DNA of 64,000 nt from an uncultured Methanosarcinales archaeon (GTDB lineage: Archaea > Nanobdellota > Nanobdellia > Woesearchaeales > CAZYIM01). This document shows, piece by piece, positions 1 through 64,000 of the stretch. A program made the position numbers and the translations under genes. Each line of letters begins with the position of its first letter. Positions within the stretch are counted from its first letter, which is position 1. The notes beneath the pieces are model-generated. The model was not told where the DNA came from, made no database searches, and saw only the letters and a list, made by a program, of their open reading frames with translations. The DNA lies in the NCBI GenBank assembly GCA_964647565.1, contig CAZYIM010000010.1, positions 1 through 64,000 of the forward strand, given 5' to 3'.

Positions 1-531
1 GAGCCTTATAGACAATATGATAATCAGATTGAGTCTCCAATCCAGATACAGAACGAAACTGTTGATTAAAAAAATCAATATCTCCTGAAGAAATATCCCT
101 CGGGGAATAATCAAATAGAATAGACTTCCTAAAGAAATGATTGTGAGAACTGGATATATGCTTATGGGTACGCCAAAAAAAAGATACAGGAAAAAAAGTT
201 TAGGTATCTCTAACGCATATCTGAGAACCATCTTAAGAAAATCCATGAAGTTCTTCCTAGCCAGAGTAAATACCAAAATCACTAATACAATTAGTATTAT
301 AATCCAATAACTTAGATAAGGGATAAGTGACAGAACGATGAGTAGTAAAAGTGCAAGCACTCTAGTCAGGTTGAGCTTTGCTTTGCTCTCTTTTGAAAAA
401 ATGCTTTTATACTCAAATAAAATACTTTGGAAAATGGTCAGTTTCTTTTCGGGTTCAAATTTTATGGCTATAGCTCCAAGGTAACAGCCTATAATTGCCA
501 CTAGCATGTAAAGTACAGCCACATAATCCAT
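1..531 (-). CDS. Multi-pass membrane protein, 3'-truncated by the window edge (not in ORF track)
   Basis: ATG at 531 just after the radical SAM stop; frame read by hand is open to position 1 (MDYVAVLYMLVAIIGCYLGAIA...); strongly hydrophobic segments. Confidence 0.75.
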   Translation of the reverse strand, partial: MDYVAVLYMLVAIIGCYLGAIAIKFEPEKKLTIFQSILFEYKSIFSKESKAKLNLTRVLALLLLIVLSLIPYLSYWIIILIVLVILVFTLARKNFMDFLKMVLRYALEIPKLFFLYLFFGVPISIYPVLTIISLGSLFYLIIPRGIFLQEILIFLINSFVLYLDWRLNLIIILSIRL

Positions 532-540
532 TTTAAATGA

Positions 541-1623
541 CTAAAACAACCCCCTGAAATAATATTTGGCAATTTTGCCAGTAAGCCTAAAAAGTCCTTT
601 AACACTAAACACTGTATTCAAAGGAATAATACATTCCCAGCTACAAGAACATTTGCTTTTCTTAATAAGTTTTCGCATATGCTTGGATTTTTTAGTATTA
701 AGTATCTTATGTATATCATAATCAGCCTTCTTTAAATTCCCCAAACTCTTGTTAAAATAAATAAGTTCGCAAGGCAGCACATCCCCCATCTCATCAATAA
801 CCACGGCTTTTTGAATAGTCTTACAAGGATAAACCATCTTATGAGTTTCCTCTGTCTCAATGACTACTTCCCTGCAGATCTGATAAAGTGAATGACTTAC
901 TAATGAAAAGCAATCCCTAAATTTGGTTTTTAATCTTTCTTTTTCCATAATCCTAACCAAATTCTTATATGTATCTAAATTGCCCTTCAGCAAATCTCTA
1001 TCTTTAACAGATCCCCGTAAATAAGTTACATCATGGCTCACACCCAAAGTCTTAAGAATAAAATTATGGAGTTTAATAGCGACTGTCCTATTTTTAGGAA
1101 TAATAACAGTATTAAGGTTAAGCTCAAACTGAGGATTCCTCTTGAATTTCTGCAATCTTTCAACAGAGGTAATTACTTTTTTATAGCTTCCTTTTACACC
1201 TCTTATAGAATCATGTTGTTTTTCAAATCCATCCAAAGAAATTGAGACTATAAACTTTAATTTTGAACATGTAGCAAGTACCTCTTTAGTTATCTTTTCC
1301 AATCGCTCAGGATTCTGGCCATTCGAATGAAAAGTAATCATTTTAACAGAATTCTGTTTATAGAATATTCTTATCACATCAATGATATCCTTTCGTAATA
1401 AGGGTTCACCACCTGTAATGCTTAAATAAAAAATCTTTCCAAGTTTAGATGATACTTTCTTTATCTCATTTAAAGTCAACTCTGACTCTTTCTTGTATCC
1501 ATCAATTCTATCTAGATAAAAACAATGATCACATCTAAGGTTACAACCTGCAGTTGTAAAGAAAACAACATAAGGCATCTTGGCTCTATATATTTGATTT
1601 ATGGTCCTAAGCAGTTTGATCAT
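541..1623 (-). CDS. Radical SAM protein with C-terminal SPASM/twitch-like domain
   Basis: CNLRCDHC (CxxxCxxC), ITGGEP, C-terminal PC...GDVLPCE...C.CSWEC. Confidence 0.9.
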   Translation of the reverse strand: MIKLLRTINQIYRAKMPYVVFFTTAGCNLRCDHCFYLDRIDGYKKESELTLNEIKKVSSKLGKIFYLSITGGEPLLRKDIIDVIRIFYKQNSVKMITFHSNGQNPERLEKITKEVLATCSKLKFIVSISLDGFEKQHDSIRGVKGSYKKVITSVERLQKFKRNPQFELNLNTVIIPKNRTVAIKLHNFILKTLGVSHDVTYLRGSVKDRDLLKGNLDTYKNLVRIMEKERLKTKFRDCFSLVSHSLYQICREVVIETEETHKMVYPCKTIQKAVVIDEMGDVLPCELIYFNKSLGNLKKADYDIHKILNTKKSKHMRKLIKKSKCSCSWECIIPLNTVFSVKGLFRLTGKIAKYYFRGLF

Positions 1624-2600
1624 TTTCCAACTAATATCCTCATCACACCTAAAAAGATTCCTGAAGCAATAGCCAAATATCTATAAATTAGCGCAGGTCC
1701 GCATAGCAATGTAAATATCAAGCCTTCTTCTTTTGTAAAATAAATTATCAATCCAGAATTGAGCAAAATGAATATGATAAATATTACTAATGGCATAACT
1801 AACAGTGTGGAAGATAACAAACTAAGAAATAAGGATAGAAACATGAAAAATGTCAGTAGGGTTATCAAAGACTCTGAAAATGTGCCTGTGGCGCCTCCCG
1901 GTTCAAAACGTTGTCTCTTTAAGAAAAGTGGCAGATAAAGAGCCGCTCGTTTCATTAGGGCTCTATTTCTGTGATGTAACTTAATTTCATAATGATCAAA
2001 AAGGATGTTTTTATAGCAGATCATCTTATATCCTTTTTTAGTGAGCCTGTATCCTAATTCAAAATCTTCTATACCTACGCTTTTGTATTTCGTGTTGAAT
2101 CCGCCTACAGAATTAAAAGCTGTCTTCTCAATTAAACAGCAAGGAGTTTGAAGATGATAGTATCTTCTCTTAGTTTCATTTTGTTTCCATCCCACGGCAT
2201 AGTAATCTTTCAAGGCATTGAACTTCGCCCCAAAAGTATTAGCAAGATATTTTTTAGATTGACTGGCTCCAATGATTACACGGCCTTGTTCAGATTTATA
2301 TTTCTCAACCATTTCTTTTAGAGTGTCTGGATATATCATCACGTCTGCATCAACAAATACAATCAAATCAGATTTAGCATACTCAACACCCACGTTTCTA
2401 GCATTGGCAACACCTTTATTTTTTTGAAGTTTTATTATTTGACAATCGTATTTTTGAGCTATATCAGCAGTGTCATCCATAGAGCAATCATCAACTACAA
2501 TGACCTCGAAATGCTTATAGCTGGAGCTGAACACAGAATCAAGACAGTCCTTTAAAGTTTCCCCCCCCTTAAATACAGGAACAACAACCGATACCCTCAT
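1620..2600 (-). CDS. Glycosyltransferase family 2 with C-terminal TM helices
   Basis: VSVVVPV, EVIVVDDCS, ARNVG, FVDAD, EDFELGYR motifs. Confidence 0.92.
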   Translation of the reverse strand: MRVSVVVPVFKGGETLKDCLDSVFSSSYKHFEVIVVDDCSMDDTADIAQKYDCQIIKLQKNKGVANARNVGVEYAKSDLIVFVDADVMIYPDTLKEMVEKYKSEQGRVIIGASQSKKYLANTFGAKFNALKDYYAVGWKQNETKRRYYHLQTPCCLIEKTAFNSVGGFNTKYKSVGIEDFELGYRLTKKGYKMICYKNILFDHYEIKLHHRNRALMKRAALYLPLFLKRQRFEPGGATGTFSESLITLLTFFMFLSLFLSLLSSTLLVMPLVIFIIFILLNSGLIIYFTKEEGLIFTLLCGPALIYRYLAIASGIFLGVMRILVGK

Positions 2601-2701
2601 GTAACAATAATTAAAGAAGACCGGTTTTTATAGTTTCCTTTTTTCATAATTATAAACAAACAAAAAAATATTAATAAGATTAACCACGGAGAATACAAAG
2701 G

Positions 2702-4537
2702 ATGATTCTTAAGAAGAAGCTAGGGGGTTTTATTAAACTCGAATCCAATTGGACAGCTTTAGTCGTATTTATCGTTCTCACCCTATTCTTCTTCCATCAT
2801 ATCTTAACAAATTTAGATTATGAAGCGGATTATGACTGGAAGCAAGTCCAGTTCTATCACGAATCTGCAAGAAAAAGTATTGTTGAATATGGACAATTAC
2901 CCCTATGGAATCCATATGAATGCGGTGGAAATGTACTTCTAGCCAATCCACAACAAAGAGTTCTCTCACCTATGTTTATATTTACTATTCTCTTTGGTAC
3001 TATCATAGGTCTCAAGATAGAAGTTGTACTCCATCTTATACTTGGCTGTCTAGGTATGTTTGTACTTGCTAAACATTTTAAGCTCAAAGGAGTTTTTGCG
3101 TATATTCCGCCTATAGTTTTCATGTTCTCTGCACTTTTTATCCGGAATCTACAGGCAGGAAGCTACGACATCCTGCCAATGGCATATATGCCGTTTGTAA
3201 TATATTATTTTCTAAGAGGACTAGAACAAAGCAAATATATATTCATTAGCTGCATATTTTTAGTCTTCACGTGGTTTGAAGGTGGAATATATGTTTTTAT
3301 TGGTTTAATAATATTCCTAGCGATCTATACATTATTTATATACATTGAAAAAAAAGATCCTCGATGTTTCCTAGCATACGTAAAACTTATGGTTGTGACA
3401 TTTATCTTTGGGGCGATTAAGTTCATTCCAAATTTATTTCTTTTCTTCCACACCAAAAGAGTTTTCCAGTTGAAAACAGGAATAGGCATTCTTGATCTTC
3501 TTCAAACCATGATATTCCCCACTGTTTCCCATCTTGATATGAACCAAACTGAATATGTATTATATGTTGGGATAATAATAACCTTATTATTCCTATTAGG
3601 CGCTGTCTTATGCTGGAAAAAGAATAAAACTTTAATCTTAACAACAGGTGTGATGACATTAATCATCATGGGATTTGAATCATCAATACCTATCTGGCCC
3701 TTGATGAAATTTCTACCCATCTTTAACTCATTATGGTATCCGATGAGATTCAGGATTTTATTATTATTAGCGATTGCAATCCTTTCCGCGGCAGGACTTG
3801 AAAAAATCATATCAATTTTCGAAAGAAAGGTCAGATATAAAAAAAAGATCAAGAAGTATGCGATTTTAATAATTGTCTTAGGGATTATATTGTTTAACGT
3901 ATGTCTATATAAATCTGAATTAAATTATTCCTGGTCACATATCTTCTTTATAGTGCCAAAGAACCTGGAAAAGCAGGAACAGTTTAATCTATATCAACCT
4001 TCAAATCAAGAAATGAAAGTAGATGTATTCGTCACTAGCCACAATTGGGATTATGTTCGGCAAAATAAAGGCTCAACACACTGCTATGAAGCAGCACCTA
4101 TTCCGAATGCTAAAAGAGAAGGAACGTTCTATTATTGGGTAGGTTATGCCATGGGTAAAGGATATTCGGGTTATATTGGAACTTCATATCTTTTCAAACA
4201 AGAAACAGTTCAGGAAGTCATATCTTGGTCTCCAAACAGGGTTAAGATAAAAGTAAGAACTGGTGAAGAGGATACACTAATCCTCAATCAAAACCATTAT
4301 TCCGGATGGCATGCAGATATCTTATACAAAGATGGGACTACCAAAAGGTTCCGCACAGCGGAAACCGAGCATGTTGTATCAATCCCTGTTGATTCAACAG
4401 TTGATATTGTAGAATTCTACTATCTTCCCACAAGAATAATATCAAGTTTTGTATTAAGTATACTAGGTATAGTAATAGTAATTTATTTTGGATTTATAAA
4501 AAAACCAAGAAAAATAAAAAAGAATAAAAAAAAATAA
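2702..4537 (+). CDS. Polytopic membrane protein, YfhO-like / GT-C-fold glycosyltransferase candidate
   Basis: GQLPLWNPYECGGN motif, many TM segments, C-terminal LILNQNHYSGWHA...YLP region typical of YfhO-like proteins. Confidence 0.7.
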   Translation: MILKKKLGGFIKLESNWTALVVFIVLTLFFFHHILTNLDYEADYDWKQVQFYHESARKSIVEYGQLPLWNPYECGGNVLLANPQQRVLSPMFIFTILFGTIIGLKIEVVLHLILGCLGMFVLAKHFKLKGVFAYIPPIVFMFSALFIRNLQAGSYDILPMAYMPFVIYYFLRGLEQSKYIFISCIFLVFTWFEGGIYVFIGLIIFLAIYTLFIYIEKKDPRCFLAYVKLMVVTFIFGAIKFIPNLFLFFHTKRVFQLKTGIGILDLLQTMIFPTVSHLDMNQTEYVLYVGIIITLLFLLGAVLCWKKNKTLILTTGVMTLIIMGFESSIPIWPLMKFLPIFNSLWYPMRFRILLLLAIAILSAAGLEKIISIFERKVRYKKKIKKYAILIIVLGIILFNVCLYKSELNYSWSHIFFIVPKNLEKQEQFNLYQPSNQEMKVDVFVTSHNWDYVRQNKGSTHCYEAAPIPNAKREGTFYYWVGYAMGKGYSGYIGTSYLFKQETVQEVISWSPNRVKIKVRTGEEDTLILNQNHYSGWHADILYKDGTTKRFRTAETEHVVSIPVDSTVDIVEFYYLPTRIISSFVLSILGIVIVIYFGFIKKPRKIKKNKKK

Positions 4538-4542
4538 ATAGT

Positions 4543-4803
4543 TTATTCTACTACCTTAAATACAGTATCGTGTTCTCTTACATGCTCACTAACTTTTAGA
4601 CCTATACTTTGACCAGCTTTAGCTTCTTCCACTGATTCATGGTCAATCTGCATAGAGTCAATCTTCTGAGTAAAATCAGATGTTGCACCCTTTACATGTA
4701 TAGTATCCCCTACTTTCAGTACATCACTAGTAATCTCTATAACACCAACACTGATATGTCCAAAAAAATGAGTTATTTTTCCAATCTCTATTTCTTCAGC
4801 CAT
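4543..4803 (-). CDS. Small translation-elongation-factor-like beta-barrel protein (EF-Tu domain II / U32 C-terminal-like)
   Basis: IGKITHFF...LKVGDTIHVKG...SMQIDHESVEEAKAGQSIGLKV. Confidence 0.75.
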   Translation of the reverse strand: MAEEIEIGKITHFFGHISVGVIEITSDVLKVGDTIHVKGATSDFTQKIDSMQIDHESVEEAKAGQSIGLKVSEHVREHDTVFKVVE

Positions 4804-4818
4804 AATAAAGACCTCCTA

Positions 4819-5637
4819 TTATTTACTAGCTTTTGTCTCAGCCTTCTTTTTTTTCTTTTTCTTTGCACCTAGCACAATTAAGAAAACTATCAGAGCTATT
4901 ATAACCACAACCACAACTATTGCGATGATTATATAGGTCATCAAAAGGTTTGCAGGTTTATCTTTGCAGTCGGCGATACAATTATGAAAGTCTTCCCTCG
5001 GATCACATATCACATTACCACAGGTGCAATCGGAATCTCTGTTCTCTCTAGCCTGGTCTGTGCAATCGGGATCACAAGTTCCATCATACATTTCATCACA
5101 ATAACCATCTGCAGTCCCCGAAGGACAATCTGCTCTACAGGACAAAGAATTTTCACCTCTATCTGTCTGGCAGGTTGAATCCTCATTACAAAGATCTATA
5201 TCAGACTCAAACAAGACCTTATCTTTATGCTTAATCTGGAATTTTACCGCATCAATCAAATAAGGCACTCGTAGTATCATCTCAACTTTATCCCTTGCCA
5301 CATTACCAAATTTACCGATATTTTCTTCTTCCCCTTCTGGAAATGGAAATGCTTTTTCAGGATCTACAGGGGTTGCCCAAGCTTCAAATGTAGCTGTAAA
5401 GTAGGTTGTATGCAACACTTTACTTGTAGAGTCTAATAGACTTAAGCGGTACTCTGATGAATCAACCTCATCCATGCCAAGACTGCCCTCATAGGCTCTC
5501 ATATCGACGAGCTCAACTGAATCATCTTCTCCAAGATTAAATTCAATGACCAATAACTTGCCAAACTGTGCAGTTGCAAACACGGACATCAGTAAGGCCA
5601 CCAAAACAATTGGAATTAATAGTTTTACTCCTTTCAT
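4819..5637 (-). CDS. Secreted, C-terminally membrane-anchored Cys-rich protein
   Basis: Signal peptide; Cys-rich repeats (CGNVICDPREDFHNCIADC); C-terminal TM followed by poly-Lys; ATG at 5637 preceded by GAGGTG. Confidence 0.8.
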   Translation of the reverse strand: MKGVKLLIPIVLVALLMSVFATAQFGKLLVIEFNLGEDDSVELVDMRAYEGSLGMDEVDSSEYRLSLLDSTSKVLHTTYFTATFEAWATPVDPEKAFPFPEGEEENIGKFGNVARDKVEMILRVPYLIDAVKFQIKHKDKVLFESDIDLCNEDSTCQTDRGENSLSCRADCPSGTADGYCDEMYDGTCDPDCTDQARENRDSDCTCGNVICDPREDFHNCIADCKDKPANLLMTYIIIAIVVVVVIIALIVFLIVLGAKKKKKKKAETKASK

Positions 5638-5641
5638 TTTC

Positions 5642-6703
5642 TCACACCTCAAAATGTCCTAACAGACCTTTTAAGTGTCTGTTCGCGGCAGGTCCAAAAT
5701 GGTCTTGAGGCCAAGCATACCCCATTATGTCAGTCATTTTATCAGACTCGCTGCAATCAGCTGCATTAGGACCTCTACAAGCACCTGCTTCTTCACCAGT
5801 TGCATCAATATGCCATAAGCCCAACTGATGCCCTGCTTCGTGAGGTACTGTGTTGTAACAATATACACCTCCTCCTACGTATTTCCTTGCTCTGGAAACA
5901 CTTGTCAAAGAGGGTATGCCTCCTGCACATCCACAAAGCAACATCCAATTGCCGCCCCCTATATCCACCTTGACATCATCTCTGCTAACACCAAAGATTT
6001 TGTCAGCATAACCTAATAAGCCTGCATTTCTTGCACAGTTCTGTGCAACAGTCTGACAATCCCTACAAACATCATTACATTTATAGTCAGGGCAAACTTT
6101 CGGATCAACATAGTGTATCCGCATATATTTCTTGTCAATAGGTAAGTACAATTTAAAAAGATCCATCTCAGGAACAGCCTTTTCCAAAAAACCTGCCAGT
6201 TCATTCCTACCATACGCAATTGGTACAACTGCAACAGTAAATGCATCCTTACAACCACCAGAGGTACATACCTGATTATCCCTACAATCAAGATCATCAC
6301 TACATGCAGGAGCCTTATAAATGAATATGCGCCCATCTGTGATGGCCTGAATAGTATCTGGCGCAGGATTTTCTGAATTTGCTAGGGCTAATAAGGTATC
6401 ATAATCAGTCACTACCATATATGTTGGATTAGAAGGTCTTCCTGTATGTATAGTATCGACAAGACCATCTCTCAATATTAATCCAACGTCATCATATCCA
6501 ATTCGTGCATGATAGACCTCGTCTTTCCCAACTAAGTTTCCTGGAATCTTTGCCAGTACTGAGTTTAGTTTAGACACTTGGTTTCTGAGTTCAGTATCAC
6601 TTTGCACAATATCTTTAAGTTCACTCTTAGTCATTGCCTGAACAGAAAAAGCAAAAACGAACATTAATAATATTATAAAAGACATAATTATCGTATTCTT
6701 CAC
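5642..6703 (-). CDS. Secreted metzincin-type zinc metalloprotease
   Basis: HEAGHQLGLWH = HExxHxxGxxH, downstream DIMGY Met-turn; signal peptide; GTG at 6703 follows GGGGGTGA SD. Confidence 0.8.
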   Translation of the reverse strand: MKNTIIMSFIILLMFVFAFSVQAMTKSELKDIVQSDTELRNQVSKLNSVLAKIPGNLVGKDEVYHARIGYDDVGLILRDGLVDTIHTGRPSNPTYMVVTDYDTLLALANSENPAPDTIQAITDGRIFIYKAPACSDDLDCRDNQVCTSGGCKDAFTVAVVPIAYGRNELAGFLEKAVPEMDLFKLYLPIDKKYMRIHYVDPKVCPDYKCNDVCRDCQTVAQNCARNAGLLGYADKIFGVSRDDVKVDIGGGNWMLLCGCAGGIPSLTSVSRARKYVGGGVYCYNTVPHEAGHQLGLWHIDATGEEAGACRGPNAADCSESDKMTDIMGYAWPQDHFGPAANRHLKGLLGHFEV

Positions 6704-6747
6704 TATTATCACCCCCAATAATAATTAAATAAAAATAAGAAAAAAAA

Positions 6748-7053
6748 TTATATTCCCTTAAACCAATCCTGTGCTAATTTACCTAAAAGAGGAATCTCTT
6801 TTTTCTGTCCCTGGATAGCGCCAATCAAGCCAATTATCCAAAATACAAACAGCACAAGACTGATGATCCAACCAACAAAAGGAATCCAGCCAAGTACAAT
6901 TGCAGCAATCATCAACAATAGAGTTTGCCTGATATGAAATTTAGCGAATTCGCTTTTCTTTTCTTGGTTCATAACAAGAGCAATTATCCAACCTATAATG
7001 GTTATGTAGGATAGAATTGCTGCGGTCTTACCTTCTTCAATATCATTTGCCAT
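6748..7053 (-). CDS. DUF4870-like small membrane protein
   Basis: AILSYI...FAKFHIRQ...GWIPFVGW...IPLLG pattern. Confidence 0.8.
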   Translation of the reverse strand: MANDIEEGKTAAILSYITIIGWIIALVMNQEKKSEFAKFHIRQTLLLMIAAIVLGWIPFVGWIISLVLFVFWIIGLIGAIQGQKKEIPLLGKLAQDWFKGI

Positions 7054-7115
7054 TAAATTCACCCCCTAATCATATAAAATATACACACAATTAAATAAAA
7101 TTAAAAATATAAAAA

Positions 7116-7853
7116 CTAGTCGTTATCTACCCTCGGTGCAAGAATAAACTCCATCTGTAGCTTATTCAAGATGTTATAGGAAAGTTTCAAGGGATAGTCT
7201 TTGCTGAAATTTATGACAACACTATCGCTCAATTTAGATCCTTGAATCATCTTCTTGAGGTACTCAATTGAGTATTTGGACTTGACTTGCTCTTTAGCCA
7301 CAATTTTCGTGTCTTTATCTGCTTTGATTTCGACCACAGCTCTGCTTAAGTCTCCTGCGGCAGAAATTAGCATAGTCTTTTCTTCTGCTGAAAAATTTAC
7401 GCTTTCTGCAACAATATCAACGTCCTCAATCGCTTCATTCAAAATATCCGACTTGGTCGTAACTGTTGCTGAAAAGCTAAGATTGGGCATTTTTTGCTCT
7501 TTTTCTTCAAGATTAATCAGTGGCAGAAAAAATGTCCTTGTAGTATTGCTTTTGAATAGGATTTTAAGCTTATTCTCTTCAAGGCCTAAGGTTACAACAT
7601 CGTTGGTTTTGGCTCTCCTAAGAACTTGTTTTAAATCATTTAGATTAATAGATATTATGGACTCTTCTTTTACGTCATATTCAACAAAGGTACTACTTAG
7701 AAGCTTGAAAATAATCATAGCTACGTTTGCAGGATCCATTGCAATTAGTTCCATTGCATCAGGAGTGATCTTAAATCTTGCTTCTGCAACTATATCTGCT
7801 ATAATACCTATGCTGTCTTTGATAAATTTAGGTTCTGCTAATGTGAGTTTCAT
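7116..7853 (-). CDS. pcn: DNA polymerase sliding clamp PCNA
   Basis: AMDPANVAM, SKYSIEYL, DYPL, FILAPRV motifs; 245 aa. Confidence 0.97.
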   Translation of the reverse strand: MKLTLAEPKFIKDSIGIIADIVAEARFKITPDAMELIAMDPANVAMIIFKLLSSTFVEYDVKEESIISINLNDLKQVLRRAKTNDVVTLGLEENKLKILFKSNTTRTFFLPLINLEEKEQKMPNLSFSATVTTKSDILNEAIEDVDIVAESVNFSAEEKTMLISAAGDLSRAVVEIKADKDTKIVAKEQVKSKYSIEYLKKMIQGSKLSDSVVINFSKDYPLKLSYNILNKLQMEFILAPRVDND

Positions 7854-7938
7854 ACATGTACCTCCGGAAATAAATAGTTTATTTCAACCCCCATTAATTC
7901 ATAAATTTATGAAAATTTAAAAACTTTTTCATTATAGC

Positions 7939-9255
7939 TCAAGTTAGACGCAGAATCTGGCCATTGTTCAGCAAATGAATCTTATCTAGCTCATAATTCA
8001 TATCTAAAGCTAAGTCTTTGAGCGCCTCTCTCATCTCTTGATCACCATGTGTTGGAATGATATGTTCTGGCGTTACCAAATGCAATAAGTCTCGATGATC
8101 TTCTCTTGCAGCATGCCCAGATACATGAATATCACTAAATATCCTAATATGTTTTTGCTTCAATGCGGCTTCCAATTTGGCTCTATTCTCATAGTTAATA
8201 TCCACTGGAATAGTTTTACATGAAAATATGACATGGTCCTCTTCTTTGAATGGAAACAAGCCTGTGTAAATCATCCTTGCTAAAATAGCCTTAGGTTCTC
8301 CTTGATGACCTGTAACAACAAACAAGTATTTCTCAGGATTTTTAATCTTTGAGAAGAATTTTTTTGCCTTGCCACCATATTTGACAATTTCCACACTCTT
8401 TGAAAAATTCACAATACCAATATTCTCAGCAGCTTGGACATATTTAGCAAGAGATCTGCCTACAAACGCAATCTTACGGCCCATCATCTTACCAATCTCT
8501 ACAACGGATTTCAACCTGGCTAAATGACTTGAAAAGGTCGTAATGACTATGGCCTTGCCCTCTGAGTTGACACCTAATAGCACATCCTTTAACATTTCTC
8601 TTGCAATTGCTTCAGAAGGTGTCTTGATAGGACTATGTGCATATAAGGAATCAACAATCAAAACCCTCACATGGAGTTTCTTTAATCGCGCAAAATTTGG
8701 CTTGTCTCCAAAAACAGGCGCACTGTCAAATTTATAGTCATTTGCATATAACACAACACCATATTTAGTGTGCACTGCAATCATCACAGTCTGAGGTACA
8801 GAATGAGTCATGTTAATAAATTCAATTTTCATATTAGGGGAAACCTTAAAGCTCGAGTTAGTGTCATGGCTGACAAGCTCGTTCCGTATAGCCATGTTAT
8901 CATCTCGAATTATAGTCTTCAGAACCTCAATAGTAAAGGGTGTTGCATGAATATCACAATTAAACTTATTGCTCAGATATGGCACACCTCCTACATGATC
9001 CAAATGTGCATGTGTTACACAAATTGCCTTAACCTTGTTCTTCAAGTGCATTATTTTAGAAATGTCAGGGATTGCACCTATATCCATTAGTTTTTTTGGA
9101 GTCAAATCGACTATGTCTTCGTCCTCAGTGAATGAAATATATTTCTCCATCTGAAGACCCATATCTAGAATTACAACATCATCATCCGCTTTGATAGCAA
9201 CACAATTCCTTCCAATCTCCCCATATCCGCCGACAGGAATTATTTCTAATGGCAT
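7939..9255 (-). CDS. rnj: Ribonuclease J (beta-CASP metallo-beta-lactamase)
   Basis: GGYGEIGRN, THAHLDHVG, HS, TGHQGEP, HVSGH, IPTHG motifs. Confidence 0.93.
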   Translation of the reverse strand: MPLEIIPVGGYGEIGRNCVAIKADDDVVILDMGLQMEKYISFTEDEDIVDLTPKKLMDIGAIPDISKIMHLKNKVKAICVTHAHLDHVGGVPYLSNKFNCDIHATPFTIEVLKTIIRDDNMAIRNELVSHDTNSSFKVSPNMKIEFINMTHSVPQTVMIAVHTKYGVVLYANDYKFDSAPVFGDKPNFARLKKLHVRVLIVDSLYAHSPIKTPSEAIAREMLKDVLLGVNSEGKAIVITTFSSHLARLKSVVEIGKMMGRKIAFVGRSLAKYVQAAENIGIVNFSKSVEIVKYGGKAKKFFSKIKNPEKYLFVVTGHQGEPKAILARMIYTGLFPFKEEDHVIFSCKTIPVDINYENRAKLEAALKQKHIRIFSDIHVSGHAAREDHRDLLHLVTPEHIIPTHGDQEMREALKDLALDMNYELDKIHLLNNGQILRLT

Positions 9256-9334
9256 ATGACAACTTTGCTATCTCAGATATATAAATCTATCGGAGTAGTA
9301 ATAAAAAAATGCTAGAAAAATAAATATTTAAAAT

Positions 9335-9718
9335 TTAAGAAATCTGTTGTAGTTTTTTCTCAATGTTCTGCAAGTTAGCTTCTAGCTTTTCAAGCTGTGA
9401 AATTTGCTTGGATTCCTCAATTGCCTTTTTCACAGTCTTTTTTGCTGGAGCGGAGATTCCTTTTTTTGGTTTGGGAGAAAATCGCTCAATTCTATGCTTC
9501 GCAAGCATAATATTAATTTTAGAAATAAGGAGCTTAATCTCTTTAATCTGTTTCTTGAAATTGCTTATTGCCTCTAGTTTTTTAGCCCGGGCAGACAATA
9601 ATCTTTCATAAGCCTTTAAACTATTTAATTCGATTTTTGAGGATTCAAGTATTTGCTTTCTAAATAGAGTTGGTTTAGTCAACCGAACAAAAAAACTCTC
9701 TTTTTCTGTTGATGTCAT
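9335..9718 (-). CDS. Hypothetical basic coiled-coil protein
   Basis: 127-aa ORF in a tight operon; heptad-rich. Confidence 0.75.
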   Translation of the reverse strand: MTSTEKESFFVRLTKPTLFRKQILESSKIELNSLKAYERLLSARAKKLEAISNFKKQIKEIKLLISKINIMLAKHRIERFSPKPKKGISAPAKKTVKKAIEESKQISQLEKLEANLQNIEKKLQQIS

Positions 9719-9726
9719 TCTATTGC

Positions 9727-9954
9727 CTACTTAGACGATTCAAATAAGGTCTTATTGATATCTGCGATGTTTTTAGTGATTACATCTAAATTTTTCGACC
9801 ATAATTCAATCTCTTTATCTTCTTCAGATTTTAATTCATTGATCTTACCAATGGTCTCTTTTGCTTTGGCAGTCTTTTCTTTAATTACGTCGATAATATC
9901 TAGGATTTCCTTATACTCATCGATTTTTACAAAAACAGGAGCTAGATCTTCCAT
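9727..9954 (-). CDS. Hypothetical small coiled-coil protein (PVFVKIDEY motif)
   Basis: 75-aa ORF with GAGGTGA SD upstream. Confidence 0.8.
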   Translation of the reverse strand: MEDLAPVFVKIDEYKEILDIIDVIKEKTAKAKETIGKINELKSEEDKEIELWSKNLDVITKNIADINKTLFESSK

Positions 9955-9958
9955 AGTT

Positions 9959-10705
9959 TCACCTCAAAATGTCTTCCTTATACACTAAACCATCAATCTT
10001 CATCAGGTTAGTCTGACATGTTTCTGATAAAGTTTGAAAAGTTTCATAAAATGCTAATTTATTCTTTTCTGTTTCAACAGATTCAGAAAGTATTGTACCA
10101 CACTCATTTATACATACCTTCATTTCTGAAATACCACTAATTACATCTCTTAATTGAGCAACTTTTAAATAATGGTCTTTAACTATATTAGAGGATTTTG
10201 GTTTTTCTTCTGGAGGTATATCAACAGGTATAGGTTCTGGTGTCTTAAAAATTGAGTTTTCAGCAGAATCCGACGCTGCTTGGGCTCCGGCTTCAGCTTC
10301 TACATCTAAGTCCTGCTCTTCAAAATCAGGAAGTTCAAAATTAATTGGCTCTTCAATAGAACCCTCACTAGCAGGTATCTCTGGACTAGACTGAGGGACT
10401 TCAACAGGCTTTTGCTTATCTTCATCTGCCTCAGGAATTGGAATTTCATCAGCTGAAATGGCATCTTTTATTTGATCGTTATTAGATGATTCTGGTACAG
10501 CAGGCATTTCAGCTTCAGGAAGCGGAGGTTCTACGTTCCCCATTTCTACAGGAGGCGGCATTGGAACCTCCTCCATTGATATATTTTCTGCAGGAGGATT
10601 CATTGCATTTCCTGGTGCCTCTGGCATTGGCGGGGCTTCAGGAGGTTTAAATTTAGTTTCCTCGCCCCCTTTTTTATGTAAGAAATTAAATGCTGACAAC
10701 ATCAC
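9959..10705 (-). CDS. Hypothetical protein: acidic Pro-rich disordered region plus C-terminal coiled-coil
   Basis: P/E-rich N-terminal two-thirds; helical C-terminus; start may be ATG at 10702. Confidence 0.75.
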   Translation of the reverse strand: MMLSAFNFLHKKGGEETKFKPPEAPPMPEAPGNAMNPPAENISMEEVPMPPPVEMGNVEPPLPEAEMPAVPESSNNDQIKDAISADEIPIPEADEDKQKPVEVPQSSPEIPASEGSIEEPINFELPDFEEQDLDVEAEAGAQAASDSAENSIFKTPEPIPVDIPPEEKPKSSNIVKDHYLKVAQLRDVISGISEMKVCINECGTILSESVETEKNKLAFYETFQTLSETCQTNLMKIDGLVYKEDILR

Positions 10706-10829
10706 ACCTCTTTAATAGTCCTGATATTTAACCAGAGTATTTATAATTTTCTTATTATTCTATAATAGTAAATTATCGTTTCAAACATGGTAGGAAAATA
10801 TTAAAATACTTGAAAACAATTGGTTTATT

Positions 10830-11816
10830 GTGAAAGAAGCTCTTTTTTATCAAAAGCAGGAAAACGACAGTATTCAATGCAATTTATGCCCCCATATATG
10901 TAAAATTATAGACAAAAAAAGAGGTTTGTGCGGAGTTAGGGAAAATAGGAATGGAAAACTCTATTCTCTAGTATACAACAAATCCTGCTCGTTAAGTATA
11001 GACCCAATTGAAAAAAAACCCTTGTATCATTTCTACCCAGGCACTAAGACCTTTTCACTCGCAACAGTCGGTTGTAATTTTTTTTGCAAAGGTTGTCAGA
11101 ACTGGAGCATATCAAGAGGAGTACCTAAAAAACACTCTGAAGAGGTATCCCCTGAACAGATAATAAATATGTGTATAGAAAGAGAGTGCAAAATTATTTC
11201 TTATACATACACAGAGCCTACAGTTTATTTTGAATATATGTTGGAAATTGCAAAACTAGCAAGAAAACAAGGTATAAAGAACACAATTGTCAGTAATGGT
11301 TTTATCAACCAGCCACCCCTTCGCGAGTTAAGTAAATATCTTGATGCAGCTAACATAGACTTAAAGGCTTTTAATGATAATTTCTATAAGGAATACTGCA
11401 AAGCAAGGATCGGTCCGGTCCTAGATACCTTAAAATTACTGAAAGAAAAAGAGATCTGGCTAGAGATCACGAATTTATTGATAACTGATCTTAACGATAA
11501 TAAAGACGAATTCGAACAAATGTGTGTGTGGATTAAGAAAGAGCTCGGACAAGGTGTGCCTTTGCATATCTCGCGTTTTTTTCCTCATTACAAATGTGAA
11601 GTACCCCCTACTCCAGAAAGTATCTTAAATGATGCGGTTGCAATTGCCAAAAAGCATCTTGATTATGTCTACTTAGGAAATATTTTTACAGATTCAAACA
11701 CATATTGTCCCAAATGCAAAAAGATTTTAATCCAAAGAATGAGTAAGATTGTCACAAATTCTATCAGTAAAAATGCATGTTCTTGCGGCAAAAACATTGA
11801 AGGTATTTGGCGATAA
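10830..11816 (+). CDS. amrS: AmmeMemoRadiSam system radical SAM enzyme
   Basis: CNLCPHIC...GLCGVR, DPIEKKPLYHFYPG, GCNFFCKGCQNW, YTYTEP, PLHISRFFP. Confidence 0.93.
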   Translation: MKEALFYQKQENDSIQCNLCPHICKIIDKKRGLCGVRENRNGKLYSLVYNKSCSLSIDPIEKKPLYHFYPGTKTFSLATVGCNFFCKGCQNWSISRGVPKKHSEEVSPEQIINMCIERECKIISYTYTEPTVYFEYMLEIAKLARKQGIKNTIVSNGFINQPPLRELSKYLDAANIDLKAFNDNFYKEYCKARIGPVLDTLKLLKEKEIWLEITNLLITDLNDNKDEFEQMCVWIKKELGQGVPLHISRFFPHYKCEVPPTPESILNDAVAIAKKHLDYVYLGNIFTDSNTYCPKCKKILIQRMSKIVTNSISKNACSCGKNIEGIWR

Positions 11817-11982
11817 ACATCAGAAACCCTCCTCTATAATTACAAAAAAAAGTACATAATTGCTACCGATAAGGTGTGTAAAACAACTCGACAAATGTAA
11901 AAAACCGTAAGCTTTTAATAGTAGTTATAATATTTCAATATCAAAAAGGGGTGATAAATCCTACTTTTTGGAGGTAGAGGAA

Positions 11983-12786
11983 ATGATTGTGAAAGAAGAG
12001 TTTCTAAGCCGATTGAGGAGATATTTCGGGCTTAATCTCTATGAGGTTAAGATATGGACTGCTCTGCTTTCTAGAGGGGTGAGTACGGCTGGAGAGCTTT
12101 CTGATATTGCAAATGTGCCAAGATCAAGAAGCTACGATGTTCTCGAGTCTCTAGAAAAAAAAGGTTTTGTAATAATGAAGATTGGTAAGCCAATCAAGTA
12201 TATAGCAGTGCCACCTAAAGAAGTTGTGGAGAGAGTTAAGAAAAATGTGAAAAAGGGTGCCGAAGAGAAGGTGAAAAGACTTGAGAACCTGAAAACCACC
12301 GACGTTGTCAAGGAGTTAAATTCTTTGCACACTCAAGGCGTTGAATTAGTAGAACCCTCAGATCTCGCAGCTTCACTCAGAGGGAGACATAATCTGTATA
12401 ATCACTTGGAGCTTACTATAAGAAATGCAGAGAAGACAGTCACCATCATGACTACATCACAAGGCCTTATCAGAAAGATCGAAGGTCTGAAACCTGTATT
12501 TGAGGAAGTCAAGAAACGAGGTGTTAGAATTCGAATTGCGGCTCCTCTGACCAAGGAAACAGATAAAGCAGTCAAAGATTTAGGAAAAGTGGCTGAGGTT
12601 AGGAACACCACCAGTAAAGCAAGATTCTGTGTTGTTGATGGTAAGGAAGTAATCTTTATGGTTATGGACGATGCAGAAGTTCACCCAACATACGACATAG
12701 GTATCTGGGTTAACACACCATTCTTTGCAAGCGCATTGGAAGAATTATTTGACCTTGCTTGGAAGTCCCTAAAGGCCAAAGCTTAA
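11983..12786 (+). CDS. TrmB-family transcriptional regulator / chromatin protein (copy 1)
   Basis: FGLNLYEVKIW...TAGELSDIANVPRSRSYDVLESLEKKG wHTH plus C-terminal effector-like domain; ATG at 11983 after GGAGGT. Confidence 0.92.
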   Translation: MIVKEEFLSRLRRYFGLNLYEVKIWTALLSRGVSTAGELSDIANVPRSRSYDVLESLEKKGFVIMKIGKPIKYIAVPPKEVVERVKKNVKKGAEEKVKRLENLKTTDVVKELNSLHTQGVELVEPSDLAASLRGRHNLYNHLELTIRNAEKTVTIMTTSQGLIRKIEGLKPVFEEVKKRGVRIRIAAPLTKETDKAVKDLGKVAEVRNTTSKARFCVVDGKEVIFMVMDDAEVHPTYDIGIWVNTPFFASALEELFDLAWKSLKAKA

Positions 12787-12815
12787 TTTTTTTATTTTTT
12801 TATTTTCTTTTTATT
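12787..12815 (+). terminator. Oligo-T archaeal-type terminator
   Basis: Several T-tracts immediately after the stop codon. Confidence 0.5.
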
Positions 12816-12859
12816 TAAAAACAAAGCTTTTAAATATAAAACTCCTGTTCTAGCATATA

Positions 12860-14407
12860 ATGACAATAAAGGATATTGTAAAGAAACTCCATCCCCTTGA
12901 GATCCAAACCCTGCCGAAAATTGAACAGGGCATCTTATTCTCAGATTTAGTTAATAAAACAGGATTAAGCGACATTGAAACCATGAGAGCAGTCCAGTGG
13001 CTTCAGAATAAAGATCTTGTAACTATCAAAGAAAATATTATAGAAGCTATTGAACTAGACGTGAACGGGGCAGAATATGTTAAAAAAGGTCTTCCCGAAA
13101 GAAGATTGCTTTATGCACTTGCTAAAACATCAAAACTTAGTTCAGAAGAGATTATAAAACAAGCTGATATCGCACCTGATGAGCTTAATATCTGTATTGG
13201 CACCTTAAAAAAAATGGTCGCAATTGAAATAAGCAAAGGCCCAAAAGGTCTTATGATATCTCTGACAGAACAGGGTAAAAAACTATTGACTAAAGATATG
13301 CTTGAAGAGCAATTCCTTAATAATAAGTTCCCTATGGAATCAGATAAATTAACTGATGAAGACAGATTTGCATTCAACAATCTATTGAAAAGAAAGAATA
13401 TTATCAAGAAAGATATTCAAAAAGATAGGATAATCAACCCGACGGAGATAGGACTCAAGGTACAAAAGCTATGTGGAAGTACAACTAAAGACTCCATTGA
13501 AAAATTGACTCCTAAGATGCTTAAGACAGGCAGTTGGAAAGGAAAGCAATTCAGAAACTATGATATCCAGATAAATGTTCCTCAAATAACAGGGGGTAAA
13601 CGTCATTTTGTTAATCAAGCAAAGAATTATGCAAAAAAGATATGGCTTGAGCTTGGTTTCAAGGAGATGAAAGGACCTATCATAAATACATCTTTTTGGA
13701 ATTTTGATGCTCTTTTCACAGCCCAGGACCATCCAGTAAGAGACCTACAGGACACGTTCTATCTTAAAAACCCTGCCAAAGGAAGTCTACCTACCAAGCA
13801 ACTTGTGGCTGGTGTAAAAGCTGCACATGAAAAGGGCGGCAATACAGGCAGCAGAGGATGGGAATATGATTGGAATCCTGAGGAAGCCAAGAAAAATGTC
13901 CTAAGAACCCACACAACTGTATTGAGTGCATTGACCCTGGCCAAACTTAGAAAAGAAAAGCTTCCTGCTAAATTCTTTTCGTTTGGAAGATGCTATAGAA
14001 ACGAAGCTATTGATTGGTCGCACCTGTTTGAATTCAACCAGACAGACGGGATTGTAATTGATGAAAATGCAAATTTCCGCCATCTTCTCGGATATCTTAA
14101 AGAGTTCTTTAAAAAAATGGGATTTGACAAGGCAAGGTTCAGACCTGCTCATTTTCCATATACTGAACCAAGTGTAGAGATTGATGTATATCACCCTGTC
14201 CATAAAAAATGGATTGAGTTGGGTGGAGCTGGTATGTTTCGGCCAGAATTGATCATTCCCCTATTAGGAAAAGATATACCCGTCCTAGCTTGGGGCCCTG
14301 GATTTGACAGGATCATCATGGATTATTATAAAATAACAGATCTTCGAGATCTATATCGTAATGACCTTAAAAAAATAAGAGAAATTAAGTTTTGGATGAG
14401 AGACTAA
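12860..14407 (+). CDS. pheS: Phenylalanine-tRNA ligase alpha subunit
   Basis: FWNFDALF..QDHP.RDLQDTFY, LRTHTT, RNE.ID..HL.EF.Q, FPYTEPS, GAGMFRPE. Confidence 0.97.
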   Translation: MTIKDIVKKLHPLEIQTLPKIEQGILFSDLVNKTGLSDIETMRAVQWLQNKDLVTIKENIIEAIELDVNGAEYVKKGLPERRLLYALAKTSKLSSEEIIKQADIAPDELNICIGTLKKMVAIEISKGPKGLMISLTEQGKKLLTKDMLEEQFLNNKFPMESDKLTDEDRFAFNNLLKRKNIIKKDIQKDRIINPTEIGLKVQKLCGSTTKDSIEKLTPKMLKTGSWKGKQFRNYDIQINVPQITGGKRHFVNQAKNYAKKIWLELGFKEMKGPIINTSFWNFDALFTAQDHPVRDLQDTFYLKNPAKGSLPTKQLVAGVKAAHEKGGNTGSRGWEYDWNPEEAKKNVLRTHTTVLSALTLAKLRKEKLPAKFFSFGRCYRNEAIDWSHLFEFNQTDGIVIDENANFRHLLGYLKEFFKKMGFDKARFRPAHFPYTEPSVEIDVYHPVHKKWIELGGAGMFRPELIIPLLGKDIPVLAWGPGFDRIIMDYYKITDLRDLYRNDLKKIREIKFWMRD

Positions 14408-14408
14408 A

Positions 14409-16061
14409 ATGCCCACAGTTAACCTGAATAAGAATGTTTTTGAAAAACTGGTTGGAAAAAAGCTTCCACTTGATAAACTCAAAGACCGGATTAGCATGCT
14501 TGGAACAGACCTTGAAAAAATAGAAGGAGATACAATTGAAGTTGAAGTATTTCCCAACAGGCCAGACATGCTTTCTGAACAGGGTTTTGCAAGGGCATTC
14601 AGTTCATTTATTGGAGTAAAAAAGGGGTTAAGAGACTTTAAAATAAAAAAGTCAGAACTTAAACTTATAGTCAAGAAATCTCTTCCAAAAGAATGGCCTT
14701 ACGCTTTTGCCTGTATCATAAAAGGTCTTAGTTTTAATGATGAAAAAATAAGGGAAGTCATCCAGATTCAAGAAAAACTTGGAATGACTCTGTTACGCAA
14801 GAGGAAAAAAGGAGGAATAGGTCTTTATCCTCTTGAAAAGATAACGTTTCCGATCAGTTTCGTTGGCGAACATCCTGATAAAATTAAGTTCAGGCCTTTA
14901 GAATATCCAAATGAGATAACCGGCAGACAGATCTTATCAAAACACTCAACAGGAAGGGCTTATGCTCATCTGGTGGAAGGTTGGAACAAATTCCCTATTT
15001 TCGTGGATGCCAAAGGCATAGTGATGTCAATGCCACCCATCATCAATTCACATGATGTGGGAAAGATTGACGAAACCACCCAAGATGTCTTTCTAGAGGT
15101 GACAGGCAATGATTTCCACGCCACACAAGCTGCACTCACCATAATAGCAACATCTCTAATTGATATGGGAGGTACTCTTTACTCAATAGATTGCATCCAA
15201 CAGGATGGAAAAAGCTATGCGATTCCAAATCTTAAGCCTAAGAGAATGAAATTGGATCTTGCTTACTGTAATAGATGGCTTGGACTCGATCTAAAGATGA
15301 AAGATGCAGAAAAACTCCTAGAAAAAATGGGTTACGGATGTAAAAATGGACAGGTATTTGTACCTGCGTATAGAGTGGATATAATGCATCAGGTTGACCT
15401 TTTTGAAGATATAGCCATAGCTTATGGATATGAGAATTTCGATGCAGAGATCCCAGGCATATCCACCATCGGAGAGGAGGATTCAACTGAGATATTCAAA
15501 AACAGGATTGCCAACATATTAGAATGTGCAGGTCTACTGGAGCTTAACACATTCAATATGACCAACAGCAATCAACAATGCACCAAGATGAAAACAAAGA
15601 AAGCTCTTGTTGAAGTTGCTAATGCAGTCAATTCAGAATATAATCTTGTAAGAGGTTGGATGATACCTACACTTCTTGGAGTTCTGAACAAGAACAAACA
15701 TAATGAATATCCCCAGAATATCTTTGAGATTGGAAAAGTGTTCAGTCTAGCTCAGGACACAGAAACAGGTGCTAATGAAGAAGATATGCTTGGAGTGGCT
15801 TTATGTGATTCTGAAAATGATTTCACGAAAATAAAACAGTTATTAGATTATTTTGTCAGAATGCTTGGATTCGAATATGATATTAAGGATGTAAAGCATC
15901 CCTCTTTTATTGAAGGTCGTGCAGGTAATATTGTTATTGGGAATAAAATCGTTGGAATAATTGGAGAAATAAATCCTGAAGTACTCAGTAACTGGGAGAT
16001 CGAATATCCAGTAGGTGCATTTGAGATAAGAATTTCTGAAATAGAATCCTTAGTTAAATAA
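14409..16061 (+). CDS. pheT: Phenylalanine-tRNA ligase beta subunit (archaeal type)
   Basis: PNRPDMLS, SMPPIINS, YRVDIMHQVDLFEDIAIAYGY; directly follows pheS. Confidence 0.96.
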   Translation: MPTVNLNKNVFEKLVGKKLPLDKLKDRISMLGTDLEKIEGDTIEVEVFPNRPDMLSEQGFARAFSSFIGVKKGLRDFKIKKSELKLIVKKSLPKEWPYAFACIIKGLSFNDEKIREVIQIQEKLGMTLLRKRKKGGIGLYPLEKITFPISFVGEHPDKIKFRPLEYPNEITGRQILSKHSTGRAYAHLVEGWNKFPIFVDAKGIVMSMPPIINSHDVGKIDETTQDVFLEVTGNDFHATQAALTIIATSLIDMGGTLYSIDCIQQDGKSYAIPNLKPKRMKLDLAYCNRWLGLDLKMKDAEKLLEKMGYGCKNGQVFVPAYRVDIMHQVDLFEDIAIAYGYENFDAEIPGISTIGEEDSTEIFKNRIANILECAGLLELNTFNMTNSNQQCTKMKTKKALVEVANAVNSEYNLVRGWMIPTLLGVLNKNKHNEYPQNIFEIGKVFSLAQDTETGANEEDMLGVALCDSENDFTKIKQLLDYFVRMLGFEYDIKDVKHPSFIEGRAGNIVIGNKIVGIIGEINPEVLSNWEIEYPVGAFEIRISEIESLVK

Positions 16062-16087
16062 CAATCTTTATATACCTCTTCTATTGA

Positions 16088-16738
16088 ATGGGCCTTATGA
16101 AATCCAAAAAAAAATACCAGATTGTAGTATTAGGTTCAAGCAAAATCATATGCACAGCTCAAGCATATAAAATGGCAGAAGAAGTTGGAAGAGAGCTCGC
16201 AAAAAAAGGTTGTATTGTACTTACAGGGGGCGGTCTTGGAGTCATGGAAGCTGCTTTAAAGGGAGCAAAAAAAGAGGGTGGACTCACTCTTGCAATAGTG
16301 CCATGGGAAAGCCATAAATGGGCTAATGAATACGCAGACGTTGTTGTTGCTACAGGTATAGGATGGTCAAGAAACTCAATAAATCTTAATTCTTGTGACG
16401 GCGCAATCATAATTGGGGGAGGTGTTGGCACACTTAACGAGGCATCGTATGCATATATGCAAAGTAAACCTATTGTCGCCTTAACACCAAGCGGAGGTTT
16501 TGCAGAGATTCTCTCTGACAAGTATTTTGATATAAGAAAAACAGAAAAAATCCGTGGCGCACACGATCCAAAAGAAGCTGTTAAGAAGATTCTTGCACTT
16601 GTAGAAAAACATACTAAAGAAACAGTCTCACCAAAAGATGAAATTCTTCTAAAAGCACTTGAGGATGAGGATTGGCACATCCTTATGAAAAGAAAAGGAT
16701 TAAAAAGAAATAAAAAAAATAAAGAAGCTGTAGAGTAG
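16088..16738 (+). CDS. LOG/SLOG family Rossmann-fold protein (TIGR00725-like)
   Basis: TGGGLGVMEAA...GAK..GG, RN, GGGVGTLNE. Confidence 0.88.
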   Translation: MGLMKSKKKYQIVVLGSSKIICTAQAYKMAEEVGRELAKKGCIVLTGGGLGVMEAALKGAKKEGGLTLAIVPWESHKWANEYADVVVATGIGWSRNSINLNSCDGAIIIGGGVGTLNEASYAYMQSKPIVALTPSGGFAEILSDKYFDIRKTEKIRGAHDPKEAVKKILALVEKHTKETVSPKDEILLKALEDEDWHILMKRKGLKRNKKNKEAVE

Positions 16739-17314
16739 TTAGTCTTTTTTCTCTGTTTTTTTCTTAGGTTTGGGTTCAGACACCTCGGATTTAGATTTGG
16801 AATCTTCTTCCTTTTTTTCAGAAATATCTTGCTTCTTAGGCTCAGAAGAACCCTGTTCATCCTCTGCCTTAGAAACATCAGTTGTAGATTCTACAGATCC
16901 TTGATCTTCTGTTGGTTCTGATTTTTCTGCTTGCTCTTTTGGAGAAGGGCGTTTCTCTACCTTAGGTTTGGCCTTAGAGGCCTCAATTTTTGCATCTAAA
17001 GGCACTTCCTGCTTAACTCGCGGAGCTTTCTTCTTTTTCATCCGAACAGGTCTCTCAGTCGCTTTCTTGGGCTTGCTCTCTATTAGTTCAATATTCAGTT
17101 TCTTGAATTCAGCCACAATGTCCGAATGAGCTGCATTTTTCTTTATTTTAATAACCTGATCTAATGGCTCAAGATGTCTATTGTTGCATTTTCTTCGTCG
17201 AGTTTGGCCATCAATCAATACATGATTTCCATCCAAAATATCCACAACAATGCACTTCAGATTTGCATCTCTGCCCGCTATTTTAATACAGATTCTTCCT
17301 ATTTCCATAACCAT
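16739..17314 (-). CDS. rpl14e: 50S ribosomal protein eL14 with long charged C-terminal tail
   Basis: IGRICIKIAGRDA..KCIVVD...VLIDG..RRRKCN..HLEP. Confidence 0.93.
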   Translation of the reverse strand: MVMEIGRICIKIAGRDANLKCIVVDILDGNHVLIDGQTRRRKCNNRHLEPLDQVIKIKKNAAHSDIVAEFKKLNIELIESKPKKATERPVRMKKKKAPRVKQEVPLDAKIEASKAKPKVEKRPSPKEQAEKSEPTEDQGSVESTTDVSKAEDEQGSSEPKKQDISEKKEEDSKSKSEVSEPKPKKKTEKKD

Positions 17315-17368
17315 TTTGTTCCTCCTAATCTCTTGTAGAACGACACCGTCACCGATGTGTCAAAGAGA

Positions 17369-17632
17369 TTATCTATTTTGGGAAATAATCTTACGTCGCA
17401 TACATTTACTGCAAAGTGTACCACCATAAGGCCTCTCAGGCCTTTTCTTGGTCTTGGGTAAGTTACTCATTTTGTAAGGCCTCTCCCGCAAGGTTCCTTG
17501 CAGATTGGCACCACATTCAGAGCATTTTGAAACTGAAGGTTTACGCTTCTTATATCTAACAACAACTCTTGAAGCAGGGGTTCTCTTAAAAACTCTCCCC
17601 AATGTCCGTGATTTATGTCTTCCTGATGGCAT
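17369..17632 (-). CDS. rpl34e: 50S ribosomal protein eL34
   Basis: RTP, CSECG..LQG, KRPERPYGGTLCSKC. Confidence 0.96.
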   Translation of the reverse strand: MPSGRHKSRTLGRVFKRTPASRVVVRYKKRKPSVSKCSECGANLQGTLRERPYKMSNLPKTKKRPERPYGGTLCSKCMRRKIISQNR

Positions 17633-17712
17633 TTTTTACATCCAATGATTTATAGTCGAGGAAACTAAAAGCATTTATAAAGTTTATTAAATTGAAAAGC
17701 AATTTTAAACTT

Positions 17713-17733
17713 CAGAATTGAGAATCAATTCTG
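17713..17733. terminator. Hairpin after the DUF106 gene (possible terminator or processing site)
   Basis: CAGAATTGA-gaa-TCAATTCTG perfect 9-bp stem; a TTTATAAA box near 17675 could drive rpl34e separately. Confidence 0.45.
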
Positions 17734-17760
17734 GAATGTTATGCTGAAGAATGCTAGTTA

Positions 17761-18519
17761 TTAACTAAGCTTCAACACTTTTCTTAATATAGTACTAATT
17801 ATTATTGAAAAAATAATATATGCCCATAACCAGCTCAGTTTCAGGCCGAATATATCTATTTTTATAGGAGGATTATGTATCTTTATTTTTTTCATCTTAG
17901 ATTTCTTGATAGCCTTTTCAGGAGGCGCATATTCTCTTTCTTCAGTTATCTTAAGATCCATATTATATGCTTCATTCCCATAAGTCACAGACAGTAAATA
18001 ATCAGCTTCTTCACCCTGAAGTCTCCACATGGCCTTGTTATCAATAATTGTAACTGTTTTATTAGATAATATTGTTAGTTCGGGAAGAGCATCTAAAGTA
18101 ACATCACCAAATGCTCCATCATAAAACTCAGCAGAAATTTCAAAAGGAGTATTAGGTACAATTGGATGATATGCCATGTGTGCATTCAACCATCCAAAAA
18201 TTAGTATTATCGGTAAAAATGTATAGAGTGTGGGTTTGAACGATTGCTTCATATACTGCATGTTCTTTTCCATCATAATTTTCTGCTTGGCCATGGCTTT
18301 TTTAGGATCGTCTTTCAATGCTTTCACTTCTTTTTGGAGATGTTTCATCTCGTCTTTCAGTTTTTTCATAACAGTCTGGTCTGTTGCGAATTTGTAGACT
18401 AATGTTATTATTACTGTAATTATGAAAGAGATGATAAGAATTGCAGAAAGAGGATCCAGTTTGAGAAGAGGACTCATGATAGGGTTCATTATTGACTCGA
18501 AAACCAACTTATCCACCAC
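17761..18519 (-). CDS. DUF106 / EMC3-TMCO1 (Oxa1 superfamily) membrane insertase
   Basis: TM, coiled-coil, TM architecture; QSFKPTLYTFLPII, WLWAYI..S...RK; canonical position after secY. Confidence 0.9.
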   Translation of the reverse strand: MVDKLVFESIMNPIMSPLLKLDPLSAILIISFIITVIITLVYKFATDQTVMKKLKDEMKHLQKEVKALKDDPKKAMAKQKIMMEKNMQYMKQSFKPTLYTFLPIILIFGWLNAHMAYHPIVPNTPFEISAEFYDGAFGDVTLDALPELTILSNKTVTIIDNKAMWRLQGEEADYLLSVTYGNEAYNMDLKITEEREYAPPEKAIKKSKMKKIKIHNPPIKIDIFGLKLSWLWAYIIFSIIISTILRKVLKLS

Positions 18520-19888
18520 CCATGAACTTTCTCATCATAGGGTTCATATCCATCATGTGCTGCCGTGCAATATCCTCATAAAGTTTATAGACTATCATTA
18601 CAGTCAAGAGTATTCCTGTACCCCTACTCAACGCACCTAATAAATCTGCCATCGCAGCTAACAGACCTACTGCAAGGCCTCCCATTATGGTCAAGGGTCC
18701 TATATATCGTTCAAGCAATCTTTCTAAAACGCGTTGATCTTTTCGAAAACCAGGTATTTGTAAACCAGAAGCCATTATTTGTTTAGCTTGACTTCTTGCA
18801 TCCATGCCTGCCGTTTGTACCCAAAAATAACTGAACATTAAAGATCCCAGCATCATGATAACAATATAGACTAAAGCTTGGAGTATATGACTGCCTGTAA
18901 GATTACCATTTATAACATATTGAACAATATTTGGACTGTAAAGCCACGCAGCTAATCCCTTGATAGGATAATTGCTTGTGCCAAATGTGCCCAGGATTGT
19001 ACCATGACCTACCCATTTCTCCACCAATCTTGCAAACAGTTGAATATTAGCTATAAGAGCTGCAACAAGAATTACTGGGATGTTACTAGTATATAAGAAT
19101 TGCAAAGGCCATCGTATCCCATGCCCTCTTATTCTACCGAAAGACAAAGGAATCTCTACCTTCATGGATTGAACATATACGACAACAAGAAATACAAAAA
19201 TTGTGGCTAGAACAGATGCCAACATTAAACCTGCAGTCTGAGCATATCCTGCTGCTAAAGACTGAAAAAGAGCAGGTATAGCTCCCGCAGCAATATCAGG
19301 TTTGGTAGGACTTGGTAAAGGATTAAATGCCTTAATAAATATCTCCTTTGAGACACCTGCAGCAATAAAGAGACTTATACCGCTTCCAAATCCCCATTTG
19401 GAAACAACCTCGTCCATAAACATAATTAAAACACCACCTAAAAACAACTGAAATATCAATATCATTGGAGGGATGCCCGCCTTTGGAGCCAAGCCACCCA
19501 TCCCGACGTATATGAATGCTTCTAAAACAATAAATCCTATTGCAAAAAGTTTCTGAAATCCTTGAAATCGTTTCTTACCTTCGGGACTAGTCAGATCAAA
19601 TTTCATCAGACCCGAACCGTTTAACAGCTGTAAAACAATAGATGCTGTAACAATAGGACCTATACCCAAACTGACAATGCTACCGAACTGTGCAGCCATG
19701 ATGACTGACAAGAACTCAAACTGTTGTAAAGCATTCTCACCTAGTCCAAATAAAGGAACTAATCCTAAAATATAGAATAGAACAAGAGTAATTAATGTCC
19801 ATTTCAGTTTTTCCTTGAAGGCCAACTTCTTCTGCGTTGGACCCGCAACTTCAGGAAGATTGCCTAGTAGAGTATCGAACCATGCCAT
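18509..19888 (-). CDS. secY: Preprotein translocase subunit SecY
   Basis: LGIGPIVTASIVLQLL, KWGFGSGISLFIAAG, LYTSNIPVIL, IPGFR. Confidence 0.98.
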   Translation of the reverse strand: MAWFDTLLGNLPEVAGPTQKKLAFKEKLKWTLITLVLFYILGLVPLFGLGENALQQFEFLSVIMAAQFGSIVSLGIGPIVTASIVLQLLNGSGLMKFDLTSPEGKKRFQGFQKLFAIGFIVLEAFIYVGMGGLAPKAGIPPMILIFQLFLGGVLIMFMDEVVSKWGFGSGISLFIAAGVSKEIFIKAFNPLPSPTKPDIAAGAIPALFQSLAAGYAQTAGLMLASVLATIFVFLVVVYVQSMKVEIPLSFGRIRGHGIRWPLQFLYTSNIPVILVAALIANIQLFARLVEKWVGHGTILGTFGTSNYPIKGLAAWLYSPNIVQYVINGNLTGSHILQALVYIVIMMLGSLMFSYFWVQTAGMDARSQAKQIMASGLQIPGFRKDQRVLERLLERYIGPLTIMGGLAVGLLAAMADLLGALSRGTGILLTVMIVYKLYEDIARQHMMDMNPMMRKFMGGG

Positions 19889-19924
19889 TTTATTCTCGGA
19901 ACATCTTATAAACAGTTAATAAAA

Positions 19925-20524
19925 TTATTCTTCAGAAGCATTTTCTTTAGCTTCCTTGGCCGAATCATCTTTTACAGGAGCAGTTTCCTTAGCATCTTCA
20001 GCCGTTTTTTCATCAACATCTTTCTCATCAGGGAGAGCTGCTTTTTCAGTCTTTACAAATTTCTTTTTTATCTTTTTTTCGACCAATCCAGATATAGAAC
20101 CACCTGCGTCTTCAACCTTCTTTTTAGCGGTTTTCGAAACATAAGCAACAGTAATGATAAACTTGCTCTTGATCTTACCATTACCTAACAACTTGTTGTA
20201 TCCTATGGAGTGAAGATCGATTTTATAGCTATCCCCTTCCTTTAAAGCCTTTCCTGCCTTGACGAGGGTCAGTATCTTTGAATCCAAAAAAGATAGATTA
20301 ATAGCCCTTATACTTAATCTGCTCTTAGAAGAGAAACCTTTTTTTCCGTAATAACTTTTATCTTTCCAAAATGAAGGTTTCTTAGAATCACATTTTTTAC
20401 CTGAACCCGCACGACCTCTACCACCTCTATGTCCTGCACCTCTGTGCTTCTTTTTAGAACCCCATCCATGCGTATGAGTTCCTCTTTGTCGGCTGTTCTT
20501 TTTTCTTTTATTCATGATAATCAC
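19925..20524 (-). CDS. rpl15: 50S ribosomal protein uL15 with acidic C-terminal extension
   Basis: RGTHTHGWG...RGAGHRGGRGRAG, KLLGNG. Confidence 0.95.
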   Translation of the reverse strand: MIIMNKRKKNSRQRGTHTHGWGSKKKHRGAGHRGGRGRAGSGKKCDSKKPSFWKDKSYYGKKGFSSKSRLSIRAINLSFLDSKILTLVKAGKALKEGDSYKIDLHSIGYNKLLGNGKIKSKFIITVAYVSKTAKKKVEDAGGSISGLVEKKIKKKFVKTEKAALPDEKDVDEKTAEDAKETAPVKDDSAKEAKENASEE

Positions 20525-21082
20525 AACATTCTTTTTATCAGGTCGTTGATTTCTTGGCCTCTATAACCAAGAGACCCTCCAACTGAAAAGGCTTTCTTAA
20601 TACCTTTTTTACCATAACCTTTTTTAGGAGAGTTAAGTGTAAACATTCTCTTTAATTTCCCTTTATTATTAGGATCTGTTTTGCCTCTTGTCTTCAAAAG
20701 CTCCTGAAGGGTTGCATCATTTATTTCTCCATAAGTTATAAAGTCTTTTACTTTGTTGAGCATCCCCGTATTGGAGGGAGTTTTCTCTAGAATAACACAA
20801 CTGTTTCGTTTTCTTAGATTAAGCATTTTAAGTGTATCTTTAAATACTATTTTGATGCCAATAGTACCTCGGACCAAGATTGCAGCTATTTTGTGTGAAG
20901 ATTCCTGTTTAGAAACTTTTGGCTTAGGCTCTGGCTTAGGCTCTGGCTTATGCTCTGGATAATGTTCTGGATTAGTATCTGGATGAGGCTCGTGGTGTCG
21001 TATGCTCTGGAGTAGGCTCTGGCTTAGGCTCTGGTACTTCGGGTGCTTCTTGTACTTTATTCAAAACGTCTTCAGTTTCCAC
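20521..21082 (-). CDS. rpl30: 50S ribosomal protein uL30 (short form) with PEPK-repeat N-terminal extension; apparent 1-nt frameshift near 20995
   Basis: Core IAAILVRG...DTLKMLNL...GML.KVKDFITYGE...LGYRG..INDLIKRM; SD-preceded GTG at 21082 is one base out of frame with the core. Confidence 0.85.
20920..21034 (-). repeat. Degenerate 12-bp tandem repeat CCAGAGCCTAAG (PEPK)
   Basis: Near-perfect units at both ends (ggcttaggctct on +) and degenerate units in the middle. Confidence 0.85.
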
Positions 21083-21980
21083 TAGAGTCACCTTTTTCAG
21101 CATCTTTGATATCTTCAACTTTTTCTTGAGCAGCTTTACCGTCTTGTTTTGATGTATCAGACTCAGAAACCTGTTTTGTTACAGATTTATCTGATTTAGA
21201 TTTTTCTACGTTCTCTTCAGAAGACACATCAACTCCGATTTCAGCTAAATCTTCTTCTGTTGGTCCTTCAGGAATCTCAACTGAGCCCTCAACAACAGCA
21301 AGAGTATCCTTATCCTGGGGTCTAAGTTTGATTTCAGATAGTTTTTTCAAAGCCTTTTCACAAGCCATAAATAAGTTCAATCTGTTCTTGGTTTGTCCTA
21401 ACGTCTTGGACCACACATCCTTAATGCCAGCCATTTCGAGTATCTTAGCACACTCTGGATGTATACAAAGACCCTTACCTTTTGGAGCGGGCATGATTTT
21501 GATGATTACAGATCCACATTTTCCTACAACTTCAAAAGGAATTGTGTGAGGCTCTCCACAATTGCAGTGCCACGAACCACATCCTCTGATAATCTTAAAT
21601 GTGTTTAGTTTGGCATTTCTTAATGCTTTTTCTCTTGCAGGTACAGTTTCTTTAGACTTGCCAAAACCTATTCCGATATGACCATTTTTATCACCTATAA
21701 CAGCCATTGTAGCAAACTTAGGTTTGTTGCCTTCTTTGGTTTTCTTCTGAGTTTGCCTGAATACTCTTCTCTGACCTCCTCCAAATTTTCCTTTGGATTG
21801 ACCAATAAGAAGAAGTTCTGACTCAGGACTGACCAAACTATCGACAATCTCAGGTTCAAGAATCTTCAGACCGTTATCAAGAATTAAATCTATATCCTTA
21901 ATCTCGCCAGTTTTGACCTTTTCACCCAATCCTGTTCTAGGTTTCCATTCATCAAGGTTTGTTCGATTTTCCATTTTCAT
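21072..21980 (-). CDS. rps5: 30S ribosomal protein uS5 with acidic C-terminal tail
   Basis: WKPRT.LG, QTQKKT.EG, RGCGSW.C.C..PHTIP, PAPKG.GL. Confidence 0.96.
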   Translation of the reverse strand: MKMENRTNLDEWKPRTGLGEKVKTGEIKDIDLILDNGLKILEPEIVDSLVSPESELLLIGQSKGKFGGGQRRVFRQTQKKTKEGNKPKFATMAVIGDKNGHIGIGFGKSKETVPAREKALRNAKLNTFKIIRGCGSWHCNCGEPHTIPFEVVGKCGSVIIKIMPAPKGKGLCIHPECAKILEMAGIKDVWSKTLGQTKNRLNLFMACEKALKKLSEIKLRPQDKDTLAVVEGSVEIPEGPTEEDLAEIGVDVSSEENVEKSKSDKSVTKQVSESDTSKQDGKAAQEKVEDIKDAEKGDSSGN

Positions 21981-21983
21981 TCA

Positions 21984-22484
21984 TTATTTTTTAATTTTTG
22001 ATTTTAATTTTTCAAACTCTACAGCAATAGCTTTATTCTCAAGGTGCTTGCCTGTTAACCTATCTTCCGGAGGAAATATTTCTCCTGAATGTGGGACATT
22101 AACACCAGCATCCAATACACCTTTCAAAGCTGCGTAGATCTTGGAGCCATTTACAGGTGTTTGAAGTCCAATATCGAGTATAGCTTCTTTGATATCTTTT
22201 TCTAATGCTTTTTTTCCAGCCAATAATCCTGCTAAATAGGCTGCAGGAATATTCTTACAGGAAAACTTCCAAGTTTCTTTTTTCAGATTTATTGAATTAA
22301 AGTAAACCAAATTCTTATCACCTATAGGCGTATAATCTGCAACTTGGATAATGATATATTTGTTAGTTCTTCGAATGATTAACCTATGTTTACGACTAGT
22401 TAAAAGAGTGAGCCTTTTTTTATAATTAGTTTTACCTTCTCTTTTCCTTCTAAAAGGAACCACATGTATCCTATGCTTTGCCAT
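21984..22484 (-). CDS. rpl18: 50S ribosomal protein uL18
   Basis: RRKREGKTNYKKRL.LL, NIPAAYL.G. Confidence 0.96.
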   Translation of the reverse strand: MAKHRIHVVPFRRKREGKTNYKKRLTLLTSRKHRLIIRRTNKYIIIQVADYTPIGDKNLVYFNSINLKKETWKFSCKNIPAAYLAGLLAGKKALEKDIKEAILDIGLQTPVNGSKIYAALKGVLDAGVNVPHSGEIFPPEDRLTGKHLENKAIAVEFEKLKSKIKK

Positions 22485-22935
22485 TTTTCTTCACAACAAG
22501 TTTATTTTCTTCCAAATAAAGTTTAACGTGTCTTTTATTCCTAAAAAATCCGCCTTTAGCTTTATTGTATAAATCTCGATAAGTCTGATTCGATATCAAC
22601 TCTTTATCTTTAAGGGATTTGATAAATTTCCTTTGAACCCTGATATAGTTCATCCATCTCTCTTTTTTTGAAATCCTGGAGGTCTTTGTTCCCTTCCTAG
22701 ATCCAACACCTTTTTGCAAACCTTTTCGTTTTTGTGCTGTTTTTTTACTGATCTTAGACTTGGATGTAGCAGGAGCATGCTTTTTCTTTATTGCATCTTC
22801 TGATATCAAGCCTCTTATATCTGTCTTTGTTATTGCTTCTTTGATATCTTCAAGACGTTCTGGTTCAAACTTAATGTTTTTTTGGGAAGTCTTTAGAATT
22901 CCTGATGCAAGCCTTTTTTGAACTCGAAGCTTCAT
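22471..22935 (-). CDS. rpl19e: 50S ribosomal protein eL19
   Basis: QKRLAS.IL, AITK.DIR.LI, GSRKG, YR.LY.KAKGGFF. Confidence 0.96.
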   Translation of the reverse strand: MKLRVQKRLASGILKTSQKNIKFEPERLEDIKEAITKTDIRGLISEDAIKKKHAPATSKSKISKKTAQKRKGLQKGVGSRKGTKTSRISKKERWMNYIRVQRKFIKSLKDKELISNQTYRDLYNKAKGGFFRNKRHVKLYLEENKLVVKKNGKA

Positions 22936-22937
22936 TT

Positions 22938-23567
22938 TTATTCTGCCCCTCCCTTTTTAGTAAGCACTTTATCTATTTCTTTTTTCTCTTCTTTCTTTTG
23001 TTCTTCTTCTGAAACTGCTTCTACCTTTCCATCAATGCCTTCGCCTTTTTTATCAGTTTTCTCTTTTTTCTCTTTTTCAGAAGCTTTCTTTTCTCGCTCC
23101 TTCTTCTTTTTCTCTTTTTCTTCAGAAGCTTTTGCCTTGTCACTTTTTCTCTGATCCATAACTGTTTTAATTTTGTCTAACTCTTTTTGAACATCAGATC
23201 CAAGCAAAGAAAGTTCTTTCTTCTTCAGTTCTTCCAGAAGTACAAGTCGCTTTTTCATACCTATTGAAGAGGATAAAAGGAGTATATCTTTATTCTTATC
23301 AACTTTTTCCAATTGAATAATATTCGTAATTCTCACAATGTTCTTACCTGACTTATGCAGTCCTTTCACAGGTTTTGGCACCCCAAATCCAGGTCTAACT
23401 AGTCGCCTATAACCTTTAAGGCTCTGACGAATTTTATTATCAATACCTTTGGGCTTTCTCCAATTCTTCTTGATTCTTTTGATTTTATGAGCATCAGATC
23501 TAAGGAATTTAGGCTTTTTCTTTTTTTTCAAGGATTTCAACTCAAGTAACTTATTGGTGTCAGTCAT
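22938..23567 (-). CDS. rpl32e: 50S ribosomal protein eL32 with K/E-rich extension
   Basis: KPKFLR...WRKPKGIDNK, GLHKSG. Confidence 0.93.
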   Translation of the reverse strand: MTDTNKLLELKSLKKKKKPKFLRSDAHKIKRIKKNWRKPKGIDNKIRQSLKGYRRLVRPGFGVPKPVKGLHKSGKNIVRITNIIQLEKVDKNKDILLLSSSIGMKKRLVLLEELKKKELSLLGSDVQKELDKIKTVMDQRKSDKAKASEEKEKKKKEREKKASEKEKKEKTDKKGEGIDGKVEAVSEEEQKKEEKKEIDKVLTKKGGAE

Positions 23568-24118
23568 TTTATTGGTTTTCCATCTTTTTCAATTAGGTAT
23601 ATGCCATCCTGGAATATTCTATTATCAAATCCGAGTCGTTTAGTTAACTTCTCAATGGATGCTGCAGTTTGTCCAGTTAACTCTTTGTCAACGCCTTCAA
23701 CAATTATTTCTGTGCCTTCAATCTTCACAGATACATTCTTACTATCAAATTCAAGTTGTCGAGGAATAGTTTCTCCGATAAAGTTCTTTACTTCAAAAAG
23801 ATTATCTTTGACAGCTACAGACATTGGAAAATGCCCTGAACAAATTTTTAATTTATAAATATGACCGTAGGTAACACCTCTAAACATATTCTTCAAATGA
23901 GCAACAAATGTATTAACAAGTTTTTTCTCTCGCTTGGATGATTTATTAGCAACAAAGGTTACTTTTTTATCTGCCATCGCACTAGAAATTGTTGGAGACG
24001 ACAAAGTTCTTGTTACTTCTCCTTTTTCTCCCTTCACTGTAAATTGCCCATTACTAAGCTGAACATCACAACCTTCAGGAATTTCAATTTCCGAACCAAT
24101 TTTTTTCTTTGCTTTCAT
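23564..24118 (-). CDS. rpl6: 50S ribosomal protein uL6
   Basis: HFPM, NFIGE, GQTAASIE, D.RIFQDGIY. Confidence 0.96.
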   Translation of the reverse strand: MKAKKKIGSEIEIPEGCDVQLSNGQFTVKGEKGEVTRTLSSPTISSAMADKKVTFVANKSSKREKKLVNTFVAHLKNMFRGVTYGHIYKLKICSGHFPMSVAVKDNLFEVKNFIGETIPRQLEFDSKNVSVKIEGTEIIVEGVDKELTGQTAASIEKLTKRLGFDNRIFQDGIYLIEKDGKPIK

Positions 24119-24128
24119 TTTATTATTG

Positions 24129-24521
24129 TCAATAACAGAAACTAATAAGTGTGCCTCCCTTATTCTTTTGCTTGGCGTCTGTATGAGTCATCACACCTTC
24201 ATTAGTTGAGATAAAGATCACACCAAAATCTCTTGCAGGTAAAAAACGTTTCTCGAATTTTTCAAAATCTGAAACCTTAACATTGAATCTTGGTTTGATA
24301 ACTCCCGCATCATTTATGTGCCCAAGCAAGTATATTTTTAGGATATCTCCTTTTGAATCTGCAATCTCCTCAAATTTACCTACATATCCTTCTTTTTGCA
24401 TCAGGGATAAAATAGTCTTTATGACTTTGGAGTTATCCTTTACAATTATTTCTCTTTTAGCTTTTCTTTCAGCATTCATGATGGCTGAAAGGACGTTTGC
24501 TAATGGATCATTATTTGTCAT
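24129..24521 (-). CDS. rps8: 30S ribosomal protein uS8
   Basis: DPLAN.LS.IMNAE, GVIKPRF, FLPARDFG, STNEGVMTH. Confidence 0.97.
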   Translation of the reverse strand: MTNNDPLANVLSAIMNAERKAKREIIVKDNSKVIKTILSLMQKEGYVGKFEEIADSKGDILKIYLLGHINDAGVIKPRFNVKVSDFEKFEKRFLPARDFGVIFISTNEGVMTHTDAKQKNKGGTLISFCY

Positions 24522-24530
24522 AGTTTCACC

Positions 24531-24761
24531 TTAACTAAATTTCTTAAATCCTAGTTTAGGAGCTGTTTCTCTAAAACATTGTCTGCATAAGTGCAAACCA
24601 TATTTGCTGATATGAGCACCCATTCTACCACAGCGTTTGCATTTTTTTGTGGATTTTCCAAATTTCCGTTTCCTAGGAACATTGTATTTTAAAAACTTGG
24701 AATATTTCCCAGATTTATGTCTTATCTGGACAAGCACTTTTTTGTGATCTGAGGTTGTCAT
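24531..24761 (-). CDS. rps14: 30S ribosomal protein uS14 (Zn-binding type)
   Basis: CKRCG...[13 protein letters not shown]...GFKK; ATG at 24761 directly after the uL5 stop. Confidence 0.95.
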
Positions 24762-24762
24762 T

Positions 24763-25284
24763 TTATTGTTCAGCCTCCTTCCCAAAGTTTAATTTAAACT
24801 CAGATTTCATGTAAGCCATTGCATCTTTCTTGCTGACCTGATGATTGCTTTTAATCTTCTTCTTACAGATTTTCCTCTTTTTAATCCTGAATCCCGGGCG
24901 TTCGAGAGTTATGGAAACCTGTAAACCTGCCATTCCTATTTCAGGATCATACTTAACACCCGGAATGTCAATATATTCTTGTATTCCAAATGAGATGTTA
25001 CCAAAATTATCAAAATTAGAATCTGCCAACTCGTTATTGCGAGCAGATAACAATCGAGGTAATATATCCTTTGCCTGAACTTTTCTAAGAGTTATCTTAC
25101 ATCCAATAGGCAACCCAGGTCTTAATCCCCAAGCAGCAATCCTTTTTCTAGTTATGGTTTTCACAGGTTCAATACCAGTAATATTTTTCAGTAATTTAAC
25201 GCTTTTCTTCAGCACATTCTGGTCTTTACCTGCACCTATATTAAGCGTAATTTTCTCTATCCTTATCCGTCTCATCATGTTCAT
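24763..25284 (-). CDS. rpl5: 50S ribosomal protein uL5
   Basis: [42 protein letters not shown]. Confidence 0.97.
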
Positions 25285-25979
25285 TTTTTCTTTTGTAATG
25301 TAATTAAGGGTTTATCTTTGCCGATAACCAAGACAAACTTTTTGTATATCTCGTGCTGTTGTTTATCAAAAGTGCAAACTACTTTTTCGGCATTCACGCT
25401 ATCAAAGATAGCAACCTTACCCTGATGTTTTCCCTTAAATATAAGTAAAGGAGCCCCCTTTTGCATAGGTAAATGATCAATAATCTCGTTTTTTGAAATC
25501 TTGACTAGGATTGAGTCTCCTGTTTTATAATCAGCTGCATCAACTAACCTCGATGCACCAGTGGCAAAAACTAACTGTACCAATTTTTTACCTCTATTAA
25601 TTTTATTCACCAGTTTCAGAAGCTGCATATCTGCCTCTTTCGCATCTATTGAAACTGCCATAAGTTTGTTCTTTTCAGATAAAAGAATTCTATAATGTTC
25701 TTTAGTTGAGGGTATGGATATAACATCTAAGAAACCAACGGGCATCTTATTATCTTTTTTCCGTGTCCCATTTATTAGAACCTCTTTTTCATGTAGAATA
25801 TATTTAACCTCTTTTGTAGTGGTTGCCTGATTAATAAGATCTTTGAAGAATACAGTAATCGAGATACTTAAATCCCTGCTGTGTCCGCCTGGATGGGGCC
25901 TTACAACGAACTTATTTTCCTTTCTCTTGATATTCCACGTCCTTGGCGTACTTAGCCTTTTAAGATGACTCTTTGTCAT
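25281..25979 (-). CDS. rps4e: 30S ribosomal protein eS4
   Basis: HLKRL..P.TW.I.RK, PVGFLDVISI. Confidence 0.95.
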   Translation of the reverse strand: MTKSHLKRLSTPRTWNIKRKENKFVVRPHPGGHSRDLSISITVFFKDLINQATTTKEVKYILHEKEVLINGTRKKDNKMPVGFLDVISIPSTKEHYRILLSEKNKLMAVSIDAKEADMQLLKLVNKINRGKKLVQLVFATGASRLVDAADYKTGDSILVKISKNEIIDHLPMQKGAPLLIFKGKHQGKVAIFDSVNAEKVVCTFDKQQHEIYKKFVLVIGKDKPLITLQKKK

Positions 25980-26418
25980 TTTTAACCTCTGATTTATTTT
26001 CTGATTTGGATTCTTTTTTAGTTTCAGATTCGTTTTTTTTGCTGTTCTTTAGTTTAACCATCCTTTTTTTATCATCTGCATTCAATTCAACTATTTGCAG
26101 ATTTGAAGGTTGGAATGGTACTCTGGTTTTAGATCCGTCTTTTTTAGTGAAATTGATGTTAGTAATGTAAATTTTGGTATCTTTTGCACTAGCCTCTTCA
26201 ATCTTACCATCTTTTTTCTTATATGTTCCTCTCATAACCTTAACTTTATCTCCTGTTCGAGCACGTATAGCTCTGACACCATACTTTTTTCTCAGTTCTT
26301 TACTAAGATTAATATGTAAAAACATACTTCGGATATGAAGAGGCGCATTATATCTAAATTTCCTCTGTTTCCTTGGTTGTTTACTCTTGTTCCAGGTTTT
26401 TGAAAAGTCTGTTTTCAT
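25960..26418 (-). CDS. rpl24: 50S ribosomal protein uL24
   Basis: SKQPRKQRK...NAPLH, GDKVKVMRG. Confidence 0.96.
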   Translation of the reverse strand: MKTDFSKTWNKSKQPRKQRKFRYNAPLHIRSMFLHINLSKELRKKYGVRAIRARTGDKVKVMRGTYKKKDGKIEEASAKDTKIYITNINFTKKDGSKTRVPFQPSNLQIVELNADDKKRMVKLKNSKKNESETKKESKSENKSEVKNDKESS

Positions 26419-26424
26419 TTTAAT

Positions 26425-26826
26425 TTATACTATCATATTGGCTACTTTAGCTATTCCAGGCCATTTATTGCAAACTTCTTTTGCTATTGGACCCTTGAAA
26501 ATTGTTCCTTTGGGATTACCTTTGTCATCCTTAAGGACAACTGCAGCATTGTCTTCAAATTTAATTCGCGTACCATCTGGTCGCCTAAATTCTTTTTTTT
26601 GTCTTACAATCACCGCAAAGACAACTTGTTTCCTCATATCAGGTCTTCCTTTTCTCACAGCAGCCATAACAAGGTCGCCTATGCCTGCAGCAGGATATCT
26701 GCCCTTAACACCCTTAGCGCCTTTAACTGAAACTACTTTCAATATTTTGGCACCTGAGTTGTCACAAGTGTCTACCAACGAACCCACTGGAAGGGCTCTG
26801 GTTATGTTTGCTTTGATAGGTTTCAT
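26425..26826 (-). CDS. rpl14: 50S ribosomal protein uL14
   Basis: DNSGAK, AVIVRQKKEFRRPDG.RIKFEDNA. Confidence 0.98.
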   Translation of the reverse strand: MKPIKANITRALPVGSLVDTCDNSGAKILKVVSVKGAKGVKGRYPAAGIGDLVMAAVRKGRPDMRKQVVFAVIVRQKKEFRRPDGTRIKFEDNAAVVLKDDKGNPKGTIFKGPIAKEVCNKWPGIAKVANMIV

Positions 26827-26827
26827 T

Positions 26828-27148
26828 TTATTGTATGCTTACGATCACAAAATTTTTAGTTTTTGAAATGGGTCTTGTTTCCATAACAGAGACAGTATCT
26901 CCCTCTTTTGCATTCAGGCATTCAGGATTATGCGCCTTGATCTTAGAGATTTTCTTTTCATATCTCTCATATTTAGACACATGTCTTTTGCGTTCCCAAG
27001 CAACTGTAACAGTCTTATGCATTTTTGCACTTACTACTTGGCCTGACAAAAGTTTGCCTCGCAAACTAATGTTACCATGGAATGGACAATGAGGGTCTTC
27101 ACATGTCTTTTCCGGCTCTTTTACAGGAAGTCCTATATTTTTTTTCAT
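26828..27148 (-). CDS. rps17: 30S ribosomal protein uS17
   Basis: C.DPHCPFHG, KYERYEK, ETRPISKTKNF. Confidence 0.97.
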   Translation of the reverse strand: MKKNIGLPVKEPEKTCEDPHCPFHGNISLRGKLLSGQVVSAKMHKTVTVAWERKRHVSKYERYEKKISKIKAHNPECLNAKEGDTVSVMETRPISKTKNFVIVSIQ

Positions 27149-27158
27149 TTTTTTCGCC

Positions 27159-27407
27159 TTATATTCGCCTAAGTTTAATCCGTTCTTCAGGCCTTTTGTT
27201 GATATTGTTTCCGTTTATTTCAGTTCCGTCTATCATGAAAACCGTGTCTTTTTTCAAAACACGTTTTTTTTCCTTGTTGTTAGTTATCAAAACAAATGTG
27301 TTTTTTGTTTCATCAATGATTTGTCCTTTTAAGCCATTCAGTGTTGAATTTTTTGCGTTTATTATTTCTGCAACTAAACCTATGTACTCTTGTTTCAGCT
27401 GTTTCAT
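27159..27407 (-). CDS. rnp1: Ribonuclease P protein subunit p29 (Rpp29/Pop4)
   Basis: EYIGL...GLKGQIIDETKNT...RPEERIK; canonical operon position. Confidence 0.92.
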   Translation of the reverse strand: MKQLKQEYIGLVAEIINAKNSTLNGLKGQIIDETKNTFVLITNNKEKKRVLKKDTVFMIDGTEINGNNINKRPEERIKLRRI

Positions 27408-27414
27408 ATTACTT

Positions 27415-27723
27415 TTATCTCAGCTCTATTGTGTCTGGTGCAAACCCCAAAGTTGTAAGCTCTTTTTTGATTTGCCTGGTATGATCGCCTTGAAGTTCTA
27501 TATAGTCTTCTTTGGCGGTTCCACCACAAGCAAACTTATGCTTGAGCTTTTTTGTCAGTTCCTTAAAGTCAATTTCTGTCTTGTTTAGGCCGTCTATAAC
27601 AGTGTATTTCTTGCCAAACTTTTTCTTTATCATCTTCACAGTAATCTTCTGACTTTCCTTTGCGATTGTCTCACAAACACAAAGTTCTTTAGGTAGCCCA
27701 CACGTCGGGCAAACATCACTCAT
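27415..27723 (-). CDS. sui1: Translation initiation factor SUI1 (aIF1)
   Basis: CPTCGLPKELCVCE, K.ACGGT, IELQGDH. Confidence 0.95.
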   Translation of the reverse strand: MSDVCPTCGLPKELCVCETIAKESQKITVKMIKKKFGKKYTVIDGLNKTEIDFKELTKKLKHKFACGGTAKEDYIELQGDHTRQIKKELTTLGFAPDTIELR

Positions 27724-27910
27724 TTTGCTTTTTTATTGCCAAAATTTTTGCTTTTGTTTTTTTAAGTTGTTTTAATTGACCAGGACTCTTAACAGCAGTC
27801 CCAGTCGCTACTTGAGCATTAAGCTTCATAAGTTCTAAATTTATCTCATCAAGCTTTTTTTCCCTTTCTTCAGGATTCATGTCTTTTAGTTCTTTGAATT
27901 TCATTTTCAT
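27716..27910 (-). CDS. rpl29: 50S ribosomal protein uL29
   Basis: ELKDM...L..ELMKL...PG..KQLKK..AKIL; position after uS3. Confidence 0.9.
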   Translation of the reverse strand: MKMKFKELKDMNPEEREKKLDEINLELMKLNAQVATGTAVKSPGQLKQLKKTKAKILAIKKQNE

Positions 27911-27920
27911 ATGTGATTAG

Positions 27921-28727
27921 TTATTTCTGTGATTTCGAACTCTTTTTAGGCTTAGTCTTTGAAGTTTTTTTTGGTGCTTTTGTGGTTTTTTTGGAAGAAG
28001 GTTCTTCTTTTTTTTCAGAAGCATCCTTCTTGGATTCAGATTTCTTTTCTTCATGTGTATTTTCGTCTACCTGAACATCTTCTTTGTTCTCTGCAGCCAC
28101 ATCTTTTACTTCTTCAATGACTTCCTGAATCTCGTCTAGTATCTCAATTTTATCTGGGAGTTTGGTAGTAGGGGGCATAATCTTCACCTTTATGCCAACC
28201 GCACCTGTTTTCAGATGTGCTGTTGTTTCGGCTCTGTCTACACCTGTGAGCGCAGGATCTCCACATTTCTTCAGATATCCTTGATAAAATCTCCAGGTTT
28301 TAGCTCTACTACTAGGAATCTTTCCAGATATAAGAATCTCTACACCCAGTGCTCCTGAATGCATAATCTCACCCATCATCTTATGACCAATACTTTTAAA
28401 TCGGGTTGAACCAAATCTTTCCAAAGAGCTCGCTATCATTTCTGCTACGATGTTTGGATCTAAACTGATTTGCTGAACCTCTTCAATCTCTATTTGCGGA
28501 TTGTCTAAATCAAACTTCGCCTTCAATTCCTGAGTTAGTTTGGTTATATTTGAGCCTGATCTTCCAACAACAATACCAGGTCTGGAAGCTGCAATAGTAA
28601 TCTTTTCTCCAAGAGGCGTCCGTTGTAGTTTCACATTACTTAGGCCAGCTCTTACAAGAGACTTAGCAATAAATTCTTTAACTTGGAATTCCTTTATGTT
28701 CTGACTGACAAATTTTCTTTCAATCAT
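27921..28727 (-). CDS. rps3: 30S ribosomal protein uS3 with charged tail
   Basis: RTPLG, RPGIVVGR.G, GALGVEI.ISGK, GYLKKCG. Confidence 0.97.
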   Translation of the reverse strand: MIERKFVSQNIKEFQVKEFIAKSLVRAGLSNVKLQRTPLGEKITIAASRPGIVVGRSGSNITKLTQELKAKFDLDNPQIEIEEVQQISLDPNIVAEMIASSLERFGSTRFKSIGHKMMGEIMHSGALGVEILISGKIPSSRAKTWRFYQGYLKKCGDPALTGVDRAETTAHLKTGAVGIKVKIMPPTTKLPDKIEILDEIQEVIEEVKDVAAENKEDVQVDENTHEEKKSESKKDASEKKEEPSSKKTTKAPKKTSKTKPKKSSKSQK

Positions 28728-29536
28728 TTTTGTTCTTTAGCCTCATCGGTTTTAATTGTCTCAGAAACTTTCTGTTTCTGAGGCTCAGAAGGTTTTTGCG
28801 CTTCAGTTGTCTCAGAAACTTTCTGTTTCTGCGACTCAGAAGACTTACTCTCTTCTTCAGTCTTAGTTGGAGCTTCTTCTTTTGAATCTGATTTATCCCC
28901 ATTCGTTGAAACTGGTTTGTTTTCTTTCTTTTCAACAGCAGGAGTTGTCTTTTTGGGTTTTGCTGTAACTTTTTTTGGAGCAGTTTTTTGCTCTTCTTTT
29001 TTCTCTACGACAGGTTGCTTTTTCTGAGCAACATCAGAAGATTTATCTTCTGCGATTTCTTTAGGAGTTTCTTTTTTTACTGCTTTTTTCACTTTTTTTT
29101 CAGACTCAAGTTCTTCAACCACTAATTCTATGTGTGTTCTTTTCATACTTCTCCTTCTTTGCCTACCTTGATGCATAGGAGATGATGCTTTGTGAGCACA
29201 TAGATGTACGATTAAGAGGTTATCACCTAAGCCTTTTATCTGTGCATTTGATTCTGCTTCTTTAAACATCTTAAGCATATGTTTTGAAAGTATTTGAGGA
29301 TATCTACCTGCAGCTATTCCGGGTTTGTGTCCAACCCCGTTGGTAAATCTCTTGAAGGGGATCGCCCTTTTCATAGCAACAACTTCTTCCACCAACCTTT
29401 TGGCCTGGGCTAGATTTCTTCCTCTAAGAAAATTGCAAACTTCTATAGCCGCTTTTGTTGAAACAGCAATATCTCTAGCTACAGATTTGACCATATTCTC
29501 TTTCCAATCTTTGAAAGCGTAGTTGTATCTTGCCAT
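28724..29536 (-). CDS. rpl22: 50S ribosomal protein uL22 with ~125-aa low-complexity tail
   Basis: AIPFKRF, GRYP, AESNA..KGL, THIELVV. Confidence 0.95.
   Translation of the reverse strand: MARYNYAFKDWKENMVKSVARDIAVSTKAAIEVCNFLRGRNLAQAKRLVEEVVAMKRAIPFKRFTNGVGHKPGIAAGRYPQILSKHMLKMFKEAESNAQIKGLGDNLLIVHLCAHKASSPMHQGRQRRRSMKRTHIELVVEELESEKKVKKAVKKETPKEIAEDKSSDVAQKKQPVVEKKEEQKTAPKKVTAKPKKTTPAVEKKENKPVSTNGDKSDSKEEAPTKTEEESKSSESQKQKVSETTEAQKPSEPQKQKVSETIKTDEAKEQK
28756..28831 (-). repeat. 25-bp direct repeat (period 51) in the uL22 tail encoding QKQKVSET twice
   Basis: ttgtctcagaaactttctgtttctg at 28756-28780 and 28807-28831. Confidence 0.85.
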
Positions 29537-29545
29537 TTTATTTTA

Positions 29546-29926
29546 TTATCTCACTGAAACATTTGAAGAGGATTTTGAGCCTCCAACACCTGGGCTACTG
29601 TGAGTAATTCTTTTTCTTGTCAATACCAATTCTCCAAAATAATGTCCTATCATCTCTTCGAGAATTGTTACCGCTTCAAAAGCCTTACCATTATGAATTC
29701 TAATGACTTTACCGACCATGGAAGGAAGCACGATCATATCCCTCAGTTGTGTTTTAATAACATCTTTTTTTTCAATTTTATTCACAAACTTTTTTTGATT
29801 ATCTGTCAATCCTCTTTTTAGAGTCCGTCTTTGTCTTGCAGGAAATAGTTCTGCCAACTGATTCAGAGACATTGTGTTTAGTTCTTCCAATGTTTTTCCT
29901 CTATATCTAAATTCTTTTTTTACCAT
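29546..29926 (-). CDS. rps19: 30S ribosomal protein uS19
   Basis: [32 protein letters not shown]. Confidence 0.97.
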
Positions 29927-29935
29927 TTTGAATTA

Positions 29936-30646
29936 TTATCGTTTTTTTCCCCTTCTACCTGTCCTCTTAGGTCTCAACATACCTACTTTTCTTCCAGGAG
30001 GTGCATTTTTAGGGACTGGTCTTGCTTTGGATTTTCTTGAGGATCTTTTATTTCCGAAAGGATGTGCAACAGCATTCATAGCAGATCCGCTGACCTTCGG
30101 CCAGAACTTGTTCTTGGCACTCATCACTTTATATTTAATACCTGCCTTAACAAAAGGCTTCTCTGTTCTGCCAGAACCTGCAATAGATCCAATTGTTGCT
30201 TGACAATTAGGATGAAATTCTTTCTTTTTTTTGGACGGAAATATAACAATAATCTTTGTTTTTAGTTTAGTGGACACCTTTGCAAACGTTCCAGATGCTC
30301 TAACAAATTTACCACCATCACCAGGCGAAGCTTCTATATTATGTACCATCGTTCCTTCAGGTATATCCTTCAGACACATACAATGGCCAATTTGTCTTTG
30401 AGCTTTTGTACCTGCATTAAGCTGGTCTCCTACCTTAATAGTCTCTGGTGCGAGTATCAACCCTTGAGTATTATCATCATATACAACCTTTGCAAGAGGG
30501 GCAGAATGTCCTGGGCAATTCAAGATATCTAAAATAGTAAGGGACTCATTGTTTCTTCTTTTAACAACCCCTAGAAATTTAAATCCAGGAGATTTAAAAG
30601 TTAAAGTTCCCTTTCCTCGTCTTTGTTGTATAAGATTCTTGCCCAT
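29936..30646 (-). CDS. rpl2: 50S ribosomal protein uL2
   Basis: MGKNLIQQRRGKG, PGDGGKFVRASG, AMNAVAHPFG, PPGRKVG. Confidence 0.97.
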   Translation of the reverse strand: MGKNLIQQRRGKGTLTFKSPGFKFLGVVKRRNNESLTILDILNCPGHSAPLAKVVYDDNTQGLILAPETIKVGDQLNAGTKAQRQIGHCMCLKDIPEGTMVHNIEASPGDGGKFVRASGTFAKVSTKLKTKIIVIFPSKKKKEFHPNCQATIGSIAGSGRTEKPFVKAGIKYKVMSAKNKFWPKVSGSAMNAVAHPFGNKRSSRKSKARPVPKNAPPGRKVGMLRPKRTGRRGKKR

Positions 30647-30657
30647 TTTTTAAGCCT

Positions 30658-30906
30658 CTACATTAACCCCAATTTAGTTGCCACATCAATAGCAGGAGTT
30701 TCATCTGAAAATTGAATATATGCCCTTTTGTTACCTTTTCTATCAATAAGGGTGTTTACTTTTGTTATTTTTACCTTAAGCAGTTTTTCTAATTCTTCTT
30801 TAATTTCTTTTTTGTGTGATTTTTTATCCACAACAAAAATCAATTTATTCTCTGACTCCATCAACCTAATTGATTTTTCAGTTGAGAGAGGATATAGGAT
30901 TGTCAT
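30658..30906 (-). CDS. rpl23: 50S ribosomal protein uL23
   Basis: PLSTEK...E.ENKLIF.V, VNTLI...G.KRAY. Confidence 0.96.
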   Translation of the reverse strand: MTILYPLSTEKSIRLMESENKLIFVVDKKSHKKEIKEELEKLLKVKITKVNTLIDRKGNKRAYIQFSDETPAIDVATKLGLM

Positions 30907-31832
30907 TTGTTATCGACCTTTTTTTCAGTTTTAGCAGGACTTGCCGAGGCTTTAAGCGATGCTTTCTTAGGAACTTCTTTTTTTTCGGTTTTCTGCTTAG
31001 GAGAAGTTTTGTTTTTAACAGGATTTTTTAAGAAAAGCGCATTTTCTTTCATCATAGATAGTGCTTTTTTTGTGTACAATGTCAGTCTCCCCGGCACACA
31101 TCCTGGTGCTAAATCTTCAGCATTAAGATCTGTGACTTTCAAAACATCCAAACCAGGAAGATTTTTAGTTGCTTTCATCAGATCACACTTTGCAGATACC
31201 ACAATTAACAGGCCTGTACGTGTTATCTTTTTTCTTCCTCTTGATTTTCCTCTACCAGCGCGAGTCTTAACATCCTCACATCGAATCAATTCATCTTTAA
31301 ATCCTAGTTTCTCCAGTATGTTCTTAACTGCTTTTGCGGTTTTGAGGTCTTCAATAGACTCTTCAATTGCAAAGGGATATTCTTTTGGGACAGTATGGCC
31401 TCTTTGTTTCACCCAATCTATATCTATTGTGGCAGACATAGCAGATCTTATAGCCTTTCTTCTCTCCTGAAGATTAATCTTCAGTTCCCAGTTTTTAGTG
31501 GCTTTAGGTGGATGTGCCCTCCTTCCTCCTACTGTCTGTGGCACAAAAGCACCTACATAATAAAAGCGAGTTCCACTTCTATTGAGAACCTTTCTTGGTG
31601 TTCTTGACTGTCCAATACCATATGTGCCCCTATATTTTCTTCGTCTCTTTGAGAGAAACGAAGATGATCTTTTCCCTGCCTCAGGGTAAGCACCATAAGG
31701 CTGTCTTTTATGGGATTGAATTGCCAAGACTGCCTTTTTAATAAGATCGGGTCTGACAGATTCATTAAACTGGCTAGGTAACTCAACATTACCAATTTCG
31801 GTTTTTGAAAGGTTAATCAATTTTAGTTTCAT
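30903..31832 (-). CDS. rpl4: 50S ribosomal protein uL4
   Basis: RPDLIKKAV, GGRRAHPPK, RAGRGKSRGR, LAPG..PGRL. Confidence 0.97.
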   Translation of the reverse strand: MKLKLINLSKTEIGNVELPSQFNESVRPDLIKKAVLAIQSHKRQPYGAYPEAGKRSSSFLSKRRRKYRGTYGIGQSRTPRKVLNRSGTRFYYVGAFVPQTVGGRRAHPPKATKNWELKINLQERRKAIRSAMSATIDIDWVKQRGHTVPKEYPFAIEESIEDLKTAKAVKNILEKLGFKDELIRCEDVKTRAGRGKSRGRKKITRTGLLIVVSAKCDLMKATKNLPGLDVLKVTDLNAEDLAPGCVPGRLTLYTKKALSMMKENALFLKNPVKNKTSPKQKTEKKEVPKKASLKASASPAKTEKKVDNK

Positions 31833-31856
31833 TTTGTTTAGTTTAGCATATGATAA

Positions 31857-32816
31857 TTATGTAAGTACTGTTTCAATTGTTGGTAACGGTAAATCTTTTT
31901 TTTGCCTTTGAGCATTAGTAAAGACAATCAATCTTTTCTTCGGACCAGGAATTGAGCCCTTTATTAAAATAAAATCTGTCTTAACAAGTCCATACTTGTT
32001 AAATCCTCCTTTAGGATTTATCTCTTCAGGTTTTTGTGATATCTTAAGAAGCATCTTATTATACTCTGTCCTTTGGAAATATCCTGTTTGACCTGCATGT
32101 GCTACTCTCCACATTACGTGACCCTGGCCTTTCCAACCGCCTAAGGAACCCGGATTTCTTCTTCCTTTCTCAGTCTTATGGTGTTTTAGTGAAATACCAA
32201 ATCTTTTGACTGAGCCTTGAAATCCTTTTCCTTTTGAGATAGAATGGGAATCGAGAAATTGTCCTTCTGAAAACACCATATTAATAGGTATTTCCTTGGA
32301 AAGATTCTGTTTGATAAAATTAAATTGGTCTGCAGGTGAACCTCCAACATGCAATTCAAACAAATCAGGTCTCTTTTTTGAAAATCCTGCTAAATGAGGT
32401 TGTGTGAATATTAAAACTGAAATATACTCATATTCTTCTGGTTTAATATCTTCCAGAGATGTTTCATTAGAGGATTTTATGTTCAATCGTGACTTAAGAT
32501 GCTTATCTGCACTCAGAATTATTTCTTTAACAACATTAATCCCTTTTTCAGTTTGTTTATACAAGCGCATACCTGCAACTTTAAGAGGTGGAGCTTCAAG
32601 AATAGTAACGGGCAAAGAAATCACTTCGCCTTTGGTTGTTGAATGTTTATGTGTGTCTGTAACCAGGATGTGAGTCATTCCCACCTTATACGCAGGAAAT
32701 CCGCTTAGTTTGTTAGGTTCTACTACAGAAAGAGTCCTAAGTCTAGGTATTTCTCGGGTAGACCTTTTTCTTGGCCAAAATTGTAAAGTTCCGTGTCTAG
32801 GATTGACTTTTTTCAT
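31857..32816 (-). CDS. rpl3: 50S ribosomal protein uL3
   Basis: PRHG.L.FWPRKR, YKVGMTH, KGKGFQGSVKRFG, GQTGY.QRTEYNK. Confidence 0.97.
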   Translation of the reverse strand: MKKVNPRHGTLQFWPRKRSTREIPRLRTLSVVEPNKLSGFPAYKVGMTHILVTDTHKHSTTKGEVISLPVTILEAPPLKVAGMRLYKQTEKGINVVKEIILSADKHLKSRLNIKSSNETSLEDIKPEEYEYISVLIFTQPHLAGFSKKRPDLFELHVGGSPADQFNFIKQNLSKEIPINMVFSEGQFLDSHSISKGKGFQGSVKRFGISLKHHKTEKGRRNPGSLGGWKGQGHVMWRVAHAGQTGYFQRTEYNKMLLKISQKPEEINPKGGFNKYGLVKTDFILIKGSIPGPKKRLIVFTNAQRQKKDLPLPTIETVLT

Positions 32817-32990
32817 TTGATCTAAATAAATATATCATATTCACCAACATAAAAAACTCTCTTACAGAAGTCTTTAGCTTCATACTGAAAAAGTTTTTTT
32901 CAGGTGCACTAAGGGTTTATTAATTTAAGTTCGATTAATTGAACTTAAATGTTAGTGCAGAGGAAATGTGACTTATTTATAAAAGTTACG
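32817..32990 (-). promoter_or_regulatory. Promoter and structured 5' leader of the r-protein superoperon
   Basis: TTTATAAA at 32976-32983; stems TGCACTAA/TTAGTGCA and ATTTAAGTTC/GAACTTAAAT (32905-32959); second hairpin at about 32885-32903. Confidence 0.6.
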
Positions 32991-33031
32991 TTTAAAGTAT
33001 TATTGTAAAAGAATTGTGTTATCAGTCTTAA

Positions 33032-34465
33032 TTATTCTTGTTTTTTAGATTTTAGCATTTTCTCTTTGAATGCTTTCTGTTTTTCTCGTTCTCTTCTTCG
33101 ACGTAATTTTTCTTCTTCACTAAGTTTCCTGCTCTGAGGTTTTCTGGATGAAAACGCTTTTCTTCTTGCATATTGAAGAGGATTTCTAATTCTTGAGCAT
33201 AAGCTGTCTGGTTTACAAGCACCGATAGCAGAATAGTATTCTTTTCTGCCGCAATTTGGCGGAGCTATCTTACCTTGAAACTTTCTATATCTAATAGGGC
33301 CAACTATATCTCTTTCCCGCAAAGGCTCGAAGTTTTTCTTGTTCCAATCTCTCAATTTCTCATCTATTTTCTCATAAGACCATCCAAGATTGGCAAGGAA
33401 ATTTATCAAGACAAAAACAGCCCTCTTGCGACCATCTTCAAGGCCTTTAAGGATATTGATAATACACGGAGGGAAAAAATCTTCAGGAACAGCTTCTTTA
33501 AAATCCTCAAATTCCCTATCAAAATCCCTTTTCTTCGAAGAATCTTCAGAATCAAGAGGCTCGAAGTCGAATGCTTGGATCAAAAGCTTGGATGCTTGTC
33601 CTCTCTCTATATCACGATTCAGAAAAGTATGAGCTATCTTAACATTCTCAGGCTCAGCAGCTTCTTTCTTAAAATCTAATACTTTCATCGGATCAACAGG
33701 GATAGAGATCAACTCTGATTTTTCATGAAAAGAGTAAGGCATTCTGTACAAATGTCTGGAAGATATTAAAATAGTATCAATATCAAGAAAAGGATCTACT
33801 CTTAGAGTTTGTTTAATTACTTCACCTCTACCATCGATCTCTTTTCTGATAATCTCATCAGAAGAACTTAGTTTAACTTCAGTCTTAACCTTGTTAAATA
33901 TATTGTTAAAGTTTTCATTCTCAAGTTTCATGATGCCGTTTTCTAAAGGTTCTTTTATTAGATATGTAATATACGCAGCTATCCTTCTAGGAGCCTCTGG
34001 AAATAAAAGCCGGGTTTCAACAGAGCCGACTCTGTCAGGAAATGCTTCAAAGGGTACTGCAAGATGAAACCCTTTGTTGCCTGAAAACTTACAAGTAATA
34101 GCATCCACACCCATATGTTTCAGGGCAAGCGCGGTATAATGCGCTGCTAGCTTAGAATATTCAAAAAACTTACAATCTATATCCAAAACCAAATCCCAGC
34201 CAGTTCGTAATTGATCAAGATCTTCTCGTTTAAGATTTGGATTCAATTGCAGAGGATTTCTCCAAAGCTCTTCTGAGGCATGGAAGCTTGAGCCTCCTTT
34301 TTTAGCAAATTCAAGAATATCGTTCTCATATTTCAGGATGTCAGGTCTTTTCCCAAACCCTTTATTTCGGAATCTAATAGCAACTTCTTTGTCTTGTGCT
34401 TGTTTTATCAACTCGTTTTGAATGTCCTGTCTTTTATAGAATGAAAGGGTTTTACTTATCAACAT
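33032..34465 (-). CDS. Fused DNA primase PriS-PriL (DPANN type)
   Basis: PriS motifs WDLVLDID, FSGNKGFH, R.PYS.HEKS, followed by PriL-like Fe-S region FPPCI...GRKR...PPNC...C...C...NP. Confidence 0.9.
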   Translation of the reverse strand: MLISKTLSFYKRQDIQNELIKQAQDKEVAIRFRNKGFGKRPDILKYENDILEFAKKGGSSFHASEELWRNPLQLNPNLKREDLDQLRTGWDLVLDIDCKFFEYSKLAAHYTALALKHMGVDAITCKFSGNKGFHLAVPFEAFPDRVGSVETRLLFPEAPRRIAAYITYLIKEPLENGIMKLENENFNNIFNKVKTEVKLSSSDEIIRKEIDGRGEVIKQTLRVDPFLDIDTILISSRHLYRMPYSFHEKSELISIPVDPMKVLDFKKEAAEPENVKIAHTFLNRDIERGQASKLLIQAFDFEPLDSEDSSKKRDFDREFEDFKEAVPEDFFPPCIINILKGLEDGRKRAVFVLINFLANLGWSYEKIDEKLRDWNKKNFEPLRERDIVGPIRYRKFQGKIAPPNCGRKEYYSAIGACKPDSLCSRIRNPLQYARRKAFSSRKPQSRKLSEEEKLRRRREREKQKAFKEKMLKSKKQE

Positions 34466-34516
34466 CTTAGTGTATATATAAGAAAATTTAAATTTGTTTA
34501 AATTATTTGTTGTTCC

Positions 34517-34876
34517 ATGGCCAGTGACATAGAAGATCTCGCAACAGAGATTAGAAAATCAAGACAAAAATGGGTTATTGTCGAAGGAAAAAAGGATAAG
34601 GCAGCACTAGAAAACCTAGGTTTTAAGAAGATTATTATTTTAAGTAAACCTCTTTATGCAGTAGTAGAAATAGTTGTTGAAAAGACAAAAGAGGTTATTA
34701 TTCTCACAGACCTTGATAAAGAAGGAAAATTACTGTTTGCAAAACTAAACAGCGATCTTCAAAGTAAAGGAGTTACTGTGCGAAATCGTCTTCGTGAGTT
34801 ACTATTCAAAACACAGTTAAGACAGATAGAAGGTCTTGATAACTACCTGAAAAGAAATGATATGGAAATTACATAG
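34517..34876 (+). CDS. Small stand-alone TOPRIM-domain protein
   Basis: VIVEGKKD..AL, IILTDLDKEG. Confidence 0.88.
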   Translation: MASDIEDLATEIRKSRQKWVIVEGKKDKAALENLGFKKIIILSKPLYAVVEIVVEKTKEVIILTDLDKEGKLLFAKLNSDLQSKGVTVRNRLRELLFKTQLRQIEGLDNYLKRNDMEIT

Positions 34877-35774
34877 ATTCCAGCTTTTTTATCCGTTCAT
34901 CAATTGGAGGGTGAGTAGCGAACATCTTAGAAGTCCACCCTTTTTTATTTCTCAAAGGATTCTCAATATATAGATGAGCCGTTGCTCTATTAGCGGTATC
35001 TACGACTTTATCTGTATCATTTTTAATTTTTTTAAGAGCATTTGCTAATCCGTGAGGGTGTCGGGTAAGGAGCGCTCCGTCAGAATCTGCTAAGAACTCT
35101 CGCTTTCTTGAAATGGCAAACCGGATCATTTGAGCTATTATTGGAGCTAATATCGCCATTATCAGAGCCACGCCTATCAACACTATATCAAGCTGGCTGC
35201 CGCTGCTTCTACTGCTTCTTCGACCACCACCCCATAAGAAAGATCGAAGCATAAAATCACTTAGGAATATGATTATCCCCAGCAGAACAACAACAAGCAT
35301 AGAAAATCTAATATCATAATTTTTTATATGACTTAACTCGTGAGCAATCACACCCTCAAGTTCTGTTCTGTTCAATTTTTTTCTTGCACCACTTGTAACA
35401 GTAACAGATGCGTGCTGAGGATCTCTTCCTGTAGCAAAAGCATTTATAGAATCTTCGTGTATCATATATATCTTAGGGGTTGGTATTCCTGCCGCAATAG
35501 CCAAGCCTTCAACAGTATTGACTAAGAAAGCATCTTCTTTCTTTGTAACAGGTTTTGCACGACTCATTGTGAGTATGGTGCTATCTCCTGAATAGAACAT
35601 TATCAAAGAATAGAATATAGCGAATATAAATGCCAGGATTAAACCTAGTATATAATCACCAATAAATACTTGCCCAAAAAGAGCTCCTAGTAGAATTACT
35701 AAAAATAAAAAAAATACAAGAAGAAAGTATGAGTTCCTCTTGTTGACAGCTATTTCATCATATATATTAGCCAT
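34869..35774 (-). CDS. htpX: Zinc metalloprotease HtpX (M48)
   Basis: NAFATG, AHELSH, SRKREFLAD, THPP..ERI. Confidence 0.93.
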   Translation of the reverse strand: MANIYDEIAVNKRNSYFLLVFFLFLVILLGALFGQVFIGDYILGLILAFIFAIFYSLIMFYSGDSTILTMSRAKPVTKKEDAFLVNTVEGLAIAAGIPTPKIYMIHEDSINAFATGRDPQHASVTVTSGARKKLNRTELEGVIAHELSHIKNYDIRFSMLVVVLLGIIIFLSDFMLRSFLWGGGRRSSRSSGSQLDIVLIGVALIMAILAPIIAQMIRFAISRKREFLADSDGALLTRHPHGLANALKKIKNDTDKVVDTANRATAHLYIENPLRNKKGWTSKMFATHPPIDERIKKLESM

Positions 35775-35776
35775 TG

Positions 35777-36331
35777 TTAAAATGCAACTTTGACAGTTTC
35801 CCGTTCCTTCCCTTCTGTTTTGAAGAACTCTCTTTCGTCAAATTTGAAAATATTGGCAATCATATTTCTAGGAAACATCTGGATTGCAGTATTGAATTTC
35901 ATCACGTTATCATTATAAAACTGCCTTGAATAAGCAATTTTAGATTCTGTGCCTGAAAGCTCTTCTTGAAGCTGCATAAAGTTCTCATTTGCCTTCAATT
36001 GAGGATAGTTCTCTGCTACAGCAAATAGACTCTTTAATGCTCCGGACAGCATGTTCTCAGCCTTGGCTTTCTCCATAGGCTGTTTTGCGTTCATAATTGC
36101 AGATCTTGCTTTAGTCACGTCCGTAAATACAGATTTTTCATGTTTCGCATAGCCTTTGACAGTCTCAACCAGATTAGGTATAAGATCTGCTCGCCTTTTG
36201 AGTTGAACATCTATCTGGGACCAGGCATTATCAATTCTATTTTTTAAAACAATCAGGCTGTTATATGCACCTATTATGTATAAGATTAGGACAACAACAA
36301 CGCCTAGAATAATCCATCCGAATATTGCCAT
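35777..36331 (-). CDS. lemA: LemA family protein
   Basis: [40 protein letters not shown]. Confidence 0.96.
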
Positions 36332-36424
36332 TCATATCACCCAGAACAAAAAAAGTAACAATTCATTTAAAAACATTCTCTTTCAAAACCAAAAATGTTA
36401 AATACGAGAGAGTGTTCTTTATCC

Positions 36425-36710
36425 ATATGAGTTTAACTGTAATCAAATGGATTGAGCATTTTGTTAAATGTTATACAGTTATGACTCTAAAGATTGTTAG
36501 ACCGGCTGTGTGCTGATCTTCCCAAAAAAAACCTGGGGTTCATGCATGCGCTGGTAAACTTATTCTGCGAATGTTTGAACTCCTGACAATAAAAATTAGA
36601 GGATAGTCAGACGATCTCTGATGTCGAAGTTTTGGGATTAAAAATCACGCACTAAAATCGAGGGTATTCATCATCCCCGATGAAAATCCTGTTATGCGTG
36701 ATTTTAGATA
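36425..36710 (+). ncRNA. Candidate structured ncRNA or long cis-regulatory leader (unassigned family)
   Basis: TATA-like TTAAATA at 36398-36404 followed by a chain of stems (36434-41/36474-81, 36501-06/36550-55, 36583-87/36606-10, 36641-51/36695-705); G-U pairs favour the + strand. Confidence 0.5.
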
Positions 36711-36730
36711 AAAAGAAAAGGGTGTAAAAA

Positions 36731-37030
36731 ATGTGTGTATGTAACATATGTCAGGAGGAAGTGACCAACCCAATTTGCCCAGATTGTATGGGGGCAGCAA
36801 TAGAAGAATGGCTGCAATATATGGCACCCCATCTCATTCAGGACCTAAAGACCTGGACTGAGGCTATAAGATGGACAGGAGATACAAAATGCATTCTTTG
36901 TAAAGAAGATATGGGTGTATGCTCCTACTGTTTCCATGAACATATCACACACCTTTTTATGGATAAGGAGAAAAATCTGGTAAATCAGTTCAAAAGAATT
37001 TTCAGTCTTCAGCTAGTAGCAGAGAATTGA
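36731..37030 (+). CDS. Small Cys-rich putative zinc-finger protein
   Basis: Four CxxC pairs (CNIC, CPDC, CILC, CSYC); GGGTG SD upstream. Confidence 0.75.
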   Translation: MCVCNICQEEVTNPICPDCMGAAIEEWLQYMAPHLIQDLKTWTEAIRWTGDTKCILCKEDMGVCSYCFHEHITHLFMDKEKNLVNQFKRIFSLQLVAEN

Positions 37031-37124
37031 TTTATCTTTTATTTTTTTGAAAAAGATGAACCCCCATTTCATTTATACTTACAATGTAAGTAAAATAATA
37101 ATGCGTCGACGAGAAAAATTTAAG

Positions 37125-37146
37125 TTCCAAAAGAAAACAAGGGGGT
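37125..37146 (+). promoter_or_regulatory. ORB-like Orc1/Cdc6 binding site upstream of tbp
   Basis: TTCCA-aaa-GAAA-acaa-GGGGGT has the same spacing as the oriC ORB TTCCA-gtg-GAAA-cgaa-GGGGT. Confidence 0.5.
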
Positions 37147-37262
37147 ATAAATTATTGAAAATAATGGTTGTATAATAAAAGCATTTATAAATAAATAAGA
37201 ATTCCATTTAAAAAGGAAAGATAAAATAACAAGACGTTTCATGGGGGAAACAGGAGGTTAAA

Positions 37263-37838
37263 ATGAAATCTGCAAAAGATAAAGCAAAAAAAGATTCTAC
37301 AACAAAACGAGACATACAAGTTGTAAACATAGTTGTTTCAACAAGTCTTGAACACGACATACCCTTAGAAAAAATGGCGGCCATGTTGAGTAACACAGAG
37401 TACAATCCTGAGCAGTTCCCTGGCCTTGTAATTCGAATAAAGGATCCAAAAACCTCTGCTTTGATATTCAGCTCCGGAAAAGTTGTGTGCACAGGCGCAA
37501 GGAGTATGAATAAAGTTGAGGAGTCAATCCAGAAAATTATCGGAAGTTTAGAGAAAATAAATATAAAGATCAAAATAAAACCTAAAATCAGCATACAAAA
37601 CATTGTTGCTTCAGGAAGCATAGGTATGGACCTGAATTTGAATACCCTTGCAATGAAGCTTGACAATACAGAATATGAACCAGAACAATTTCCAGGTCTG
37701 GTGTACAAGCTAATGGAAGCAAAAGCTACATTTCTTCTATTCAGCAACGGAAAAGTGGTTTGCACAGGAACCAAATCTGAAGAAGAGGTTCATGCTGCCC
37801 TTGACCTGCTAATTGAAAAATTAAAAAAAGTTAAGTAA
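37263..37838 (+). CDS. tbp: TATA-box binding protein
   Basis: Two repeats of NIV.S...EY.PEQFPGLV...L.FS.GKVVCTG. Confidence 0.98.
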   Translation: MKSAKDKAKKDSTTKRDIQVVNIVVSTSLEHDIPLEKMAAMLSNTEYNPEQFPGLVIRIKDPKTSALIFSSGKVVCTGARSMNKVEESIQKIIGSLEKINIKIKIKPKISIQNIVASGSIGMDLNLNTLAMKLDNTEYEPEQFPGLVYKLMEAKATFLLFSNGKVVCTGTKSEEEVHAALDLLIEKLKKVK

Positions 37839-37875
37839 TTCAGCCACAGAAAATCTAGAGGGGTGGTTTTGTTAG

Positions 37876-39900
37876 ATGGACGCTGCAGAACAAATTAATC
37901 AGTTTAAAGACTTTTTTGAAAAAATCTATTTTGACAGTCTTGTGGAGAATATTAGTCAAGGTAAGAAATTTATAAATATTAATTTCAACGATATATCTCA
38001 ATATTATCCCGATCTAGCAGATTCTCTACTGGAAATGCCTGAAGATGTAATAAAAGCAGGCGAAAAAGCTGTTGAGCAATTGGATATCGAAGGAGATACC
38101 AAAAAATTCAAGACGCGATTCACAAACTTACCTGAAAGTCAGCATCTACGTATCCGAGATATTAGAAGCAGTCAGATTTCAAAATTTATCCAGTTAGAAG
38201 GTATAGTAAGACAAAAATCAGATATCCGGCCCAAAGTCACAACTGCCAAGTTCGAATGTCCTTCTTGTGGAAATACTATCTTTGTTCTGCAGACAGAACA
38301 CGACAAATTCAAGGAGCCTACCAAATGTGGTTGTGGGAGGAAAGGGGCATTCCGACTCATCGATAAAGAGCTTGTTGATGTTCAGAAAATCGTACTCGAA
38401 GAATGTCCTGAAGAGTTAGAGGGTTCTGAGCAGCCAAAAAGACTAAATATCTTTCTGCAATCAGATCTAGTATCGCCAATTTCAGATAAGAGAACTAATC
38501 CTGGCAGCAAAATAAGGGTTGTTGGTATTTTAAAAGAGATCCCAATAATACTAGCAACAGGAGGTAGATCCACCAGATTTGACTTAATGTTGGACACTAA
38601 TTATGTAGAACCAATCCAAGAAGATTTCTATGATATACGTATTTCAAAAGAAGATAAAAAAGCAATTTTAGAACTGTCAGAAGAGCCCCAAGTGTATAAG
38701 AAACTCATCAACTCCATTGCACCAACCATATATGGTCATGATAAAGTAAAAGAAGCTCTTTTACTCCAACTATTAGGCGGCTACAGAAAAACAGTGGGAA
38801 AGGGCTCTTCAATGAGAGGAGACATGCACGTCCTTCTTATAGGAGATCCTGGTTCAGGTAAGAGTCAGCTTTTAAAGAGAGTGGGCGCAATAGCTCCAAA
38901 AGCAAGATATGTCACAGGAAAGGGTGCAAGCGGGACAGGTCTAACTGCAACAGTTGTCAAAGATGAATTCTTAAGAGGTTGGGCCCTTGAAGCAGGAGCA
39001 CTTGTTCTTGCAAACAAAGGCATCTGTTGTATAGATGAACTTGATAAAATGTCTAAAGAGGACAGAAGTGCTATGCATGAAGCCTTGGAGCAACAGACCA
39101 TCACCATTGCCAAAGCTAACATTCAAGCGACTTTAATGGCAGAAACAACAGTTCTTGCAGCGGCAAACCCTAAGTTTGGAAGGTTTGATCCATTTCAGTC
39201 TCCTGCAGAACAAATAGATCTTCCCTCGACTTTGATCAACAGATTTGATTTGATTTTTCCAATTCGGGACTTACCCGACAAGACTAAAGATGACAAACTA
39301 GCATCTTTTATTCTATCCTTACATAAACAGGAAATAATGCCTGAAGAAGAAGTTGATCCGGACTTGTTGAAAAAATACATATCCTATGCTCGGCAGAATA
39401 TAAAACCTCAGCTCACAGATGTAGCAATGAAAGAGCTTAAAGAGTACTATGTTAAGATGCGAAACGCTGCCAGCGATGAACAACAAGCCATCAAAGCCAT
39501 TCCCATCTCAGCCAGACAACTAGAAGCGCTTGTTAGGCTTGCAGAAGCATCTGCTAGAACAAGACTAAGTCAAAAAGTGACTAAAAAAGATGCAAGAATC
39601 GCTATTGAATTGGTTCATTTTTGTTTATCACAAATAGGAGTCGATCCTGAGACCGGAAAAATAGACATAGACAGGATAACAACAGGTATAAGTGCAAGCC
39701 AAAGATCTCATATCGTTGTTGTAAGAGAAGTGATCAATGAGTTAGAACGAACTATGGGTAAAGAAATCCCAATTGAAGATATAGTAAGACAGGCAGAGAT
39801 AAGAGGTGTGTCTAAAGAGAAGACAGAAGAAGTTATTGAAAAGCTCAATAGATCTGGAGATGTTTTTAAACCAAGACCAGGTCTTATTACAAAAGTTTAA
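37876..39900 (+). CDS. mcm: Replicative helicase MCM
   Basis: Zn finger CPSC/CGC, GDPGSGKSQ, IDELDKM, AAANP..GRFD, ISARQLE; no intein evident. Confidence 0.98.
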   Translation: MDAAEQINQFKDFFEKIYFDSLVENISQGKKFININFNDISQYYPDLADSLLEMPEDVIKAGEKAVEQLDIEGDTKKFKTRFTNLPESQHLRIRDIRSSQISKFIQLEGIVRQKSDIRPKVTTAKFECPSCGNTIFVLQTEHDKFKEPTKCGCGRKGAFRLIDKELVDVQKIVLEECPEELEGSEQPKRLNIFLQSDLVSPISDKRTNPGSKIRVVGILKEIPIILATGGRSTRFDLMLDTNYVEPIQEDFYDIRISKEDKKAILELSEEPQVYKKLINSIAPTIYGHDKVKEALLLQLLGGYRKTVGKGSSMRGDMHVLLIGDPGSGKSQLLKRVGAIAPKARYVTGKGASGTGLTATVVKDEFLRGWALEAGALVLANKGICCIDELDKMSKEDRSAMHEALEQQTITIAKANIQATLMAETTVLAAANPKFGRFDPFQSPAEQIDLPSTLINRFDLIFPIRDLPDKTKDDKLASFILSLHKQEIMPEEEVDPDLLKKYISYARQNIKPQLTDVAMKELKEYYVKMRNAASDEQQAIKAIPISARQLEALVRLAEASARTRLSQKVTKKDARIAIELVHFCLSQIGVDPETGKIDIDRITTGISASQRSHIVVVREVINELERTMGKEIPIEDIVRQAEIRGVSKEKTEEVIEKLNRSGDVFKPRPGLITKV

Positions 39901-39928
39901 TAATTTGTTAGGGGAATAATATCATAAA

Positions 39929-40576
39929 ATGGAGTCATTCAAAAGAGAGACTGCTAAAAAATGCAGAGTTAAGCATATTCTTGAGGGCTCTTATATAAAA
40001 AAAGAGGGTTGGGAACCCAACTATATCGACACGGGAGATGTAAGAATCTCTAGGGTTAATATCTTAGGTTTTGTAGTATCAAAAGAGGGTCCAAAAGAAT
40101 TTTTATTGGATGACAGCCACAGGATTCGTGTCAGAAGTTTTGATCAGCCTTTTGATCACATTAAAGTGGGAGATATGACACTCATAATTGGAAGACCTAA
40201 AGTATACAATGAGCAAAAATATATACTCTCCGAAATTGTAAAGATAATAAAAAACAAAAAGTGGATGGAGTATAGGTTATTAGAGCTTGATAAAGAAAAG
40301 AGTAGTAATTCTGAAATGCCTGTTGTAAACACAAAAATTGCAATCCAGAAGACTGAAAAAGACGCTCATTCTCCAGATAAGAAGCCAACAGAGAACACTA
40401 AAAATAACAAGCCAGCATTACTTGATAAAATAAGAACCTTAGATCAAGGAGATGGTGTAGACATTGATGTCTTGATAAATACTCTAGATATTGAAACTCC
40501 TGAAAAAAAGATAAATCAACTACTAGAACAAGGAGAAGTCTTCGAAATAAGACCGGGTAAGATTAAAGTCATTTAG
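39929..40576 (+). CDS. OB-fold plus C-terminal winged-helix protein, RPA2/RPA32-like
   Basis: RVNILGFVV...LLDD...IRVR.F...GD...IIGRPKVYN OB-fold; C-terminal I.QLL.QGEVFE.RPG wHTH. Confidence 0.75.
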   Translation: MESFKRETAKKCRVKHILEGSYIKKEGWEPNYIDTGDVRISRVNILGFVVSKEGPKEFLLDDSHRIRVRSFDQPFDHIKVGDMTLIIGRPKVYNEQKYILSEIVKIIKNKKWMEYRLLELDKEKSSNSEMPVVNTKIAIQKTEKDAHSPDKKPTENTKNNKPALLDKIRTLDQGDGVDIDVLINTLDIETPEKKINQLLEQGEVFEIRPGKIKVI

Positions 40577-41424
40577 AATATTAAAGGCGTTACATAGACT
40601 TCTAAAAGGGCCGCAACAAGTATTATGAATATGCTTAAGAGCATCAGATCTGCAGAATCTAACAAAATGTGCTCAAACTTTCTTGTGCTAAAATCGTGCT
40701 TGATAACAGCAACAGAAATTATGCCGCCTGCTAGCGCAGCAGTAAAATATCCAAGTATTTCTGGGACGCCATGAATCACGTACTTGAATAAGCCTATAGA
40801 AATCACTTGAAAATAATGTGCTGTCTTATCCCAACCAACCAAGTTAGAATAAGAGGCTAAATTAGTTCTAATGAAATTACCTATGGCTGTGCCAATGACA
40901 GACGCATTCCACGTTAAAATAAATATTGCACCCGAACCATATAGAAAAGAGAAGAGGACACAAAAAATAAGCACTTTCATGTTATTGAAAAATATTTTTG
41001 AAAATATATTCCATTGACTGCCTGCAGCTCCCGTTACGCGGCCATTAATAGCAGTTATGGTATCTGTTTGTGTCTTAAAAAGTACATCCACTGTTGCAGG
41101 AGAGACTAAAACATACCAAACAAATACTGCTACAGTAATGCCGATGAACAGGTTAATGAAACAAGATAGTGCTTTACCATGTTCTTTAAGAAGTGCTTTT
41201 TCTCCTTTCAAATATAAATCCTTACCTTCTTCCATTTTGATAGTGTTGTATATCAAAGGTAACGCCGCCATTGCAGTTAAAAACACTAGAATAAGGCTTG
41301 ACTGGCTTTTAAAAATCCATAAACTTAGCAAGATTGCGACAGAACAATACAAAAAGCCCAAGAGTACAACTTTTCTAGGGCTGCTCTCTGCATTAAAGGG
41401 GTTAAGTAAAGATTCGAGCACCAT
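40573..41424 (-). CDS. Stage II sporulation protein M (SpoIIM/DUF95)-like membrane protein
   Basis: IFFNN..V, WNASVIG, HGVPEI, AALLEVYVTP. Confidence 0.85.
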   Translation of the reverse strand: MVLESLLNPFNAESSPRKVVLLGFLYCSVAILLSLWIFKSQSSLILVFLTAMAALPLIYNTIKMEEGKDLYLKGEKALLKEHGKALSCFINLFIGITVAVFVWYVLVSPATVDVLFKTQTDTITAINGRVTGAAGSQWNIFSKIFFNNMKVLIFCVLFSFLYGSGAIFILTWNASVIGTAIGNFIRTNLASYSNLVGWDKTAHYFQVISIGLFKYVIHGVPEILGYFTAALAGGIISVAVIKHDFSTRKFEHILLDSADLMLLSIFIILVAALLEVYVTPLIF

Positions 41425-41503
41425 ACTTGCTACCTACAAAAACACATTTAAATACTTTTCTAAACAAAAAAACTTAAATAAGGTGGAGTAACTCCTTCCT
41501 ATT

Positions 41504-41911
41504 ATGAAGTATGAAGATATGCTTAAAAGAGCCAAGAAGGATTTGCCGGAAAACCTTCAAAAAGTAGAAAGATTCGAGGTCCCTAAAATAAGAGGCCATA
41601 TCCAAGGTAATAAAACAATAATTAGCAACTTTGTTCAGATAGCCAATCTTTTGAATAGAAAACCCGAACATCTATTAAAATATGTTCTAAAGGAACTGGC
41701 AACACCAGGAGATATAAAGAAAAATGTGGTGATATTCGGTACTAAAGTTCCCGCATCTAAGATAAACGATAAAGTTCAAAAATATGTAGATCAGTTTGTT
41801 ATATGTAAAGAATGCGGTAAGCCAGATACTAAATTAACCAAGGAGGGGAATATTTTCTTTATTAAATGTCAGGCGTGTGGTGCAAAGCATTCTGTTTTTG
41901 CAAAGATTTAA
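41504..41911 (+). CDS. eif2b: Translation initiation factor 2 subunit beta
   Basis: ERFEVP, GNKTII.NF, KELAT.G, C.ECGKPDT, C.ACGA. Confidence 0.96.
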   Translation: MKYEDMLKRAKKDLPENLQKVERFEVPKIRGHIQGNKTIISNFVQIANLLNRKPEHLLKYVLKELATPGDIKKNVVIFGTKVPASKINDKVQKYVDQFVICKECGKPDTKLTKEGNIFFIKCQACGAKHSVFAKI

Positions 41912-41921
41912 ATAAAGAATT

Positions 41922-42104
41922 CTAAAATAAGGTATATATAAAAGGAGATGCAGGTGTGCTCTGGCCAAATATTATCAAGATGCCTAATAGGACGAGCATG
42001 ATGATTATTGGAAGAAGCCACCATTTCTTATTCTCTTTTAAAAAATCCCAAAACTCTTTAAGTAAGGATGTCTTATGCTTCTTTTTAACGCTCTTTTTAA
42101 CCAT
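41922..42104 (-). CDS. DUF5989-like small membrane protein
   Basis: FW.FLKENKKWWLLPII...PFIYTLF signature. Confidence 0.85.
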   Translation of the reverse strand: MVKKSVKKKHKTSLLKEFWDFLKENKKWWLLPIIIMLVLLGILIIFGQSTPASPFIYTLF

Positions 42105-42172
42105 ATATATCGAAAGATACTAAATAGTATAAAAATATTGCTGTTTAGAAAAAAATTTAAACTTATAAAATA

Positions 42173-42457
42173 ATGAATTATAATATGAGAAAGATCAAGC
42201 TCATTCTTTCAGGAAGGGTTCAGGATATAGGATATAGATATTTTGTTAGATCTAAAGCCCAATTATTTAATATAAATGGATGGATAAAAAATATGTCAAG
42301 TGGCGAAGTTGTTATAATTGCAGAAGGTAAAGATGAAGCTTTAAATCAGTTTAAAAAAATTTGCAAGGAAGGCCCACTTTTTGCAAATATTGATACTTTT
42401 GAGGAAGAAGATCTTGAATTTAGAAATGAATTTGACGATTTTAAGGTTATTTTTTAA
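42173..42457 (+). CDS. acyP: Acylphosphatase
   Basis: SGRVQ.IGYR, GWIKN...G.V...AEG, GP..A. Confidence 0.9.
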   Translation: MNYNMRKIKLILSGRVQDIGYRYFVRSKAQLFNINGWIKNMSSGEVVIIAEGKDEALNQFKKICKEGPLFANIDTFEEEDLEFRNEFDDFKVIF

Positions 42458-45400
42458 GCCACCCATCTGCCTAGTGCTTCTTGTTTCTCTTTCTCCTTAC
42501 CAAAAACATCCTCAAACCGCCTCTTTGTGAGCTCGAGACTTTGTTTAAGATACGTTGAAACATTGTATTCTTCAGCTAAGTTTAAACTAAGATCAAGATA
42601 TTTAGCTACAGAACCTTGAGATATAGTAAAAATAATTTTACCCCCACAAGAAAGACAAATACCTGAAAGTGGTGGTCGTCGATATTTATCGTTACAATTA
42701 ACACATCTGAACTGTTGAGAAGAGAATTTCCTTAAGTTACCTTTGGTATCTTTGATGAAATGCTTTTCAATTACAAGCCTAGCCACATCAGTTTGGTCTA
42801 CAGCCCTTATTATACCCGCAAGTTCCATCTGTCCATCCAATTTATCCTGCATTGTTGGCAAGAGTTTATATGCAGAACATAATACGCCACTATTAATATT
42901 ATCTGTATCATGGGTAAACCCATATCCTTCATACTGTAGAGGCGTTTCAAGAACGTCATTAACCAACTTTAGTTTTATATCCCAAGGCATCTTGAAATTC
43001 ATTGCAGCTTCGTATAATGCCAAGGGATAGTTCCACACAATATCCACATTAAAAGCCATGTCATCAACCTCTGCAGGATTAAGAAAATATGTAAGAACTA
43101 AAGGCGCATCCATAGTACTACCTCTAGATGCTGGAAGATATTTTCTGGAGAAATTTAAAAATGCATCCATAAGTAAAAAAACACAAGATTCATCACCATC
43201 TACATCTCGTCGCATCGCTGCGTGAAACAAAGGATGTGCTAAAAAGCCTTGGGTTTTGGAAAAACCAATTATCCTTCCTAATATGCCTGCAGAGGTGTGT
43301 GGCGCAAGACCAACCACATAATGTCCAATAAGGCACTCTTTATTCTGAAGATCATAAAAGGGTTTTAGACCATAGAATGTAACTAGTAATTCATCTATAA
43401 ATTTGGTTGTCCTAAACAGAACTTCATCTGCAGGTTCATCAGGAGAGGCAGGACAACTAGGTAAAACAATATCTTGTGCTTTTAATTCTAACACTTGATT
43501 ATCATTAACAAGAGGTTTGCCATAAACATCCATTTCATATCCCATCTCTCTTAATTTTTGAATAGAGACAAAGATCTCCTTAGGCTTGAAGTGTGTTAAA
43601 ACTGCTTCAGAAATATCGTATCTGATTGTTCCATCTTTATTAACATGTACTTTGTGTTTAGCTCGTAGAATACCTTTCAGAAGGTGTTCTGGTGTGTGAT
43701 CTAAATTAGATGTTCCTCTGACTCCTTTTATTAAATCAGGCATGAGCTTGGTGTCCATTTTCTTTAAAATTGCGTTAAAATAACTTCGAATATCTATAGA
43801 TCTTGTTCTATACGCTGCTTTATCATGGGTACAACCTTTCTCATCTACAACTCCACAAGTTGTACAATAAAATTTCTTAACTGTTTTTTTATCACAAGTT
43901 TCACAAATCGGTAAAACAGTTTCTTGATTGCAAGACTTACAGAAAAAAATTGGAAAATTTGAAGTAACCTTGCCGTTTTCCAAAGCAGCTTGAAAAGACC
44001 TCATTTTTCCACCCTCATTACCAACAGGGAACAATACATGTGGGCTGCCCGTAAGTTTCCTCATTTTAGCCTTCTCAGGACGTCCCATTCTTGCACCTAT
44101 GAATGTACCTGACTTGTCCCGGATCTTAAACGGAGAAAGCATATTGATGGTCTGTAGACTGTTAGCTGTATTGTTTTTCTTTAAGTAAGAAATTTTATTT
44201 TCGATGTCAGACAGTTTAGTTATTCCTAAATTAAGCAACAAATCTTTTGCGATGTCATCTTCAAGGACCACAAATTCATTATTTACAAACAAATGTGGAA
44301 TGCCTGCAGATTCCAACACAGTTTTAGCATCATTTTTAGGCAGAATGATTTTTTTTTCATGAATCTTGGCGCTTTTCAACCAAGTCAGCAGATTAATTAA
44401 TTCATCATTAGATATTCCAGACCAATAAAAAGTATGTTTTGGATGCAGTGGTGTGGATGTCGAAGATGCTAAAGCTAATGCAATATTGGTAGAAATTTTA
44501 GTCTTCAAAGGTCGTTTAAAAAGTATATTAAGCTTATCAACATCTATATTTACTAAATCCGCCAATTTCTCCAGATCAAAAGTCCCAAACATTTTCACAC
44601 ACGCTTTCTCTAGCTCTAAAATCCAGAATTCTTCACAATATCCTGGAGGAACTAGAGGGTGTGCTCTATCAAAGAAGTCACCATAATTTACTAAAACATC
44701 ACCTAGAAAAATAATTTCCTCAACATCCTTCTTATACTGTTTTGCCAAGGCTTCAGTGGCAAGGTAAACAACAGAACCGTTTTTTAATCTAACAATAGGA
44801 CCATCAATAACATCACAAGGAGTATATGTTGTCGCTTTTCCAGGCCTCTCCACTTTTAATTGTGTAACAACCGCAATATAATTCTTTAATACTTGCATCG
44901 TTGCAGGATGAACACATTGACCAGAATACCCTGATGCCCTGGAACGTCCATATCTTAATCTAAATCCGCCCTTTTTTAGAGGATGAGAAAGTATAGGTCT
45001 TCCAGCAGGTAAATCTTTAATATATGTAAAATCTGGAGATATTCCTTGCTCCTCTTTTTTGTCAGCACCCTGTGCTTTTGCTTTTTTTTGTATCTTTAAG
45101 AAATCTTCTAGAAAAAACCAGTCTTCCATGTTAAAATTTTTACCCCATTTACTAAGAGGTTTCCAAAGTTTAGGTGCTTTTAAGGGTATACATGAGCTAT
45201 GAATTAGACAGTATCCGCTTCTTAACCGGTTAGTTTCTATCCTCTGCAAATCCTTAAGATTTACATTAGAGAGCTCTCGCTTTTCAGACGGATCTCCCGC
45301 TATCTCTATAGGCATATTATGCATTAAAAATTCAGATTCTTCTTTAGACGGAAAATATTGGAGATTTGTTATATACTCATGATAATCTTCTAGTTCTGCA

Positions 45401-45978
45401 GCACAGCGTTTAACCTCTTTTTCATCCGGATCGTATTTTGCATATCCGAATTTTTTACGTATATAATCTGCTATTAAAACAGATGCTGCTGCAGCCGTGC
45501 CCCCTGCATTTCTTACAGGCCCAGAATAATTTAGACAAAAATATTTACCCTGTCCGTCTCTTCTTGCTTTTATATCTAAAGATGTAAATCCTTCTAGAGG
45601 ACTACTCACAACACCCAGAGTCACATAACTAAATCCAACCCTAATACCCACCTCGATTGCTTCTTGTTCATCCTTAAACTTACAATATTTCTGACGTGCT
45701 ATTTCTTCAGAAATTGTGAACGCAACTCTCCAGTCCAAAACACCATATTTTTTTTCAAGATCTGTTATTCTTTTCTCAACACCTTTACCTTTTATCTGAG
45801 GTGCAATCACGCTAATCAGACCTACAACCCTATCGGCCATATCTTTTGCTAATGTAACTTCAACATCATCTTCAGGGTCATATCCTTTTCTTCTGGCATC
45901 CTTAGCTATTTTATGGGCAACAACGCAATCTTTCTCTAATCTGTCAAAATATTTTCCCATCTGTTTTGAATATCTCAT
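42454..45978 (-). CDS. polC: DNA polymerase D large subunit DP2
   Basis: GGFRLRYGRSR, IGARMGRPEKAK.R, KDGTIRYD, LAPHTSAG..GR, RRDVDGDE, RG.TMDAPL, C-terminal Zn finger; no intein evident. Confidence 0.97.
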   Translation of the reverse strand: MRYSKQMGKYFDRLEKDCVVAHKIAKDARRKGYDPEDDVEVTLAKDMADRVVGLISVIAPQIKGKGVEKRITDLEKKYGVLDWRVAFTISEEIARQKYCKFKDEQEAIEVGIRVGFSYVTLGVVSSPLEGFTSLDIKARRDGQGKYFCLNYSGPVRNAGGTAAAASVLIADYIRKKFGYAKYDPDEKEVKRCAAELEDYHEYITNLQYFPSKEESEFLMHNMPIEIAGDPSEKRELSNVNLKDLQRIETNRLRSGYCLIHSSCIPLKAPKLWKPLSKWGKNFNMEDWFFLEDFLKIQKKAKAQGADKKEEQGISPDFTYIKDLPAGRPILSHPLKKGGFRLRYGRSRASGYSGQCVHPATMQVLKNYIAVVTQLKVERPGKATTYTPCDVIDGPIVRLKNGSVVYLATEALAKQYKKDVEEIIFLGDVLVNYGDFFDRAHPLVPPGYCEEFWILELEKACVKMFGTFDLEKLADLVNIDVDKLNILFKRPLKTKISTNIALALASSTSTPLHPKHTFYWSGISNDELINLLTWLKSAKIHEKKIILPKNDAKTVLESAGIPHLFVNNEFVVLEDDIAKDLLLNLGITKLSDIENKISYLKKNNTANSLQTINMLSPFKIRDKSGTFIGARMGRPEKAKMRKLTGSPHVLFPVGNEGGKMRSFQAALENGKVTSNFPIFFCKSCNQETVLPICETCDKKTVKKFYCTTCGVVDEKGCTHDKAAYRTRSIDIRSYFNAILKKMDTKLMPDLIKGVRGTSNLDHTPEHLLKGILRAKHKVHVNKDGTIRYDISEAVLTHFKPKEIFVSIQKLREMGYEMDVYGKPLVNDNQVLELKAQDIVLPSCPASPDEPADEVLFRTTKFIDELLVTFYGLKPFYDLQNKECLIGHYVVGLAPHTSAGILGRIIGFSKTQGFLAHPLFHAAMRRDVDGDESCVFLLMDAFLNFSRKYLPASRGSTMDAPLVLTYFLNPAEVDDMAFNVDIVWNYPLALYEAAMNFKMPWDIKLKLVNDVLETPLQYEGYGFTHDTDNINSGVLCSAYKLLPTMQDKLDGQMELAGIIRAVDQTDVARLVIEKHFIKDTKGNLRKFSSQQFRCVNCNDKYRRPPLSGICLSCGGKIIFTISQGSVAKYLDLSLNLAEEYNVSTYLKQSLELTKRRFEDVFGKEKEKQEALGRWVA

Positions 45979-47531
45979 TTTTTCGTTGTCTCCTGATGAT
46001 AAAAGTTCATTATTTTAGAATCTCTTGTTTGGAGATTAACCACTATAACTCTTCCTGGCTGAGGAACAAGACCTCTTTTCTCCTGATCTTCAGTCATAGA
46101 CACCCAACAAGAACAATTTAACAAACTAACATTTCTGTATGCGCTAACAGAAACCCTGTGAATGTGTCCTGTTACAAAAAAATCAGGTATCTTATCTATA
46201 ATAAGAGGATCTGCATTTGCATCAGGGATATAAAGAGTTGATTCGTGAGTAGGTGCTAAGTGTCTTCTTTTAAGTAAAAATTTTAATAACAGATCAGGTC
46301 TTTTTTGACCGCCTGCTACACGAATACTCTCTACATTGTCAGCATAGTATATAAGGGAGTATCCATGATAGAGCAAAACATCAAAACCTCCAAAATCTTC
46401 TGTTGCACCTATGTTAATAAAAGCAGGATTACTAACAATTGTAACGTTGGGTAAATTCCAGATAGCTTCTGAAAAATCTGTATAAATTTGAGGTTGTGGT
46501 TCAGCAATTCTTCCAGCATCATGATTGCCTGAGCAAAGAATTATTTGTACATGAGAAGGTACTAATTTCAGCAGCTCTGCTAAAGCATCATATTGCTTTT
46601 TAATATCTGTAATATGCAAATCATCTTCTTGACCAGGATATATACCCACACCATCCACAAGATCGCCTGCAATAAAAAGATATTTTATTTTACTCGCTAT
46701 ATTCTTTTGAAATTGATTGCCTGATTGTCCATTTAACCAATATAAGAATTTTTTAAATTCTTTTTCTAAAAAAACAGTAGAACCCATATGAATATCCCCA
46801 ATAAATACCGCATATTCTTCTTCAGGGGATTTTTTCAATTCTTTAAATGTAATGTCTGGAAAAATAACATTATTCACAAAAATAATGTTATCTCCAAAAA
46901 CACCTGTAATACCTATAACCTCATCTAAAACTATATCTCTTGCAGGGGTATATATATCTTTTTTGTTTTTACTGATTAACACATTGATTTTTCCAGAAGC
47001 ATCTTCAAGCTTGAGTATTATATTATCGTTCTTAGTTATAGATTTATCTGAAACCATACCAATTATAGAAACTTCTTTATCTTTTTTACCATTAAGATTA
47101 CGAATCATTGTTAATCCTTGAAGCTCAGGTCTAGCTCTTAACAAAGCTTCTAATTTGTTAAATCTGCTGTTGAATAGAGACACAAAATCATTAAAGGTTC
47201 TTTTTTTAGGTTCAGAATCATAAGAAAAAACAACATCAACTTTATGACCTAATTTGTTTTGAGCATCTTGTTTATTATTTAATTCAGAATGAACAAATGT
47301 ATCATATACGTGGGTGTTACCTTTTTCATACAAAACGCGGGCCTTGTCAAGTTCTTTAAGATCTGTATCTATTTTGTTATTATTTGAAAAAATTTGCAGA
47401 ATATCTTTATTTAAAACAGTGATATTGTGTGGTAATTCACCTTGATCAGATTGTGTTTCTTGATTTAAAATTTCTGGACTAATTAGAATACCTTTTTTTA
47501 AATATGAAGATATCTTATCTGAAAAGTTCAT
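45975..47531 (-). CDS. polB: DNA polymerase D small subunit DP1 (proofreading exonuclease)
   Basis: OB-fold plus phosphoesterase motifs DIHMGS, GDLVDG, GNHD, HG, GHIH. Confidence 0.96.
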   Translation of the reverse strand: MNFSDKISSYLKKGILISPEILNQETQSDQGELPHNITVLNKDILQIFSNNNKIDTDLKELDKARVLYEKGNTHVYDTFVHSELNNKQDAQNKLGHKVDVVFSYDSEPKKRTFNDFVSLFNSRFNKLEALLRARPELQGLTMIRNLNGKKDKEVSIIGMVSDKSITKNDNIILKLEDASGKINVLISKNKKDIYTPARDIVLDEVIGITGVFGDNIIFVNNVIFPDITFKELKKSPEEEYAVFIGDIHMGSTVFLEKEFKKFLYWLNGQSGNQFQKNIASKIKYLFIAGDLVDGVGIYPGQEDDLHITDIKKQYDALAELLKLVPSHVQIILCSGNHDAGRIAEPQPQIYTDFSEAIWNLPNVTIVSNPAFINIGATEDFGGFDVLLYHGYSLIYYADNVESIRVAGGQKRPDLLLKFLLKRRHLAPTHESTLYIPDANADPLIIDKIPDFFVTGHIHRVSVSAYRNVSLLNCSCWVSMTEDQEKRGLVPQPGRVIVVNLQTRDSKIMNFYHQETTKK

Positions 47532-47532
47532 T

Positions 47533-48753
47533 TTAATATTCTAACCCTAAAAGTCTTTCTAATAAAGACTTAACCTCTTTAAATATATCTATAGGAAAGC
47601 CTAAAGTAATTTCCCTAGTTCTCCCAAAACGTCCTTTTGAAATAACCTTAGCATTAATGATCCCTAACATATCTAATTCTGATAAAATATCCGAGATTCT
47701 CCTTTGTGTTAAAGGTCTGACATTAATCTGAGAGCATAAATCTTTATAAAATTCATAAACATCTCCTGTAAATTCAATTTTCTTGTGGTTAGAAGATATA
47801 GAAATTACAGAATATAGAACAGCTTGATATTGTTTTGGTTGAGACTGTAGAATTTCTTGTATTTTATCTCTATCAATTTTTTCTTCTGCTAAATCAATAT
47901 GTTTTATATCGATACAGTTTGAACAACTTCGTTCTGCCAATTCGCCTGAAACACGAAGTAATTCTAAAGCTCTTCGTGCATCACCATGTTCTCTGGCAGC
48001 ATAAGCAGCGCATTTTTCTATCACTCCTTGTTTAAGAATTCCTTTTTTAAATGCTTTTTTAGCCCTTTGTTTAAGAATACTTTGTAGTTGAATAGCATTA
48101 TATGGAGAAAATATGAGCTCTTCTTCACTTAAAGAAGATTTAACTTGAGGATGTAAAATATCTGAAAACATCATATCGTTGCTAATGCCCACTAGAGAGA
48201 CTTGAGATTTTAATAATTCACTATTTATTCTCGTTAGGTTATAGAGAACATCGTTGCCTGTTTTTTTAACTAGTTGGTCTATTTCATCTAATATTAACAA
48301 GACAAATTTTTGTTCTGAGTCTAAAGCATTGTAAAAACTGTTGTATACTTCATCTGTTGGTAGACCCGTTACAGGAATAGCTTTTCCAAATTCTCTTGCA
48401 ATATGTGCGATCAACCTATACTCTGTATCTGCTATTTTTTTTAATTTGCAATTAATATAAATTATCTTTAAAGGAATCTTTTGTTCTTTAGAAACAGTCT
48501 CAAGCTGATTTTTTATGAATTTAAGAGATAGTGTTTTGCCTGTGCCTGTTTTACCATAAATAAACAAATTTGATGTTTTTTCAAGTTTAAGAGAGGGTGC
48601 TAAAATTTGAGCAATCTTATTCAATTCACCATCTCTATGCTTGATTTCATATGGAATATATGTTGCTTGTAAATGTTTTTTGTCATGAAATAAAGACTCT
48701 TTAGTCATAAAATCTTTAAAATAAGAATTAATTTTATTCATTTTAGTTTCCAA
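47533..48753 (-). CDS. cdc6: Orc1/Cdc6 replication initiator
   Basis: GKTGTGKT Walker A, LDEID Walker B, GDARRAL, C-terminal S.GR.GRTR wHTH; start may be ATG at 48741. Confidence 0.97.
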   Translation of the reverse strand: METKMNKINSYFKDFMTKESLFHDKKHLQATYIPYEIKHRDGELNKIAQILAPSLKLEKTSNLFIYGKTGTGKTLSLKFIKNQLETVSKEQKIPLKIIYINCKLKKIADTEYRLIAHIAREFGKAIPVTGLPTDEVYNSFYNALDSEQKFVLLILDEIDQLVKKTGNDVLYNLTRINSELLKSQVSLVGISNDMMFSDILHPQVKSSLSEEELIFSPYNAIQLQSILKQRAKKAFKKGILKQGVIEKCAAYAAREHGDARRALELLRVSGELAERSCSNCIDIKHIDLAEEKIDRDKIQEILQSQPKQYQAVLYSVISISSNHKKIEFTGDVYEFYKDLCSQINVRPLTQRRISDILSELDMLGIINAKVISKGRFGRTREITLGFPIDIFKEVKSLLERLLGLEY

Positions 48754-49050
48754 ATGAAACTGAGGTTTATAAATATTTACGTTAAATGAAATATATAATA
48801 AAAAATAGATTATTTAATGCACACAAGACACCCCTTCGTTTCCACTGGAAATAGTTCATTTCGAATTTTCAGACTACAATCAGCACAAAATCAAAGTCGC
48901 GTTCAAGCACGTTTTTTTGTTATATTTTATGTTATATATATTATATTATATTATATTATAATATATATAATATATAATAATTTTCTATATAGAAAAAAAT
49001 AAAAGGTTGTTTTTTTAGGAAGATGTCTTTTCCAGTGGAAACGAAGGGGT
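48747..49050. other. Chromosomal replication origin (oriC): inverted ORBs flanking an AT-rich DUE
   Basis: Perfect 22-bp inverted pair ACCCCTTCGTTTCCACTGGAAA (48830-48851) / TTTCCAGTGGAAACGAAGGGGT (49029-49050); nearly pure A/T tract at about 48915-49003; adjacent to cdc6; extra ORB-like site at 48747-48765. Confidence 0.93.
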
Positions 49051-49197
49051 TCTCAATATAAAAACTGTGATTTAATCATTGAAAAGTGATTACAAAATCA
49101 AAAGGTTTAAATATTAGTTGTCTTTTTCTCTCTATTAATCAGTAGTTACAATTTAGATATACCTAACCAATTATTTAAACAAAACGAGTGATTAACA

Positions 49198-50010
49198 ATG
49201 CTAGTACAACCTGAATTTTTAAAGAAAGTTAAAACTTTCGGTCTAAACAGCTACGAAGCGAAGATATGGACTGCCCTCTTAACACGAGGTGTAAGCACTG
49301 CTGGTGAACTTTCTGATATTGCGAATGTTCCCAGATCAAGAAGCTACGATGTTCTCGAGTCTCTTGAGAAAAAAGGCTTTATTATTATGAAGATTGGTAA
49401 ACCCATCAAATATATTGCAGTGCCTCCTATGGAAGTATTGGAGAGAGTTAAAAAAAGAATTCAGGAAAGTGCAGACTCTCAAATTGTTGGTTTGGAAGAA
49501 GTTAGAGGTTCCGATGTTTTAAAGGAGTTAGAAGTTCTTCATTCTCAAGGTGTTGAGATGGTTGAGCCTTCAGATATTACTGCTTCTGTTAAAGGTAGAG
49601 ATAATATTTATGATCATATGGATATGATGATCAAAACAGCAAATGAATCTGTTATTCTAGTTACAAGTGATGAAGGTCTTGTAAGAAAATATGAAGCTAT
49701 GAAGCGAAGTTTAAAGAAAGCAAGTGAAAGAGATGTGAAGATTAGAATCGCAGCACCTCTAACAAAAAAATCTGAAACTGCTTTTAAAGAACTTTCAAAA
49801 ATAGCTGAAATGCGTGTTCTTAATAATTTAAGTGCGCGATTCTGTGTAATTGATCAGAATCAATTAATGTTTATGCTTTTGGATGATAGTTCTGTCCATC
49901 CAACATATGATGTTGGTGTTTGGGTAAATACTGCATTATTTTCAAACGCAATGAAAGATCTCTTCGAGTTAGCATGGGTAGATATGAAAACATATACGCT
50001 CAAAAACTAA
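49198..50010 (+). CDS. TrmB-family regulator / chromatin protein (copy 2), origin-adjacent
   Basis: wHTH nearly identical to the 11983 copy. Confidence 0.92.
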   Translation: MLVQPEFLKKVKTFGLNSYEAKIWTALLTRGVSTAGELSDIANVPRSRSYDVLESLEKKGFIIMKIGKPIKYIAVPPMEVLERVKKRIQESADSQIVGLEEVRGSDVLKELEVLHSQGVEMVEPSDITASVKGRDNIYDHMDMMIKTANESVILVTSDEGLVRKYEAMKRSLKKASERDVKIRIAAPLTKKSETAFKELSKIAEMRVLNNLSARFCVIDQNQLMFMLLDDSSVHPTYDVGVWVNTALFSNAMKDLFELAWVDMKTYTLKN

Positions 50011-50023
50011 CTCACCTCTTTTT

Positions 50024-50060
50024 CCCGAGAAGATTCCGATATTCTTGGAATCTTCTTGGG
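50024..50060. terminator. Strong hairpin between convergent genes (possible bidirectional terminator)
   Basis: CCCGAGAAGATTCC / GGAATCTTCTTGGG 14-bp stem with one G-U, T-runs on both sides. Confidence 0.6.
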
Positions 50061-50062
50061 TT

Positions 50063-50965
50063 TTAATCATCTTTTGTAATTCTACAGATTAGTTCTCCTT
50101 CATTAACTACGCCACCAACCCACAGACTTAGAATATACCCTTTTTTATCTGTAACTATCTTGGTTTCTTCAAACTCGGGAAATGTTAACATCGTACCTAT
50201 TTTATTTGTTCTTTTCCCTATAGAATCTAGTTTTGGAATAAATAAGCCACTTTTATCTGCATGTACTCTTTGTAATTTTTTAGAGTCTATTTTTTTTGTA
50301 GAATGTATTGATGGATGGCCTAAATTGCCTGTATAGTTGAGGAATGATTTTATTATTGCAACACCTTTCTTTAAGTAGTTTAATTCCATACGTTTACCTT
50401 CGCCAATTTCAACAGTGATAGCCTCTTTATTCAAATCTAAGAGACTGCTTACTAGTGTTTTTTTCAAAGGCAGATCTCTAAGTAATATAAATGGAACATC
50501 TAAATGATTGATGAGCTGATTTATCAAGGAGAATCTTTTATCATATATTCTTGCCTGGGGTGTATCCAGAATATTATCATTCCCATTATGAAGATCTAAA
50601 ATATATTTACATTTTTTTAATTCGATAAACATAGTAGAACACATTCTTTGAGTTATTGTGCCTGTCTTTTTTCCTGGCCAACAGCGATTCATATCTTTTT
50701 TATCTATTTGTGAAACTCTTTCTTTTACATTAAATGCAAGGGGATTTGCGATTGGAAAAATTAGTAATTCTCCTTTGATTTTTGTCAGGTCCTCTTTTTT
50801 TAAGAATTGATTTAGAATTGCTATAGAGAAGAACTCATTTCCATGCTGCGTAGCTACAATTCCTGTTACAGGGCCTTTTTTATTAGATGTTATTTTTATA
50901 TAAGATATATTAACAATAGAACCGTCTGGAAGCTCTTCTATCTTTAAATTTCCTTTTTTTATCAT
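50063..50965 (-). CDS. Succinylglutamate desuccinylase / aspartoacylase family (M14-like) hydrolase
   Basis: QHGNE, ANP.AF, DMNRCWPG, DLH, TVEIG. Confidence 0.88.
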   Translation of the reverse strand: MIKKGNLKIEELPDGSIVNISYIKITSNKKGPVTGIVATQHGNEFFSIAILNQFLKKEDLTKIKGELLIFPIANPLAFNVKERVSQIDKKDMNRCWPGKKTGTITQRMCSTMFIELKKCKYILDLHNGNDNILDTPQARIYDKRFSLINQLINHLDVPFILLRDLPLKKTLVSSLLDLNKEAITVEIGEGKRMELNYLKKGVAIIKSFLNYTGNLGHPSIHSTKKIDSKKLQRVHADKSGLFIPKLDSIGKRTNKIGTMLTFPEFEETKIVTDKKGYILSLWVGGVVNEGELICRITKDD

Positions 50966-51058
50966 ATATGTCTCCTTTAATATGGACTTTTAATAGTTTT
51001 TTATTTTAACTTCTTATTTAAGATTAACTTTATAAAAATACGTGCGTTCTTTATCTGT

Positions 51059-51751
51059 ATGATATATAAGAACTTAGTACTTATAGGAACTTCACACATA
51101 GCAAAAGCATCTATTGATGAAATTAAAGAGGCTTTTCATAGTGTTAAACCTAATTTTGTTGCAGTTGAGCTTGACAAGCGTCGCTTGGCATCTTTATTGT
51201 CTAATAAATCACAGACTTTAGGTCTTAGCAATATACGCTTTATTGGTGTGAAAGGCTACTTGTTTGCACTACTAGGTCATTATGTTCAAAAAAAATTAGG
51301 ATCTATTGTGCAGATTAAACCAGGTTCTGATATGTTAGAAGGTGTTAATTTAGCTCGACAAAACAATAAAAAATTGTTTCTAGTAGATCAAGATATAACT
51401 ATAACCTTAAAGAAATTTTCTAAAAACCTTTCTTTTGAGGATATTTGGCATTTTTTTATGGATCTTTTATTTGGATGGACTAAGAAAAGACGAATAAAAA
51501 TCACTCTTAATACTGTGCCTGACAAGAAAACAATTGAGTTTGTGATGGATTTTCTTCAAACAAGATATCCTGGTGTTTATTATACTCTTGTTGAAGACAG
51601 GAATAGTTATATGGCTAAAAAAATATTTAAAATAATGTTGAATAATCCTTCTTCCAAAATTTTAGCTATTGTGGGCGCAGGGCATGAGACTGGAATAATG
51701 GAAAAGATTAAAAAACTTGGACAATCTAATATTTCGCTACAAGTAGATTAA
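51059..51751 (+). CDS. TraB/PrgY/GumN family protein
   Basis: IGTSHI, VAVELD..R, PGSDM, DRN.YMA, IVGAGH. Confidence 0.9.
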   Translation: MIYKNLVLIGTSHIAKASIDEIKEAFHSVKPNFVAVELDKRRLASLLSNKSQTLGLSNIRFIGVKGYLFALLGHYVQKKLGSIVQIKPGSDMLEGVNLARQNNKKLFLVDQDITITLKKFSKNLSFEDIWHFFMDLLFGWTKKRRIKITLNTVPDKKTIEFVMDFLQTRYPGVYYTLVEDRNSYMAKKIFKIMLNNPSSKILAIVGAGHETGIMEKIKKLGQSNISLQVD

Positions 51752-51813
51752 TTAACACTGTCTAAAGTATAAAACAACAAATTATTTAAATTTGTAAAAT
51801 AGGCTTTTGGAAT

Positions 51814-52581
51814 ATGAATTTTCCAGGACATACTCTGAAGACATACTTCAAATTTTCTAGGGTGGAGAAAAAGCAGATTATAGTCAGTTCTGTTTTTATG
51901 TCAGTAATCTTTTTTCTATGGTCTTGGGGATCTTGGATTCAGAGTGATTACAGCACTATATCGGGCATCTTGAATTTTATATTCTTTTTTATTGTGGTTA
52001 CTATTGCTTTGCTTGTTAATATTTCAGTTCAAAAATATTTTGCAATTACAAAAGGATATACTGCACAGTTTTCCTGTTGGGTTAATGGCTCGCTAATAAC
52101 AATGCTCTTGAGTTTTATTTCTATGGGTTGGATTTTCTTGCTCATACCCGGCACGTTTACATTTAAACAAGAAGATCGATTAAGACTGGGCAGATTTAGG
52201 TATGGTATGAGTTACAAGAATCTTGGTCATATTGCTACGTTTGGCGTGTGTGGTAATCTTTTTTTAGTACTTCTATTAAAACCATTTTATTTTTGGCTCG
52301 GTTTTGAATTTATTAAAACTATTATTTTTATCAATCTAGTTATGGCCCTATGTATGCTTATTCCTATACCTCGTATTGAAGGTGTGAGGACGTACGAGGG
52401 GGGCACACCCGGTTTTAATCTGCTTTACGCTACTAGATGGCTCTTTGTTTTTGTTTTTACATCTTTCTTAGCATTCGCTCTTTTAGCCTTTTTTGGAGGT
52501 GTTTTTTCTTTGATTCTCGCTGCTTTGATAGGTTTTATAGTTATGCTCATATTCCAAAAATATATAGATGCTAGAATTTAA
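51814..52581 (+). CDS. M50 (site-2 protease)-like membrane protein lacking HExxH
   Basis: FS..E, K..A...GY.A.F..W, GHIATFG...N, LIPIP..EG layout resembles archaeal M50 proteins. Confidence 0.55.
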   Translation: MNFPGHTLKTYFKFSRVEKKQIIVSSVFMSVIFFLWSWGSWIQSDYSTISGILNFIFFFIVVTIALLVNISVQKYFAITKGYTAQFSCWVNGSLITMLLSFISMGWIFLLIPGTFTFKQEDRLRLGRFRYGMSYKNLGHIATFGVCGNLFLVLLLKPFYFWLGFEFIKTIIFINLVMALCMLIPIPRIEGVRTYEGGTPGFNLLYATRWLFVFVFTSFLAFALLAFFGGVFSLILAALIGFIVMLIFQKYIDARI

Positions 52582-52583
52582 GT

Positions 52584-52853
52584 TTAAGCTAGAGACATGA
52601 TTCCTTTAATTACTAAATAGACAACACAAAGTATGGTGATAAACCAAATTCCTAACAAAAGCATTATTAAAATATAGACTGCAACAACCATATCAATCAT
52701 ACTTGCTATATCTCCTCTAAATATCAGTCCTTTTATTATTAGATAAAGTGCGCAACTCACAGGAAGTCTCCAACCCACTAAATCCAATTGAAGAAGTATC
52801 ATAATTACTGCTGTGAACAGATCCGCTAAACCAAAGAGTTTAAATAATAGCAT
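52584..52853 (-). CDS. Small membrane protein
   Basis: 89-aa hydrophobic ORF with an internal repeat (D....V...YL..KG..). Confidence 0.7.
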   Translation of the reverse strand: MLLFKLFGLADLFTAVIMILLQLDLVGWRLPVSCALYLIIKGLIFRGDIASMIDMVVAVYILIMLLLGIWFITILCVVYLVIKGIMSLA

Positions 52854-52888
52854 AGCTATTAGGGAAGTTTATTAGTTATAAATAATTA

Positions 52889-53215
52889 TTGAAAATGAAC
52901 ATCGGTGAGCAATGGGTTGAATATTTATTTCTTATTGTTTTAGTATTGGGTTTTATCTTTGCTATTTTCATAAAAAGTGTGTTCTTGATACTTTTAGTTA
53001 GTTTCCTTTTCGGAGTTTTTTTCTCAAAGTTGCTTGCTTTTGATAAAAAAAGGTCTAATCTGCCTTACATTTTAATTGTTCTTGGATTTGTAGTTGGTTT
53101 TTTTGTAGGAAGTCTTTTATCTGGTATCAGTTCTTGGGTTAGATTTTTTTGTTTGGTCTTTTTTATTATAGGCGCAATCGCAGGAAATATATTTAAGAAA
53201 AAACTATCAAAATAG
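52889..53215 (+). CDS. Small membrane protein
   Basis: About four TM segments; likely ATG at 52895. Confidence 0.7.
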   Translation: MKMNIGEQWVEYLFLIVLVLGFIFAIFIKSVFLILLVSFLFGVFFSKLLAFDKKRSNLPYILIVLGFVVGFFVGSLLSGISSWVRFFCLVFFIIGAIAGNIFKKKLSK

Positions 53216-53350
53216 TTTTTTTTATTGACTGAGAAATCTTGTTTTTTAGACGCTATTTTCGAAAAGTTTATATATTCCGAGCAGTATTCTCCTCTATAAG
53301 AGACTTTTTTTAACAGACTAATTGTCTGAAAACCTAGAGGGGTGAATTAA

Positions 53351-53584
53351 ATGGCAGAAAAAGTTACAAAAGTGGGTGTTAAGAAAGAAAGTGGTTGGCT
53401 CTATTTTGTTGACAAAAAGGGCAATGTTTCTAGGGCTAAAATGGCTCGTGGTGGAGGCAAAAAAGGAAAGCAAAAATGTGAAGATGTTCCTAAAGTTGGT
53501 GTTAAGAAAACATCAGGCTACCTATATATTGTTGACAAAAAAGGAGATGTTTCTAGAGCCAAAATGGATCGAGGTCGAAAGTAA
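53351..53584 (+). CDS. Small basic protein with a tandem duplicated domain
   Basis: Two copies of KVGVKK.SG.LY.VDKKG.VSRAKM.RG; strong SD GAGGGGTGA; T-tract terminator after the stop. Confidence 0.85.
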   Translation: MAEKVTKVGVKKESGWLYFVDKKGNVSRAKMARGGGKKGKQKCEDVPKVGVKKTSGYLYIVDKKGDVSRAKMDRGRK

Positions 53585-53644
53585 TTTTTACATATTTTTT
53601 TTTTTTTAACAACATTTTAATAAAGTTCTTTCTTCCCTGAGTTA

Positions 53645-55855
53645 ATGCTAAAGAATTTTAAACCAAGACTTTATCAAGAGATTATTCTGGATAGTTGTTT
53701 GAAGAATAACGTATTGGTTGTGCTTCCGACAGGGATGGGTAAAACCGCTATTGCAATGCTTCTTGCAGTACATAGATTGAAAAATTATGTCAAGAGTAAG
53801 ATATTATTGCTGGCACCTACAAGACCTTTAGCTCTACAGCATTTAGAGACTTTTAAGAAATTTATTGACCTGCCGGAAACTGAGTTTGCTCTTTTCACAG
53901 GAAATGTGTCTCCTAAGAAACGTGCTGAAATGTGGGACAAATCAACTTTTTTTTTCAGTACACCTCAAGGCGTTGAAAATGACATAATTAATAATAAGGT
54001 TCCATTGAAAGATATTTCCCTTTTAGTCTTTGACGAGGCGCATAGGGCTGTTGGAGACTATGCCTATGTTTTTATTGCTAAACAATATCATAAAAAAGCA
54101 TCGCATGAAAAATCGCTGTCTCTTACAGCATCTCCCGGAGCGGATTTTACCAAAATCAAAGAGGTTTGTAAAAATCTATATGTTGATGCTGTTGAAGTAA
54201 GAACAGAAACTGATCCAGATGTGAAGGAATATGTACAGGATATTGATATCACCTGGATTCAAGTTGAGTTTCCTAAGGAATTTCAAAAAATACAAAAATA
54301 TTTACAAGACAGTCTAACAAGTAAGATGAATTCTCTTAAAGAAAAGGGATTTCTTCCAGGTTCTATCACTAATTACACTAAAAAAGCACTATTGATGCTG
54401 CAGAGAGATTTTCATTCAAGACTTGCTACTGGTGAAAGAGACTATAATTTGATGAAATCCATTAGCTTGCTTGCAGAAGTTATGAAAATCCAACATGCCC
54501 TGGAGTTATTGGAAACACAAGGAATCTCTATATTGTATACCTACTTCCTTAAAATAGAGGAACAATCTAAGACGACAAAAGTTAAAGCAGTTCAGAATCT
54601 GCTTAAGGATATAAACTTTAAATCTGCCATCATTAAAACAAGACATCTTGTTGAAGAAGAGATAGATCATCCTAAATTGAACCGACTAAAAGAGATTGTA
54701 GCTGCTGAGAGTGCCAAGAATTCAAGTTCCAAGATGATTCTTTTTACACAATTTAGGAATGGGGCTCTGAAAATGAAAGAGGTTCTTGATGAAATTAATG
54801 TTTCTAATAAGATCTTTGTTGGGCAGATGAAACGTGGAGATACAGGGATGAGCCAAAAAGAACAAAAACAGATTATTGAAGAGTTCAGGGAAAATAAATT
54901 TACTTGTTTGATAAGTACTTCTGTTGGGGAAGAGGGTCTAGATATACCTGAAGTGGATGTTGTTCTTTTCTACGAACCTATTCCTTCAGCTATTAGGCAC
55001 ATCCAAAGAAGAGGGAGGACGGGTCGCCAGGCAGAAGGGAAGGTTTATATTTTTGTCACAGGCAAGACAAGAGATGAGGCATATCGTTGGTCATCGCACT
55101 ATAAGGAAAAAAAGATGTATAAGAATCTGGAGAGATTGAAAAAAGAATTCAATCTTAAATCTGCAAAAAAAGAGTATGCTCTTGATAAATTTGTCTCTTC
55201 TGAACAAACTAATATTAAGATTGTGGTGGATTATAGAGAAAAGAGCTCAGGTGTTATTAAAGAATTGATTGATCTGGGGGTGGAGATTGATATGCAAAAG
55301 CTTGATGTAGGTGATTATCTTCTGTCTGAAAATTTAGTTGTTGAATATAAGACCCAGTCTGATTTCGTAGAATCTATTATAGATGGTAGACTATTACCTC
55401 AAGTTAAGGATCTTAACTCCTATGAGAAATCCCTTGTTGTGATTGAGGGTGAAGAGAATCTTTACAGTCAAAGGAACATACATCCTAACGCGGTCAGGGG
55501 TATGATTGCAGCTATTTCAGTTGGGTTTGGAATTCCTTTGCTATCCACAAAACACCCGAAAGATACTGCAGCTCTTTTTTATGTGATAGCTAAGAGGTTA
55601 CAGGATCCTGAGAAAAAAGATTTTAGCATGCACACTTCTAAGCCAAGAACACTAAAAGAGCAGCAGGAATATGTTGTGGGTTCTTTTCCAGGTATAGGGC
55701 CTACTTTGTCCAAACCTCTGCTTAAAAAATTCAAGTCAATAAAGAAATTAGTCAATGCTTCTGAAGATGCGTTGAAAAAAGTGGACTTGATAGGTGAGTT
55801 AAAGGCCAAGAAGATAAGAGATTTGATAGATTCAGAGTATCAGGAGTCTTCGTAG
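53645..55855 (+). CDS. hef: Hef helicase-nuclease (FANCM/XPF homolog)
   Basis: PTGMGKT, DEAH, QRRGRTGR, ERCC4 domain (VDYRE, GDY, EYKT..DF..SI.DGRL), C-terminal HhH. Confidence 0.95.
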   Translation: MLKNFKPRLYQEIILDSCLKNNVLVVLPTGMGKTAIAMLLAVHRLKNYVKSKILLLAPTRPLALQHLETFKKFIDLPETEFALFTGNVSPKKRAEMWDKSTFFFSTPQGVENDIINNKVPLKDISLLVFDEAHRAVGDYAYVFIAKQYHKKASHEKSLSLTASPGADFTKIKEVCKNLYVDAVEVRTETDPDVKEYVQDIDITWIQVEFPKEFQKIQKYLQDSLTSKMNSLKEKGFLPGSITNYTKKALLMLQRDFHSRLATGERDYNLMKSISLLAEVMKIQHALELLETQGISILYTYFLKIEEQSKTTKVKAVQNLLKDINFKSAIIKTRHLVEEEIDHPKLNRLKEIVAAESAKNSSSKMILFTQFRNGALKMKEVLDEINVSNKIFVGQMKRGDTGMSQKEQKQIIEEFRENKFTCLISTSVGEEGLDIPEVDVVLFYEPIPSAIRHIQRRGRTGRQAEGKVYIFVTGKTRDEAYRWSSHYKEKKMYKNLERLKKEFNLKSAKKEYALDKFVSSEQTNIKIVVDYREKSSGVIKELIDLGVEIDMQKLDVGDYLLSENLVVEYKTQSDFVESIIDGRLLPQVKDLNSYEKSLVVIEGEENLYSQRNIHPNAVRGMIAAISVGFGIPLLSTKHPKDTAALFYVIAKRLQDPEKKDFSMHTSKPRTLKEQQEYVVGSFPGIGPTLSKPLLKKFKSIKKLVNASEDALKKVDLIGELKAKKIRDLIDSEYQESS

Positions 55856-56130
55856 GGTTCCTGATCAACATCTTCTTCTGCGTCCTCTTCTTCAATAGGA
55901 ACATCATTTGCAAGCATAACCTCTGAGTTCGTGATGCCCTCAGTTATCTGTAATTTATTTTGGATAAATGCTTTAAGGCAGGTTCTATCTTCTGCTACAA
56001 CTTTCATAATGAGATCATATCTTCCATATATTTCATGCACCTCATCTACCTCTTTAAATTCTTTGAGAGTAGAACTAACTATCTTTAGTTTGCCGTGTTG
56101 AGTTTTGATGAGGACATATGCTATCTCCAT
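55840..56130 (-). CDS. Lrp/AsnC ligand-binding-domain protein (no HTH)
   Basis: AYVLI...V.EVHEIYGRYDLIMKV. Confidence 0.85.
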   Translation of the reverse strand: MEIAYVLIKTQHGKLKIVSSTLKEFKEVDEVHEIYGRYDLIMKVVAEDRTCLKAFIQNKLQITEGITNSEVMLANDVPIEEEDAEEDVDQEPYEDS

Positions 56131-56213
56131 AAGTAGAGATATTGAGGATTTGTTTTTATATTTTTTGGATAACAGTGGGTAAATTTATATATGCTCTGAA
56201 GTTATTGTTAAAT

Positions 56214-56798
56214 ATGAAGATAGATATTGTGCTGCCTAATAATAATGAGAATGCTTTTGTTGTTATGGCCAAGAGACTGGGTTTTGATGGGCTGATATTC
56301 CTTTATGATAAATATCCCTCTACTGATTGTGCGATTAAAGATTTTAAATGTTGGAAAGGATGTGTTGCAAAGAATGTGCAACAGCTTCAAAAACTTAAGA
56401 AATTTGATTTTATTTTCTCCAAGTCAGGAAGAGCTTTTTTCGAAAATAAGAAAATCCATTTTATTTATGGTGTTGAGACTGATTCAGGAAAAGATGCTAC
56501 TCATTATAGGGCGACTGGTTTAAATCAGGTCTTATGTAAGTTGGCTAAAGATACAAACAAGACCTTGTGCATAAGCTTTAATGATTTGCTTAAAGCTCGG
56601 AGAAGAGAGCTACTGGTCGGCAGGATGGTACAGAACCTTAGGTTCTATAAGAAGTTCAAAGTGAAAGTACAAATAGCTTCCTTTGCAACCAAACCTTTTG
56701 AGATGAGGGCGCCTAGAGATTTAGTTGCTTTTGGCATAACTTTAGGTATGAGTCCAGGAGATGCCAAGAAGTCCATCTTAAAACAAAAAAACATATAA
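56214..56798 (+). CDS. rnp3: Ribonuclease P protein subunit p30 (Rpp30)
   Basis: GLNQVLCKLA, S.A..PFEMRAPRDL..FG..LGM; ATG at 56214. Confidence 0.85.
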   Translation: MKIDIVLPNNNENAFVVMAKRLGFDGLIFLYDKYPSTDCAIKDFKCWKGCVAKNVQQLQKLKKFDFIFSKSGRAFFENKKIHFIYGVETDSGKDATHYRATGLNQVLCKLAKDTNKTLCISFNDLLKARRRELLVGRMVQNLRFYKKFKVKVQIASFATKPFEMRAPRDLVAFGITLGMSPGDAKKSILKQKNI

Positions 56799-56822
56799 AT
56801 AAGGAACGCTGGTATTCAGAAC

Positions 56823-59800
56823 ATGAAAAAAAGAGGGGTATTGCTTTTCTTAGTCTTTGTTTTAGTTGCTTTTCTTCTAGCAAATGTTGTCTCTGCAGCA
56901 TCATATGACTTCATAAGCAATTACGATCAATGGTATGTTTGCGATGCAGATAACAACGCACCTAACTTTGGAGATTTAGTGCATTCAGCACCAACAGATG
57001 ATGATAATGATCCTGATACTCCTCCTGTGGGCAACTATATTCCTGTATATGAGACTTTTCCTGACTTTAGGAGAGGTAAAACAGATTTATTGGTCTGTCA
57101 GATGGGTTCTGTTACAAATATAGAACGATTTCATGGTAATAATGAAAATCCTTATTATGAAACTGCATGGGATAACCTTTGGGATGAGTATCCAACCACA
57201 GGGGGTTGTTGTGATAATACTGAAAACGCTTGTTGTTGTTTATTAGTCAAACATGAAGATGATTTGATAGGATTTTATACTGCGTTTAATAATGATCCTT
57301 GGGCATTATCAAAAAGCCCAGGTTCCATAATACCTGATGAATCTCAATGTGGTATATGTTTTGAAAAATCAACAGTCCAAGAAAGATATCCTGTTTTTGA
57401 CCCTACTGAAAATTTAAATTGTCTTTGTGATAATACAGACTCATGCGATGATGTTGAGGGTAGTTGCAGATGTGATAATGATTGTTCTTTTGATGATCCT
57501 GATGCTAATATAGAAGATGTAACTATTGATCCCTATAATCATAATCTGGGAAGGAGCAAAGGAGATAGAACAACTCCTTGTGAGGGGCCAACAGGATTAA
57601 ATGGACATCTTTGTACTTTTGATGGAACCTCAAATTTTGAAGTATGTCTTGGTCCTGGAGAACTTATTGTATCAAAGGAAACTCACGAAGATACAACAGG
57701 AACAAAATCTTGCTGTTTAGGTGTGCCTTGTATTGAAGTTGATCCTGCAATAGATTGTGTTGGTGATGTACAAGATGGTATGATTATTGATACTAGATTC
57801 TATAAATGTAAAGGTGATGTTCTGGAAACTCCAGATACTAATAATCCTGATGAAATATGTTGCTTTGGAGAGAAACAACTTAAATTAACAAAATCTGGAA
57901 CCTTCTCTTATTTGAGCAGCGAATCTTTTATCTGCTACCTGAATGACCAGGATAACATTTTTGCTGAATGTTGCGGTAAAGAGGGAATATGTAAAAATTT
58001 ATTTCTAAAAGATGTTGGGGACTTTGAATATGTTGATGATACAAAGAAAATTTTTGCTCCTGGAACATCTTTATTTATTTTAAATTCTTATGATGTTTTT
58101 ACTGAACAAGATACTGTTAGCAATAAAGCAAGAAAAATCTCAAATACTGTAGCCGCACCTGAAGAACAGGTTCTTTTACCTGTACATCTTCCAAATAAAA
58201 AAATGGATTGGTCGGATTTTGAAAATTTGGTATTTGATCTTTGGTATTCTGAAAATCTGGAGTTCCAGAAAGTTATACTTAAACCAGAAGATCAGGACCC
58301 AATTGAATTAATTGATGTTAACCAAATATTAGATATTGGTTATGAAGAGTCGCCTGTTAATCCAATCCCTGAGATTTTTCATAGGTATTACTTTAATATT
58401 GAAAGTGTTGATGCTGTGATAACAAAAGTGACATTTCAATTTAGAGAAACATCAGGATTAGATTATATACTCTATTTGGATAATCTAGCTCTTAAAAAAA
58501 GCGATGCTGCAACAGATTGGTACTGCTCAGGTAACTACAAGAATTGGCTGCCTTCCTTAACCCCAACTACAACTCCTGATCCTGGTAAAGAGGATGAATT
58601 CTATGCACCTTACAAGGAGGCTTGTATCTACAACTGGCCATTTTTCTGGACAGGCACTAAATGCTGCGGTTATGATTCTGCGCCGGGGGTGGGCTTGCAG
58701 AATAAAGAATTCTATGCTGATAGTGAAGGTGGATGCTTTGGTGGTATTCCTGTCATGAGCAACAACAAAGTCAGTAAGAAAATGCCTGGATTCCATGATA
58801 ATATTCTTTATTATGTTGGAAACAATGACCTGAAATTCTATTCTTGTGGCTTTAATTGGAGTGATGAAGTTTACACAGATGCTATTCTTGCTGCAGATTT
58901 CAAAGAAGATAGTCGGCGCTGCGACATAGTCGGTACCCACTTCTGTTCGAACGAGGGAGTTTGGGAAAGTGCGTTCAGAGCTGATAAAGATATAATTACC
59001 ATAGAAGAACTTCAATCAGGGGATGCTTTCATTTCAATGGAGTTTAAGGAGGCTCCGAAGCCAGTTACAGGAAATATACCTGCACGCATGCTTCCAAAAT
59101 GGTATAATGATTCAATAAAATTATTACAAGATCATGACGGGAACTGGGAAACTCCTGAAGATACTGAGCGTTATGATTGGTATGCTGCGTATGTTAATTG
59201 GAAAAATGGTAAGGAATGTGACGGCATAGCTAATTTGACTGATGATGAAATATATGTTGATACTGATAACAAGGTATTAAGAGATGATTGGTGGAACTCA
59301 ACTACTTATTTAGTGGATAATGGCGATTCTGGTTGTCTCGGAGATAAAAATGACGGCGCGGACTGGTATTATATGTATGTCAAAGACCTAGATCCTAATA
59401 ATATTGTTTCCTTCTCTTCTGAGAGCTGTTGTCCTGCAAACAATTGTTGGGATGGTTATCAGTGCATCAAGGCCTCTGATTATATGGAGCACAGTGATGT
59501 TCCGCCGATATATATGGACAACGAATTTAATACTGAACAAGACAAGAATAAAATACAAAATACTGGCTTTATTAAGGATGTCTCAAATTTCACAGGCTAT
59601 AGATGTATATTGGATGAGACTGGCGCTGCTCACTGGAAACTAACTAATCTTTCTCTTGATTGGAACAATCAATTCAGTGGTTATTGCATAAATAGCACTC
59701 AATGTTATATTGGTTCTGCTGATGGAGGTTCTACATACTATCCTGATGCAGGCGATAAGGCCTTCTGTGTCAATGATACCGCCTTTGTTGGTGAATATTA

Positions 59801-60719
59801 TTGTGACAAGGGATCATGGAGCTCTAGTAAGAAGATCATGGCCAACTATCTTTTGAGCAGCCATTTTACAAAGGAGGGAGGTCAGTCAGATGGAGATTAT
59901 AAGGATTACATCCTGCATTGCGGACGCGCAAACGAGACAACATTAGGAGATGACTTAAAGGGTGTATTGACGAATAGCCAAACACTTTGTGTATTGAGGA
60001 CGGATGACTCTGTCTTGGTAAGTGCAAAAATGATTCAGTTTTCTACTATTGCTGATTTCTTAACTAAGCTAGATGAAGAAATAATAGAAAAGGAGGATCC
60101 TGACAGTGGTTCTTTTGGTGATGATTTTACTATCTGTGATGATAAAGGTAAATTGGGTGTGGATAATAAAGCAGTTATGGAACGTTGTACTGATGGAAAA
60201 CAGGACTATGAGGTTTTTTGGGATGACACAAACCAGATAATTATTTTTGGAAAAACCAAGCAGGATATGGGTGTTCTTGAACAGATATGGAACGCTATTC
60301 TAGATGTATTTAGGAGTTTATTTGATGTGGATGAAATAACTGTTGTTTCAGGAGATATGCTCGGATCAATATCCAACTTTGACAGGCTCTATAAGGCATT
60401 CTTCTGGATTAACACATCAATGAACAAGACTGTAGATGCCTACATGGTCGAGACTTGGGATCTTAAACAAGTATCAGCTACTAGATCTGAGTTTGTCTTT
60501 GTGCATTATGAAAATGTTGCAACTTCTGGATTGGATGATTTAACTAATGCATTAGATAGTTATGCCTTTGATAAGAATGTTGTAACCGAACCAAACGGAA
60601 AGAAGATTGTATTTTCAATTGATCCTACAGGTACGGAATTTGACTTCTGGCAGTATCTTGCTCCTTTGATCAGGTTTACATCTGACGGTTTAAGTAAGAG
60701 CCAAGTATCGATTCCATAA
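56823..60719 (+). CDS. Giant secreted acidic Cys-rich surface protein
   Basis: MKKRG plus hydrophobic signal peptide; many CC pairs; D/E-rich; possible carbohydrate-binding beta-sandwich (DWSDFENLVFDLW...YLDNL). Confidence 0.8.
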   Translation: MKKRGVLLFLVFVLVAFLLANVVSAASYDFISNYDQWYVCDADNNAPNFGDLVHSAPTDDDNDPDTPPVGNYIPVYETFPDFRRGKTDLLVCQMGSVTNIERFHGNNENPYYETAWDNLWDEYPTTGGCCDNTENACCCLLVKHEDDLIGFYTAFNNDPWALSKSPGSIIPDESQCGICFEKSTVQERYPVFDPTENLNCLCDNTDSCDDVEGSCRCDNDCSFDDPDANIEDVTIDPYNHNLGRSKGDRTTPCEGPTGLNGHLCTFDGTSNFEVCLGPGELIVSKETHEDTTGTKSCCLGVPCIEVDPAIDCVGDVQDGMIIDTRFYKCKGDVLETPDTNNPDEICCFGEKQLKLTKSGTFSYLSSESFICYLNDQDNIFAECCGKEGICKNLFLKDVGDFEYVDDTKKIFAPGTSLFILNSYDVFTEQDTVSNKARKISNTVAAPEEQVLLPVHLPNKKMDWSDFENLVFDLWYSENLEFQKVILKPEDQDPIELIDVNQILDIGYEESPVNPIPEIFHRYYFNIESVDAVITKVTFQFRETSGLDYILYLDNLALKKSDAATDWYCSGNYKNWLPSLTPTTTPDPGKEDEFYAPYKEACIYNWPFFWTGTKCCGYDSAPGVGLQNKEFYADSEGGCFGGIPVMSNNKVSKKMPGFHDNILYYVGNNDLKFYSCGFNWSDEVYTDAILAADFKEDSRRCDIVGTHFCSNEGVWESAFRADKDIITIEELQSGDAFISMEFKEAPKPVTGNIPARMLPKWYNDSIKLLQDHDGNWETPEDTERYDWYAAYVNWKNGKECDGIANLTDDEIYVDTDNKVLRDDWWNSTTYLVDNGDSGCLGDKNDGADWYYMYVKDLDPNNIVSFSSESCCPANNCWDGYQCIKASDYMEHSDVPPIYMDNEFNTEQDKNKIQNTGFIKDVSNFTGYRCILDETGAAHWKLTNLSLDWNNQFSGYCINSTQCYIGSADGGSTYYPDAGDKAFCVNDTAFVGEYYCDKGSWSSSKKIMANYLLSSHFTKEGGQSDGDYKDYILHCGRANETTLGDDLKGVLTNSQTLCVLRTDDSVLVSAKMIQFSTIADFLTKLDEEIIEKEDPDSGSFGDDFTICDDKGKLGVDNKAVMERCTDGKQDYEVFWDDTNQIIIFGKTKQDMGVLEQIWNAILDVFRSLFDVDEITVVSGDMLGSISNFDRLYKAFFWINTSMNKTVDAYMVETWDLKQVSATRSEFVFVHYENVATSGLDDLTNALDSYAFDKNVVTEPNGKKIVFSIDPTGTEFDFWQYLAPLIRFTSDGLSKSQVSIP

Positions 60720-60756
60720 GTAAAATTTATATACTTCTTTGATTCTAGGTTTCTTT

Positions 60757-61611
60757 ATGAGAAAAGCAGCGTATGCAGGTTCTTTTTATCCAGCTTCTAT
60801 TACTGGCATGGATGAGATGATTGAGAAGTGTTTTCTTTCTGAACGAGGGCCAGGCGCCCTTCCCTCAAAATCGACTGAAAACTTGGTTAAAGCAGTTGTG
60901 GTTCCCCACGCAGGATATGTATATTCAGGTCCTGCTGCCGCATGGTCGTATAAAGCAATAGCTGAGTCTGAGTTTCCAGACTTTTTTATTATAGCAGGCC
61001 CTAGCCACCAGACAGGACAGTCGGCGTTGACACAGGAGACTTTTGAGACGCCTTATGGGGAGGTCAGAGTGGACCAGGATTTTGCCAGAAGGTTATTGGA
61101 AAAGGGCACTATCAAGGAAAACAAACATATCCATGATTCTGAGCACTGTATTGAGGTGCAGCTGCCTTTCCTTCAATTTGTATTCAAGAAAAAGCTTGAG
61201 AAAATTAAGATCCTGCCACTTTTATTAAGTGGAGATACGGATTTGAAAAAACTGGCTGTTGACATAAAAGAGGTTTTGTTGGAAACCAAAAAAAGAGCAG
61301 TCTTTATTGCAAGTTCAGATTTTACTCATTATGGACGAAATTATAGGTATGTTCCTTTCTCTTCGGATGTGAAGAAGAGATTATATGATCTTGATGGTGG
61401 AGTGATCAACTTTATCAAGGATCAGGATCCAGATGGGTTTATGAAATACGTGCATGAGAAGATGGCAACTATCTGTGGTGCGTATGCAATAGAGTTGCTA
61501 TTAAGGACTGTAAACGCCGAAAAGGTGCTGTTGGAGCAATTCTATACTTCAGGGGACATCACAGGAGACTATAAGAATTCTGTGAGCTATGCAAGCATTG
61601 TTTTCAAGTAA
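60757..61611 (+). CDS. amrB: AmmeMemoRadiSam system protein B (MEMO1 family)
   Basis: AGSFYP, PHAGYVYSG, GPSH, EHCIEVQLPFLQ, SSDFTHYG, TICG. Confidence 0.95.
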   Translation: MRKAAYAGSFYPASITGMDEMIEKCFLSERGPGALPSKSTENLVKAVVVPHAGYVYSGPAAAWSYKAIAESEFPDFFIIAGPSHQTGQSALTQETFETPYGEVRVDQDFARRLLEKGTIKENKHIHDSEHCIEVQLPFLQFVFKKKLEKIKILPLLLSGDTDLKKLAVDIKEVLLETKKRAVFIASSDFTHYGRNYRYVPFSSDVKKRLYDLDGGVINFIKDQDPDGFMKYVHEKMATICGAYAIELLLRTVNAEKVLLEQFYTSGDITGDYKNSVSYASIVFK

Positions 61612-61646
61612 AAATTTAAATACCTGATAATAAATTAGGTTCTTAG

Positions 61647-64000
61647 ATGGGAAAAAAAAGAGGTCAGTTTACAATATTTATAATTCTAGGCTTAGTGTTG
61701 GTCATCTCATTTGCACTTATACTTTTCATCAGAGATCTGGCTTTGCAGGGGCAAGCCAAGATTGAGGCTGCTACTGCTGTCCAGGATTTCCTTCAGCAGT
61801 CAACTCTTCAGAGTTATGTTGAATCTTGTCTTGAACAGGCTACAACAGATGCTATTGTTAAGCTGGGGTTGCAAGGTGGTGCTCTTTATTTACATCAAGA
61901 TGGAGATGTAGATATAACAACTCAGCCTGATGGTAATGTTACTATTCCCTTTAATGTCACAGAATATAATGAGACATATGATGTTTCTTATGGTATAACC
62001 TTGCAAAATGAGACTTGTATAAATCCTTCTGCACCAAATTATCCATTTCAATATAAGAATTTTCAAGAAATACTGCTGTTTTTTCTTGGAGGTGATTGTT
62101 TTGGAGGGCCTTATGGCAGGCGTTCACTTTCATTGCTTTGTAATGCAGATGGGCCAAATAGCCTTGAAGTGCGTACAGACCGAACAGGTAACGTCAAAAT
62201 ATTTGACTGCTCTCAAAATGAATATTCAAAAGCAGGAAATGTCCAGAATTCCTTGGAAAATTATATAGCTAAAAAAGTGCAGAGTTGTGCAGACTTTTCT
62301 ATTTTTGAACAAAGGTTTCAGCATAACATATCTGTTGGGGTGGCTCAAACAACAGTTATTTACGGAAATTCTGGTATAACAGTTAAATTGCACTATCCTG
62401 TTACAGTGCTAGTTTGGGGTAAACGGCCTATCATTGATTTTATGGATTTCCAGATTAAAAAAGATATACGATTGAAAAGGTCATTTGATATTGCAAGAGA
62501 GCTTATAAGAAAAGAGTCACAGGAGATATTCTTTGATCCTGCCAATCAGACGCAAAGAACAAATGATGCTAGTTTGTATGGGTTGCTTGACTCTTCTTTT
62601 TTTATTGAGGTTATACCTAATTCTTGCGTGGGTTGTACAACTCTTGGTGCTTATGACGATGTGATGCGGATTTATGATAATTATTCTTTGATCAAGGGCA
62701 AGCCGTTTATCCTAGAGTTTGCCATAAAGAACAGAAGACCTGTGCTTGATTATATCAAATATGAACCTATAGATAGGTTCGACTATGTAGTTCCTGCTGG
62801 TGAAGAGATATTCTTCAAGCCAATAGGCAAGGATGCAGACGATGATCCTGTCAACTACACCTACAAAGGCTGGAGAGAGAATTATTATACTGATTTTGAT
62901 TTTGATTGTTGTAAAGCAGATACAGTACCTCCTGGTAATGGTGCAAAATGCATCAACCAGTGTCAGATAAGAAAGAATGTAGTCAAGAATAACTGGACTA
63001 AATCTTCTGAATACCTAACCACCCAGCATAGCGCCAATTACATGACCAATTTAAGTGACTCAGGCTGGCACTTTACATCTGTCTGGATCCAAGAACCATC
63101 TGGACTGGTCGATTACCAGAATGTCTCTATCTTGGTCTTTAATCTGCCCAACCCTGTACTTGAGGTCTCTAACATTTATTCAGATATCAATGATTCACAT
63201 GCGTCTATTGAAGACCCATATACAATGACAACCATAGGTTCACATATCGACTGGTTCAATGCCACGATTGTTAACAGGACTTATTTCAGGCTAGCGGGTA
63301 ATGATCAGTTTAATGTGACTAAAGCAATAACATCATTGGATCTACCCTTAACAACACGCAATATTTCAAATATAACAGAGACCATATTTACCAAATCGAA
63401 CTTTGTACCCTCTCCTCCTGACCAATATAAAAAATATCAATTAAATTTCACGCTCTTTGCAAAATACTCATTACCCCCCATGGAATTCTGGACAGTTCCA
63501 GTTACCAAAGATGTTGAAGTTTATGCCTGTTTACCCTACAGGACAACAGCTGCAGCTCCAGATATATTCCCTTATACTGACACTTTATCTGGAGATGATC
63601 CTTTCCTCGCCAACCACAGCTGCTGTCATGATGGTACAACTGGGAGTCCTTATGGGACTATATTTGGCATTGGAGAAAACCAAGTATGTTTCAATGAATC
63701 TGAATTTGGGCCTTTCTTTGCATTTGATCTTAATAAATACAAGAAACCACAGCCATTTGGTCTAACAGCAATATCTATACCCTATTCTTCTACCCAAACA
63801 TTCAGCATGCCTGCAGATATAAATCGGCCTGAAGCGAACGATATCTTTACGCGGACATTTAATAGGTATTGTGATGGTAAAAGAGGCAATATATGCAACG
63901 GAAGCATGACAGATGATTTTGAAATCACGCCGGCTAACCAATGCTTTGACGGTGAAACCTGGCAAGAAGAGCGTTGTGTAGGGCCTCACCAGGATTATTT
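61647..64000 (+). CDS. Large Cys-rich surface protein with class III (pilin-like) signal peptide; 3'-truncated (not in ORF track)
   Basis: MGKKRG/QFTIFIILGLVLVISF; YVESCL...LGLQGG; frame read by hand is open to the window end (at least 784 codons); many N-x-S/T sequons. Confidence 0.85.
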   Translation, partial: MGKKRGQFTIFIILGLVLVISFALILFIRDLALQGQAKIEAATAVQDFLQQSTLQSYVESCLEQATTDAIVKLGLQGGALYLHQDGDVDITTQPDGNVTIPFNVTEYNETYDVSYGITLQNETCINPSAPNYPFQYKNFQEILLFFLGGDCFGGPYGRRSLSLLCNADGPNSLEVRTDRTGNVKIFDCSQNEYSKAGNVQNSLENYIAKKVQSCADFSIFEQRFQHNISVGVAQTTVIYGNSGITVKLHYPVTVLVWGKRPIIDFMDFQIKKDIRLKRSFDIARELIRKESQEIFFDPANQTQRTNDASLYGLLDSSFFIEVIPNSCVGCTTLGAYDDVMRIYDNYSLIKGKPFILEFAIKNRRPVLDYIKYEPIDRFDYVVPAGEEIFFKPIGKDADDDPVNYTYKGWRENYYTDFDFDCCKADTVPPGNGAKCINQCQIRKNVVKNNWTKSSEYLTTQHSANYMTNLSDSGWHFTSVWIQEPSGLVDYQNVSILVFNLPNPVLEVSNIYSDINDSHASIEDPYTMTTIGSHIDWFNATIVNRTYFRLAGNDQFNVTKAITSLDLPLTTRNISNITETIFTKSNFVPSPPDQYKKYQLNFTLFAKYSLPPMEFWTVPVTKDVEVYACLPYRTTAAAPDIFPYTDTLSGDDPFLANHSCCHDGTTGSPYGTIFGIGENQVCFNESEFGPFFAFDLNKYKKPQPFGLTAISIPYSSTQTFSMPADINRPEANDIFTRTFNRYCDGKRGNICNGSMTDDFEITPANQCFDGETWQEERCVGPHQDY

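Follow-up and report, generated by a model that had tools for sequence, protein, structure and literature searches.

PATEs, the ends of IS200-IS605 elements and REP-BIME sequences are moved by Y1 (HUH) transposases, and are built of sub-terminal hairpins on one strand and of palindrome pairs. The pneumococcal BOX and the Neisseria Correia elements are composite modules with stable folds, frequently inserted just 5' of genes, where they become parts of leaders. To our knowledge, archaea have so far provided very few examples of cis-regulatory RNA, and leaders of the attenuator or riboswitch type are rare there. A census of MITEs that includes archaea (PMC11602168) has, in its text, a Woesearchaeal genome among the densest, with 105 MITEs per Mb.

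The stretch of DNA analyzed here (the window, 64,000 nt) is contig C10 of a 2.68-Mb assembly, 87% complete; the relatives used for comparison are genomes of the same order, 0.6-2.3 Mb in size. Genes in the window usually abut, as had been remarked in a first-pass annotation of the locus: gaps between ORFs of at least 80 aa have a median of 17 nt, and 10 of 66 reach 200 nt or more. The gap studied (36332-36730, 399 nt) separates lemA, on the minus strand, from a 99-aa four-CxxC ORF on the plus strand. Three further inter-ORF gaps measure 429-490 nt (16879-17368, 48754-49197 and 53216-53644), and the largest of the window (61612-63456) runs for 1845 nt without an ORF of at least 80 aa and without an Rfam match at gathering score. 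The annotation had described about 290 nt of the studied gap as one candidate structured RNA, and the helices that it listed, (i) to (v), as well as a TATA-like word, were all found in place when the sequence was read. The features of the region are:

35777-36331, minus strand: lemA, the divergent neighbour, outside the element (Pfam LemA, E 5.3e-65)
36398-36404, plus strand: TTAAATA, a TATA-like word
36421-36485, no strand assigned: hairpins of part (i), of unexplained origin
36434-41/36474-81: closing stem of helix (i), TAACTGTA/TACAGTTA
36501-06/36550-55: helix (ii), ACCGGC/GCTGGT
36520-27/36630-37: helix (iv), TCCCAAAA/TTTTGGGA
36641-51/36695-705: helix (v), the 11-bp stem AAAATCACGCA/TGCGTGATTTT
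36720-36724, plus strand: Shine-Dalgarno sequence GGGTG
36731-37030, plus strand: ORF of the four-CxxC (zinc-finger) protein, 99 aa, downstream of the leader
37263-37838, downstream of the four-CxxC gene: tbp (Pfam, E 5.8e-62)

The gap probably combines two structured elements that are unrelated to each other, a native leader hairpin and an inserted copy of a repeat. This reading draws on family membership, copy numbers, covariation, strand biases, an empty site and the spacing of the leader, which are presented in the following paragraphs.

Folded as RNA, 36400-36730 reaches -90.9 kcal/mol on the plus strand (z -4.22, equalled by 0/100 shuffles) and -74.6 kcal/mol on the minus strand (z -3.81). 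Since the minus strand also folds well, much of the signal corresponds to plain palindromy. The parts of the gap were then scored on either strand, with 200 shuffles each. Part (i) gave z-scores of -2.3 (plus) and -3.8 (minus), part (ii) (36496-36560) of -4.4 and -1.5, and the hairpin of the 11-bp stem (36640-36706) of -6.5 and -4.4. Part (iii) (36561-36628), whose hairpins had been annotated as structured, folds at chance level (-0.3 and +0.5). No Rfam family was matched at gathering score in the whole window; the best sub-threshold match within 36250-37300 (E 1.7) is junk, and the 11 orthologous zinc-finger loci gave 0 matches at the gathering cut-off. ARAGORN found no tRNA. An SRP RNA or RNase P RNA identity was discarded, both RNAs being located on contig C4. 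The SRP RNA (G000:C4:72228-72550) scores 94.4 bits, just below its Rfam gathering cut-off of 96.5.

The overall fold (z -4.2), the lack of an Rfam match, the TATA-like box at 36398 and the 16 kcal/mol by which the plus strand is more stable than the minus would all fit a single novel RNA, riboswitch or sRNA, spanning the whole ~290 nt. This is nonetheless highly improbable, and largely refuted, because the 3' part of the gap is a multi-copy repeat: its 119 nt recur at 30 or more places per genome in some relatives, in unrelated contexts, while the repeat module is present, at E <0.19, in 0/11 orthologous zinc-finger loci. Parts (i) and (iii), moreover, are without homologues. When the gap was compared by BLASTN with 60 relatives, 36630-36714 was the only segment matched, at many places per genome. 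The copy is made of the following parts:

36589-36592, plus strand: ATAA, the proposed host target of the insertion, repeated at 36708-36711
36593-36640, plus strand: reduced module A and TTTTGGGATT junction (model R2, 36586-36640, 15 bits, E 0.068)
36641-36711, plus strand: module B, with the helix (v) stem, a CTAAA...GGGTATT...CCCC core, then AGATAA (BLASTN, nhmmer, model R1)

The repeat family is defined here by models R1 (module B) and R2 (module A). R1 matches 36629-36711 with 78.9 bits (E 1e-16), nhmmer gives an E of 5.2e-11 with a profile alignment that starts at 36617, and BLASTN finds many copies of module B in genomes G020, G042, G053, G050 and G055. The window has both defining traits of module B, a stem of the type A4-5 N6-7 / N6-7 T4-5 and the CTRAAG ... 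GGGGTATT ... CCCC core. Module A abuts it and keeps the junction GTTTTGGGATT; its CTAAAG core hairpin is missing, and the R2 match is weak. ATAA is found at both boundaries, as in most copies of the family. What had been annotated as parts of an RNA, namely stem (v) with its competing register and one arm of (iv), TTTTGGGA, belongs to a multi-copy repeat that has no RNA-type strand bias, and the single ~290-nt RNA is replaced, over 36593-36711, by a dispersed repeat copy.

A canonical copy consists of ATAAC(A/G)AAAA, module A, TTTTTGGGATT, module B and C(A/G)ATAA, for a total of 90-211 nt. Module A is a nested hairpin around ATCC-stem-CTAAAG-stem-GGTATTA, and module B a long stem around its core. 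R1 matches at E <=0.001 are found in 45/151 genomes of the order, a count that includes the unpublished genome G131. Copies number at least 30 in each of G041, G047 and G055, 28 in G139, 27 in G057 and 2 in the genome of the window; six genomes have 21 or more matches. A pattern scan over one genome per species returned 101 stretches. The titles of the 80 that were listed name Woesearchaeota, Nanoarchaeota, Nanoarchaeia or Nanobdellota in 59 cases, "uncultured Methanosarcinales" in 15, an "archaeon" in 4 and bacteria in 2; viral contigs gave 0 matches to the repeat pattern.

Several observations bear on the mobility of the family. Eight copies in G055 are 93-98% identical to one another, and many copies lie at contig ends. 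The right end is ATAA in 30/36 family copies, and the left end is ATAAC-like in 26/32. At one orthologous site G017 carries a copy that its congener G144 lacks; in both of these genomes the ATAA on the left belongs to the stop-codon context of the gene upstream, and is thus host sequence. Judged from sequence, a target-site duplication and insertion beside ATAA by an element ending in ATAA would be indistinguishable. In G020:C57 (L011 1084-1752) a 157-nt copy splits an ORF, both halves of which are in one frame (157 - 4 = 153 nt). The split ORF adjoins a nucleotidyltransferase-like ORF, and its first half matches Pfam HEPN at E 0.069 only; neither half showed similarity to the neighbouring HEPN-like ORF when each was compared with it for evidence that the split ORF is one gene. 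A second copy was found inside an ORF, the copies being otherwise intergenic. For the window itself, contigs identical to it were found in four DNA runs, and the joint that would indicate an empty site was absent from all four.

The stems of the family are supported by covariation. In module A, 17/22 pairs show compensatory changes and 82.8% of the cells are paired, a result reached by 0/500 shuffles; in the stem of module B the figures are 4/11 pairs and 90.9%. A pseudoknot in module B (GGGATT/AATCCC) was dropped, since only 63.9% of its cells are paired. Mismatches within the repeat are G-T in 22 cases and A-C in 33, and the plus strand is the more stable in the copies of 10/24 genomes, the minus strand in 14. 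Having no G-U strand bias, the repeat appears to act at the DNA level, as a mobile element. Its termini score a likeness of 7.7/14 within a copy and 7.6 between genomes, so that the co-varying terminal inverted repeats of a strict MITE are absent from the family. As the two ends of a copy show no particular likeness to each other, recognition seems to be based on hairpins and loops rather than on such repeats. Stems that covary around fixed loops (CTAAAG, GGGTATT) and fixed junctions, with no co-varying terminal inverted repeats, point to recognition of hairpins in single-stranded DNA.

Conservation of loops and junctions across many GTDB families, with stems that covary, would also be expected if the repeats were small RNA genes or other RNA-level elements (terminators, guide or antisense RNAs) and the window copy a working module of the zinc-finger mRNA. 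A T run follows each hairpin, and a copy of another subfamily abuts a zinc-finger orthologue in G055. With respect to the next downstream gene, 18 copies have the same and 11 the opposite orientation (n=29; naive ORF calls, leaving out the two copies of the genome of the window and two loci without a downstream ORF), and 13 of the 18 co-oriented copies end within 75 nt of the gene start. The difference in orientation, however, is not significant. Against an RNA family stand also the lack of any excess of G-U over A-C and of any strand preference in stability, the interruption of ORFs, the near-identical copies within genomes whose assemblies they break, and the site occupied in one genome but not in a congener. 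We consider an RNA family quite unlikely, and prefer to read the repeat as an element of DNA.

Searches for an autonomous partner of the repeat found none. Three lone-end sites in G055, examined as candidates, were explained by truncation, by a contig end or by a second repeat nested in the copy; this different repeat, of ~130 nt (CAAAAATTAGCAACCACCAC...), is seen inside two-hairpin copies at L056, L060 and L114 of G055. The IS200-type Y1 transposase (PF01797) occurs in 21/45 genomes with the repeat and 35/106 without, a weak enrichment, and in 4/10 of the highest-copy genomes (11 copies or more), a test weakened by the incompleteness of the MAGs. At 18 loci, no Y1 transposase was flanked by an R1/R2 pair, two strong R2 matches being ordinary nearby copies, and the TnpB zinc-ribbon family was found in 0/5 high-copy genomes. 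Tiny hairpin doublets (A5-stem-T5, GGGAT, A5-stem-T5) lie just 5' of the IS200-type Y1 gene at L115 and L119 of G139, one copy of the gene having extra doublets that the other lacks.

A second subfamily of the repeat was noticed in the genome of the window (G000), at C19:39062-39340, C7:83272-83372, C4:62545-62650 and C26:7330-7530. It has the left end ATATCATAAAAATT, the module-A 3' arm GGCGAATTTTTAGGA, the right end AGCATAA and large internal expansions. In L144 (G055:C41), a stretch at ~1330-1470 that abuts the start of the zinc-finger orthologue was assigned by eye to this subfamily, R1 giving 14.3 bits only. If that assignment is accepted, the copies in the leader regions of the window and of G055 would represent two independent insertions.

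Relatives of the four-CxxC protein occur in 38/151 genomes of the order, one per genome, with 24-39% identity. The protein has no Pfam match above cut-off and no NCBIfam match; its nearest Atlas clusters are annotated "hypothetical protein" of Nanobdellota/Woesearchaeota. A related-locus search of metagenome contigs for relatives of the protein confirmed none. The upstream gap measures 190-610 nt in the 7 orthologous loci whose neighbours were resolved by naive ORF calls. The gene lemA, which had been proposed as part of a syntenic setting, is beside 0/11 orthologous zinc-finger loci, and tbp follows the zinc-finger gene in 3/11, in addition to the window. The TBP proteins of the window, L139, L141 and L144 are 83-87% identical across GTDB families of the order, and the zinc-finger proteins that adjoin TBP in L139, L141 and L144 only 27-33%.

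Regions upstream of 32 zinc-finger orthologues were surveyed by k-mer counts, which surfaced the Shine-Dalgarno sequence (GAGGTG in 21/32 regions), TATA-like words and the 11-mer GGGTTCTTGCA. The longer word GGGTTCTT is present in 5/32 regions, with 0.07 expected. Allowing up to 2 mismatches, the 11-mer is found in 12/32 regions, 79-195 nt 5' of the protein match, and is missing from the other 20. At all 12 loci a complementary arm (arm C) follows the arm that contains the 11-mer (arm B) after 14-46 nt, with 10-15 of 15 positions paired. From arm C to the Shine-Dalgarno sequence the distance is mostly 6 to ~24 nt, and ~50 nt in L143.

Covariation of the B:C helix was evaluated on an alignment of 11 loci, which leaves the window out. 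Overall, 86.4% of the cells are paired and 8/14 pairs show compensatory changes; the share of paired cells and the covariation score were reached by 0/500 shuffles, and pairing fell below 50% when the partners were slid. Conservation of arm B, and a promoter-proximal position before a gene often next to tbp, would suit a DNA operator bound by a transcription factor. For an operator, however, the spacing of the arms should not vary as it does, and mismatches in B:C are G-U (G-T) 19 times and A-C 3 times, the sense strand being the more stable in 10/11 loci. Duplex DNA would be expected to show neither the G-T excess nor the sense-strand stability, and RNA both; we hold the operator to be very unlikely.

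Model R3 of the leader matches 12/151 genomes, once in each, always on the same strand as the zinc-finger gene and just 5' of it, with 0 matches in the 113 genomes without that gene. Eleven of the 12 matches are its own training sequences, picked by motif, and the one in G027 is new; independent support for R3 therefore consists only of the single-copy pattern, of G027 and of one metagenome contig, a further member with the zinc-finger gene 83 nt downstream. An alternative pairing, A:B, joins arm B in at least 6 loci to a segment that lies upstream of it, GGTAAGAAC. Here 78.3% of the cells are paired, with little covariation (compensatory changes at 3/10 pairs), and mismatches are G-U (G-T) in 23 cases and A-C in 2. 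When metagenomes were scanned for the A..B pattern, 6 distinct matches were obtained, the gene following in 1 and being absent after 5; the short A..B pattern alone is thus unspecific. A short stretch, ATTATG..TGGTAAGAAC, is conserved in 4-5 loci. It had been considered as a leader peptide ending in ..IM.W-stop, with a shared GGTAAAC word (the peptide expression matches 5/32 sense and 0/32 antisense strands), and is now read as the nucleotide motif TGGTAAGAAC, that is, arm A.

In the window, the leader hairpin and its competitor are located as follows:

36534-36584, plus strand: conserved leader hairpin, arm B at 36534-36548 (TGGGGTTCATGCATG) and arm C at 36570-36584 (AATGTTTGAACTCCT) (R3 and 11-mer)
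36496-36560, plus strand: hairpin (ii), competitor of the B:C hairpin, both using TGGGGTTCATGCATGCGCTGGT

On the strand of the gene, the window copy carries arm B, (C)TGGGTTCTTGCA, with a complementary arm C, the two features by which the leader is defined; arm B differs from the 11-mer by one mismatch, and 12/15 positions of B:C are paired. R3, built without the window, finds its best match within 35800-37300, both strands searched, at 36466-36586 on the plus strand (15.1 bits, E 0.02), where 14/14 model pairs are standard; with default filters over the full 64-kb window the match is not reported. Arm B doubles as the 3' half of hairpin (ii): 36496-36590 folds as hairpin (ii), at -27.4 kcal/mol, and 36496-36586 as B:C, at -26.9. 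Arm C ends 135 nt 5' of GGGTG, or 16 nt when the 119-nt insert is subtracted, and only after this subtraction does the spacing fall within the 6-24 nt of the relatives.

The low score of the R3 match and its loss under default filters could mean that the resemblance of 36534-36584 to the leader is fortuitous and the gap a graveyard of decayed repeat copies. Weak module-A-like matches are indeed present at 36586-36640 (plus strand) and 36384-36474 (minus strand; R2, inverted, 11.6 bits, E 0.32), and other diverged copies are on the contigs C19, C7, C4 and C26 of the same genome. Yet homology of 36340-36616 to the repeat copies of its own genome was tried and rejected (z <=1.1; no profile match at E <=100), the top R3 match falls on the expected strand and place with only standard pairs, the Shine-Dalgarno spacing is normal once the insert is removed, and hairpin (ii) is strongly strand-biased, which the repeat is not. 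We regard such a graveyard as unlikely, and retain the leader hairpin beside the repeat copy. The annotated riboregulator of the four-CxxC gene accordingly survives as the conserved, strand-specific hairpin at 36534-36584, and not as the whole ~290 nt; of the annotated conformational switch, the competition of a second pairing (hairpin ii) with B:C is kept, and the TTTTGGGA arm of (iv) is given to the repeat.

Within the gap, some 130 nt, at 36405-36495 and 36561-36588, fit neither the leader hairpin nor the repeat. Part (i) found no homologue in the genome of the window, nor among 300 genomes of the order. In BLASTN of 36340-36640 against the same 300 genomes, matches did not exceed 57 nt and fell mostly in the A/T-rich first 60 nt; these tallies include the unpublished genomes G131 and G182. 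TTAAATA is present upstream of zinc-finger orthologues in 13/32 regions, with 2.8 expected from shuffles and 8 on the opposite strand, and the copy at 36398-36404 is possibly a promoter of the leader.

A mechanism can be proposed along these lines. If it is transcribed, as we infer, the 5' leader native to the four-CxxC gene would carry the conserved RNA hairpin B:C at 36534-36584. Because arm B pairs with either A or C, the leader can take two mutually exclusive folds, which in the window would be hairpin (ii) and B:C, of almost equal predicted energy. The choice between them may set the amount of zinc-finger protein by acting on the stability of the mRNA, on premature termination or on the access of ribosomes, and a candidate trigger is binding by the zinc-finger protein itself. 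A 119-nt copy of a non-autonomous Woesearchaeota repeat (36593-36711) would then have been inserted at ATAA between the hairpin and the Shine-Dalgarno sequence. Most simply, the element would have entered at ...GACAATAA|AAAG..., between leader hairpin and ribosome-binding site, the uninterrupted site presumably being ...CTCCTGACAATAA|AAAGAAAAGGGTG. The repeat itself would be selfish DNA, and we infer a transposition chemistry in which a transposase provided in trans recognises its hairpins in single-stranded DNA.

Conceivably, though this is doubtful at present, the B:C / A:B leader switches between two states as a regulatory RNA peculiar to Woesearchaeota (DPANN), and controls a double zinc-ribbon protein that is restricted to the lineage and often encoded beside tbp. 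A literature search found no paper naming both Woesearchaeota and riboswitch. If true, the leader would add a new class to the cis-regulatory RNAs of archaea, and the 119-nt displacement in the window would be a natural experiment on the need of the switch for closeness to the ribosome-binding site. In any case, the leader is a concrete and testable candidate, being conserved, strand-biased, endowed with two competing hairpins and placed before an uncharacterised zinc-finger gene. The repeat deserves attention because assemblies break at it, because it inserts into genes as well as leaders, and because scans can mistake it for "structured RNA". The count of G-U against A-C mismatches cleanly separated the two kinds of structure, and can be reused.

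Compared with known systems, the repeat resembles MITEs in being small (90-210 nt), non-coding and mostly intergenic, with many near-identical dispersed copies and a fixed short flank. It differs in that its termini are not genome-specific inverted repeats, in the conservation of two nested hairpins on the same strand with fixed loops, and in that no matching transposase was found for it; for PMC11602168 the comparison refers to the text of the census. With PATEs, IS200-IS605 ends and REP-BIME the repeat shares sub-terminal hairpins on one strand, a fixed tetranucleotide beside the insertion and modular palindrome pairs, whereas Y1 genes do not track it, no copy flanks tnpA, its hairpins are far larger and nested, and REP head motifs are absent. 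Like BOX and Correia it is made of composite modules with stable folds, frequently inserted just upstream of genes, in another host domain and with an unrelated sequence. The leader is best compared with bacterial attenuators and riboswitch platforms. Unlike these, it is archaeal and matches no Rfam family, it has no consistent U tract after C, its Shine-Dalgarno sequence lies outside the hairpin, and neither a ligand-binding domain nor a leader peptide is established for it. It has in common with them a shared arm, B, that pairs with either A or C, a single-copy occurrence before one gene family, and G-U pairs on the sense strand.
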